DNA of 64,000 bases from positions 10,478,001-10,542,000 of the forward strand of contig CM120645.1 of the NCBI GenBank assembly GCA_051362555.1, in the 5' to 3' direction. How positions within the stretch are numbered: the first letter of the stretch is position 1; each line of letters begins with the position of its first letter. The notes beneath the pieces are model-generated. The model saw only the letters and a program-made list of their open reading frames with translations, searched no databases and was not told the DNA's origin. Source of the stretch: Lingula anatina (lineage: Eukaryota > Animalia > Brachiopoda). The translations under genes and the position numbers were made by a program. Shown piece after piece: positions 1 to 64,000 of the stretch.

Positions 1-502
1 TTTCATGAAAGGAATAATGTGGCTGTTTTCAGAAGTGAGTAGCCTAGTTATACGCCAGAATGCGCTGTTACCCTACATCCAGCTCATATTCTGTGGACTA
101 ACCGTTTATGGAGGGCTAAAGTAGCGCATGAAAATTACTGATAGAAATCATGATTTTAATAAAATACACTTATGTCTTAAAGGAAGTTTCAATATATGTT
201 TAAAAGTAGTAAAAATGATGTAAAATAATCGATGACATCATAAACCAGGATCAAAATGGTTGACCTCTGACCTGAAAATCGGACACGATTGTTACCTCAT
301 GAATACGACCTTTTTAGAAGATGTTTTTAAAAAAAAATCAGTTATTAATTTTCCTTAAGCTATTCAGTATTTGCATACTTAGATGGCTGATAAGCTTCGA
401 GGTGTATATACCTATCTACGATACATGTTACAGATTTAGATACCCAGATATTCGCGTGCCGTAATATAGAGGCGGTAGGTTCAACACTTACAACAATATT
501 AA

Positions 503-3094
503 TAGGGGTGGGCAAATGAAAGCTTTTTTGGGAAATTTAATTTCAGACAAGTGGATTCTATGGCCATTTTGGCTGCTGAATACAAATCTAATAAGTATTT
601 TCATTTAAAATTACATCTGATATTGGTATCAAGTGATTTTTCAAAATGGCCACCAAACGCTCCCTCAAATCACATATTTCTCATGTAAATCTTTAAATAT
701 CAGTTCAAAGATGGCTTGTTATATGTCTAACCATATGATTTCATGATCAATGAGCGCAAATAGATACATCATTTCGGTTGGGTCACTTCATTTTGGGTTA
801 AAAAGAGGGTTTTTTGGTCATTTTGAGGTAAAAATCACCCCAAAATCACCATTTCTGTGTACATAAATACAAATGTTTATATGCAACTGTGGCTTTTAAA
901 TTAGGAAAAACAATAATACAACAAATATGGTCAATATTGTTCAAGGATCACATGAAACTGAAAAGTTTTGACATATAGAATAGGCCTAATGTTAGTTATA
1001 TACGGGAATATTTACAGTAGAACACTCAGTAGCAGAGCATTAGGGAAATTGTTACTCTTTATTACCATCCAGATACCGAAAATGAGTTTTTTTCCTGCAT
1101 CTTATTATTCAATAATGTATGTCATTGTGCTGCTTTGAAACAATGAAAAAACTCTTGAAAATATGAAATATCGGCGTTAATATTTTTTCGTTGCAATGTA
1201 TAAGCATAAGCAACTCTAAGCTTTAATCATCTATTTAACAGCTTTCTTTTTTGAGATAAGTTAGCAATTCATATGGGGCTTAACTTCATCCCTGAACAAG
1301 ATTTTATCACGAGAATTGGCCAATGGACCACAAGGGCATGAGCTACAATCCCATGCCAACGTTTTGGTTTAAATGCTTTTGTTATGGAGATATGAGTCCG
1401 TAATGACAGATCTTCTAAAAACAAAGTTATTATTTTGCTTTATCAACGATCAAATCTGAACTAAGGCTTTGAAAAAATCGCTGGCAGGGTTTTGGGGTAC
1501 TAAATGGTGTTATTAAATTGGCTTTGAAGTAGTGATCACGGGTGTTCAGGTAAAACAGAAATTTGAGAAACCGATTTTTCAGTTTTTACCCCCAAACTGC
1601 AATTATGCCGTCACCCGTAAGATGACATGTGTACATGTTAATTAATGTAATCACTGAACACTGAAAATTTATTTATCACCGAAAAGAATGTATGTAAGGC
1701 AGTAAATAAGGAGTTTTGGGTGAACGGTGACAATATCCTTATTGTCTTCATTTATAACCTAGTCACACTAGAGGCGGAATGAGCTAGAATGTAGTCGGAA
1801 TGAAAATTTCTTGTTTTTTCCTGGATATTTGAAGTATCTAAAAATTCTAAGCGCATTCTAAATGTTTGGGTCCATTCTTGCGTCCTGTTAAAATGTTTTG
1901 CTCATTCTCAAAACTTTCGAAGTACATTCCAAGTGGAAAAATATCGAATGGCATTCAAGTGTATTCTAACTGCACTATGAGCGCATTCTTAAGATTCTTA
2001 CGAAATTCCAACAGCATTCGAAACATTTTGATCACATTCGAGGGAGAACCGAAATGGCAAGGCGCTTCAAATCTTGTCAGAATGTTCCACATTGTGCCTC
2101 CAATGAGCAGTCCTGAATGCAACTCGAATGCATCTTGATTGCAGGCCAGAATTCAGCCAGCAATGAAACCACACTTGTATGGCATTTGAAGTGCATTCTT
2201 AATATTCTCACTATATTTAGACAGCATTAACGACATTCCTAATGTGTTCCAACTACATTCGAGCTGCATTTGAGAGCTAATACAATACAACCGAAATGTG
2301 CACGAATCATTCCAGGTGGGTTCGAAGCGCATTCTGAGGTATTCTTACTGGAATTAAGGTCAATTTGATATTACCCAACGAATGTGGCGCGAATTTTGAA
2401 AATTCTTCATTATGGCTCATTCTGCTTGATTACTTCAGATTCCAAATAAGTGTGACAGGGGGCTTTACAGTGCCTTCTGGTATCAGTGTATTTCTTGTTG
2501 ATGCTTTCATGGTGGTGGTGAGATACTCTTTAACTACGCAACTGAAACTAAGTACTATTCCAATGTCAAGAGCTTAGAGGTTGTACATGTAAGAGGTTGA
2601 TGTCACCTGACAAAGTTTTACCTGTTCTGAAGAAAAGGAAATTTATACAGCATAAAATTTGTTGGTACACATCCATGAAGGTGTTTTCAGCATTGTTTTT
2701 ATACCAAACTGTAATCCATGAATTCAGTATGTACATAATGGCCATTTCTTATATTTATCTTAGGCTCGAAGTGTGTATTTTATGTATATGTTTGTTTTAA
2801 ATAACATATTTTTACAGATGTCACCCTAACAATATGTCAATGTCTTGAATATGCTCATATTTGAACTCAGCAACCCTCAAAACATATAGAAAGACATATT
2901 ACACATAATTTTTATGTACTTTACTGTGAAAATATGGCCAAAAAGCCATTTCCTGCATTTTTTCACAAACAAATAGCAGATACCAATATAAATCTTTAGC
3001 TTTGGTAAAGAATATTGTCAGATTTGTGTTCAGCAGCAAAAATGGCCATAGAATCCACCTGTTTTGAAAAAATTTTGTCATTTGCCCACCCCTA
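503..3094. mobile_element. Non-autonomous DNA transposon with ~130-bp imperfect terminal inverted repeats (TAGGGGTGGGCAAATGA...; hAT-like termini)
   Basis: 503 TAGGGGTGGGCAAATGA...GTGGATTCTATGGCCATTTTGGCTGCTGAATACAAATCT is the reverse complement of ~3020-3094 AGATTTGTGTTCAGCAGCAAAAATGGCCATAGAATCCAC...TCATTTGCCCACCCCTA. No transposase ORF inside. The TSD is not clean (ACAATA occurs near both flanks). Confidence 0.8.
1756..2464. mobile_element. Nested MITE-like element (Harbinger-like ends) rich in GAAT/ATTC motifs
   Basis: Ends are ..AGTCACACT (1761) and AGTGTGACAGGGGGCT (2449-2464) with TTA nearby on both sides. The interior is saturated with GCATTC/GAATG motifs, unlike the surrounding element. 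Confidence 0.6.
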
Positions 3095-3397
3095 ACAATA
3101 ACATTAAGTGTGCCAAATGCATCATATTCCTAAAAGCCTAAGTAGATCCCAATTATCTTTTCGCGTTTCCTTTTTTGCCCTAGAATTTCAGTTAGAAACT
3201 TTGTGGACATACGTTCAAGCTGGTGACGTTAAAATTAAAGATAACAGACACACAGTGTGTGAGGAAAAAATTGAAGTGAACAGCGTTTAAAGCAAGCGCT
3301 TAAAAACGCCACTAAGCTGTATAAAATGGCCCCCCGGAGCAACAAACTTCATTAAGAAGCCACTGTATTGCAAAATGCCGCAACCTCAGTGGAACAA

Positions 3398-3703
3398 GTG
3401 TGACAGGAATGGAAGTCCGCTAGGAACCGCAGTCTGTTCTTCATTACTTTGTATGGGTGATATTCGTCCAATATACCAACTCCCCATACTCCGAATAACC
3501 CTAACCTGTACTTATTATACGGAACCCCGGCCTTTCATTCCTAGGACTGCCATACCTGTTACACCTGTTACACCGTAGTCCGTTTACACAACTTTGCACA
3601 GGTAACATTCGTCCCATTAACACGTCCTGATACTTTGGTTAACTCTAACCTTTGCTAATGACCCCGTGATATTCCATTCTTAGACAAGCCATTCCTGTCA
3701 CAC
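3398..3703. mobile_element. MITE with 15-bp TIR GTGTGACAGGAATGG
   Basis: GTGTGACAGGAATGG at 3398 and CCATTCCTGTCACAC ending 3703. Related partial copies lie at ~8779-8934 and ~36050-36210 in the opposite orientation. Confidence 0.75.
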
Positions 3704-3960
3704 CGATTTCTCAATGCCATCTATAAAGTATGTCTCTCTTAGCAGTGGCCTTCGTCGGCTTTACTTGTGAAGGTGAAACAAGGATTTATAGAGAAGAAGA
3801 ACTGAAAAGAACCAGCCATTTGCTAGCAATGTCCATATGGCACAGGCTGTGATTTCTGCAGCGTTTTTTTATCTATTCAAATGGTTCATGAAATAGGGAT
3901 TTTTATTGATGACAAAATATTTTGTTTATGTGTGTGAGCGCTCTTGCGTGCGCGTATGCT

Positions 3961-3989
3961 TGTGTGTGTGTGTGTGTGTGTGTGTGTGT
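3961..3989. repeat. (TG)n microsatellite
   Basis: Direct reading. Confidence 0.95.
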
Positions 3990-5931
3990 CTGGTATCTCT
4001 ATCAATTTACATACTGGGCCGTTCAGAGAGCGGTGCACCTTAGATTCAATACACAAAATTGTGTGACAGATATTTCATTTCAGGACTAGGTATCTCGGAA
4101 ACTTAAACGGTCATAATGTGTCTGAAGGTAGTCAACTATATTTCCAGTCATTATAAGTCCTCTAGTCCGGAGCCCTGATATATCATGATTGAAAAGTCAT
4201 GTAGTGAGGTCTGCTGTATCTTTCACACATAATCAATGGTACGTGACTAATGTTCAGTATCTCCCACATTTCTCCGTCCCGCGGGGATTTGACTCTGATA
4301 ATTAATCTTCGCACAATGCTAATTCACGGAAAAATTGTACACTTTAGGAACCCGTGTTTTATTTTTTATAGCGTGCATTCGGAGGGTTATCTAGGGACTG
4401 TGAAAAGCTATTACCAAGAGCGAAATAAGGGAAAAAATATCTTTAGCAACTTTGATTTGAAATCTGTGAAAAAAAGCATGTAGATCATACTTGTATTTCA
4501 CCACAAGGTGTTATAATGAAAAAGGTTGTCCACCGGCCTAACTGAAGACTGCAGTGTCCGTGGGAATCTTTTACATAGGATCGGGGTAACTTTATTTTCT
4601 TTACCGAAGATAGAGAAATGAAATTGTCTCAAATATCTAGAACTTTATTATAACGATCCCCTGGCTTAGTTTTAAGACATACATATACTATGCGTTTTTA
4701 TATATATTTTATAAAATATTTTATATTTTATATTCTAAAACTAACTGTCAACACATTCTAAACAGCATTTGACTCCTACCAAAAGGATGTTGACTTTACT
4801 TCCTTTTGGCAGCCCACATGGTCAAAAAACACGTGAGGTTGGCCTTTCCCAATTATTTCATGCGCCATCGTTCCATTTCGCTCAACATCTGTTCTCCCGT
4901 AGTATAACGGTAGAAGATACTGTAGTTAGAGAGCACGCCATTCGGTCATTTGACAGATGATATTGGCGCATGTGAGATTCCAGTCACGTTTCTTTTATTG
5001 TGGTATTTCCCTTTTCACGGATAGATTTGCTTTAGAGACATTTATATCATATACCATACGTTTCTTTTTTCGTTATTATTATCTATGGAAATCCAAAACA
5101 TCCTTCTGTGAGTTGAATAATATATCAACGCTATCTGTGTGAACTCCTTCTTTAGCAACAAGCAATAATCTTAGCGTTATAGGAAGGGTTTCCGTTTGTC
5201 AAATAGGCTAGGCCTACGTATCATTCCACTGCAATCCGTGGAACACAATTTGGACAAAAACTGCGTTTGACTTACTTTTAAAGATACGCGTGCTTTGAAT
5301 CTCTGAACTGTCCGAATCCAATCATTTAATTCTCTCATTCTCTCTCTCTTCCTCTTTCCCAGTAATTAAGCTTCAATTTTGCACCGAACAAAGTGAATTT
5401 ATTTGTACATATCCAGTGCCCTTCCTCTTCCAAACAGATCTTCTCTACATTTAATATCTTGTTTAAGATAATTGTAAATCACTTAGAATCTTAAACATGT
5501 TAACCCCGTGAACCATTCCTGACATAGTGCCTCTCAGAAGTTTACCGTTTCTTTCATCAAGATAGAATTGGCATATTGCAGCGAAGTGCATGTTGTTCTT
5601 CATCATTATGAAGCCGTTCAAAACATCATTCAAATAGCATACCGTTAAGTATGTGTACGTTTAAATTCCTTTTGGTATAATTCGGCCGAGGACACCCTCT
5701 TCCTGAACTTAATTGTGCTCCAATGGAGCGTATCACTTTACAAAGTGAAAATGCCACGCTTACAAATTTTAACACCAGGAGACGAGGATAAGCTTTCAAA
5801 CCACCCATCACGATAGGTGGGCAGAGCATAAGTTTTGACGGGTACTTTGTTTGAAGTATCTTGGGAGACAGGCACTTTGTATGATTTAATTAGGCGCTAG
5901 TAGTACTGAAATGATGTGTTTCGGTAGAGCG

Positions 5932-6001
<70 letters not shown>
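5932..6001. repeat. Compound (CT)n(CA)n microsatellite
   Basis: Direct reading. Confidence 0.95.
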
Positions 6002-6002
<1 letters not shown>

Positions 6003-7819
6003 TCTTCACACAAATATAGCGATTCTGATATACCAAGTTCCAGCAGAAAGCCGACTTGTACTCCAAAGCCAGTCTCTCCAAGAGAGGTGTCAATCATTCT
6101 TGTATTATTGATACTTATTTAATTGGGTTTGTAGTTGACAAGCTGTTCTATGCCATACTTCACTGGTCCCAGCCACATTAAGGTATTCTAATTGCATATT
6201 TTGTATTATGCTCAGTCTCTGCGGGCGTTAAGACACCGAGCGTCCGTGCAACAGGGTCAAAATCTAGGATAGAGCCTGACTGTAGTAACCAAAAGAGACA
6301 GGAACCTGCATCACGGGGACTGGGAATCTATAGCCTGTAAACGTCCTCACCGACTGCACGCCTTTTTTATCTTGGATATATGACTGATAGCAACCTCTTT
6401 GCGTCAGATCTTATCAACAAAGTCTGTTTTTCCAAAGATATTTCTTAAACTCGCATAGATAATGCAGAGGTGTCTGAAAAAGTGACCTAAGAATACAATT
6501 AGTTATCAATGGCTAGATCAGTAACAGTAACGACGAAGGTGTTATAAAACATCCCTTAGCTGCTAACACTGTCAGTATATGTGTATGGTAACAAAATTTG
6601 ATTATTTTGGTTGTTTATGAGCAACGCACTAAAACCTTCATGAAAACCCACAGTTCAGCCAACCGAAGTAGGTGTTTTGCAGTTCCACTTGACCCTCCTC
6701 AGAGATTCCAGTTTTTTCCAAGAAATTGACCTTCTTTGATAGGAAATTAAGGTTTCTGTAAAATCTAAGGAAATGAGCAGCACAGAGTAAAAGTACAAAA
6801 TGGTTATGGTTAGCATTCATCATTTCCTTCATTCATTTTCTTTTACTGAGATTGAGCCAGGATATGAATTGTTTCGATTAATGATTTTATTTCGTAAAAG
6901 TGAAGAAAGAAAAGTTAGAAATGGTGGTGTCATAAGCAGTTATCATATAAAGTATACTCACACGCATTGCTGTACTGTTTTTCATATTCTTAATGGAATA
7001 AAGAGGCAAATGAATACTATAACCCAATAAAATTCTGACCTATGCAAGGTGTTCTGTACTTTTATCAACGTTCATTTACAAGTGGAATGCGGGTCTGTTT
7101 GGAAAGTGAATCATATCAAAACACTTATATCTTATGATGACTGTAAACTAGATAATCTAACGAGCTGATAAAAGTATATGCTACCTCTGGTGTTATTCAA
7201 CGTCAAAAATAACGTTTCTCTTCTAAATGGCAGAAAACAAAATTAATGTTGTGACTGAAAATAACACACGTGTAACTAACTCTCTTTGCGAGAAATGAGA
7301 TCGCTGCGTTTGATTTGTTTTCTGGATACAGTCAAACCAGCCAACACGGCCACATGCATTTCTACAAGGAACGTTGCTTTTCTGTTGTAAGCATTACGAA
7401 TACAGTTTAATCTGAAAACATTTCTTTTTTTATTTATTGGTCATGGTGAAGGTTCGAAATGTTGTCAGGAGTGGTACAAAGTTTGGATTAAATGGTTTTA
7501 ACTATTTAAATATGTAAAAGATATTAAATTTTCTTGTTCCAAAGTGGTCTTTGTATATACAGACCCACAGAACATGTAACAAAGGCACATTCACTTAAGT
7601 CCTTTTTGTAGATAAATATAATTTTCTGCAAATTTTAATAGAAATCCCTTAATCGCCAGGGGTACACAATATGCAAAAACGTTAAGACAATCCATAAACC
7701 TGTTTTTGGAGTTATAAGTATTTATATTATTTTTCAGTCACTCAAGAGAGTAACAGAGATAGAGATCGGCAACTTCCACTCGTAACTGTATAACTACAGC
7801 AATTTAGAACTTGAAAAAT

Positions 7820-8139
7820 CTGTTTATTGATCGCGCTTTTTACAACAATCGTAGATAAGAAATTCCATTGGGACATGGTGAAAACTGTTGAAATTTCCAT
7901 GAAACTTAATTTTTCCTTCGTAAGGGTCTAACTTACATAGTGCATTTATGTATTTAAAGTATGATCCTTTAAGTATGAACTTAAAACACCTGTTTATTGA
8001 TCGCACTTTTTTTCAACAATCGTAGATTAGAAATTCCATTGGGACATGGTGAAAACTGTTGAAATTTCCATGAAACTTAATTTTTCCTACGTAAGGGTCT
8101 AACTTACATTGTGCATTTATGTCTTTAAAGCATGATCCT
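7820..8139. repeat. Direct tandem duplication, ~170-bp period, two near-identical copies
   Basis: CTGTTTATTGATCGC...GGGACATGGTGAAAACTGTTGAAATTTCC...ATGATCCT starts at both 7820 and 7990. Confidence 0.92.
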
Positions 8140-8778
8140 CTGAGATTCGTCTGCGAGTCGTAGCCGATCACTAACATATATCACCCGTGTAATAAATACC
8201 TGCACAATATAACAAAAGAGCACGCAGAAGCAAATTGCTCCATCGAAAGAATACACAGTTTTTATGACATTAATATATGGCTTGATTTTGTTACGTGCAA
8301 ATCTTTTTTACACAATAAAACGTAAATCTGAGATAATGTTGTAGTTTCACGTTCTGTGGACAAAACAGATAATCTCCAAATGGCACCTATAATTGCGACT
8401 TAGAATGTAAATGGGGTTGCAGCCACCAAGGCGGAGATGGATGAGAAAAGGGAAATTGTCACAAAACTCATTTGAGGTACGCGCGAGTGTTCGGGAAATG
8501 GAAGATATATCTGATTCCGTAGTTGCTCACCACAAAATGCAGGACAATGCTTCTTTCTTGACATTAATAGCCTTCTGAGCGTGAAGGGGGGAGGGGGTTA
8601 TGAGGGTCTTTTCTCCTACACAGAAAAGTATTCTTCAGAAACTCCGGCAGTGATTTCGCGTACATTATCATCAGTAGTCACCTATACAAAAGCACAGCCT
8701 ACAGTTATCCGCACTTCAGCCATGTCATATATACGTAGGCTGCAAAAAAATGCCAATAGTGTAGGATTTTGACAGGCG

Positions 8779-8934
8779 TGGCAGTAATTGTGGTCTTAGG
8801 AACAAAAGCACACAGTGATTAGTACAGGCAAGGGTTTGTCGGAAGCATCGGGATTAATATATGGAACAAATGTGACATGTACAAAGTAATGGGGAACAGA
8901 CTACGGTTCCTAGCGGACTACCATTCCTGTCACT
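8779..8934 (-). mobile_element. Partial copy of the 3398-3703 MITE family
   Basis: ACAAAGTAATGGGGAACAGACTACGGTTCCTAGCGGACTACCATTCCTGTCAC closely matches the reverse complement of ~3400-3452. Confidence 0.7.
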
Positions 8935-9106
8935 ATGGTTATTACATGCATATCACTTTTTGGGGCACTAATTAATATATATGCTGCGTTTCTTCTATAG
9001 TCACACATACAGGCACAAAAAGTAAAGGTAAGGATATTAATCCAACAATATATTTCATGTAACTGCAAAAGGTAGACCCATGACAAAATGACAAAAACTG
9101 CACATC

Positions 9107-9137
<31 letters not shown>

Positions 9138-12100
9138 CTCGGATTAAATATTTTCCATAACTAATAACATGACCTAAGACCGTGTGTGTCTGGGTGATTC
9201 TCATATTATACAAGACGGAATGCAGGAGCGTAAACATTTTTGAACTCATTTTTATTATTATTATTCTTTTTCAATTTTGACCAACTGTTGTTATTTCACA
9301 AAAACGAGAAAGTTACTTACACCATAAAGTGGTTATTTGCAGGCTTAATGTATTTATAGGATACATACTCATCGCACCAAAAAATTTGATTTGCAACTTA
9401 TAAACTTGGGCTCAAAGCATAATTAGCAAACCTGTGATCAATTTCGTTAAAAAGTGTGAATTTTTTCGGTAGGTAGAGTGCTGTTATCAGATTGTCGACT
9501 TTTTAAAGTCGACTTTTGATCTAATGGTCTACAAGCTATTTAGGAACGACCACAATACAAGTAGTTACCATGCATTACTGTCACCACTGAGCGAACAAGA
9601 CATCAGCAAGACAATCTCAGTTTTCTCTTGGGGCTTCGTTATAAGCAAAAAAAAAAAAAAAAACAACATCGATATTCGACTAAAATGGCTTTGTAAAACC
9701 GATCACAAAATGATGACGTAAGACGTCTCCGAGCCTACTGAAGACGTTAAGAGTCAATGGCCATTGCCTCCATAGCTATTGACATTTAAAACATCTCGGA
9801 TAAATAGCGCGTTTAAAGTAATAACCATATTCAATCATCTCGGTGTGAAACCCGTTCTTATATTTACTGAGATGTAAAACGAGAAGCCTTTGGCGATATA
9901 AGCCCGATCACTACCCGTCAAACCACTCCGTTTAGTAGATAAAGGCCTCAACGCCCGCGGACTTTCTACCGATCACCAGTAAGGGTCCCAACAGAGTTAA
10001 TGGATACCTTTGAATGTTAATTGTTTTAAAAAATGATATCAGGCATGGTGACGGTGAACGGCCGTCGGTGACCTTTTTCTTACTTGTAGATTCTTAGACA
10101 TTTTGTCAACGAATCATCAGAACTCATTCAAGAGTAAAAAAAAGACTAGATCAATCTAAACACAATCATAAAATCTTTTGTAAATATATTTCGAAAAAGG
10201 GTAAACAGAATATCACTTTTCTTAGCTAAATTAAAATGATTCATTTTGTCTTGATTTGGTTAGATTAGTATATGAATTTAACATGAATGTAATAAATATT
10301 TGAATCTTAAGGCTGTTCGTGCCACAATTGTTGGGTCATGGCTTCAAGGCATCGAACTCTTGCTTTGGAATTAATTTCTTCATACTTTCCATTCGTGTAA
10401 TCATTTTAGCACTGAAATGGTTTCGGCTACCACAACACTATGAGAAGATGTGTATCTTCTTCCACGCCTCAGTAAGCACCTGTTCCAGGTTCTGTTGAAG
10501 CCATAATCAGTTCCTGTTTACGTGGGATATGATAAAGCAAAACGGAAGCTCCAAGCCTGTGCCTCAATGAAAGCTATAATTATTAGTCACATTTCACTGG
10601 GTCAAAAATTCTCTTTTTTAGTATCTTGGAGTAAAACTCAGTGCTAAATTCCAGGAAATAGTTATTAACCTGCGATGGCATATGGTGCACTAGACAAAAG
10701 CAAATTTGTATTTGAAAATTACTCAAAAACCACGCGCCCAGTTGGCCGTCGTCGAGAAAGAGCCATTCAGTTAATTAAAGCCTAATATGTGACGCGCCTG
10801 GAGCAGAGAGTGAAGTTTTCTTATTCTGTTGAGAAAAGCGTACTGCCTCACAGATTTGCATTCTGCAGGAACCGATTGGAAGCATACTGCAGTGCCACTT
10901 CCTCCTCAGGTAATCAACACGACGACTAGGCGGAAGCACTTTGATCTTTTCGCGCCATAAAGACAAAGCAGTCAGTTTTCAAGAAAAGGTGATACCTTAC
11001 GTCTGTTTGAGGTACAAATTAGATCGATGGAGCTAATAAGAAAACTAATGAGGTCGCCGTGATGGGCTAGCAGTAGTAGTTAATCTTAATTCAAGCGTAG
11101 CGTGCGACGCCGGAGATCAGTGCTACAAATTAGCGTGCGCCTACCGCCCGCACACATCTATACAGTGCATACATGTTGCTGTTTTTAAAATTTCTCTTGG
11201 CGTGATGTCTTGCAAATTGTTTCTGCGTGAAAATTTCATGTGAAGGCAATGCTGTGTGTTGGTTGACGCCATGGTTAGTTCATGCATTTCTTATCATTTT
11301 CAATAAATTCTTCATTTTCGCTAATCACCCGCCAGAAGCGCAAACTAACGAGCGAGACGTATATAACATTGCTTGCCGGCGTCATTCTCAATACAACTCC
11401 TCACATCTTCCATTGCTTCTACTGCCCTTGATCTGGCCTGCATTTGTTGGCAAGAGATGGAACTAAGATTAGCTTCCATCCTCAGTTGACCTTTTGTCAT
11501 CTGTCGGAACCCAAACCCCTCTTTTCTCTTTTGTCACCTGATTAGCTAGTGTTACATCTGTTATACCAAATCTAAAGTGTCCTAATGGGAATTCGCTGTC
11601 TAGTATGTTTTTAACGAAGCTGACGCCATAATCTGATAACTAAGGTCAGTTTTTTACCGCAATACAGGAAAAACGGGGCGCTGCTTAATTTTACGTGGCT
11701 GCAAATTTCAGTTCGCCTTGTACAGAGACTTCTATCTTGGACAGAAATCAGGGCATTTATATGCCACCTTTCAGTTGAAGGGCATTGTTCTCAATTGCAT
11801 AAGGTCAAGGCGAATAAACGACAATCACAGATCGAAACGTGCTAAATGGAGAATGATTTTAGCGTCTATTCTTTCGGAAGCACGTGATATAGATACCATT
11901 AAGAACCGTTTCCTGGCTAAAACTGTCCTTCCGGTCTCAAGTAATGCAAGGTATACTTCTATTTACTGCACGAGAAAGGACTGCCGTCCGGGAAATCCAC
12001 ATCCTTCAAGTGAAGCAGACAGCTTAATAAATAAAAACCAAAAACTTTGAACGATAGAATTAAGAAGAAATAATACTTATTTCATAAGGACGTAAAATAG

Positions 12101-15100
12101 TAACACCTTTTCAACGTGGGTGTTCACAGGACAGTTTTACCTTCTCCTATCATAGATTTCATTTGAAGTATAACCTAAAGCGTACATATTACCCAACATA
12201 GTCTTGGGAAATCACGTAATTCTATACTTGTCTATCAAGGGCCTGCAGAATCCTGTGTATCTACCAGGTATACTAGTGCACATGTAATCTCACAAAAACA
12301 CATGTAACACGGATAGGAAATGTCGATCAATGAACTCCCGAGTTACGCGTTAACGCCAACACAACTACATAATGGCATGTTTGTAAAATGTAGTATTTCC
12401 CTTCCGTGTCTACCTCCCAGAATTGGATGTGCCACGTTGTCACTCAGTGCCAACCACTTTCTTAACCATTTTCAATTCCAAATACAATGATCGATTTTCA
12501 GGCTCGGGATCTGATACGGAACTAATTACTGCTTACCCATAGGGGTTCACTTGGCTAAATATTCTGTCCACGCAAACAGCTATTCAGTGTGAGCAGGCAC
12601 GTGCCTGGGTTTTTACTCTTAACGAGCAGAAAGAAAATTGTTCACACACACACACACACGCACACACACGTGCGCGCGCTTGCACGCACACGTGTTTGCA
12701 TTATGATATGTTCTCCCACACTTTCTCTTTTAATTTCACCCTCGTTGTTTTGTGTTTTGATTAGAATTTCTTAAACGTAAGCTTTTTTCGTGAACAGGAA
12801 AATGAATATGAAGTCTACCAACTGCACAGTATAGGCCTTTGCTGCAATGTGGGCTCCCCGAAAATTTTATGGCTACATGTACCACCGAGGCTTCTGTTTT
12901 CAAAATTCACTGAACAATTTAATAACGAGATACAGAAAATAAACACACCAATTATAACATATTGATTTCCTAACCATATCAATTGAAGGGCCCATGGCCA
13001 GATTCTCCTTCCCTAGCTCCGTATCAACCAAAATTGAAAATCCCAGTGATTAATTTCGATGCAGTGTGATTACAATCACTGGTTAAAATTGTTCGGCTGA
13101 CCAGGAATGATGCGCGCATGCAGTGAATCGGAAATGAAGAGCAGATAGCACTATTTGCTAATCATTGGGTCGCTTATCTTGCGGGAATACGTTTAACATT
13201 GCTCAGATATGTATATGTCGTTCAACTGGCCGTGTCATTTAAGTTTATGGCGGGTAAATGAGAGAGAAAGAGAGTGTGTGTGTGTGTGTGTGTGTGTGTG
13301 AGCGTGTGTGTGGAAATTACGGTCTGTTAACCCTTTACCCGTATCTGTCTGTATTAAGAGTGGATCAAACACGGGAAACTTTGAGCTACGTGTAACAAAA
13401 AGGGTTTATGGATTACATGTTATGAATGTGTGCGTCCCTGCTATGCTGTGAATATGTACACAGCTGTATATAGCAAAAATCATTGATGCCATGTATATAA
13501 TGGAACTTATTTAGTAGAAAGATGTTTTCAAAGATCCTAAAATGCCTTAAGCACAAATCCCGCAACAAAGAACGGGGCACCGCGGGATTCAGGAAGTTTG
13601 ATTCAGAGTTTTTAAAGTGATGGGAGCTTTAAGTGCTCATTTCAGTGTTTTAAGAGTGTAATTGTAACTTCTAAACAATACATCTTCATCTTCAAGTAAT
13701 CCCTTGAGTTTTTTATTTTCTCCTTTTTCACTTTCTTATTTATTTATTTTTCTTTTTAAACTAATACGATGAGCACGACTTTATAATTTGATCTAGAAAT
13801 ACGATAAGTGAAAATCCCTCAAACAATAATTATGTTACAAAAGGAATTCAGGATGATTTCGAAAACAGCTGAACCCTTGTCTTCTACGAGGCGGAAATAT
13901 TCCCTTTTCTGCAGCCATGGATGCATCACGCTAAAAGCATCTCAATCTTGTGATAGCTGGTCAAACGGATGAAATCTACAGATAGCTAGACTAATATAAG
14001 AGGTCAGCAACAAAGCGTAGTCATCTATGCACTCCTGCACGACGACTTTTTTGCGTTCGTGGCAATTGAAAACCATATGGCATGCTCTTGTCTAAGATTC
14101 GTTCGCTGCGCTTTGTGATTGTTCGTGATCCTTTGCATGCACTTAACTTGAACCTTTCAACGTGAAAGACATTGAATGGGTCCCATATCAAATTAACACC
14201 TGATCTCCCCAGATGGAAATGACAGCCGGTTGACAAGGGTCTTTCAAGGCTCGCCAACAGAAATAATTCTGAAGACATACAAAAGAAACAAGATGAGTTT
14301 TCTATAATACAAGCTATTGTCCTCTTCAACAAGGTGTAAAATGTGGAGATTGTCACGATCTGTAAACCTTTTTCGAATTCTATTTTTACCGTCACTAGAG
14401 AGTCTCTACCTGTATCACATGATTGAAGCAATCACAAGAAAGTTTGCACTCAAAGAAGGATTCATGGACAAGTATTGATTTGTGAACGGATTTTGAAACT
14501 GTATACCTTGGTGAAATAAGGAAAACAAGTCTAAAATTACTTTTTTGTTGTGTTGTGCTTGTTACATAAAGGTCTAACGCTTCTTGAATGCCTCAACGTC
14601 ATGATTTTGTTCTAGAGTGAACAGTAACGATTGAAATTTGAGGCACACAAGAACTCAATATCACAACTTAATTAAATGTTCATGATTTTGACTTTTTTTC
14701 CAATTTTTCATTTTCTTTATATAGATCACCCCGGATGCATGCAGTGTGTTCCAGTGTGTTCCGGCTGGAAAATTAAAATAGCTGCTGTTACTCTATCTCT
14801 TACCTAAAAATCACAAATAAGTATAGACGATAGACCGTGTCTCATAAATATCAGTGCTGCGAGTGTCCCACGAGACACAGTTGTGATATAGATTTCCTTC
14901 CCGCCAAAACGTAGGAGGGGGGGGGGGTGCGAGGAATACTCTGCATTTGAAATGAATGACAGTTTGTCGAAACGTACGTCAGTTCTAGTCTAAAGACCAG
15001 ACATTTCAATCTATCTCCGCTAGTGACACGTAAAAAGCTGTTTCAAATCTTGGGTGTGAGGCATTCTCATCTAAGTGGCACAGTCGATCACAAACGACCC

Positions 15101-15600
15101 ACACTCGAGCAGCACAAGCGCTTCTTTCGAAACCATTTGTGAAAAATTTTACCACTAGCGAGACCCTTGGACACTTCAACAAAAGTCAAATTATGAAAAA
15201 CGGGCAATACTCGATCCAAAACACAAAGCAGATATTCTGGGGTATATTCCCTCACAGGATGACAGTAATTGAAATATCTAATCCGTCGGGAATCTTTTTG
15301 ATATTCTTCAATGGGCACCAGTAACGAAAATGTGTACTTTTACGTGACATTTCCTGCTACTATGAAGGAAACTAGCACTTTGAATTATCGTCGCAGGAGC
15401 GACTCCGAAATTGTGTTACGCCTGCTGTTACCTGAAAAAGAGCAACATTTATCACATGTTGGGAATCGATTAAACGAAACTGTGAAACTGAAATTAGTTG
15501 GAACCGAACGACCAAGGTACTGTTTTACAAAAACTCCGTTAGTTAATTCTAGCTCACTAGATCTCCCCTTTAAATGCACAGGTGAATCTACAGAATGCAA

Positions 15601-15790
15601 GGGTGCATTCAGATCATGATGATCTGTGGACTAACAGGTCCGTGCATCAAATATGGCCGACCCCCTTGAAAGTTTGCCGCATGATCCCCTAATAGATACT
15701 GAATAGATTCCATGAGGAGATAATACACGGCAAGCTTCCAAGTGGCTCGGGCACATTTGACCCGCGATTCTGTTAGTCCGCGGATCAGCT
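15601..15790. mobile_element. Diverged copy of the 32862-33036 Harbinger-like MITE
   Basis: Shares CAAATATGGCCGACCC, CTAATAGAYACTGAATAGATTCC and TTTGACCCGCG blocks with the 32862 and 55016 copies. Confidence 0.6.
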
Positions 15791-16167
15791 TTGGTGGTAA
15801 ATGCTGCTTACTAGTATTATTACAACAATCGATTGCTTATGGATTCATGAAACCAGAATCAGACCCAGATCGACCCAGTCCTATCAAACAGGGTGGATAC
15901 CTCAATCTGCATGCGGGAAGGTGCTATCTACCAAGGGTAATATAATGGCATCATTTTTGTGTCAACATTTTCAGGGAATCAGCCAATTAAAGCAGTGTTT
16001 GTGACTATCAAGTGAATACAATCCTCCTGTGCCTGTGGCAGAGGGTAGGGGGTAATTAAGGTTTCATTTAGGTTTTCTGAGATTGTGTATCGCCCAATAA
16101 CACCGATACTCCCGATTTTCTGTCCGAAGGTGTCTTTGATTGAACAAACATCGGAACGTACCATTTC

Positions 16168-16170
<3 letters not shown>

Positions 16171-16204
<34 letters not shown>
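16171..16204. repeat. (CT)n microsatellite
   Basis: Direct reading. Confidence 0.95.
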
Positions 16205-16206
<2 letters not shown>

Positions 16207-19200
16207 CATCTCGTCATCTCGTTTGAATTACCCATCCAGACATTTGAGCCGTCACCACTGTGAAGATATCTCTAGTGTTAATTAAACTAGAAGCTAGCGG
16301 GTGTCCCCAGCAGTACGTTTAGATAAGCAGATAGCTTCTGTAAACTTCGTAATTAAGTCAATATTCCTCTGGGGAGTCGTGCGTTAGATGGTATAGGAAC
16401 TGGAAAGCGTCTAATCTTGTCGTAACACACATGCATTGCATGAGGAGAAAAAGGTTTGGAATCATAGTCAATTACTTGCCGACTGCTGCAATATATAAGT
16501 AAGCGCGCAAGCACGTAGGGAGAAACGCCCGAATGGAGCGTGCAAACAGACGTATGGAAAGTACAGTAATTGGCATACATAGTGCTAGTTTTTCTCCTGT
16601 TTCAACACACGCCAAAGTTGGCGTAGACTACCACAATGACTAAAAACGTTGGCAATATCAGAAAAAGCACCCGTTTCTGTGTCGAACATTGGGAGCACTG
16701 TACCAAAAAGACGCACACATAATGTATACCTTAATTAATTAATTAATCAAAAGTCTTATCTCTAGCGGATTACTTAATAGTCCTAATAGTCGTCATTTGG
16801 TAAGTCGACTTTCCGTCTGCCATTTACAGTATTTAGAGCATTGTCTAGCCAGGTCTCTCAATTATCCAATACGTCTCTCGGAGGAATCATTACGGACATT
16901 GGGACTGTCACGTACCGGTGACTTCCGTCACTTGTCACATCTGTCAACACGTTCACTCAGGGGGATTAATCAGACTAAAGGTCTAAACTGTCACTCGGCG
17001 GACGCGCTGAAAATGAGATGTTAATCTCTGTGGAGTTTGGTCTCGGGGAAGTTTGGTAAAAAGGTTATGCGTGCAAAAGAACACAGGTTTCTTTTAGATG
17101 CACCTGTTACGTGAATTCGATTAGTTTTTGTCATGGGACCGATTACATTACATTACTTTCCATCTGCCATTTGCAAGAGAGCTTCTCCATAAATTGGCAA
17201 TTGCTTGAATCTTCAGAGGGCAAATTACTCGTAAGTAAAGTGAAGTGAAAAAATATACCATTCAACCGATAAAAAACGTTAATCACGACAGGTCACGTGG
17301 TCTGGCTTCTGCGGGTGCCATGTAATGCCATGTAATCAGTTTTACACGTTGTACACGGACACAACAGGGGGAAATTTAATGTTTTAAAAACACACATATG
17401 ACTGCTCGAATTTCGAATTAAATTCGTATAGATTGAAGTAATATAAAAAATAAAAACCGTGGCTATAAAGGGCTCGTTGAACTACGGAATTATACTGAAG
17501 CGAAATAAGCGCTGTGAGCAGAAAATCCACATCGTTATACCTGGCGTGGAGTTACGCACCTTGAAGGTATTTTATGCGCTTTTAAAAATGTCATAACTTC
17601 TTATTTTCAATGTGTACATAGCCTAAAGAGCTGCTTATCTTGCCTAGTTAAGGCCTTGTCAATGATAAAACCCATAAAAGAGAAGTACCTTGTGTCAATA
17701 TTTCCTTCTGAAATGCCAGGAAGACTACAGCGTGTGAAATGTCAGGGCAAATTTTAAGAACTTTGTTAGGTAATTAGAAATTATATAAGATCTCGAATCC
17801 AGGTGCATGATAGGATCAACGCTGTTTCGTGTTTTGGAGACAAATGTTTTTCTTATTGCTTTTTTTAGATTTGTCGCGAAAGCTCGGTTAGCATATCATG
17901 GAACATCTTATTGTTACACTGTACATGTCTGTTTACTACTCCATCATCCGCATTGATTGACTTGAAACGATTTTGCTCATACCTATGATGGCAGCTGTGT
18001 CGGTCAATTAACACATTTTTTTTTCAATCTTTTTGGCCTTAACTCAAATACATGCGCTGTGATTGTTTACTAGTATGTATTAGTATTAAAACGAATCTTT
18101 TTTAATTAATTCTGGGCCCCTATATATTTTGCATAACCCAAAACAATTATATGATTTTAAATTTGTTATTAGGTGACAAGTGACACGCTCGTTAATTCAA
18201 AGAGACGGGTCATTCCACAGGTGCTGCATAATTAACAAGCTTCTGAGTGACTCTTGGGTGACAGGAACTCTTCATCAATATTGGATTGACTAGCAAAGCA
18301 TATCAATAATTGCAATTAAATGTGTTGGCAGATCTTGCTAGTGCTGGTTTTAACGTTCGTTGCATCATAAATCACAGTTTCGACATACAATGGCTCGAAG
18401 GCGGTTTCCTCCGTACACAACAGTTATTTGGTGGCTCAGATGGTGCATATACAATGGTGTTGCGGGAGAGTAGATCCGGTGTCAGCAAAACCGAGAAGGA
18501 TCCGGTTTTTCTGTTGTCAATAAAGGCTATCCCCCCTGGGCTATACAATGAAAGCAACTGCAAATGTGAAATCTCATCAGTTCTGTTCTCTCGGTCGTGT
18601 TCAAAACAATGAATTAATATGTCTCTAGCGTTATGTGACCCTGTTTTCTATAAAGCAGACGTGTCGTCCGAATCCGCCGTTTTGCAATGAATCATTTCTA
18701 AAAAAAGTTGACGTATTAGAACCTATTGACATTTATCAGACCCGGAGACACTAGAATAGCAAATGCAGATGTCAATTGCCTGGAGATTAAAAAGGGATTT
18801 TCTTTCATTTTTCGTGATCAAGTAAAATGCTAGAAGACGAAACATGAATATTGTTAGACAGCGGAAGTGTACAAGGGCCTTGGCTCTTAGTAGTTGAGAT
18901 ATGCGGCTCGTTTGCCGTTAGCTATATGTCGTTAGGAGAACACTGGTTACATTAATGGTTGAACTATTGTCGTTAGACTTATGGAATCGGAACTTCCAGT
19001 ACATAGGTAGAAGATTTCGTCGTTTAATTATCTAATTGCTGAAAATCAAATATGACAATTGTCAGCAAAGCGGCACGGCCACTGTCCCCTACCGCGCTCT
19101 AACCATTTGGCACCGTTCGTGCATTTCCCCCTGTCATCCATTGAAATGGTTTAAGAACTTGGATTCCTCAGCGTTTATGTCAGTATTTAAGATAATTTCA

Positions 19201-20675
19201 CTTCTCACCAAGAAACGTGAGAGATCTCAAAACTACATAAGAATCCATTGGCTCCATGGCTTCTATTCTGCATGTTTGGGTGGCCAGGTAATACCCTGTT
19301 ATGCTATGTTCGTGATTGCACTTTTATGACCCACAGTTGGCTTCTGTTGCTTAACTGTCAAGCAATGGAAATAACAGTAACTGACTGAATCAATCATGAA
19401 CGTTTCTGGGGCTTTGGGCAAAGTCGATTGTGGCGGCTATGATATTAGACAACAATGAGCAAATCTTTTCGCGCCGATTTTTTCGAAGTGCGCCCTTTGA
19501 TTTTAATAGCATGTCCACCAGCGATTAATCGGTTCTATATGGGAAACCCATGACGGATCTGAGTGTTTGACTGGTTCTTACTGATTATAGTGAAGGTCTC
19601 GTTGCGACTTTTAAAGTTGAGGCAGAGGTTTGTCTCTAAAGAAATGTTTCCAATCGGTTCTTCCATGTTGTCTTGGAATTAATTGTAGGTTCTTTGCGTG
19701 ATGCTAGTATTGATTGTGAACTTTAAAACAGGTTAACGTATTAACTACACAACGCATATGACAGTTTATTCATGAATGATGATGTTTTGCATTTAATAAA
19801 TTCACACAAACATATTAAATTACTTATTAGCTTTGGTTGATTGCTCATGCTTTTGTGACAATTACGTTGGGTTTGTTTTTGATATGTGTTGACCTTTTCG
19901 AATCCATGTCGTCTGATGACGTCAAGACAATGGGTCTTTCCAAATGTCATATGGTAATCTATTTGCTGTGATATGGTGAACGAAAGCGCATCAGATGCGG
20001 ATGTTGCAGCTGATGCTCGACCTGTTCCATTCACACTAATGATAATTTCATTAATTAAATATATAAAAGTTTCCGATCTATGACTCGCACTTCACCTTTC
20101 TTACGCATATCAATTTTTGTGCTATTTTGAGTTTTGCGTTTGCTCTATTTTACCCCCTGAACGTGGCTTCGCTTTGCATTCCCTGTCGTTTCGTTATAAA
20201 GGGCCTATTCCTATCAGTTTGACTTGGGATATCGATAGCTTCGAACAAATAACGAGATGATATGAATAAAACAAACCGGATAATGATATTTAATGTGATA
20301 CGCGCAATCTGTGAACATCTTAATGTAATGATTTCCATGAATACTCAGTGCTTTCATGACGTTAAAAAAGCTTCTAGCAGTCTAGGGTTGGCGGTATTTA
20401 TATTAAATGGATCAAAATATTTTACTCGTGCCACAAAAAATATGCAGTTCTTTTACTTTAACTATACACAGTGATAAATAATCGGAGACGACTTGCGCAG
20501 TTTTATATACGTTTTAGAGCCCTTCCTACAATTTCTCTGCCTTAACAAAGACTCGGTGTACTGACAGTTTACATTCGTTGGCCGTTTACAACTGACATAT
20601 TGTCCTTTTACGTTAAGTCACGTCTCAGGGTCCCGACCTTACGGCCGGCTAAATGTGCAATAAAAAGTGACTTAC

Positions 20676-20846
20676 TGTTTGAAGTCGCCTTTCCGTTTTT
20701 ACTGCGTACAGTACTCCTGCATTGCCAATGGCGGTAAAAAGGCAAAGGGTAAACAGGACCATGCCTAAGGTGACGCTCCTAAGCATTAAGCCAAAGTCCG
20801 GTGTCAAGTCCACGTAGCAGGTGACATTTGCTGAACAGTTAGCCAT
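20676..20846 (-). CDS. HRH1: Rhodopsin-family aminergic GPCR, histamine H1 receptor-like, first coding exon (N-terminus, TM1, ICL1)
   Basis: Translation: MANCSANVTCYVDLTPDFGLMLRSVTLGMVLFTLCLFTAIGNAGVLYAVKTERRLQT. It has two N-glycosylation sequons and the TM1 GN motif, and VLYAVKTERRLQT closely resembles HRH1 VLYAVRSERKLHT. It ends at a phase-0 donor ACA|GTAAGT (GT at 20675-20674). Orthology is not proven from one exon. Confidence 0.82.
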
Positions 20847-22048
20847 GGTGCTGTATGTGGCCGTGCGGAAGGGCAGTAGCCGAAAATTGAAAAGCGACGT
20901 TCCAATGTGATCGTGATCGGTGCCGCTTTTAAGGAATGCGCCGTCGGCGGAGCGTCGTTACTGTTTTCCGCTCCCCGTGCGAGTTGTGCGTTAGTGGATC
21001 CAAGAATTCAGGTTTCTCTGTCTTCATTTCAAAGGGGAATTAATATCAGTGCGACCGTGTTCAGTCGGTAACTACCCCATTTATCAGTCGTATGTCAACT
21101 ACACTGGCTTGCTACTAAGCTCTCAAAACAAATATATCACAGTTATCATAACAGCCCTCCTAGAACCTAATCTTACGTGTTAACCACTGTTTGGACTCCT
21201 TAACAAGCCTTATCAATAATTCCAAGTAGTCCAAATTAGCCAATCTAATGTTTAATTAGGCCTTCTCAACTCCCGAATGTCCACCGATTTCTTAGAAATC
21301 TGAACTGAACTCGTGGTGCACCAGCTGCAAGAGGAGAAATCGTTCGCATGCTTCTTCTCCGCTCTTCAGTGTTGATTTACAGCACGGAGCGCTTGCTGCG
21401 CGATGATGAGTAACTCGGGCTCCGAGTTGCGCAGGTGACGATGCTGGCGGTGTAATTATAGCAGTACTTCGAAAACACTGGTATACAATGTAATCACCTG
21501 GTCATACGTCCTGCTAATACATCTCAATTTACTTTCTTATTGCCGCACACACCATGTAACGGTTATTTACCAGTTCCAGCATCCATTGATCTTTATTACG
21601 AAAACTTAAATCCATGTATCACCAGCGAATTAAATATAAAGCTGAAAAAGATATACTGTTTGACTATTTGTGTACATGTTCTTGACATAAAAAACGTTGT
21701 TTTATTGTTTCATTGGCCCCTAACTGCCAAACTTTATTTTCCTTCACTTTAAGTTTCCTTGAAGTCCAAACCAATCAGAGAAGAATGGGCTACATGAACA
21801 TATCTGACCACGCGATTGGCATTTTTCTACAGATTTTTCAACACACCACATTCTGGGCATATCTCAGCGCTTTCCTTGTGCGAGTGGAATATACAGTACT
21901 TACAATTGGTTGTAGTAAATTACAAATTCCTTGAATGCGTATTTGTTGAAAGTGTATTTCTTGAATGCGTATTTTTTATTGCAATTCGAACAATCAGAGC
22001 GTTTTCACAAAGGTAACAGCACGCTCCCTGTGAATATCTATTTAATTA

Positions 22049-22050
<2 letters not shown>

Positions 22051-22079
<29 letters not shown>
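22051..22079. repeat. (TATC)n microsatellite
   Basis: Direct reading. Confidence 0.9.
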
Positions 22080-24069
22080 GCAATCTGGATACAGGCACCA
22101 ATGTTTGGCCAGCGTACAATGTAGGTAGCAGAACAGAACTAAAATGATAATGAATTAAAGCTAACCAACATTTGAACCATCCCCAAACCACCTTTTGCAA
22201 GTGTATCACAGCTTAGTAGCAAACCTTTCATGTTGTGTTTTGACGGCAATCACATGGCCTACACGCGAGTCCAAACTGCAATTTTAAGAGCACTGTTTAG
22301 TAGCGATAACATCTTACTTACAGCCAGTGTAAGGCTGTTAGATAGCAATATGGATGCCAGTATTACATCGTAATAGGATGCGTATAATCCTTTCACTTAA
22401 ATCAAGCTTTGTATCTTGACTTTTATTTTATTGAAGGGAGAGAGGAGTGAAGGGTGAAAGAAATATGATTTTTGCATCGAGAATGGTATTCCACATTTAC
22501 AAGAAAAACTGAATGCCTCTTGAAAGACCAGTATCAACACATTTGCTTTAACTTTTATAATTTAGTGAGTTTAGCTAGCAATCTGACGCATATATAGTGT
22601 TCATCTTTCGGCACTGGTAAAAATTAACACTCCACTAATAACATTATACGGATTAAGGTTTACCTCCGGCAATTACGTAATAAAAAATTTAATGCATTTT
22701 CTCTCATTATTTAAGCAATATTTAAATGACATAGGGGTTTCTAAACGACCAAATGACTGAAACCTTCAATTGAACACCAGAGCATACAATGTATACTAAG
22801 CAGTGAAGCTTTATTCAGTCCTTCTAGAAAGGGACATGGTAAAGTGTATATACGGTAGAATACTAAAATTTGCCTTTTGGCCAGTTACGGACTACTTCAA
22901 TTTTCGAGGCAATTTGAATAACAACTACCCTTGGGTAATCTTCATTCGGCTTTAATTTAGGGGCAATAAACGGTCACTGTTTCTGCCACAGCAACTTAAA
23001 TGGAATTTCTCATGTATATTATCTGGACGGAAAGACCTTGTGCAGTCGCGTAGGTTTTGTAAAAATACAAGTAACACGGAAGTGAACAGTTTACGCTGCT
23101 GTTTTTTTAACCCTGGATGACTAGGTCGGTAGGTCAGTGAGGACACCTGCCTCGCTCGTAGCCATCGCCTTCCCTCTCACTAAAGATGAATAAAAGAAAT
23201 CACTGGCCTGTGGCTTGCAGGAATTTCCCTTTTTTTCCGGTTCTCTTACCCAACATACTCCACCCTCTCGGCATAATATCACTGTAGATAGAAGCTAATT
23301 CCTAGAAACAGAAATGATTAACAAGTAAGGGGACTTGAGCGAGAGGAAATGCGACGGAAACGATCGATTAGACCCCAATGGAAACGCCAGTAGATAAGAA
23401 GGAGTCGAATCTAATTATCTCGGAGTCATGATTTCTACGAACCGAAACTGCCGTGCGGATTCCGCTCGCTGACTTAATTGATTCTGGCGAAATTCTTTAA
23501 AGGCGAGGAAATGCCAATGCTAGGTATATGATGAGGTAATGATGCAGGTGTCATATGAGGTCAAGTCATGTCAGGTCATGCCAGGTCAGGTCAGGTCAGA
23601 GGCTGAATGAGGGTCACGTGTGCTACATGTTCTACATTCGAATCAAAACAGATCTTTTGTCAGCCATCATCTACATGTAGATGCATCTTTACACAGATCA
23701 ACATGGGTAGCCATACACACCGTGGTCCTTAACACAAAATGACAAAGGCTCGATTTCTAAGCGACAAAAGTATAAAATTCCACGAATTCGTTAGGCAATT
23801 TGATGTTAGTGCCGTGCATTTCTCTGAACCCATTTGAGACAGATCGATGGCATAACCAGCCTTTCGATCTGAACGTGCTAAACACAGAAAAAACACGTCA
23901 CGTATCAGTCGACCTACGCCATTTGATAAACCCAAACACGCGACCTGTCGTGCACCTGGTAGACTCGCTCAAAGACTTATTTTATATGATAAGCAATAAC
24001 ATGAGAATTCATCAAATAGTCACTCTTTGTCACTTTAGTCTATCTAGAATAAAACAGCCACATTAGTAA

Positions 24070-24287
24070 AGCCCCCTTTACACTGAACGGCGTCCATTCT
24101 GCGTCCGGTAGTACGACCCTGTTTGAGAGTAAAAAAAAGCACTAAATACGTGCCGAGAACTGGTCGATCATTGAGCACTCATTTTGCAACCAAAACGATG
24201 CTTGTGTCTCTTTTTTACGACAAGCAATGCCACTTTTATGGTCGCACAAAGGACGTAGAAAGAACGCCGGTTAGTGTAAAGGGGATT
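24070..24287. mobile_element. PIF/Harbinger-like MITE
   Basis: AGCCCCCTTTACACTGAACGGCGTCCATTCTGCGTCC and GGACGTAGAAAGAACGCCGGTTAGTGTAAAGGGGAT form an imperfect TIR with TAA/TTA flanks. Confidence 0.7.
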
Positions 24288-24910
24288 TTATTAGTATTCT
24301 TTAAATGACGCCAACGCAAAGGCGGTTTGTATACTTGATAACTTTACTGGTGTATTGTTACAATTGCCAATCTGTCAACTGTCAGATGCATCTGCAGAGT
24401 AGAACATAATTCCATTTATTTGAACATACATTGTAGTTTACATGTATTTGAAATATTATCATATGTGAAGAGTGGTTATTCGATACAACCCAGATTTAAA
24501 AAAAATTATGGTTAACATAAAAAGCATTCTCTTTGATGACAGCATGACATGTCGTCTTAAAAAAAAAAAAACGCGTCTCAATGCTTGATTATAACACCTA
24601 GACGCCAGTCAATACGTTTTCTGCGACATTTAACCTTAAAGACACGGACATGCGGAAAGTTAATTTGATTGTATTTCATCAAGGTATTTTCTCGTGAGGA
24701 TCGACTCGTCTTTAGATCCAAGCCACACTCCGGCGCAGACATCTAATAATCATGCGAACGCTTCAAGTTGCACAATCAGCGGCTTATCGGAAAGCAATTC
24801 GGGTTAAACTGAGAATGACCCGTTTTGACAATTATTCTGCCTACAGCAGGATCATGTTCTAACTATAAACGTGTGTAAGACAGTCGCATCGACCAAGAAG
24901 CAAATATAGC

Positions 24911-25341
24911 ACAGCCTCCGCACTAGGCCCTCCCGTATTACATCTATTGCAGACCTTGCACCAGGCCCGCACATATAACATCTGCTACAGACTCCACACT
25001 AGGCTCTTCCGTATAACATCTACTACAGCCTCCGAACTAGGCCCTCCTGTATAACATCCGACAGACTCTGCACTAGGCCCTCCCGTATAACATCCAGTAC
25101 AGAAACCACACTAGGTCCTCCCGTATAACATTTACTACAGACTCTGCACTAGGCCGTCCGGTATAACATCTACTACAGACACCACAATAGGCCCTTCCGT
25201 ATAACATCTACTACAGACTCCGCACTGGGCCCTCCCGTATAACATCTACTACAGAATCCACACTAGACCCTGCCAATTAACATCTACAACAGACTCCGCA
25301 CTGGGCCCGTATAACATCTACTTTAAGCCCTGAGCTAGGTC
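24911..25341. repeat. Minisatellite, ~38-bp unit (ACTACAGACTCCGCACTAGGCCCTCCCGTATAACATCT), ~11 copies
   Basis: The unit is directly visible, with scattered substitutions and indels between copies. Confidence 0.93.
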
Positions 25342-25749
25342 TAAATAAAATATCCAGCACTTAATCAATCCATCCCTGATGTAAACGGAGTTCTTGAGTA
25401 GAATTTGATAACTGTGGAAAGTAAAGAACGCCATTGATATCTTTATAATTACAGAAGATTCACTTTAAATGCATAATTCATTAATTTCGTCCCTAATGAT
25501 GTTCCTCGTGACATTTTTTCAATTTTTCAAAGTGTTTTCGTTTCTAAAAAGGTTATAACGACTTAATGGAATTGAAATAATGCTAAAATGCTTTCTGACT
25601 ATCATTTCAATAGGATAATTGTCATTGATTTTTTTTTTCAGTTACATAAGCCTCCTTCCACTTAATGTTTGGATAAGTATTACGCAACTGAAACCATATT
25701 TTGGAAGTGACGGTAATTAAGACAGCATTTTTTCGAAGCAATGCAACAT

Positions 25750-28352
25750 TTAAGGATAATAACCTTGCGCGCGTTATACGTCACAGGTCTTGCGTAACTA
25801 CCCACGTGCTACATTGGGGGGCAGCAAGCGGCCATTTTGTACACGAGCAAAGCATAGATGGGTGAAAACGATACGTTGTTTTTAACCAAAAACGATGTCC
25901 CCAGGGCGAAACTGCCAACACCAAAAGTAAAGGAGCATACCAACGTTGTTTTGAAACGATGTGGTTAGCCTGTCAGTGGCGAGTTGGGGAGAAAAGAGCA
26001 GCACTGATAACAAGGTACTGTATACACGTGAACCGGCAAAGTTACTGATAATTTCATGTTGCAAAAGCATAATTAAATCAGTAAGTTATTTTCCAAAGGA
26101 TATTATTTGAATAGCAGATACATAAATCAAACTAACAACAATAAAAATTTTTGATGACATTGAAAACCAAAACCTGCGGTGCACGATAGGTTGAGGAGGA
26201 CACTGCCACAGCAAGTAATGCATGAATTTTGTTACACAACAACATATGCTTGTGTCATTGTTAACTCTGTGGTATCATTACTCAATTTACTGCTCAAATT
26301 AATACCTGATACTATTTCTCAGGCTACCAAGTACAAATCAACTTATTCTGTGGCAATTGACCTCCATGTTCCATCTTGTGTGCAGGTTGTTTATTTTTGT
26401 TATCATTATTATTATTATTTTTTCAAACACATTTTGATAAAGTGGCTATGCTTTAACAAGAGAAATTTATGCTGAAGTTTAAAAGATTAAATTATCAGTA
26501 GTATGTACAATTAAAGCTATTAATTTGATTATGCATATTTGATTTTCAATTATCTTGATTATGATATGAGGTTTCTGCATTTTTCTCTTGCCCTCAAATC
26601 AATATCTAACAAGTAAATTGATAGTGCTTTATTACAAATTTGCTTGATACTTTCAGATGTAAAAACTGTGTAGCAGTTGGTAAAGCTGTAGAGATTGATT
26701 TGAGCATAGATCAGGGGAAATGGTATTAGAGAAACTAGGAGGACAAGACATAGATAATGTACTAGTAGATCCATCATCACAGCAAGGATAGATGGTGTGA
26801 TCTTGTCCCTGAAGCTATGCCACAAGTTTTCAAACTGGTTGAGTCCTTACTAAGACAAGCTGCTGCGGTGTGAATCGTTGTACATTCAGGTTATACATGG
26901 CAGATTTATGACAAAAGAGACCTTCACAATATACTTCAAAGAAGTTATTCTTGCATCTATGCCTCAAAAGTACACAGTTACAGTGACTAGAACATTGTCT
27001 GCAAATAGTGAGGCAGTGAAGGCTGCAAGGTGCCATTGTTTTTCAGTATTAAGAATAACAGTATCTGTTTTTTATTTGTTTATTTTTATTTTTCATTTTT
27101 AATGGGAGGGAGACTCACTTTGTTCTTTCAATCCCCATTCAGTTAAGGGTTGGTTGGTGGCAATATATGGTAAATCTGTCATGCCTGTATGTAGAATTTC
27201 TCTGGCTCAAATTTCTACATTTATTGGGTGCATTATGAAGTTTCCTGACTGATTAATGAGGTTACTTGCAGAAATATCTTGCTTACACACATTTTGTGAT
27301 ATTTTTACTACTTTATACATATGATTATTCACATCTCATCAGTGGTGTGTGAAAGGTACTTGGTATTTGCATTTTAGAACTGTAGATCTGTGTACCAGCA
27401 GGGTTATATTTCATATATCTGCGAATGTTTCTAAAAATAAGCTTCATGTTTGATAATTAATTGGTTTGAAATAAATAAATAAATAACCCAAAGAAAATCA
27501 ATTCATTTTATATTTCACATAATTTGTTTTTATTATTCTTCTAAGCATTTAATCATAACATCTCCCATCATTATACTGTTATTGTGTAATAACATTGAAA
27601 GTTTTTATTAACAGGTTGATGCTAACGTATTACAAATGAACATAACTTCATAAGCATTAAAGCATATTTCCTTACTCAAATGTATCAAACGTACCACTGG
27701 CATAATAGCGGTAAAGATACAGGTAAAGATGACAGCATTGATAACTGAGTTTACAGCGCTTTTAGTGCAGCTTGGCTAGTGTCAGATTGTTATCTGATAA
27801 AGTTTGCTACTAGTACCTGGGAGAAAAGGTCTGGCACTTGGCAATCAAGTTGATAAAATCACAAAACGCCTGTAGAAAATAGAGCATACCTGTCCAACAT
27901 CGATTTGTTCAGATTCTTGACTAAGGGGTGCGTTACTGGTGTCAAGGGCCAAGACTTGAACTTTGGGGTTTGGCATGTCACTGGACATTCCTCTCGATTT
28001 CTGCCCAAATCTAAAAAAGCCTCAGTTGCTTAACTTTCGCCAAATTTCCAATATCTACAGGTTGTGTTGTTTAATGCTTGGGGTCTCTTCTTTGGTGGCG
28101 GTTAATTGGGGACACCTATGCGGCCTGTCAACGCACCAAGATTCACTTTTGCCGTTGCCACATTTTCAATTGCCGTAAATATCAAATTCATGAATAGAAT
28201 GAATGTTTGGAAGTACCTGTCACCTTCGCCACAGTAACCATATGGGCTGTGCTGCCCCCCCCCCCCCCCCCCCCCACCACAGGCGACACCTTGCGGAGCA
28301 AGCGTGCGTAATCCAGGGTGCAACTGAAAATAACCTTGTCGCGCGACCTTAT
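25750..28352. mobile_element. Internally deleted DNA transposon remnant carrying the SAP/SWIM pseudogene and a possible convergent second gene
   Basis: TTAAGG at 25750, and GCGGCCATTTTG just upstream of the ATG. A related ATAACCTTG(T)CGCGCG motif occurs at 25759 and 28330. A degenerate exon-like segment on the minus strand (27890-28165) ends in CAG|GTATG. Boundaries are approximate. Confidence 0.4.
25858..27040 (+). pseudogene. Decayed SAP-domain / SWIM-zinc-finger gene typical of invertebrate DNA transposons (Kolobok-like accessory protein)
   Basis: Exon 25858-26014 reads MGENDTLFLTKNDVPRAKLPTPKVKEHTNVVLKR/WLACQWRVGEKRAALITR (SAP-like, with a 2-bp frameshift) and ends at donor AG|GTAC. After acceptor TTTCAG (26656) the frame gives RCKNCVAVGKAVEIDLSIDQGKWY*, then ...ESLY.SGY..QIYDK...YFKEVILASMPQKYTVTV..TLSANSEAVKAARCHC (SWIM N-half), with stops and frameshifts. 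Confidence 0.62.
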
Positions 28353-29074
28353 TGCTATCAACTCGCTGTAGATGGTGGGCAGTGAGTACAATAGATGGTG
28401 TGTCGATATCCATCAAATATATGTAGTACGCATTTGTGACCAATCATCCCAGCATACCTGTATGTGCGATATAAAGGTTATATATCCTTGGATCACTTTT
28501 CAAATCCTCCTGTCATAAATGCAATGAGTGGCCCTCACTTGGCCGTACTACTTCACCAAATGGAGACCTACTTTTAAAATTCATAACAAAGCTTTGGGCT
28601 CAGTTTGATCGCTTGACTTGGCTAGCCAACTACAGGGTAGGTCACGTCGACTTTCTAATTACCCACGATGAAAGTGGTTGGCGCACCTAAGGAGGCTTCA
28701 GTTGCCAATATAGGTGAAAAGTCTGTGTAAAATACAACATTTCATGTACTTAGTTTAAGAGAGATTGAAAATTTAAGGCAAGCGGCCTTAAGTATTTCGT
28801 AAAACACAACTAATTTGCCGAAGAACCTTATTATCTAAACTAAGATCGGTATTGCAGGAATGTTAGCCCGCTGCAATCGCAGTCCGGAATATGTCTACTG
28901 TCTACTGCAACTTATATGATCATACCCGTACCAGTCAAAAAACTAGAGCTGCTTCAGTTCCGCATGACGAGATGTGCTAACGAAAAAGGTGTGTGCTTTG
29001 TAAGTGATGTACATGACTACATGCGACCACATAGCAGAAGATCTATTTCTGCTAATTATTCTGAATGCGACTAA

Positions 29075-29143
29075 AGCCTAGGTCCCAACCGGACACAAGA
29101 AACCAAAAAACCGTGCGTCCAAAACGTAGTTCGGACCTAGGCT
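29075..29143. mobile_element. 69-bp mini-MITE with TAA target-site duplication
   Basis: TAA|AGCCTAGGTCC...GGACCTAGGCT|TAA. Confidence 0.7.
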
Positions 29144-29227
29144 TAAGACTGGCCAAAGTCAATTGGAATTCGCAAGACAGGCCCACAGTCCATTTAATGA
29201 TTAGTTGAAGGCGTGTCAACATTATAT

Positions 29228-29404
29228 CTGGGGCGAATTCAGAGATATTTCCTGAAAGTCTTCCAAATTATCTTTGTTGATACCGGTACATCCTACATTT
29301 TTTACCGTCTTCCGACAGAAAAAAATTAATTACCCGTCAATTTAAACTTGGGAATCTAACCGTCTTACGGAAGACCCAGAAGACGGCCTAAAAATACGCC
29401 CCTG
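29228..29404 (+). mobile_element. hAT-like MITE, family A copy 1
   Basis: Ends CTGGGGCGAATT...AATACGCCCCTG. The interior is homologous to 32340-32507 (GTCTTCCAAATTATCTT...GGAAGACCCAGAAGACGGCCTAAA). Confidence 0.8.
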
Positions 29405-31628
29405 TATATGTACATATATATCATTTCATAATGTACCGAAATGTATCATATTACTCTGTCACATCACTAGTACGAAAACCCCTTAAAAACACAACACATC
29501 TTATAAGAACCATAACAACATTGTCTACATGTCATGGTCCAGTAAATGGGCTACTTCGTGTTCCATTTCCCTACTTTCTGGGCCACACAGATAGGCTGAC
29601 AGATCACTTTCATAAACAAAATTGCAACGCAAAACGCAAGACAGCAATCAGCGCAGCCATAAACTTAATAACGTGGACAATTGGAAAGCATCAACGGTCG
29701 GATTCCTGCGTAAAATACCCGGCCTTGACACTGAAAATGCAGAACGCCTCCTCAGTTGATGAAGAGTTATAAAAAGGAGGTGAGCAATGGGACATTAGCC
29801 GACTAAAGTGATTTTTACAATCACAAAGTCTGATTGCTGCTAGAAGCGGGCTGGCGAGTTACAATATTTGTTGGGGTGGCTGACTAAGATGTTTGATGTA
29901 GAACATAGTACAAATAAAAGCCAAATTACACCAATGAACAAATAAAGTGGAATAACAAAGACAAAGAGGTAGATACTTTACGTATATGATAACACAAATT
30001 AAAGTTATATGCAAAATAACTTAGCACACGAATTCAGTATGAAATGTACATAGGGCCCTGTTCATTTGGGTTAGTGTTTGTTTACTTGTTGACAGAGGAG
30101 AAAAGTGAAAACAAGTTGGCGATTTTCAACGTCATTTAATATATGAAAATTTAAAACAGATGCTTGAAGGGAACATAACCATTTGTATGAGGTCCAAAAT
30201 CCATTGTAAATAATTCATAGAATTATAATGAATTCTATTTTGCTACCAAAACGGCGGTTATCGCAATCACCCTGGAATCTGTGCTAGTCATCAGACCAAG
30301 TGGCCTCCAAATGGCTGCCCTCTGAAAAAATCTCTTTAGAGGATATAACAAAAAAAAATTGAATGTCTGAACGGATTCATAAACCATTGTTTAGTATGGG
30401 AAAATTGTCGTTTACCTCAGGTAAATTCATTTTGGCCAAAATGAACCGTTGTTATCCCTTTAAAGATTCGCGAAGATACACGTACTTATACACTGTAAGG
30501 GATAAAAAAAGAAAAGTACATGAAACCAAAGTAAGCCAATCTGACGTCGGGAAAATAGACGAGCATTGGGTGATGAACAAGGAAGCCGTAGATAATGCCC
30601 TTCTATCTACCGTACATCAAATTCATATTTCTCCTGCCTTAGGTGGAATCATCTCCTGAAGTTGTTTTTTTTCTTTCTATTCCACTGGCGCAGAGAGTAC
30701 GAGTGATATGAGGACATATCCGTTATGCATCCGAACACTCGCACCCAATTAATTAAGATTAGGATTGATTTTCTCAGACCTGTATTGACGATCTGAATGG
30801 CAACGATCCGCACATCTATTTTTGTCACTGATACCAGATTCGATTGCTTATTATGTTTTTTCCTTTTTGGGCCATCTCTGAAAAGAATAATAAACAATCT
30901 TCGTACAAATATGTGTACTGGGTTCCTTATTCAGTGTTACTTCCAAATGCCTTAATCAAGAATCCAAGTTCCATTACATACATTTTTGACGGTATATTTA
31001 TTTTACTACTATAGTTTGTTGTTCGCTGAATTTCTCTCAGATAGAAACCGTTAAGACATTTTTCTTTGTCTATTTATTCTACTGAAATATTAAATCGATA
31101 TAAAAAATCATCTTATATGTGATAAAATAGGAGTGACTATCTAATAAGGTTTATGTGATTTGAGTAAAAAACCACCAATGAATACTTTCATTTTTTTACT
31201 TCACTTCCACGTTTAGTAGTTTCCTGTCTCGTTTCTTCCTATTATCTTAGTTAAAAGCACTCTATATATGCATCAAGGGTTTTGATTTTGCAGCGTCCGA
31301 GTGTGTGCCATTGTCATAACAACTAGCGGCACGTAAGGCATATGCTAAAGGGTCCTAATTGAAAACGAAATGCCAAATGCCAAATATGTTTTATCTGTCT
31401 TAATCGGAAATCAATTAACGGGACAGAAAACGCATTCTATGGAAGACGTTGAATCTCAGAAAGCTAATTGTCCACCTGTCGAATCCAATAGCACTATAGA
31501 AAATCACGTTTTCATATCCAAGGGCAGGTTGAAGTCCACGTGGTACTGGCCACGTGAGGGGTGTCGCCATATTTGAGGAGGCTGACCCGACGGGATGTCT
31601 AAGGCACCGTTAATTGCAGATAATCTCT

Positions 31629-31896
31629 GGCCCCATTCAGAATAGATGATCCGAGTGCGAACTGATCTGCCGATCCGCCGATCCGTCGCTGATTCCTGGT
31701 GGCCTCCCCGCCTCCATACGCGCCATTAATCGGATTAAATCTCGGCTGCGAATTTAAATTGCTAGGCCCCTGCAGCGACGGCGCGTGTGGAGGCGGGGAG
31801 ACCATCGAGAGTCAGCGGCATCTCTTTAAAAGTGTGGTCGGCAATATTTACCCGGCGGATCAGTAAGTAGACGGATCATCTATTCAGAATGGGGCC
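31629..31896. mobile_element. GC-rich Harbinger-like MITE, ~25-bp TIR, 3-bp TSD
   Basis: TCT|GGCCCCATTCAGAATAGATGATCCG ... CGGATCATCTATTCAGAATGGGGCC|TCT. Confidence 0.8.
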
Positions 31897-32339
31897 TCTG
31901 TGTATAAGGGGCTGATATTGTGCAGACATATATTTCCACATGACACACGGGATTTCTAGGAGATAAGTCTAATTGACGGGGAAAAGCCGATTGCCCTTAT
32001 AATTCATCTCATTTCAGAGAATAATAAGTTATTATGATTCATGAAATAGCTCATGAAACATACGCTTGTATGTTTTGAAAATTCTATGCGACGGCACTGT
32101 CAGGTTGCCCTCTACATTTATCAGAGCCACAGAGAGGGTCTTTTCCCGGGTATTCACAAATATTTCAGTGGCTAATTCCATGCAAGTTTCTAAACTGTCC
32201 AGCTTGAATTTTGCACGGAATTTCAGAAACGACTTTATCAGTCAGCTGGCTACGGTTAGAGGGTAGTGCGATGCGTTGACTTGTGGCCTTGCCCTTGCTC
32301 AGCAGTGCCCCCAGCCCCAAAAAACGCCTATGTACATGT

Positions 32340-32507
32340 CAGGGGCGGATCCAGAGCTATATACTGACAGTCTTCCAAATTATCTTAGTTGATTCATCCT
32401 CCAATTTTGACCGTCTTCCAACATTAAAAATTGGATACCCGTCAATGTAAACTTGAAAATCTGACCGTCTTCTGGAAGACCCAGAAGACGGCCTAAATCC
32501 GCCCCTG
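32340..32507 (+). mobile_element. hAT-like MITE, family A copy 2
   Basis: TIR CAGGGGCGGAT ... ATCCGCCCCTG; homologous to 29228-29404. Confidence 0.82.
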
Positions 32508-32861
32508 CATGTGTATTTGCGAAAACAGGTATAATATGTCCCGAAGTAAGAGAGAGTATATTATCATGATTAAGAGTACATCAGCGTACAGCAGTACAAG
32601 ACTATACTGCGGTTTGAACTGTCTGGGTTGGCATCAAGAGGCCCTTACCAAGTGTGACGCAAGGTTGAACAATTATTGAAACGTATGGATATTAGTTGCA
32701 TTTATTCTCTTGGTGCTGACTGGTTAGCGAAAAGATAACGTTGGGAACAATTTATCCGAGCAGTGCGTTAGGCACCAGAGTGTCCCCCATAATGACCATC
32801 ATGATCTGTATGGGTATGACCCGTCCTAGATTTTGACCCACTTACGTAACGCTAACCCTAA

Positions 32862-33036
32862 TGCCCCATTCAGAATAGGGGACTAACTAGTCCGAGGGTC
32901 AAATATGGCGACCCACTACAAAGCTTGCCGTCTAATCCGCTAATAGACACTGAATAGATTCCCCGTGGGGAAGTATTCAAGTGAGTCGGCCCTATTTGGC
33001 CCTCGGACTAGTTGGTCCCCTATTCTGAATGGGGCC
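32862..33036. mobile_element. Harbinger-like MITE with long TIR and TAA TSD
   Basis: TAA|TGCCCCATTCAGAATAGGGGACTAACTAGTCCGAGGGTCAAATA ... TATTTGGCCCTCGGACTAGTTGGTCCCCTATTCTGAATGGGGCC|TAA. Confidence 0.85.
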
Positions 33037-36000
33037 TAACATGTATGAATTTCATGGAGGGCGGACTCTCTGCACATGACCCTCAGTTCCTTTACAATTT
33101 GTTTGATTGTTGATTTGTCACATGACTCCCCGTTTAATTCAAGGGCGGGCACTTAACCAGTTGAGCCACGCGGTCGGCATTCACCTGTTTCTCAAATACC
33201 TCTCCGAACAGTTAAGACAAAGAGGCATTTCACAAAGAACTGACAGTGGCCCAAGGGGTTTAATGGAATTCCTAATTCAAATTTATTCGAACGGATGGTT
33301 CTGACACCACGGATTGATGTTGTTGTTTCCTGGAATGCCTAGACAGCCTGGCTAGGGCAGATGGACGTCTTTAATAGTGCATTAATCGACCTGGTTTCAG
33401 ACGCCTACTTAACGCGCGTGTAGTGTCAGGGTCAACAGAGCACACGCCGGCCGTGGGATAATGATTCTTTAAATGGCCTTGACCTGCCGCCGTTATTGCG
33501 GCTTCCGTTAGGAAGAAAATGTCCCATCCACCCAACAACAGGGGAAATGGTGGAAATTTCTCCTGAATGCATGCAGCTTAATTACAAAACGGCTCCACTG
33601 TTCTCATTGTGTAGATTTATATATGGGATCAAAAGAACGACTTTGAACTGCGACATATCATTGAAATACCTATACTAAATAACCGTAATTATGGTAAAAT
33701 TTAGACACAGTTAGGTTAAGATTTAATTGAAATAATAAAAAAAATCGCCAAATGACATAAAACGGCGATGGGGTTTATACATGTCAGTAATTTGAAAGCG
33801 TTACAGAATGAAGTTTAGCTATCCGAATAAGTTTCCGTAATGCTTTTTCCATATTAACATTCCATATTAACACCATGCCTATCACCCGGTAGGCAACTAC
33901 AGCAGTTAACAGCAATTAAGACAGATATTTACCTTGTGTCCAGCAAGTGACGCAAAATAACGCCAAATATGCGTTTAATAGATACGAACTTTCACTTTCT
34001 TAAAAAAAAAAAATTAGGTGAAAACCAAGCGTGTGTGTTATCATCTTATGTCTTCATTTTCTTCGAAATTTTTTTTATGTAAAATGTTTCGAGTGAATTA
34101 ATGTTGGGCACCTTCATAATGCACTTGCATTGGACAGGCAAAGGTGTCCAGTGGGCAAAAGTGACAATACCTCACAGTTTACAAAACATTTGAGTTTTTT
34201 TCAACATGTGTGTTTTTTCTCTTCCCTCCAGCACACAGGTAAACGTGACATTCAAACAGTACCCACTACATGTGCGTGTTTATCAACACCGTGGCAAAGG
34301 TCACCCGGCAACTTCTAATCTGCAGCTGCTGAGCTGAGACGGATACTTGGAATACGACCACGTTATAGGTGATGACATGTAGAAGGACGTTTACTTCATT
34401 ATACCTGCAACATGTCAGCACCGGGATAATAAGGCCTATTTTTTATGCCACACTGGTGGACAGTGTGGTTCTTATCTATACACATAATTTCGTTAACTTG
34501 GATTAATTAACAGTTATATCAATTGTCAACCACATTAACTCTATTGATTATACAAAATCTTGTATCGATTCGAAATGTTGTCCTGGTAATGTGTTTACAA
34601 GTTGTGATTTGCGTATGCTCATGACGTATATGACTGCATAGTATATACACTGCAGATTAATACTTACCCGACAAAAAAAAAAATGGTAGGCATATCTACA
34701 TGCAGTTTTTATTATTATTTTCCCTTTGTCCTTTGGACCTTTATCAAACCACCGATTACTATCGATATGACATCTTATTTTAGTTTAAACCCTTAATCAT
34801 AAAACCAGATTACACAATAGATGTTGTAAAAACTGCCTCGCCTGACATTTGTAACCAAACGTTCTGATCTGATGTGAAAAATACTTGGATCGTTGCTCAC
34901 TGTAAATACCTAGAATAACCTCCTACACGTACAGCAAATGCGTAATCAGCTCGATCCAGAAGTCATCAGGAAATACTGAAATCGTTAAACGGGAGATACC
35001 AGTAGTGAATGTACGTAGAGTTTGTTTTCCGATGCGTCTTTGCCTGATAAGTTACTACCTTCGGGTAAGGAACCCAAAGGTGCGGATTTAAAATCTACCT
35101 GAGGTGTTTGGTCTGATTGGAAAAAATAAAATCAAAGAAAAGAAGTTTTTTTTTTTTGAAGGAGGGGGTATCATCAAAAGATAGACTGTTGGTCTGCCAT
35201 TGTTTTGCTTCTAAAACATGGCTTCGCAGTCTCGTTGTTCCGGACGTATGGATTTTCTGAAATGAAGTTACAGCGGTGATTGAGCCACCTAAAGTCGCTT
35301 CTTCGTGTCCTTCTGGAGAATAAATACAGAAAAGTCGTCTAGATAGGATTCCAAGAATCTGAGCGCTTCACAAACAGTAACTGACGTACAAACAATATGA
35401 AAATAGAATTATTGCACCAGGTAGGTCATTGGCATCAAGGTACCGATTCCATAGGTCTTCATTGTGGATATCGATACTCCATAGCAAGTACGTTATTTCT
35501 GGTTTAGTTTCTATTTGAATTCATGGCTTAAATGTGCACAAATAAAGTTCTTTTTGTGATGTTATAAAAATAAGTTGATTAGAAATTCATCAGACGAGAA
35601 ACAGGAAATAAAATAAAATAATACACATGATACGTTGCCATTTCCCTGGAAATATGTTCCTGATCAAATCTGTACTTTTATTGGACATTATTTGTCCTCA
35701 GACAGGCACATATAGAAATTCTGCTGTTCTTTTTGACGTCATTTGGCATCTTTTCCACCATGCAGCCCAACAATATCCAACCCGCTTGAATAGAGTCGAC
35801 CTTTTTTGACCGACATATGAATGAATACCAAAATCGACAAATAATATCCTGTAAGGAAGCGTCTGAAGCTTTTCAATCTGTATGTGCATAGCTATCTGTT
35901 CTCTCAAGGTCGAGTATTGAACTCTTAAAGAACATTGTTCGTACCTGACAAATCACGTAATTACATGGGTAAATAACAGATAATAAGCAACATTACGTTG

Positions 36001-36049
36001 TGCAGACATGGAAAGAACATTCTTCTTCAAAATACTAAAGTCGGTGTAT

Positions 36050-36212
36050 CAGTAATGACAGTCCAAGGAATGGAAATAAGGTGTCCCATATGATTAGTAC
36101 AGGTTAGGGTTAATTGGAGTATTGCAGTTAGTATATGGTGAGAATTCCTCCTGTACAAAGTAATGGAGAAAGGACTACAGTACCTAGCAATCTATCTTTC
36201 TTGTCACACCGG
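36050..36212 (-). mobile_element. Diverged partial copy of the 3398-3703 MITE family
   Basis: AGTACAGGTTAGGGTTA and TACAAAGTAATGGAG...TGTCACACCGG match the reverse complement of 3398-3550. Confidence 0.6.
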
Positions 36213-39200
36213 GACATTACATGTTTGCTCTCGTTTAGTTTTTTCAAATTTGCTATATGAAGAAATTTTTTAAAACTTTATTTCAGAATAAGATCAAATC
36301 AAACCAGTCTTTTAAACTGTAATATGCTGTATATTGCAAACTGCTGGCACTCGCCGTGTATGACCCGAGTGACGCGTATTGTCCTCGAGAGGCCAGAACC
36401 ATCAGCTCCGCAAGTGTGTCTATTCCGAGGAACACGTCTAGTTGGCGGCAAGTCAGATGGCAAACCATTGACCATCTTGTCGGCTCGATCGAAAACTACA
36501 AGCTTGGCAGTCGTGTCGTGAAAGTGATGGAGGGAGTGAGTGAGTGAAGGGGGGGGCTGGTGCTCAGTTTGTGGCAATTCAGGCACGTTCGATAACTATA
36601 CTGCAGAGCATTTACTCTGGTTCTTTGATTAACTGAGTCTGTAGGTAACATCGGGACATTATGAAATTTGTTTCAGTGAATAATGGATAAAATGCTTTTA
36701 TATGTACGAAAGCCTTTTTTTCTGAGAAAACGCGTCCATCTATGTGATTGATATTTATCCACAGACGTGTGTTGAAAAACGAACTGTGACGGCAAAGCAA
36801 TTCAAGGAACTGTTCGTTCCTAATTCTACTTTTAAATTAGACGCTCAAGAATAAAAGATATAAAAAAATATTTATATAATGAAATATCTAAAAAAAAATG
36901 TCGTGACAAGTTGACAATGCATGATGAATAACGCAATGAAATATGATCAATTATCTTATAAGTACGAAGTATGTAAGTATGCCGAATAAAGTCATGATTG
37001 CGGTAAATTAAAATTTCCATATGTGATTAGCAAGTGAATTGTCACAATGCGTTAAGAAACCATGTGCATTGCACTATTCAGTAGTAAGCTACGGTTAAAT
37101 ACGGACACGTTTATGACTTTGCGAGCTATACACTTTTACAGGTACCCACATATAGCTAAGCTGTGGGAGTTTTGCTCGTTTTCACGCGTTCACTTCCTAC
37201 TTTGTTTGGTGGATGCCCGATGCGAGAACTGCTGCATTTAACAAATCATTACATAATAACCAGACCATTAAGTTATCAGTTTCTCAAGTTGTACCAAAAC
37301 AGACTGTATCACTTAAGTATACCACTCCATGTGGAAAGGGATTCGTGCAAAATATAGATCGATCTTGCTGAAATCCGCAGTCTTTAAGATTATTGAAAAA
37401 GCTTTTAGAGCAGCTGGAATACGTCCATGAAACCCATGTTTCACAGATATCACGGATATTATTTAAGGGGCGGTATTTAGTGGACATAAGAGATTTGCCA
37501 ACATATTTGACACTTCTGTTTTCCACGAAGGTAGATTCAGTTGTTTATCAATGACATTTCAGAAAAAAAAAGAGATTTACCTGAAAATAATGGGAACTCA
37601 GTTTTTGAAAAAAGGCACAGCTATAGAACATTTGACAACGTATTTCCACATTTTCCCATTCCTGGAATACCGACTTTTGTTTATCAATGACACAGTTAAT
37701 TGGGGTTGTCGGCAACGCTAATTGCATAAATCGCTGTTGGCTATTCAACGGGGACACTGAGATAAAATAGAGGACTGAACGGCTATGTGCGAAAAGTACA
37801 AACAGAGATTCAAGCTATCAGTAACTGCTGAATAACAGTAAAGATCCCACCGTCTTAAAATAATAAAGACGACATTGACGAAATAATGACCGGAAAATTC
37901 AGTAAACGACGTTTGTACATGTAGGTACGTATATAAGTATTGAGGATAAATCGAGGTGTTTCACACTTTTGAATTTATTATTGTAGTTTTTATGCTTTTG
38001 TTAGAAATAACATATTTTCTGTATGTTTGTGATGATCGCTATGTCGTAATGTAAACATACTGTAATTATAAAATTCTAGAACTACGATCTACTTTTTTCG
38101 AATGTCCCCAATTTGGAACCTGTCCATGTGACAACCGCCAGGAGAAAAAAAATCCCAAGCGTATTATTCTTAGTTATACTAAGTAGACAGTAAATGGCCA
38201 AATGGCCACTTTGTATTTTACTGCAAATTACCTTTATCTCTAAACTACCTTTTTTCTAAAAGTAGGGGGCAATTCAATGACCATTTGGCTGAAAACAATG
38301 GATGATATTTGTTCCGTGCAAGTGTCCCGCATGGGCACCATACATAGGGTATGTCTCAAGGGTCGTCAAGTCCACTGTACGGAAGAGGTAATTTGCCGAT
38401 GATTGAACTTTAAGGCCTTGCAATGACGCAGTGGGGTATGGGAGGTGACCAATGGCGTTGTTTTAGAAGCTCAATCATTGTCACGCTTATTGGATTTAGT
38501 ACAGTAACCTGATGCAAAATAACATATGCACTTTTAACTGCTTGGCACATTTCCGAAACTGCTTGCCTTGGAACCATTCCTCTGGAATGTCATTATTGCA
38601 TTCACTTAGCACCGGGTGTGACATTTCAGTTCTTACCCAATGAAGAATCTTAAAGGAAGCACGGAAGGTCTCTTGTACCGAGTGCGTTTACCTCCACGTG
38701 GTGTACTTACTCATACTGAGCAAATGAGTTCATTGAGTACACGAAACACCGTTCTTTCTCTATCAACCATTTATTTGTTTGATTTTTTCTTTTTGTATGT
38801 TTGTATGATTGTTTATTCTATGACTTATTTTTCTGTACGATTTGCATCTAATGTGCTGTCATCTCTTTTACCTCTGAAATTAGATCTACATCAATTTTAT
38901 GGTAAAAGGGTGTGCGGAAAATTCCAATCGCAAATTGTAAAAAAATTATTAGAACACTGCATGATTTGATGGATAAAGTGAAGCATTTCTGACCACCACT
39001 CTCAGCCAATCCAAGAAGTATTGTCTTTTTCTTTATCTTGTCACGTTACATACTACAGGGATGAGATTCTCCGACTATTGGCGGATTTCCGACTCTTTGG
39101 GAGCCAAACACGTCACTGGGCTAGGCAGCCCCGTATACCCTAAGCCACATTTTCCGACTTCTTCACTAAATTACAGTCTATTCCCCTATACTGACTCGTT

Positions 39201-41037
39201 ATTCACTGTTCTTCCGAATTCTTGCCTTGATAAACAATATGCTCACAGCAAAAATGATTGACTAAGTACAGATATATTAATTCTTCTGTAATATTACCGT
39301 AAAATTGTAATTAGGATGTTCAATTTCATTTTGCAACGATAAATTAGTCCTGGTGGCAACGTCGCAGTTGCAATTGCTGGGGTTATTTTCCTCATGGAGG
39401 TCGGGTAAAAGTATTTGAAATTCTTTATAAAATGATCCATCTTAATCAAAATCATTCAGTGTGTAAATAATTGCAAGTGTAGCGAAATGTCGAACAAGAG
39501 GGTTTGGTATTTAGTGAATAATTTTAATAATGTCATGCTACACAGGAATTACAGTCAACTACTCCGCCGGCGGGACATTAGCGCTTGCGACATTTTGGCA
39601 CACGGTTACTCATAAGAACTTGATTTGATGAAAACATTACCAGACAGACAAAACTCATACCCAGCAATATAGTCTTAATGGTTTTCTATAGTTTTCCTCG
39701 GCAAATGTCTCCCAAGAGGACAAGAAATTTGAGAGTCGATTTCAAGTAGGAAGTTATTTCCATGTGTTTTCGCCAAAAAGTGTAGGCAGAGGTCGACATA
39801 AAAGTACTAGCGAAAGGAAGAAGATAATATATATATATATATATAATCATGCTTTTTTCTTTTCACCTTTTTCTAAATGTAAACCCCCTTAAAAAAAAAC
39901 CCCAATGTGTTATAGTTGACAAATAACAGCATCTACTATCCACGTCATGTAACACGCACCACACAAAATAAACGCACTCATGCATTTTTGTAAAAATGGA
40001 CGGTTAGGGTGCCATTAATCCCAAATGGAAGGTAAGAATATAGTTTTTGTTAGTAGTCATCTGGTGTAAATTCCTTTTGTGTAGAGTGAAAAATGTCCAC
40101 ATGGCACGAGACACGTGTATCTGTTTATTGGTTGATTTCACGACAAAATTAAATGACGCGGATATTAGCTGCAAATTGTAATTTGTCAATTTGCCAAATG
40201 TAACGTGATGGGATTTGTTTGAAGAGGGTTCACATTTAGAAAAATGTGAACTAGTGCTCAAAGAGATGGCCTGTTGAGGAACTATTTAATATTTCATTGA
40301 CAAAGTCAGGTTGGGGTTTATTATAGATCACGCGAAAGATGATTTAACTAAGATGGGTAAACGAATGATGCACAAGGAGAGAAAGGGTTACATACTTGTT
40401 AATGTGAGCAAATAAGCGTTTGAAATTCCAACTTGCCGTCGTAACTGTGCAACAGCGTTCTAGGAGGGCATGAGGAAAGTAAAGTAAAACATCGGTTCAT
40501 TTCTCTCTGAGATCACATTAGTTCATTTTTCATTATTATTTCAAAAAAGTAAATGGAGTAGCCAAAGCTAAAAAGCAGCTCAGTCTTTCCATATTTTATA
40601 CAAGAATCCGATTGTATCCCAATAGAGAAATTAAATGGAAAATAGAACAGGAAATGGGCACAGTTTTTCCTCACAGTATATCTAAAAAAAAATTCAAAAA
40701 AGTACGTTAACAAAATAATACTGTAATTTTATATTAAAATATACGAACAGATCCTCATGAAGGCTTTGTTATTTTAGATTTGGGGATAGAAAATATGAGA
40801 TTTACTATAGCAAATATCTATATGCGCTAATTGAATGAGGGTGGTCCATATGCTTCCTCAAATGCAATTTCTAGATTAAATTGAAAATATACCTAATAGA
40901 AATTAAGTTAACGGAGGGAAATTCAATTTGGTTTTTAACAACGATAACGGCAAGCGAGGTGGGAATCATACATGAATCAACTAAGACCATTTTCAAATCA
41001 GGTGAAAATTTAACTTCTCGGGTGACACCAAAAGATA

Positions 41038-41208
41038 CAGTCTGGTCTGGGCCCCGCAACTCGAAAGCATCGCGCATTGCGACCTAGCGCAAGCGTCTCG
41101 ATTTCATAACTCGCCCATACTCGCCCTATATAATACACTGTAGCCTCTATGTGATATCGGTATTCGCAATGCGCGATGCTTTCGAGTTACGGGGCCCAGA
41201 CCAGACTG
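41038..41208. mobile_element. Hairpin MITE with ~45-bp near-perfect TIR (Academ-like YAGTCTGG termini)
   Basis: CAGTCTGGTCTGGGCCCCGCAACTCGAAAGCATCGCGCATTGCGA ... TCGCAATGCGCGATGCTTTCGAGTTACGGGGCCCAGACCAGACTG. Confidence 0.82.
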
Positions 41209-41296
41209 GTACTCGCAAGTGCAACAGCCACTACTGAAAGTTTAAGGAAAGTTTATGAAAGCGCTGGCTCAAAGCTGGCATTTGTGAATTACTTGG

Positions 41297-41334
<38 letters not shown>

Positions 41335-44300
41335 TCCAAAATAACTTGTTTATTGTCTGTTGATTATTATCGCCTCATGTCAGTTCAGTAATGAAATTAC
41401 TCAAGTATTACGTAAGAGTAGAATACGTTCATTAACATTATTACTGGAAAAGCAAAGCAGCAATGGTTTGAATAGATGTATGACTGCATGGTGCACGTGT
41501 AATTGAAAAAAATAATTTATAAAGGATACGAATGATGCATGGAATCATGTTAAGTGATTTAATTCAAACTTTTCACAAACACCTTTCGCTAAAAATACCG
41601 TGCAACTGGCCAAATTGCAATTTTAGTATTATGTGTAAGAATAGCTGTTAAGTAAGATAAGCTAATAAAGAAGAAACAAAACCGTCATATTTCATTACAA
41701 TAAATTTGTAAAATGGAAAACTACTTTTCCGCCCAGTACAATGAACTTTTGGAAGCAGAAAAAAAGTATTAGGAGTGCTAGAATAAAAAGACGTTGGCAT
41801 AATAATTTTTCTCTGTTGTAACAGAACAACATTCCAAAACCTTTTAAAAAGAAACCCTCGAAGAAGCGATTATACAGTCAGTAAATTTGAAGGAATAAGA
41901 CAAATTGAATACGGTATTGTCTTTAGCCATAAAAGTTTCTTTCATTGAAGGAAATCGGGTTGAATTAGATAAAACAGAAACAGTTATATCTTTATATTAG
42001 GTGATATTGTTGTTGCCAAAAGGATCACGTAACTATGGATCTTTATATTAAGCGTTGAATATCCATGGTTGTTTGCTAATTAGTTTATTTCTGTCTGATT
42101 TGTCTGCCATGGGCCCGATTATCGTCGTGAAATAATGTTTATATCCAGACAATTTAGTCAGCCATCACGTACAGGCAAATAGCACTCTTTCGTTTCCTTT
42201 CATTATGCTATAATGATAGCCCTTATTAAAACGTAAATAGACTCGTCTGGTCTACCTTAAGCCCTTCAGTTCCTTTGTATGTTCTCATCAGTAAGACCAA
42301 GTAAGAGCACTGTGGTCTTTACATAAGACAAGTCCCAGGGGATTTTTTTTTTAATTTTTTTTTTTTTTTTGTAGAGTAAACTTTTCTTAAATTTAAGACA
42401 ATGTCCGTTTTTGAAAAGGAGCGTTTCGCTTTTTCCTGGGTGATAAATGGCGATTTTTTTCTGTGTTTACTTAACTGCATGCTGTAATGAGCTTTCATTA
42501 CGTTTGCTAATAATGTCTCACAGAGTCGTAAAGCTCAAAACTGATGCCTTGCTTCTTTAAAGACCTATGTGATTACAGAGCTCTTTGTTGTCGGTGCTCG
42601 TTTTTTAAAAGATTATATTTTGTTCTTTGTCGATTACATTCGCACACTGATTTAAAACTCATTATGTTATAACATTATTTTATAACATAAAAATCCCAAA
42701 GTTTACACAGACAGTTCAAAATCAACGTTAAATCAACGTTATTCTTTACCTCTTGTACATCATATAGATGGGTGGCGTGCGCGAAACCGGATATTGATTC
42801 CATATATCCTCTTTTACTTTACAGGAACACCTTTAGAGCACCCTGATGTCGCCAGAGGCTAATCACTCTCACCTCTGTTCTTACGATAACATTAACGCAA
42901 CAGGTGACCACTTTTGAAAAAAAAACATGAAATCCTTCAGAATTGTTTTTCAATATATCCAACCGCTTCGCTATCGTTAGGAGCTTTCTTACATGTATGT
43001 GTACTTGTTCTTGATACCCCTTCCTCACCCCCCTACAACAACAGAAAAAGCTCAAAATGTTCAGATATCATAAACAATCCATCACAAAAGTTGCCCAGTT
43101 TAGGTAAAATAGCCCATTTACATTTATAGCTCTAATGTCTGAGTCTGAAATCTCGAAGGGGGCTGATCGGTAATGTTGATTTAACAAAGCTTGAGCACGT
43201 AAGTCCAAATAAGTCATAATGTGACTTATAACATGTAACGAGAAGGTATAATGGGTTTCGTAATTGTGACTTTTCCTCGAGGAATAATGTCACTGTAAAG
43301 CGTATGGTCCACTAATGAATTCAAATGTCAACAAGATTGATGGCGCGTCCTGTTGAGCCTCTGGTACCTGTCCCCGAGGCCGCTTTTAACGAACTAAGTG
43401 TCTTGTCTCAGTTTTGCTGGCACGCAATGGGCTTTAACACAAGTAGGCAGCGTTTAATCAGGGACAATTTAGGCGCGTTATTGAACTTATCGAGTGGGAG
43501 CTTTACCGAATGACAGCCACACATCATCTAGATGTCGAGTGCTCTTTATCAGGGGCACAGGGAGAAATTTTTTCACTAGATATTCGCTAACGTTTCTCCA
43601 GCTTATTTTCTTCACATTTCAGAAATGACTTTATTAACCCGGCTGACTTATTGAAGAGAAAACGAGTACGTGTAGATGTGAACGTGTGAGACACACAGGA
43701 ATTCACAGTTTCTACCATGTATAACAATGTACTTGAGATAAATATTGTCTTCGTTGTCGGAATATCGATCGTTTTATAATTGGCTTCAAGGTCAAATCAA
43801 GGTCAACTCAAATCAACATTGTGTCAATAGGTAAAGAATAATTATATTGGTATTCAGTCTGGAAGTCGTCTACCTTGTTAGTTTTCCTTATGTAACTGAG
43901 TTGGGGAATATCAGTTTACAGTTTTCGCCTAACGAAGGATGAGACTAAGGATAATATCTAGTAAGTCGATCAGAGTTTATTTGATAATGCAAAACATTTT
44001 CCAAGAATGGAAATGCTGGAGATAGCATTACAAAAGATCCATGTCATCCTGTGTCTGTATTCTAGTTTAGTTAACTTTGGCTGACACATACATGTACTGT
44101 TAGAGAGGGCAAGAAGGAGGTGGGGAGCTGTTGTGCGAAAAACCCTCGTCTAACTCCCTTGGACATATCTTTCGACACTTTTTCAGACACACAGGCATCA
44201 TAGTTTCTTAAAAACATCATTATGATATGTATCCAGAAAAAATGTAATAAATCTATACTCAGTATAAAAATGAGACGGATATAAAACGCTGAACCGCATA

Positions 44301-44521
44301 CTTTTGGATGTCTTTGGTTGATTTGAGGCGTTAATTTTCATTTATTTTCATTATTTTTTGCATTTCCATTATAGGTTGAGTAAGATTATAAATAAAAGTA
44401 ATTAAAATTGAAATAATATCATGTTGACTTATTGTTCTTAAGCAATTTGCTCACTTTACTTTGCTATAACGTTTCACAGTTTAGATAAAGACAAGCTATA
44501 ATTAAAATTGTTCATGGCGAG

Positions 44522-45481
44522 TTACAAAATGGCAGTTCTGTGGCGATGCTCACGGTATAGTCGAAGAATGAATTTCCCGGCTGCGGTGTTTCTCCTACGC
44601 TTCACCTCGTCATAGTATTGTGCGGGTATGGTGCCCTTTTCGAATGCCATGAACTTTTCATTCATCTCGGGTGGAAGAACGAGAGGGTACGATAAAGCGG
44701 CAAAAGCGATATCCGCCCCAGATATCTCCGGGGTATCACAAATGTTCTTCCTTCCGTCGGCCAACAAGCGTTCGACTTTGTCCCAGACCTCATTCACAAT
44801 TGTTTGGTTTTTGCGAAAGAAGTCCGCAGATTTTATGTTGACAAACCTAGTGAAGATGAATTCGACACTGGGCCATAAGAGACCTACGCAGGCGGCCTGC
44901 CATTTCGGTACTCCCTTCTGAAACACCTCTCGTAAACGATGCTTACCCAGGGAATCGCCGTAGAGATAACAGTAAACAATACAAAACGCAGCGTGGCCAT
45001 AGCCAAATGCTTCAGAAAAACGAGCATCCATTTCAACAGCCTCTTCACACGGGAAAATCCAGTCTTTTTCAAACTTTTTCAGATTTCTCTCTTTTAAAAA
45101 ACGCATGATGTCTGTCGATTGTGGAAGAACTGTATTCTGCGATGTTATCATAACGGGCGTACTGCTGTTCTTGCCCGTGTGCCACAAGGTAATATTATGA
45201 AATATGGGGATGTACCCCTTCTCTTCTACAGGTACTCCAGACAGCTGGCATGCCCAGTTCACTTTCTCACAGAAATGAGAGTACGGCAATGTAATCAGAA
45301 TGGGCTTGCTTCTGTCACCTGCGTACATGGTGTTGAAACACTTCGAAAGAAGTCGCCCAGCGGTGGGAAAAGCTCTGTAGAACGCATTCACAGCAATTGC
45401 GGCGACCCTCCATCCAATGCTCGCAACTAACACAACGGGGATCAGCGCAACCCCGCACACCCGTGAGACCGAGTTGGCCAT
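44522..45481 (-). CDS. Glutathione S-transferase family protein (GST N-terminal thioredoxin-like plus C-terminal helical domain) with a hydrophobic N-terminal extension; single coding exon
   Basis: Intact 319-aa ORF. Motifs: ILITLPYSHFCEKVNWA (GST-N active-site region), STPVM...LPQSTDIMRFL (cis-Pro and xS motif), ISGADIAFAAL (N-capping box), AGKFILRLYREHR. A splice acceptor TTCTTTTCAG lies just upstream of the ATG. Confidence 0.88.
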   Translation of the reverse strand: MANSVSRVCGVALIPVVLVASIGWRVAAIAVNAFYRAFPTAGRLLSKCFNTMYAGDRSKPILITLPYSHFCEKVNWACQLSGVPVEEKGYIPIFHNITLWHTGKNSSTPVMITSQNTVLPQSTDIMRFLKERNLKKFEKDWIFPCEEAVEMDARFSEAFGYGHAAFCIVYCYLYGDSLGKHRLREVFQKGVPKWQAACVGLLWPSVEFIFTRFVNIKSADFFRKNQTIVNEVWDKVERLLADGRKNICDTPEISGADIAFAALSYPLVLPPEMNEKFMAFEKGTIPAQYYDEVKRRRNTAAGKFILRLYREHRHRTAIL

Positions 45482-46507
45482 TAAGATAGCTGAAAAGAAA
45501 CGGACATAAATGGCATCATTTTGATAATGTTGACCCCGGCCCTATTTATTTTCAAGATAAAGCGTTTGAAATTATTTATTATGCGGATTACAAGTAATAC
45601 ATTACGCTGTTATCTTAAAACACGAACGATGTACATGTACAACGTTTGACTCCGTTTGATATTTAAGCAACCAATACAACCAAATTCAAAAACGGGGCTT
45701 TCCGAACGCTCGAATGAATAAATAAGACCTTGCATAAAAAAAATAAAAAAAAATAATCAAAAAAGTAAAAAAATAAATAATAAAAAATAATAATAATCAA
45801 AACAATTTTCTACACGAACATAAGCCTACTGTATATATTATTGCCGTAGTTTCTTCGTGGTTTACTTATTAACAAGAGTTGGTTAGATAAGAAGTCGGAG
45901 GCAGTTGAAGTGTCCTTTTTTCGACCTATCCTCCCCCTAACGCCACGCCACCATAGTGTAAATAAATTATAATATACACACACTCTTTGTGGTTGAACCC
46001 AAAGCAAATGAAACAGCAAACCGATTATAAAAGACAATTTAAGTAGTAAAAAGCGGATTGTTAGTTCGGCAATCTCATAAAAAAAGAGTTGTCTTTCCTT
46101 TTTTTGTTGGTGAGTGTCACTGAATTATAAAAAAACGCCCATAATAATAAGAAAAAAACAGTGATTTTATTTTTCAGTCATCCCCTAAATTGTTGTTTAT
46201 TTTTAATACACTCTTGCCCAAAATGGTTGGTACACGGAAAGTTTGGGATGCATATCACCCTGTTTCTTTCATTATTATTGATATTATCAAATTAATACTG
46301 CTTATATTGTTAAATATGTGAAGCTGGAGGATTGGTAAAGTCAAGGAGACACAAACAAAGCAAATGTGAAAAAAAGAGTTAATTTATTTAGGTTTTTTTT
46401 TTCTCATGCCCCCCAAAAGAGTGCTTTTTTACATAACAGTACCAAGTGAAAAATTAAACATAAATTTATACTGTGATTGACAATTAATATGAAATTAGGG
46501 GAAATCG

Positions 46508-47014
46508 TCAAGAAACATCTTCAGAGTTCATTATTAATCTAAATAGCGGGTATGCCCACCCCGAGCTTGGATAATGGCCTCCAGACGGCGTGGCGTACTG
46601 TGAACTAGAGTTACAGCGCTTTGGAGAGGGATTCTGGTCCATCCATCTTGAAATGTCATCTCGCAGTTCATTTAGATTTGTAGGGGGAGGGTTTCTCCTC
46701 TGAATAGCACAACCAAGTTCGTCCCAAATGTGCTCAATTGGGTTTGTATCTGGGCTTCTTGCTGGCTGTGGCATCAGCTGAATGTTGTTTTGTCGGATAT
46801 AGACTGCAATTAAGCAGGCTGTGTGGGGAGTTGGGTTGTCATGTTGCAATCTAAAATTGTCTCTGTATATCCCTCTTCCGAACGGCTCCAGGTTCTGCTG
46901 GAGAATGTCTCTGTATCTGGCAGCGTTAAGGTTTTCGTCCAGAGGAAGCAATGGGCAAATACCGTTGCTGGAAATGGCACCCCAAACATGTACAGAACCA
47001 CCTCCTCCAGCTAT
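46508..47014 (-). pseudogene. Tc1 transposase C-terminal DDE fragment (left arm; frameshifted)
   Basis: GGGSVHVWGAI...LQHDNPTPH...PARSPDTNPIEHIWDEL, with 34 residues between D and E (DD34E). Confidence 0.9.
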
Positions 47015-47549
47015 GAGAGTGCGTAGGCACCCTGGGGAGAGGCTATTAACTGAAAATATTCAGGAAACAATAGCTGGAGGAGGTGGTTCTGTACATGTTT
47101 GGGGTGCCATTTGCAGCAACGGTATTTGCCCATTGCCTCCTTTGGATGAAAACCTTAACGCTGCCAGATACAGAGACATTCTCCAGTAGAACCTGGAGCC
47201 GTTCGGAAGAGGGATATACAGAGACAATTTTAGATTGCAACATGACAACCCAACTCCCCACAAAGCCCGCTTAATTGCAGACTATATGCGACAAAACAAC
47301 ATTCAGCTGATGCCACAGCCAGCAAGAAGCCGAGATGCAAACCCAATTGAGCACATGTGGGACGAACTTGGTCGTGCTATTCAGAGGAGAAACCCTTCCC
47401 CTGCAAATCTAGATGAACTGCGAGATGCCCTTGAAGATGAATGGACCAGAATTCCTTTCCAAAAAGGTGTAACTCTAGTTCACATTATGTCACGCCGTCT
47501 GGCGGCCATTATCCAAGCTCGGGGTGGGCATACCCGCTATTTAGATTAA
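47013..47549 (+). pseudogene. Tc1 transposase C-terminal DDE fragment (right arm; premature stop at 47187-47189)
   Basis: RVRRHPGERL...QETIAGGGGSVHVWGAI...QHDNPTPHKA...NPIEHMWDELGR...RRLAAIIQARGGHTRY. Confidence 0.92.
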
Positions 47550-48527
47550 TAATGAACTCTGAAGATGTTTCTTGTCAATTTCCCCTAATTTCATATTAAT
47601 TGTAAATCACAGTATAAATTTATGTTTAATTTTTCACTTGGTACTGTTATGTAAAAAAAGTACTCTTTTGGGGGCATAAGAAAAAAAACCTAAATAAATT
47701 AACACTTTTTTCACATGTGCATTGTTTGTTTCTCCTTGACTTTACCAATCCTCCAGCTTCACATATTTAACAATATAAACAGTATTGATTTGATAATATC
47801 AATAAAAATGAAAGAAAAAGGGCGATGTGCATCCCAAACTTTCCGTGTACCAACCATTTTGGGCAAGAGTGTATATCCAAGTGTCTTGTCTGTCTAGAGC
47901 ATCTCCGTCAGGAATATTGAACATAGAAAACTAAGAAATACCCATGGTAAGTCAATGACAATTAATTTATCTAGACTTGTTGTAAAGAGTCACTGGCGGT
48001 GCAAACGTAATTATAGCTTCCCGAGAGTTCCAAACGATCTCGTAGTATTTCACCCTCAAATGAAACGGAGTTCTTGTTCTCCAGAAAGAAGCTGGCTGAA
48101 GGCTCTATAGATAGTCACTGTTAAATGCTTGTAAGACTTACAACTTACAACTGTAAAAAGGGTTTATGAATAATAATTTAGTTAACATGCTGATTAAGAG
48201 AATTGTCGTCACATTTTGGGGGAATTTAGTTTTTGCTACATTTGCTACAGTGTGTTGAACGCCTATTAAATGGAGAGCCACCTCGCGAGATTATATATAT
48301 TTACCATAAGTAATGGACTAAAAATGAATAATTACTGTACCCTTCACGCTGAATGACGTCCATGCATGAAATGCGTCTGACCGCGTATGTGCATATACTG
48401 TACTGTAGTGCATTGATCTAATCTAGCCTTCGATGATATTTGAGTGTATATGGCAGCTTCTCTCAAGAAATATTTTTTAGAAAAAAAAAACAATTTCTTG
48501 AAAATTCAAACTCTTACTCATTCATGT

Positions 48528-48773
48528 CAGGGTGTCAGGGGGATCCTGACCCCCCTTTCGATTTCAGACAAAAATCACACCAATGGTCCACTCTTGAAAT
48601 TAAAATTTTGACAAGCTGAAAGATAGTTCAAAACCAAATGGCACCGTTCGCCCTCTAAAATACCAAAAAAATTTGGACCCTTTACTGGGCTCCGAACCCC
48701 ACGCCAAGGGTGGAGGGAGGGTCGGCTTCGCATCTGCAGACCACCCCTTGAAATAATCCTGGATCCGCCCCTG
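48528..48773 (-). mobile_element. hAT-like MITE, family B copy 1
   Basis: The reverse complement begins CAGGGGCGGATCCAGGATTATTTCAAGGGG; homologous to the 49269 and 62933 copies. Confidence 0.8.
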
Positions 48774-49268
48774 CATTTGATTTTGTATCAAACGAATCTC
48801 TCCCCTTGGCCATTGAAGACGTTAGATAATGTACTAGTATACACTGTGCATCTTACCTACCAGCGTTGTCTCAACACGTAAGAATCTACACAACATAGCA
48901 CTTGATCCAGACAAATCTTAATTTATCATACCGGTACCTCGAAATATGCAACTGAATTTGCTCAATCTTCATTAGTTCTAAAGCTGAACATGTACGTGGT
49001 TACCTACCTTTGAAAGTCTTATTAGACTCACGCAATCCCTTACAGGTAAGAGGGAGTATTACATCAATATGTACACTGAATTATCGGTCTCCTAACCCAA
49101 ATTGATATAGTGGTACTATTAATTCAACATAGACATTTACACAAAGCTAAAAAGTGTATCAAAGAGGCGTGTAACAGGGATCATAGTCTTATTAGGCCTA
49201 CTCTTCACAGGCGCATATTCTGATCCCGCTGACATTCTCTTGTATTAGTTATATAGGATCTCGGACTA

Positions 49269-49518
49269 CATGGGGGCGGATCCAGGATTATTTGAAGGGG
49301 GGTCCGCGGATGTGAAGCCTACTCTCACCTCCCAGACCCCTGTCGTGGGGTTCGGGGCCTACAGAAGGGCTCCGCAAAATTGTTGATATTTTAGAGTGAG
49401 AACGGTTTAGGACTATGATTCAGCTAGTCAAAATTCTAATTTTAAGAGGGGATCATTGGTGTGATTTTTTTTTCAGAAGTCGACCCGCCGTGGCCCCCCT
49501 CGCAAAAACCCTCCACTG
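49269..49518 (+). mobile_element. hAT-like MITE, family B copy 2
   Basis: GGGGCGGATCCAGGATTATTTGAAGGGGG...ACTATGATTCAGCTAG..AAAATTCTAAT...CCACTG. Confidence 0.8.
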
Positions 49519-51213
49519 GCCCTTCACCTTATTTCCCCACCACTGTCTAATACCACTGGTCAAAAATCTGACCCCCACGGGTCACTGAGGCACTGGCCCA
49601 TATATTACAGTATTGAGTAAAAGACATTTATTAAACCATGCTGCACTGCTAAATTACAACTTATTTTAATCCGTAAAGCACTGTTCATAGAAAATCGCAG
49701 GGGAAGTCTAAACGCATTATAACAAAAAGTTTTTTTTTTGTTTTGTTTACATTACTGCGACGTAGTAACCCCAATATTTGATGAATAACTTCCCTTTAAA
49801 AGGCGAGCTTTTTTACAGTCGCTGCAAGCACACACCTCAACAAAAAACGGCGTGCCCTTTGACACCCTTTCTCGAAGCTGTGTATCTAGTAGAAGTACGT
49901 GCATTTCTCGTTTACCTGAAAAGGTAAGCCATGAACCTACCAGTGCCTACTAGACTGATTTATTTTGAGGGGTACAATGGCTGAAAATGTTTGCCGTGTA
50001 AGACAAGACAAAATAACACTATATGATTATTCTTCATCACAGCCCTTCCAGCGGATTAAAGCATCTCATATATAAATATATATCCAGAAACGTTAAAGCT
50101 GAGTCAGTTTAATGGGTTTTTCGGTGAAATGCGACTCCTTTCTCTAAGCAGACGGACAATGTCACACAAGGCACCATTGCTGTCATGCCAAAATGACATG
50201 ACCCCACTCCGAACTGAAACATTCAGTTAAGGTAGGCATATTTAATTAAATTGTTAATTTAAGTCATACTCAAAAGACCACGTACGTTTTAACTCCCAGA
50301 CAGAACTGCTGTAGTTGCGCACTACCTTGCACATTCAGATTGCAATTGTTGTGCTCTTTTTAAATGATGACTTTAAAAAAGACTTAAAGAGATAACAACT
50401 TTGGTAAAAAAAACTATTTTCCTTGGGTAAACGACGATTTTCTCATACTTACCAAAGGTTAATGAATGCATTCCAGTATTCAAAGTTAGTACATGTTCTT
50501 CCTATAAGTTTGGGTTTTTTTAACATGTAAAATTTCCTAAGAGATTATTACGTAGGTACAGCCATCTGTGAAGGCATTTGTGGTCTGATGGCAAGCACAG
50601 ATTCCAGAAGAATCACGTTAATCGTTGTTTAGGTGGTAAAATGGAATTCATTATATTTCTTGGGTTGTTTACAATGTATTTATTGTGAAATATGAATGTC
50701 AGCTGTTTTCTCTTTAAGCGGAAGTACTTTTATAGAAAGAAATGGTGAACAGCGGTGATAAAATAAACATTTTGTCAGCCTAATGACCAATTAGCACGAA
50801 ATTTCTTGCATTAGCCCTCCTGTTACCAATCTCTGATATTTACCATACACTAACGAACAGCACATATCAAGAAACGTCCCAAGTATGAAAAGGCGCGCTA
50901 AGAGACTGATGTGCTCCTTTTTTTTACATCGAATTCCTTACAAAGACTTGGCGGCTGTAGGATAAAATGATTAATAATTGACTGTTTTTTTTTGGTAAAT
51001 AACTTCAGCATCACCGCGATAAACCAGGTCAATACTACAGTACATACCGGTCTTCATGTGACTATAAGTACTACTGGGTCTGTTTGCTGTGCCATATTTG
51101 TTATTCTTTTTTATTGTCATTTCTAGGTCACGCCGAGGAGACGCTCAGTAACATAGACGCATACCTTTGACACAGTAAAGTAGATCTGGCAAATTAAAGA
51201 GAGAGAGAGAGAT

Positions 51214-51344
51214 ATGGAAACAAGTCCAGAACATCTGTCGCTGATAATTGCCCCTCCAGTGGCGGGAGGGGTCGTACTGGCTGTCGTGGTTGTCGTTATT
51301 GTTTTTTGCAGGCGGCGGTGTAGAAAGCAGGATATAGACAGGAG
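51214..51344 (+). CDS. Tyrosine-rich single-pass transmembrane adaptor-like protein, coding exon 1 (short N-terminus, TM, CRRRC)
   Basis: Translation: METSPEHLSLIIAPPVAGGVVLAVVVVVIVFCRRRCRKQDIDR. Acceptor TTTCTAG ends at 51126, an in-frame TAG sits upstream at 51181, and the donor is AG|GTAAGA (phase 2). Confidence 0.8.
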
Positions 51345-52169
51345 GTAAGATTGGGGGTTTATTTGGGCTACTTCCTTATTTCATGAATCATATACAGAGT
51401 TATGTAGAACATGTATATCAAAAGCGGATGTAGGGGTATTGCACTTCTATATATATTTCGTGAATCATATACATTCTTTACATATCAGAGTTATGTAGTA
51501 TAGGAAAGGCGGATGGGGGGGAGGGGGGTGCACAATGGACTACCCGATCCCTAGCTTCTGTAGCTGTTATCTTCCTTCTACCTCCTACCAAATTCTGTAA
51601 ACGGTAAAACAAGCGAGACAAGGCTGAAACCAAGGGGTTTTTCTCCTGGTGTCGCACAGAGCAGCTTTGTGTGTGTACTGGTATATTTATGAAGTTCGAT
51701 CCGAACCATGTGCCCTTAAAAACCAGTTTAAAACCTTTAAGTACATTGATATATTAATTACGCATGGCTACCCACGTTGTCACGAGATAATTGGTATTGT
51801 ATTTTTGTCCATGATAAACGAAAGTCAAACGTTGAACCGAAACGCGCGTTTATAGTGACATACTTGAATGAGTAAAATTTGAGGAATTTGCATCGTGCAC
51901 TAAGGTCGAGCAAAAACAATCAAAATCTTTAATAAGAGAAGGTATTACGCTAATGATTAATCCATTTATGCATTTAATTTAGCCAAAACAAAGAAAAGGG
52001 GTTATCAGGGTCAGAGGTCTATCGCGTGACGCAATAGAAAATTTATAATATGTGTCAAAATGGTAAAATTAATCTTGAAATAAAGTGGTGTTAAATGTGG
52101 CAATTAGAAACGTTACTAAAATTTTCCTAGCACACGTCAGTTTTAAGGTATTGATGCTGTTTGTTTCAG

Positions 52170-52218
52170 TGTGAAAAAACAAGGCAACGAAATCACAGGT
52201 GGTGTGAGATATGAGAAG
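52170..52218 (+). CDS. Transmembrane adaptor-like protein, coding exon 2
   Basis: TTGTTTCAG|T GTG AAA...GAG AAG|GTAAAA encodes SVKKQGNEITGGVRYEK. Phases 2 to 0 join exons 1 and 3 in frame. Confidence 0.75.
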
Positions 52219-52484
52219 GTAAAATTCTTTCCGTTGTTACATGTAAGAACGTAGCTTGATAAATTATTATTTAATTGTTATCAGTTACTTTATCTTCTAC
52301 ATTTGCCACATACACGCGTATACTAGTAGGATGAAACCCGTTGAAACCATCTCACTTGAACTTTGGCTTGATATGTTTGCCTGCTTAACAAATGAAATTT
52401 TTTTCAAGGAATGCACTCATAAATATGTTTACTAATTAATGCACACATTATCAAGACGTTTAAGTGAAAACTCTCTGACTTCAG

Positions 52485-52967
52485 AAAACGGGCATCGAAA
52501 ACGTGGCAATGGATTACAATTCAACAGCTCAATTAACGGCAAGCGAGAGAAATGACGGAAGGAAGAATGAAATTCTTAAAGGCAAGGCTTCGCAAAACCA
52601 TACTCCATCTACCGGTGAGTACCTCCACTTCGCTGACAGCGGTTCATCCCTGAAGCAGCATATGTATGGCAATGTCAGTGTGACGTCCTCATCGGGCGTC
52701 ATAGACACATATCAGGTGGGACCTGCACTGACGCCACACGATTCCAATTATTCTCAATTCATGACGTCATCATGCCACAGTTATGTGAACACAAAACAGC
52801 AGGGGGAAGGCACAAACAGTGAGACGCGTGGTTCAAGCGAGAGTGCAGATTATACGTATGCCTGGCCTACTTTTTCTATTAAGAAGGGTAAAGATGTGCC
52901 TTTAACGAACTATGGGACCTATGAAGATGTTGGAACCAGTGGGTCAAATCTTTCTCGCAAGAAGTGA
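52485..52967 (+). CDS. Transmembrane adaptor-like protein, coding exon 3 (disordered Tyr-motif tail)
   Basis: CTGACTTCAG|AAA ACG GGC ATC GAA AAC GTG is in frame with ORF 52503-52967. Motifs EYLHF, YGNV, YSQF, YVNT, YTYA, YEDV. Total CDS 663 nt = 220 aa. Confidence 0.8.
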   Translation, partial: KTGIENVAMDYNSTAQLTASERNDGRKNEILKGKASQNHTPSTGEYLHFADSGSSLKQHMYGNVSVTSSSGVIDTYQVGPALTPHDSNYSQFMTSSCHSYVNTKQQGEGTNSETRGSSESADYTYAWPTFSIKKGKDVPLTNYGTYEDVGTSGSNLSRKK

Positions 52968-54439
52968 TAGCTTGTTGCTTATGCAAAGTGATCTCAGGTC
53001 ATTCAACGTGTTGTTATTTTCAGATATCACCTTTTTTATTTACATTAAATTAATGTGCTTTATTATAGTGCGTAATGCCTTGATATATAAAACACAAACA
53101 GCCCATGTGACTTATCATTCTGATTACGATAATTAAAATGAATGTGGTTGTGTCTTATATCTTACTTTGCGTGCAATTCAACTAATAACTGTTAGACTGA
53201 CCCCCCTCCTCCCCCAAAAAATTATAATAAATAAATTATTAGAAAGAAAAAGAAAGAAAATACGCAGTTCATTATTTAAAAAAATGTCGCTGCATTGCTT
53301 CATCCAGGATTCACGTCATCATCTGACGGAAACAAATGAGAACTGTGATCCCAAGCAAAAGTTGTCCATAGCTTCGTGTAACATATGGGTTATTATTTTT
53401 TTTACTCTTTTTGAGCATAAAGGTATAAAAATACAGTAACATTTTCACAGAATGTTGTTCAGTGCATCCACAAAAGGGACAATTTGCATATTCCATGTAT
53501 CCCTTTGAAGGATTATTTTTCTCGTTACCGTCGCTTTAACATGAAAAAGTCCATATCAACTGCTTCGTGTAATTCAATCTGGATCTATCAAAAACATTCA
53601 GTGATTTGGATTCTCTATGTCGTAGCTTTTTTCACTCCTGCTTGATGTGTCCAAATGTAATGATGTATACAAGTTGCATAAACTAAATATACTGCTTGAG
53701 TCCTATGAAATTAAATATGATTAGGGTATAATTACATGTAGATCAGTGCTGGTTCGTTTTTCTATGATCCAGTCAAATACTTACGGCGAAAAAAAACCTT
53801 TCTAGTGTCAGATTAGAGAAACGATGTTATGCGCATGTTGCAAATGGGGTGCACTTTTTGCTTGAGTAAATTTTATATCATAACTGAATGTATAAAATCA
53901 TTACAGGGCATTTAGAAAACTGATGTCCCAACCGTTGAATCATTTGTAAAACGGTTTACTGAATATAAGCATAATATAGAAAATATCCAGACAAAGAAAA
54001 TGAGATTTGAACTATAATATCTTGCTGTTCTAGACCACTTATATTACAGCCAATATTTTATCATTTTTGTTGAATATTTTGTATCTAGACATAAGTTATA
54101 TATTTATACAGTATTTGTAAACACATATAGTATTCTCAAACAGCGCAAATTGTTTTTGAATACCGGTACCCGTTGTTTTAAGGGCATTCTCAATGAAATA
54201 AACTCAATTATATCGTCATCGTTTGTGAAATTGTTTTATTTCAGCGCAAAGTTTCTCTTTTATTTTTTGCTGATACGGGTATTTTACGTCTGTCGTGTAT
54301 ACATTTGTACATGTACCAGTTCATGTATACGTTTGTGCCAGATGCAATACTGTGAGGCAAAATCATTTTGGATAATACATGTATGCTCAGTTAAGAAATT
54401 CTTTTCGTTTTTTTTTTTTTTTTTTGTTTTTTTTTTTTT

Positions 54440-54695
54440 TTTTTGTTTTCGCCGGACTTCTATCTCTACCAAGTTGTTTCCTGAAACTCTTTAGGAAAAC
54501 GGTATCTAATGTGACAATATTACTTGCTACAAGCTTCCCGCAATATATAAGCCTATATAGCCTATATTAAAAATCTTTTCTGTTTTTTTTACGCCCGATT
54601 GTTATCATTACAAAGTTGTTTTATGAAACTATTAATGAGAACAGAAAATAATATTAATGTATCACTTGCTACAAACTTCCAGCAATGTATAGCTC
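54440..54695. repeat. Diverged ~140-bp direct duplication
   Basis: AAGTTGTTT..TGAAACT.TT.....AAC...ACTTGCTACAA.CTTCC.GCAAT.TATA occurs twice. Confidence 0.65.
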
Positions 54696-55015
54696 TTGAA
54701 AAACGTAGTTCACGGTAACTGTTTTGGCTATTTTTTAAACTCCGTTAAAAAAATAAAAACTGAAGGCCCGTGTAACAGAAAGCCCTCTCTCCCGTTAACC
54801 CAAGTATATGTGTTTTCATGGGGGTTATCGTGAGCCAGGGGGCTTACACTGCGTTCCAATAACCTTATCGTGCTAGGTTCAATCTATCTTAGCGGAGATT
54901 CTCGCAAAGGCGCAGTCAATGTAATCAGCGTAATTGTTTGGCCTGCCCACTCGCAAAATAACATGAACAACATCATAGGTTGTAAAGTTTCCCGTTCTTT
55001 ACCCAAGTACTTTAA

Positions 55016-55182
55016 GGCCGCATTTAGGACTTACTAGTCCGAGGGTCAAATATGGCCGACCCACTTGAATACTTCCCCACGGGGAATCAAATCAGTGACT
55101 ATTAATGCATTAGACGACAAGCTTTTAGTGGGTTGCCATGTTTGACCCGCGGACTAGTTGGTCCACTGTTCTGAATGCGGCA
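55016..55182. mobile_element. Harbinger-like MITE, same family as 32862-33036, opposite orientation, TAA TSD
   Basis: TAA|GGCCGCATT...ACTAGTCCGAGGGTCAAATATGGCCGACCCAC...GGACTAGTTGGTCC...TTCTGAATGCGGCA|TAA. Confidence 0.8.
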
Positions 55183-55470
55183 TAAGTTACGAGGGGGCGT
55201 GCCAGACATTAAAGTACACTTAGAATGCAATTTATCGAGAATCCCCGAGGAATAAGATCGATCCAGCTAGTACGATAGGGTTATGGGAACGGTCCCTAAC
55301 TCGCACCTGTACAGATAAATGGGAACTGGACCCTGTAACATAGGGCACCTGCTTACATTTAAATCCACATAATCAAAAGAGGTGATTCACTCTTTATCAT
55401 AACTAGGTCAATTCTATAAGTAAACGTAAATAAAAACGCTTCAGTATATTGACCCTCTTTGTGAATCAGT

Positions 55471-55823
55471 TTAGGGTAACGATTTGCTAGTAAAGTCCCC
55501 AGGGTCGCTCCTCAGAGTCCCAGGGGTGGTCTGAATAGACGGAAAATCTCCTTGCCCGAAGTTCTCTCCTGGCGCTGAGATCCTGTCACAATAGGACGGC
55601 GGCGGTACTCCAGTTGGACGCGGCAAACTGTCAACGGCGTCTACTTTAAGAGACGATGGCCTTACCGCAGTGAAAGAGCAGAGACGCTCTATGTCTCTAG
55701 AGTATGGCGGTGGAGGCTGGTCGCTGTTGTGTTCCTCGCTGTATAGAAGTCTGGTTCTGGAGTTGTGGACGGATGAGCTGATGATGCAGATACTGTCGTA
55801 AGGCGGTGGATCTGTGTACACTC
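55471..55823 (-). CDS. CUB-like/TM/PPxY membrane protein, coding exon 5 (cytoplasmic tail with three PY motifs)
   Basis: Acceptor CCGTAG|GA. Translation GVYTDPPPYDS...QPPPPYSR...VPPPSYCD...KSLP*. Confidence 0.82.
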
Positions 55824-56206
55824 CTACGGTATATCGGCCAATATAGAAATAAAAGCAGAGTAAAATATCAAAGACAATTGCGTGCGGTACATTACTTTAT
55901 ATATGCATGTACGCTCACATGTACCCTGGTATGTGGATTATAAGAAGCATTTAGATTTATAGATTAAATGCAAATGTATATTAAGAAATAAATTAGAAAT
56001 ATGAATTGAACAATGAATAAATCGTAAACTGATTTATTAAATTTTTTTTTTCATCAGGTATTGACTTGTAAATGCAAGAGTAGCAATATTAAAGATATGA
56101 ATACATATTTGATAAAAAGGAAATACAATAGAACTGTTTATGAAAACAGAGTTATATGAATTCATCAATGCATATTCAAACCATGTTGTATACGAAAGTA
56201 TCTCAC

Positions 56207-56365
56207 CGGCAGGTCCCCCCTGTATTTGAGCGCCCTCTACCGCCGCTCTAGCCCTGGCTCTAGCCCGGCGACGCTTGATATAGCATCCCGCGACCACTAT
56301 CGCTACCTCAATGACGATGACGCTGCTCACGATGATGGCAGACGACTGGCCGAATGTAAGTCCAG
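56207..56365 (-). CDS. CUB-like/TM/PPxY membrane protein, coding exon 4 (transmembrane)
   Basis: TTTTCTCCTCCCAG|...|GTGAGA, phase 1-1. Translation AGLTFGQSSAIIVSSVIVIEVAIVVAGCYIKRRRARARARAAVEGAQIQGGPA. Confidence 0.85.
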
Positions 56366-56933
56366 CTGGGAGGAGAAAACAAGATACACCGGTTAATGAT
56401 TGATTGGATTATTTATAAGATATATTACAACTGTGAAAACAAATTTCACGAAATGTTTTGGTTGATTTGCTTTCTTTTGCGCCAGTAATTGAGTACGTTA
56501 TGAGTGAGCACTCCAGTAATGCGTACATGTTAAGCCCAACAATATATTTAGAAAAAGAAAAGTAAGAAGACGGGGGAATGTGACGAGAAAAAAGTCACCT
56601 TCGTGTTAATCAAATTAGTCACGCAAGGGAAAACTTTTATTACTTTGTACTACATCACAAGATATTAAATGAAAGCTTATGTTTATTAGTGACGTAAACG
56701 TCGGGATTTTACCTTTAGGGAGATGGTAGACAATTCGTTATAATCTGTTGCACTTTGACATGCAATAACCTTCTGTCTCGAACTTTAATAAGATTAAAAG
56801 TCCACAGCATGCTAAATATTCATGAAGATTGACTGTTTACGTCACAGTGCATCGCATATTGTAGATGAATAACTTTTTCAACATTTGATCATTAATATGG
56901 CACTGACAGTATATACATGTAGCTGCTACCTAA

Positions 56934-57148
56934 GGCTCTATTCCCATAGATTTTAGATCGATCTATCCCCGCGGGGAGTCTCACTAGATTACTTTCAGAT
57001 AATCCGACTTAAATGTCCGTCCCGGCTACTACAAGCTGTTAGGAGGTAATTAACTTTCGTGTCCGCCCGGCTGACAGCTATTTAGCGTGAACCCCCAGGG
57101 AGTTAGGTCGATCTAAAGTAGGTCGATCTAATCTATGGAAATGGGGTG
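56934..57148. mobile_element. Intronic Harbinger-like MITE, TAA TSD
   Basis: TAA|GGCTCTATTCCCATAGATTTTAGATCGATCTA ... TAGGTCGATCTAATCTATGGAAATGGGGTG|TAA. Confidence 0.7.
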
Positions 57149-57349
57149 TAAGATGTTGGTGAACGAGGAGAAGCTACTAGGGCCCAAAATGCGTGAAATT
57201 AATATTATACATTTGTACCATCAGTAAATAATTTTTATTTTTGATAACGAACTTTTCTTAGACCTTATTGTTATTTTTTACTGTACCTCAAATGATGAAG
57301 CCCCGATATCAAAAGGTAAAACTTAGATGCTAAAACGCTGCTGACCTAC

Positions 57350-57476
57350 CTTTTTCTGATATGACAGTGAATTTGAAGTCGTAGTCGATGCTCTGTCCCC
57401 TATGGAGCCTGATTTGCATGGAGTTATGACCAGATAGGATGTCGCTGAGGGCCAGGGTATTGCAGTGTATTGCCCT
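57350..57476 (-). CDS. CUB-like/TM/PPxY membrane protein, coding exon 3 (C-terminal part of the CUB-like domain)
   Basis: CTAATTACAG|...|GTAGGT, phase 0-1. Translation RAIHCNTLALSDILSGHNSMQIRLHRGQSIDYDFKFTVISEK. Not in the ORF track. Confidence 0.8.
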
Positions 57477-58141
57477 CTGTAATTAGAGGAAAAATTATGA
57501 CGACTGCTTCAAATGCGGATAAAAGCTAAAACTAAACTTGTGTAGGATTTTAACTCATGGCGACCGTTTTGGATAAAAAAAGTGGGCTTCAGGACAAAAA
57601 GGCAGGCTTTACCCATGTAAACTACATGTTTTCCTTAGACATAAACGCGTGGCGCCAAGATACGTCATATTTGAAGGAAGAGGCAACATTCCACCTATTG
57701 TCTGTCACAGAATCCATCAGCTGAATATTTTCTAATATTCTCATAATTTGATAGCCAGATAAATGACTAAATAAATAAAAGTGATTTTCCTCCGTTTAAG
57801 ATTTAGTATTAACTCTAAACATGTTACCCAATAAAACTCACGTGAGTTTTGACAAAGCAAAATAGCGCACGTTTGCGTAGCATTCTTCTGCGTGCATATG
57901 ACAAATTTGTTGTTATGGTTGTTGTTGTTGTTGTTGTTCTTCAACCTTTCTAAATATCACCAACTTCCACGTGGTCGGTAATATCATAACACGGTGAATC
58001 ACCTTCAAGTACTGATAACGTTCTGTTATCATTGAGCATATTTACATGTACCGGTCCAATAGGATGCATCGTGATTAAACAACATATAATATAAACCTGG
58101 TATATATTGATAATATTTCACTACACACAGCAGTTTTGACA

Positions 58142-58203
<62 letters not shown>
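58142..58203. repeat. (AAT)n microsatellite
   Basis: Direct reading. Confidence 0.95.
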
Positions 58204-58204
<1 letters not shown>

Positions 58205-58351
58205 GACGACGACAACAATTATGATGATATGGTGATGATTAACATAACATATCACTGACGTTCATTTTTCTAGTAAATATAAAATTTTCACAGTTCGTTT
58301 AATTACATCACTTATGATACAATATAGGGATGACTGATATTTCTTACTTAC

Positions 58352-58611
58352 CAACAATTTCCCCTTCCCGTCACCGTCATAAAAATTAAGCTGAGTCCTG
58401 GAACTAGTAGAACACGGCATGTATATGGCACTAAAGCTGGCCCTGAGTATCATGGACGGATCTGACGCCGTAAACGTCAGCGTGCACGTGCTGGGGATGT
58501 CCGGCGCGTACCTAATCGTGCGTATCCATGCTGTTACTACCGCCATGGTATCGTTGTGGATTTTGAACGTCTGTCTGCATTGGTTGAATGTCCCGTCCAT
58601 ATAATAGAATC
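58352..58611 (-). CDS. CUB-like/TM/PPxY membrane protein, coding exon 2 (CUB-like domain)
   Basis: TTCCCTTCAG|...|GTAAGT, phase 1-0. Translation YYMDGTFNQC...RYAPDIPSTCTLTFTA...LRASFSAIYMPC...TQLNFYDG, matching the CUB-like Y..C.L.F, F..C, L..YDG pattern. Confidence 0.85.
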
Positions 58612-58953
58612 CTGAAGGGAAATGTGGGGTGTATTGAAAGTTTATCATATCATATCACATAACGTGATTTTTAGATGTTGCTCTTAAAAGCAGCTCGTAT
58701 GCTGTGCACAAATATTTACGTTACTTACACGTGTTAGAGGTAAAATTCTCTGATGCCTATTTCAGAGCAAAATGGGAGATAATTACCAGCAAAATATCAA
58801 GCCCTTTATGCACACGCACGCACGCACGCACAAACGCATACGAAATATACAAAACAAGAAATAAACATTTTTTTGTATCATCAGTTATAATAATTCCATA
58901 TACATTTTCTCTTTTTGTCTAAATAATGCACATGCAATCCAGAGTCTACTCAC

Positions 58954-59032
58954 GATGCTTTTTCTCCTTCACGGCAGCTATCACTGTTGGGACAACCAAC
59001 ATGTACATCCACAGAAGCAAGTGCCTCGCCAT
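58954..59032 (-). CDS. CUB-like/TM/PPxY membrane protein, coding exon 1 (signal peptide)
   Basis: MARHLLLWMYMLVVPTVIAAVKEKKH, with donor C|GTGAGT (phase 1). The full CDS is 978 nt = 325 aa and all phases are compatible. Confidence 0.8.
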
Positions 59033-62001
59033 TTCATTCTACGTTACAGGGACGTGGCACGCAGATCATTCGTGGCTGATGCAGTAGTTGATACCTGTAG
59101 CATTAGAAAGAGTACATGTATATTTCCGCCAAGATAATTTTGATACTATGAGAATCGTCGTCGACCTTGTTTTAACCGTGTCATGTAATATAGGAATACT
59201 GATAAGTAAAATTACGTTAAGTACAAATAAATTAATTCAAACCTGTCCACACTCCCGATTGCATCAGGAGTCTCCCTATCCGCGATTATGGGACATACAT
59301 GTACATGTACAACCCCAGTCAGACTAAAAATCCTTTTTCTTTCCTTAAAACACGTAACGATAAAAATATGTAGCTATATCCCCACTTTTAAATGCTCGGC
59401 AAAGTGCAACTGTTGGTTTCATTCACGGAAAAGTGTCTCCACGTCGGACCTAACTGCTTTATCAGATTCATTAATTGAGGGTAATAATTGTAGATAACAA
59501 TGAGGAGGAAATTCCAAATACGAAACTCTGTCGGGTCTTTGTGTGAGTACCATCCTGAACAATGTGTGTTGTCGTTACAGGGAGAAAGCTTGTTTCCAAT
59601 TTGGAACCGAGATAACGATCATTCAAAACCGCTGGGTTAGCTTCCTGGGTATTAACTGTTTGCAATAGTTGCTTTCACAAGCAGACTACCTCAGTTAACA
59701 ATTAAATGGACAGCGACACTTTGCCACTCTACACTAGGGCCACAGATTGATATTTCACTACATATTCACAGATAATGTCTCTGGCTAAATATCGTCAATC
59801 TTCTACGCCAGAGGCCTGTTACAAAATTATTGTATACTTTAATATGGTATACTATTAAATCAGTAACATATAAAATATACCAGTAACATATATCAGTAAC
59901 ATAAAGTTGATTGTCACCCGAGAGGTGAGCTGAGCCAACTCCGATGAAAGCGACACAAAGGATATCACTTGTTTTAACCATTGGTTCAAAAGGGCTGTTA
60001 TTATGACTAAGTTGTCAATTAACTGATGAAATTCTTTACTAGGTATATTATCAGTATTGAATATCAAGCATTGAAATATTTTTTATTAAATTTGAAATTT
60101 AATAAATTACTTACTGGTGGATTTAATATTATTTCATGTAGTCAAAGTGTATGATATAAGCAAACCGGCAATACAACCCCTAAAAATAGAAAAACAAGCC
60201 TTATTTTTTCAATATTAAAAGAAACGCAGAAACACTGTGTGTGTGTTTGTTTGTTTGTGTGTGTACATCAGGATGGGCGCAAGAGGGAATCTCCCTCTCT
60301 GGCAATCGTCAATGTTGACAGGTATAAATAAATACATGGACCTAGAAATAGAAGTTGTCATAAGGGGCCCAGTCATCACCATTTAAGATAAGATCTATTG
60401 GAAAACAATGCGTGGCGACTTCCTCTTAAGAGAGCACGTGCTACTGTTTGGGATTTTGAGGGTTTTTATGCTACTAGTATTCCACGAAGAAACATTTGTC
60501 ATTTAACATCAGGCACTTTGTTTATCTGTTGAGATCCAAATTGCAATTGTGGTTTCTATTATATCTGAACTGTGACGCATGAGCTTGAATGACAAGACTC
60601 ATTAAGTCAAGTTAACGATTAAACTAATTGTTATTACGAACAAAGTAAAAGAAAAGAGTTTTTTTTTTTTTGCTCGCGTTCAGGACTTTTCTTATCATTT
60701 AAAATGTTTTGTGGAACTAATTTTCTGGATTAAGATGAATAAAACATTAAGTAAAATATGGGAAAAAGGAACACAACAACATTATTACCTCACTTTATCT
60801 TCATATTTTATGCAGAAACTGTTGTGATAATTTTAAAAGTTGTAAAAGTTCACACATTTTTCGAATTTTTGCTGTGACTGTGCCGGTGGCACGTCTCGAA
60901 TTACGGATAGAGAGTCTTAACCACCTGATGGGAGTGCAGTGGACCCTAAGTGCAGTTTGAGCCACGACGCGAGAGAGTGTGGACCCATCTCGTCAACTCA
61001 TACCTAATAAGGCCACACTTTTTTATTTTTATGGATGACATCCTCTGGGGACCCCAAAATCGGTGCGAGCGGGCGAAAAAAAAAAAAACAGTCCAAAAAA
61101 AAAAAAAAAAACTGCTTAAGAAAAGTTATGTTTTCAGTACACAGCTGGAAACACTAATTTACCACAGAAACATGTATCAAACTAACAACATGTCTTTATC
61201 CATGCTTTCAAAATATTAAAGCATTGTGAATAGGGCCTACTTCGTAGAAAGGTAAAAAGTCATGAATATATATGCTGCATATTACCAAATCCATTTAAGG
61301 TTATTTCATGCATTCTGTTGGTATAGCAGTCAATAATCAAATATCAAATAAACAGCGTGTCTTTATTTGTACTCTCAGAAAATTAAAGCATTGTAAACAC
61401 TTCACAGAATTGTTAAAAAAATGAAGCAAAGATAGGCCTATGCTTCCTACTACCAAATCTAAAAGAGGTAATTTCGGTCGATGCCATTTTGTCTACTTCG
61501 ACTCACACGTAGCAGCCAACTATCGGGTGGCCTGTCCGACCTTCAGTCCACCAAATACCACGACGCTCTTGTCGACCCTTTTTTCGCTACAAAAAAACCT
61601 GGTATGTGCTGCTTTGGACAGAATGTCACTGAAATTTTCTGGGCGATGATCGCTGGCCGCGGCCAGCCTTTCGTATAATTGTAAAAGGGTGATATCTCCA
61701 TGTCCAATATCAATGGCAAACCAATCCAAAACGACGGCCCCCGTTCTCTTTATGACTTTAATTGTCGTGTATTTTGAAATTAATGCTAGAGATGAATTTG
61801 ACGGCAAAGCGGCCATATTTCCACGTGGTGATAATACGCATGCTCAGAAAGCTCATTTTCCGCACTCGGAACTACTTGGATGTCTCCGCAGTTGACAATG
61901 ACAGTATGGAGCTTGCGGAATTAGCCGAGGATTGCCGATTGCATTTTCCGGCAAATTCAATAACGACGTTTGCGACAACCGACTTCCTTTGGGGGGGGGG
62001 G

Positions 62002-62043
<42 letters not shown>

Positions 62044-62308
62044 GATGTCATCCATAAAATTAAAAAAGTGTGGCCTAACAATAATATAAAGTTACACAGC
62101 GAGGTTCAAACTGTGAAAGACGGCAGCGGACAGCGGGTGCACGCAAAGAGAACACACGCTTCCTTAGCCACGCGTTTTCACTTCATCGGCGACAAGAATG
62201 AGATTCGCATCTCCACTTCATTATCATGATCCTCCTCGTTATTACCACGCTTAAACGTAAAGTTTAGTCAAACGATGGCGACAATTGAAATCAGTGATGT
62301 TTACTTAC

Positions 62309-62400
62309 CTGAAGTTTATCCTAATTACTGCATTCACACTACACAGTAGTAAAAGCCGAATCCTTTCCGCCTTTCGGGACACTGCGAGCGGTTAAAATAT
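62309..62400 (-). other. Possible 5' non-coding exon of the CUB-like/PPxY gene
   Basis: Consensus donor CAG|GTAAGT on the minus strand at 62309/62308, and a matching acceptor CTACAG at 59098-59096 upstream of the ATG. The 5' end is unknown. Confidence 0.4.
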
Positions 62401-62932
62401 TCTAGCAGCTGACTGTACACGGTTACAAGTACAGGCAATAAACTACATATTGGCACTTCAACACTCCACTAACAATATATATATCTGGTCACTTTCATCG
62501 AAACAGTCCCAGTTATCTAATTTTAAGTGATACCATGGTCATGGGACATTGTTCACAATAACGAATGAATAGTATACACATTAGATAACAGAGACCGCTC
62601 AAATATCCATTGTTTTACGTCAGTGGACTCTTATATACAGGTATCTTCTCCACATGTACTGGCGGTATCTCCATTTAAAGGGATTTTCGCACGTGAAAGG
62701 GACATTGTAGTCGTCATGTTATTGAGGAAAAGATAAGATGTCGACTGTGAGTAAACGTATTTACTTTGGACTGTTCTCAAGGCTATACATTTGCATGAAC
62801 GACAAGGCAAGCTGATAAAGCTTCACTTCCCGGCTTATCGCGCACCGCTCACCGTGCAATTTATATCATGTGAAGGCTGTGACCCTCTCATGTCACGTAC
62901 GCGTCGTGAAATGCATGTATATGTACTATATT

Positions 62933-63212
62933 CAGGGGCGGATCCAGGATTATTTGAAGGGGGCGGGGCGGAACGACAGGCCTGGGATGCAAAGTCGACC
63001 ATCGCCCCATAGACATGGGGTCCTGGGCCTGCTTAAGGGCCCCGAAAATTTTTTGGTGTTTTGGAGGACAAACGGTGCCCTTTGGTACGGTTTAGAACTA
63101 TGATTCAGCTAGCCAAAATTCTAATATCAAGAGGGGAATATTGGTATAATATATTTTTCCGAAACCGAAGGGGGGGGGGGGGGGGGGTAATCCCCCTCTA
63201 AATCCGCCACTG
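62933..63212 (+). mobile_element. hAT-like MITE, family B copy 3 (both TIRs present)
   Basis: CAGGGGCGGATCCAGGATTATTTGAAGGGGG ... AATCCGCCACTG. Confidence 0.82.
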
Positions 63213-64000
63213 ATATTTACTTTTTTATAATTTTATATTCTTTTAGTCAATTTATGCTTCAACATTTCGGTCAATTAAAAAATCCAGATTCTTTTTTTCT
63301 GGAAGGGCTGGGGGGGGGGGGGGGGGTCAAGTCTTCACCCAGTGGTGTATAGCAATCTTTTTTAAACTCAACGGTTTGGTGGCCTCTATCCGTTTAACCA
63401 GTTTTATTTGTGGAAACTTCGTAGTTAAGCTTGCTACATTCAGGTACGTCTTATACAATTATTTTATTAAATACCTATAACGCAGAAATGACATTTTCTT
63501 TGAAGAAATCAGCTTTATTATAAACAATATGTTTTAATCACAGTACAAATAAGTAGAGGAATGACGCTGAATTGTTGGCGTAGTGGAGATTAACATTTTA
63601 CTAAATCAGACATCAAACAATGTTTCGATTATGTCATCGGAATATCGTTTCTTTAAACAAACATACACAACATACATAGAAAACAAATAAAACAGAAATG
63701 GCATGTTACACAAATACACGTACGAGTAGCTATGGGCGTTTTCAAGGCTACTTTGAAAATAACATCTACAGTACGTATTTCTTCAGCAGAATTTTTAATA
63801 AATGAGACAATCGTAATGCTGTAATAAAAGTGATGGCAGGAATTAAAAATACGTCATGTCTATCATTTTGTGAGCAACAAGAAGGCAATATAAAAGTGAG
63901 ATCAAATACGTAAATAGTGTCTCTGTTGGCACTGATAATTACAAATTTTCTCTATAAGTTTTTTTTCTAAATGCCATACAACATACGGCATTTACAGGAG

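What the first reader, a model, noticed from the sequence alone, without database searches (positions are those of the whole stretch)
51214..52967. LAT/PAG-like transmembrane adaptor architecture in an invertebrate-type genome
Seen: three exons (51214-51344, 52170-52218, 52485-52967) splice in frame to 220 aa. The protein has about 9 extracellular residues, no signal peptide, one TM, a juxtamembrane C-RRR-C, and a domain-less Ser/Thr/Gly-rich tail with 11 tyrosines, including YGNV, YVNT, YEDV, YLHF and YSQF. All three frames of the 5' part of exon 1 contain stops, so a larger ectodomain is unlikely. Known: vertebrate TRAPs (LAT, NTAL/LAT2, PAG1, LIME1) are defined by this layout, with palmitoylated juxtamembrane Cys and Grb2-type YxN SH2 docking sites. 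Inference: this may be an unrecognised invertebrate phosphotyrosine scaffold, possibly immune-related, that homology search would miss.
Basis: partly seen in the sequence, partly recalled or inferred. Interest (0 to 1): 0.8.

Follow-up and report, generated by a model that had tools for sequence, protein, structure and literature searches.

The report
Lingula orphan LAT-shaped membrane protein
This is a real, spliced lamp-shell (Lingula) gene with no relative found in any other animal, for a small membrane protein with a tyrosine-rich tail predicted to be floppy and to face the cell interior; it may dock signalling proteins as vertebrate immune-cell adaptors do, but that role is untested and the tail changes fast.

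Summary
The gene is real. Both introns are seen in RNA reads (4 of 7 runs laid). The protein is the RefSeq 'uncharacterized' Lingula anatina LOC106179303, with the same start Met.

The architecture holds: 7-10 outer residues, one hydrophobic helix, C-RRR-C, and a tail predicted to be disordered with 11 Tyr. No homologue was found among 1.84 billion representatives, and no Pfam family of vertebrate transmembrane adaptors (TRAPs) matched. Any LAT likeness is therefore convergent.

Motif support is thin. YxN is not enriched (P=0.15); YxN[VILT] is (P=0.009, one of 14 patterns). In reads about 10% diverged, exon 1 is conserved (4 synonymous, 1 non-synonymous), but the tail looks near-neutral (9 and 26). 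No Tyr is lost in the 40 of 82 rows shown, which chance allows (P about 0.25), and YEDV becomes YEYV.

The 5' end is not fully resolved, but a large ectodomain is unlikely. Nothing ties the gene to immunity.

Verdict: a likely TRAP-like phosphotyrosine scaffold (about 0.5), an orphan, of modest interest.

The parts
51127..51213 (+). Probable 5' UTR part of exon 1: strong AG at 51125-26, two in-frame TAG stops, GA microsatellite, no ATG; true 5' end unresolved
   Evidence: about 4x read depth at 51110-51185 and about 2x at 51034-51109 in X7 only, no joint listed there
51214..51344 (+). Coding exon 1: start Met (G at -3 and +4), 7-10 residue outer stub, transmembrane helix (residues about 8-31), C32-RRR-C36 basic juxtamembrane segment
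   Evidence: the RefSeq protein starts at the same Met; 4 synonymous vs 1 non-synonymous differences in divergent reads
51307..51321 (+). Juxtamembrane Cys32 and Cys36, candidate palmitoylation sites (untested)
   Evidence: codons untouched in the 40 rows shown; the C36 codon also appears in an X7 loose-end consensus
51345..52169 (+). Intron 1 (825 nt, GT..AG)
   Evidence: read joints in 4 of 4 runs
52170..52218 (+). Coding exon 2 (49 nt; Tyr58)
52219..52484 (+). Intron 2 (266 nt, GT..AG)
   Evidence: read joints in 4 of 4 runs
52485..52967 (+). Coding exon 3: Ser/Gly/Thr-rich tail predicted to be disordered, with 10 Tyr, and the stop codon
   Evidence: Atlas model pLDDT 0.43
52665..52676 (+). 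YGNV, Grb2-type YxN motif (conservation not judgeable: next to the 18-nt indel, low depth)
52782..52793 (+). YVNT, Grb2-type YxN motif; only a synonymous change listed in divergent reads
52920..52931 (+). YEDV motif; reads YEYV in the divergent runs X7-X9
52968..54100 (+). Probable 3' UTR (depth in X7 in every bin to about 54100)
   Evidence: table 2

Best explanation
A spliced, expressed Lingula gene with no detectable relative elsewhere encodes a small single-pass membrane protein, predicted to sit with its tail inside the cell, that likely works as a phosphotyrosine docking scaffold in the manner of LAT/NTAL/GAPT and likely arose independently of them. Shown: exon structure, transcription, one hydrophobic helix, two juxtamembrane Cys, 11 tail Tyr, no homologue found. 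Inferred, step by step: the helix inserts without a signal peptide, N-out and C-in (flank charge -2 vs +5); Cys32/36 are palmitoylated; a Src- or Syk-type kinase activated by some other receptor phosphorylates tail Tyr; YVNT and YGNV then bind a Grb2-type SH2 domain and other Tyr bind further SH2 proteins, clustering a signalling complex at the membrane. The upstream receptor, cell type and pathway are unknown; immunity is only one option.
For: Spliced RNA in 4 of 7 runs laid. The RefSeq model (two accessions, one protein) starts at the same Met. Single TM; tail FoldIndex -0.07; flank charges -2/+5. Exon 1 is under constraint: 4 synonymous vs 1 non-synonymous, P=0.02 against neutral, or 0.047 if a further change read from a loose end is added. 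Tyr make up 5.8% of the tail; both YxN sites have V/T at +3 (P=0.009 vs shuffles, post hoc among 14 patterns). No Tyr is lost in the 40 rows shown, and two Tyr codons differ synonymously. Language-model look-alikes are known pTyr scaffolds: poxvirus A36 0.89, SCIMP 0.87, LIME1 0.83, GAPT 0.82; all are under 0.9, so leads only. The layout matches the TRAP definition in PMC4861716 (passages).
Against: Tail pN/pS is about 0.87 (9 synonymous, 26 non-synonymous; not different from neutral, P=0.42). Keeping 10-11 Tyr has chance P=0.23-0.26. Residues next to Tyr change: YEDV to YEYV, both neighbours of Y71, and +1/+2 of Y203. Plain YxN (2 observed, 0.7 expected, P=0.15) and Yxx[VILMF] (P=0.08) are not enriched; there is no ITAM, ITIM, ITSM or PxxP. 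With the TM removed the TRAP look-alikes vanish and the best hit is an unnamed mostly molluscan cluster at 0.85. No orthologue was found to test deeper conservation. 42 of 82 difference rows were not shown.
Confidence: 0.5

Rival explanations
1. A fast-evolving small membrane protein whose function lies in the helix and juxtamembrane segment (an accessory subunit or chaperone for another membrane protein). The tail is weakly constrained, and its Tyr serve at most as Yxx-hydrophobic sorting signals (YLHF, YSQF, YGNV, YEDV fit the recalled AP-2 consensus), not as SH2 sites.
For: Constraint is detectable only in exon 1. Exon 1 vs tail: Fisher P=0.03, or 0.16 with loose-end changes added. The tail tolerates a 6-residue indel and changes beside its Tyr. 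No signal in 2 of the 7 runs.
Against: The Tyr fraction is raised (P=0.03 against a 3% background, 0.07 against 3.5%), and both YxN sites have a Grb2-like +3 residue. No Tyr loss is listed. Known TRAP tails also share little sequence (LAT vs NTAL, PMC4861716 passage).
Confidence: 0.27
2. The TM-plus-tail end of an ordinary type I receptor: either an upstream exon with a signal peptide or ectodomain splices in at a weak AG just before the ATG and has been missed, or the gene is a remnant that lost its ectodomain.
For: AGs at 51183-51211 leave the frame open. The tool skipped 51190-51222 and dropped 7 loose-end rows there; X8 has depth 21 at 51235 but none before 51186. The best Pfam look-alikes are TM segments of type I receptors (EphA2_TM, TMEM154, TM_ErbB1, all below cut-off). 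The tail alone resembles an unnamed molluscan cluster (0.85).
Against: RefSeq starts at the same Met. No joint to 47900-51190 is listed, and depth there is confined to dispersed repeats and the X7 reads just upstream of exon 1. X7 reads run unspliced upstream of the repeat, and 0 of the 18 X6 reads run on for 20 or more unlike letters. No ectodomain family was found in 75 plus-strand stop-free segments of 52 aa or more at 20084-51167. No longer homologue among 2586 candidates (weak evidence). A GST-like gene lies head to head 5.7 kb upstream.
Confidence: 0.2
3. A true, highly diverged homologue of vertebrate LAT/NTAL/PAG1/LIME1.
For: Same layout; feature-level look-alikes SCIMP, LIME1 and GAPT at 0.82-0.87.
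Against: No sequence hit. No TRAP Pfam family among the 7 listed at E up to 10. The tail is neither acidic (11.6% D/E) nor Pro-rich (2.6%). No LAT-like molecule was found even in amphioxus (PMC5431462 passage).
Confidence: 0.03

Closest known systems
RefSeq XP_013418315.1 / XP_013418316.1, uncharacterized protein LOC106179303, Lingula anatina
   Same: The same gene: same start Met; exon 3 is 95% identical.
   Different: The window allele lacks 6 residues (RefSeq 128-133) and differs at 2 further positions in exon 3. No function is annotated.
Vertebrate transmembrane adaptor proteins (LAT, NTAL/LAT2, PAG1, LIME1, SCIMP, GAPT, LAX)
   Same: Few extracellular residues, one TM, juxtamembrane Cys pair, long domain-less tail with several Tyr including YxN sites (definition from PMC4861716 passages).
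   Different: No sequence or Pfam similarity. Cys spacing is CxxxC (CxxC is the recalled LAT/NTAL/PAG form). The tail is Ser/Gly/Thr-rich and neutral. There are only 2 YxN sites against five putative Grb2 sites in NTAL. Motif conservation, shown for LAT from fish to human (PMC10079008 passages), is not shown here.
Poxvirus A36 (OPG164)
   Same: Best language-model look-alike (0.89, 228 aa). An integral membrane protein whose pTyr sites recruit Nck and Grb2 (PMC9333988 abstract and passages).
   Different: No sequence homology was found. Here the only Nck-like candidate (YEDV, which is not the YDxV form cited in PMC3507883) lies C-terminal to the YxN sites, the order reported as sub-optimal, and it is not conserved.

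Membership tests
TRAP (architectural class) | Extracellular part of only a few residues | tested here: met
   7-10 residues before the helix; in-frame stops upstream; RefSeq start at the same Met. Residual doubt about weak acceptors at 51183-51211, which the read tool could not test.
TRAP (architectural class) | Single transmembrane helix, tail cytoplasmic | tested here: met
   One Kyte-Doolittle peak of 2.75; flank charge -2/+5. Topology is predicted; no dedicated TM predictor was available.
TRAP (architectural class) | Long domain-less tail with several tyrosine motifs | tested here: met
   11 Tyr in 189 aa; no Pfam family above cut-off; FoldIndex -0.07; pLDDT 0.43.
TRAP (architectural class) | Juxtamembrane palmitoylation motif (most members) | tested here: inconclusive
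   C32 and C36 are present and unchanged in the 40 rows shown. Palmitoylation itself cannot be tested with these tools.
TRAP (architectural class) | Tyrosine motifs selectively conserved | tested here: inconclusive
   No Tyr lost in 40 of 82 rows, chance P=0.23-0.26; YVNT kept, YEDV changed, YGNV not judgeable. No distant orthologue.
TRAP (architectural class) | Inducible Tyr phosphorylation and SH2-protein binding | not testable with these tools
   Needs biochemistry.
TRAP (architectural class) | Expression in immune cells | not testable with these tools
   Run labels give no tissue. Reads on the coding exons in 5 of 7 runs, none in X1 and X4.
LAT / NTAL / PAG1 / LIME1 / SCIMP / GAPT gene families (homology) | Detectable sequence or profile similarity | tested here: not met
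   phmmer over 1.84 billion proteins found only itself; no such Pfam family listed at E up to 10; PDB sequences 0 hits.
ITAM/ITIM adaptors (DAP12, FcR-gamma type) | ITAM or ITIM motif; charged residue in the helix | tested here: not met
   0 ITAM, 0 ITIM, 0 ITSM (patterns recalled). No D/E/K/R in residues 8-31.

The most novel reading that the evidence does not exclude
A brachiopod independently evolved a LAT/NTAL-type palmitoylated transmembrane adaptor that couples receptor-proximal tyrosine kinases to Grb2 and other SH2 proteins. Its scaffold sequence drifts or is driven by positive selection while the docking tyrosines are kept. That would make TRAPs a recurrent, homology-invisible design in invertebrates and would supply the kind of 'unknown membrane-bound molecule' proposed where LAT is missing.
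Probability: 0.3. Interest if true: 0.65.

Novelty: new variant of a known kind. Interest (0 to 1): 0.32.

Why it matters
TRAPs are described from vertebrate leukocytes, and LAT-like molecules were not found in amphioxus although its SLP-76, GADS and Itk exist (PMC5431462 passages). A working invertebrate example would show that the design arises by convergence and hides among 'uncharacterized' orphans. That would make a proteome-wide architecture screen worthwhile. The value of this single case is limited: it has no orthologue to anchor it, motif conservation is not shown, Lingula is hard to work with, and two unchecked earlier scan notes report better-conserved proteins of this layout in sea urchins and arthropods.

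Tried and rejected
Whole genome: none held, so no paralogue or synteny search and no proteome-wide base rate for this architecture.

No indexed RNA holder was listed; this is not evidence either way. Raw-read runs were laid instead, 7 of the 9 listed.

Homology searches: exon 3 against 88-280 aa proteins and the full protein against 124-396 aa and 397-2000 aa found only the RefSeq record or nothing. phmmer found only itself; PDB sequences gave 0. Atlas structure hits all had TM under 0.4 on a pLDDT 0.43 model and were disregarded. No fold or complex prediction was run: the tail is predicted disordered and phosphotyrosine cannot be modelled.

Upstream ectodomain exons: 75 of 87 plus-strand stop-free segments were scanned. 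The 12 left out overlap the GST-like gene or the transposon. One sub-cut-off SET1_RBD hit was taken as chance. Exons under 52 codons were not tested.

Artefact or pseudogene: rejected, given canonical joints in reads and no stop or frameshift among the differences shown.

Literature: searches (0 papers) listed no paper on this gene or on an invertebrate TRAP. I saw listings and abstract starts only, the gene's accession was not searched, and subscription journals are not covered. No supplements were read.

Earlier-scan look-ups by sequence and by place were empty.

Full report
OBSERVATION. There are 11 tyrosines, C32-RRR-C36 and the five motifs named. One hydrophobic segment stands out: the Kyte-Doolittle 19-mer peak is 2.75 at residues 11-29 and at most 0.13 from residue 37 on. 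Net charge is -2 before the helix and +5 after it, which predicts N-out/C-in (the positive-inside rule is recalled). The tail is rich in Ser, Gly and Thr, with FoldIndex -0.07, and the Atlas model has mean pLDDT 0.43.

IDENTITY. Exon 3 finds 1 protein among 33 candidates: Lingula anatina LOC106179303, 226 aa, 95% identical. It is held as XP_013418315.1 and XP_013418316.1, with one cluster member. It starts at the same Met and has 6 extra residues plus 2 substitutions relative to window exon 3. The window is therefore brachiopod DNA, and the gene is an existing but unnamed model.

EXPRESSION. Nine raw RNA runs were listed and seven were laid. Both joints appear in X7, X8, X9 and X6 (14/14, 12/10, 4/5 and 4/4 reads). 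X5 has about 2 reads on the coding exons; X1 and X4 have none (about 6 in 100 of those runs was read). In X6 all first mates lie on the minus strand, which in most stranded libraries means plus-strand RNA. X7 depth continues to about 54100, a probable 3' UTR. Tissue is not given, so nothing here links the gene to immune cells.

THE 5' END. In-frame TAGs lie at 51124-26, 51154-56 and 51181-83. Of the 17 AGs examined at 51040-51211, the 9 ending at or before 51180 run into a stop, including the strong one at 51126 (12 of 15 pyrimidines). The 8 from 51183 on do not, but have at most 6 of 15 pyrimidines. No read joint to 47900-51190 is listed, and depth there is limited to dispersed repeats and a few X7 reads just upstream of exon 1. 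X7 has about 4x depth at 51110-51185 and about 2x at 51034-51109, with no joint. X8, X9 and X6 have none upstream of 51186. The tool skips the GA repeat 51190-51222 and dropped 7 loose-end rows there. A splice into that repeat is therefore not excluded. No ectodomain family was found in 75 of the 87 plus-strand stop-free segments of 52 aa or more at 20084-51167. A GST-like gene lies head to head 5.7 kb upstream. I put about 0.15 on a missed coding extension.

RELATIVES. None were found. The word searches returned itself only among 443 candidates and 0 of 2586 longer candidates (weak). phmmer over 1.84 billion representatives returned 1 hit, itself, and PDB sequences gave 0. Pfam lists 7 sub-cut-off families, mostly generic TM segments (EphA2_TM, TMEM154, TM_ErbB1), none of LAT, PAG, LIME1, SCIMP or GAPT. 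The Atlas feature search gives poxvirus A36 0.89 and 0.88, SCIMP 0.87, an unnamed cluster 0.87, Opalin 0.87, neurexin/syndecan 0.85, LIME1 0.83, Stannin 0.83, GAPT 0.82 and glycophorin C 0.81. All are below 0.9, and several are not adaptors. With the tail alone, the best hit is an unnamed, mostly molluscan cluster at 0.85. Much of the TRAP likeness thus comes from the stub-helix-basic segment.

MOTIFS AGAINST CHANCE (20,000 shuffles of the 189-aa RefSeq tail; 14 patterns, recalled). YxN: 2 observed, 0.70 expected, P=0.15. YxN[VILT]: 2 vs 0.16, P=0.009. Yxx[VILMF]: 4 vs 1.8, P=0.08. Yxx[VILMFP]: 5 vs 2.1, P=0.03. Y[ED][ED]: P=0.13. ITAM, ITIM, ITSM, NPxY, YxxM, YxxQ and PxxP are absent. Eleven Tyr in 189 residues has P=0.03 against an assumed 3% background and 0.07 against 3.5%. 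This is a mild signal; the best P is about 0.12 after correcting for 14 patterns.

CONSERVATION TEST. Runs X7-X9 differ from the window at 77, 66 and 64 places, and X6 at 4 (table 1). That is roughly 10% over the covered bases by my estimate. It fits the cryptic-species complex discussed in PMC8146825 (passages) and gives one natural comparison. Only 40 of 82 rows were shown. On those: exon 1 has 4 synonymous and 1 non-synonymous differences (pN/pS 0.09), exon 2 has 1 and 2, and exon 3 has 8 and 24 (0.91). Exon 1 departs from neutrality (P=0.02, or 0.047 with one more change read from a loose end). The tail does not (P=0.42), nor does the whole coding sequence (P=0.14). No Tyr and neither juxtamembrane Cys is lost, and the Y160 and Y206 codons differ synonymously. 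At the tail's rate, however, keeping 10-11 Tyr has P=0.23-0.26. YVNT, YSQF, YLHF, YQVG and YTYAWP show no listed amino-acid change. YEDV becomes YEYV, both neighbours of Y71 change, and C157 is lost. YGNV lies beside the indel, where depth is low, and cannot be judged.

MECHANISM. Best reading (0.5): a signal-peptide-less type III membrane protein, likely palmitoylated at C32/C36, whose disordered tail is phosphorylated by a non-receptor tyrosine kinase and docks Grb2-type SH2 domains at YVNT and YGNV. This is the TRAP principle as defined in PMC4861716 (passages). The gene structure, expression and anatomy are shown; every biochemical step is inferred. Rivals are a membrane accessory protein with a weakly constrained tail and sorting-type Tyr (0.27), the TM-tail end or remnant of a type I receptor (0.2), and a true LAT/PAG homologue (0.03).

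RELATION TO KNOWN SYSTEMS. It meets the architectural part of the TRAP definition and fails homology to any TRAP family. The functional part is untested. It differs from LAT, whose Cys and Tyr motifs are kept from zebrafish to human (PMC10079008 passages), in that such conservation is not shown here. It differs from A36 (PMC9333988 abstract and passages; PMC3507883 passages) in that its only Nck-like site is imperfect, lies after the YxN sites and is not conserved. PMC5431462 (passages) found no LAT-like molecule in amphioxus and proposed an unknown membrane-bound substitute. Searches listed no paper describing this gene or an invertebrate TRAP (listings and abstract starts only). Two earlier scan notes describe unrelated proteins of like layout in sea urchins and arthropods (unchecked), which suggests the layout is recurrent rather than unique.

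VERDICT. Observation confirmed; interpretation partly supported. A real orphan gene with TRAP-like anatomy, function plausible but with weak statistical and evolutionary support. New variant of a known kind; interest 0.32.

Noticed in passing
window 46206-47874: Tc1/mariner-like element that is almost wholly palindromic: nested inverted arms of 197, 228 and 363 nt at 89-95%, with an inverted duplication of the DDE_3 transposase 3' part (E=1e-5). A foldback-type derivative.
   Followed up: partly
window 44522-45541 (-): Uninterrupted 339-aa stop-to-stop ORF with a GST N-terminal domain (GST_N_3 E=6e-8), head to head with the finding.
   Followed up: partly
window 55471-58654 (-): Multi-exon gene, tail to tail with the finding: a CUB-like exon (label from inspection; Pfam gave no hit), a TM exon at 56037-56408 and a tail with several PPxY-type motifs at 55471-55896. 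A possible Nedd4-family adaptor or receptor.
   Followed up: no
window 20649-20957 (-): Exon that looks like TM1 of a rhodopsin-class GPCR (label recalled; no Pfam hit).
   Followed up: no
window about 52684: In-frame 18-nt indel: the window lacks 6 residues present in the RefSeq protein and in X7/X8 reads.
   Followed up: yes
window 51223-53000, runs X7-X9: Runs filed under the same species label differ from the window at about 10% of exon positions, whereas X6 differs at 4 places. This is consistent with cryptic Lingula species.
   Followed up: partly
window 48542-48969, 49184-49611, 50254-50895: Dispersed repeats that attract reads from all four runs, with many loose ends and opposite-strand joints. 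The first two share an inverted pair (I9).
   Followed up: no
window 24870-25322: Tandem array with a 38-nt period (family D1).
   Followed up: no
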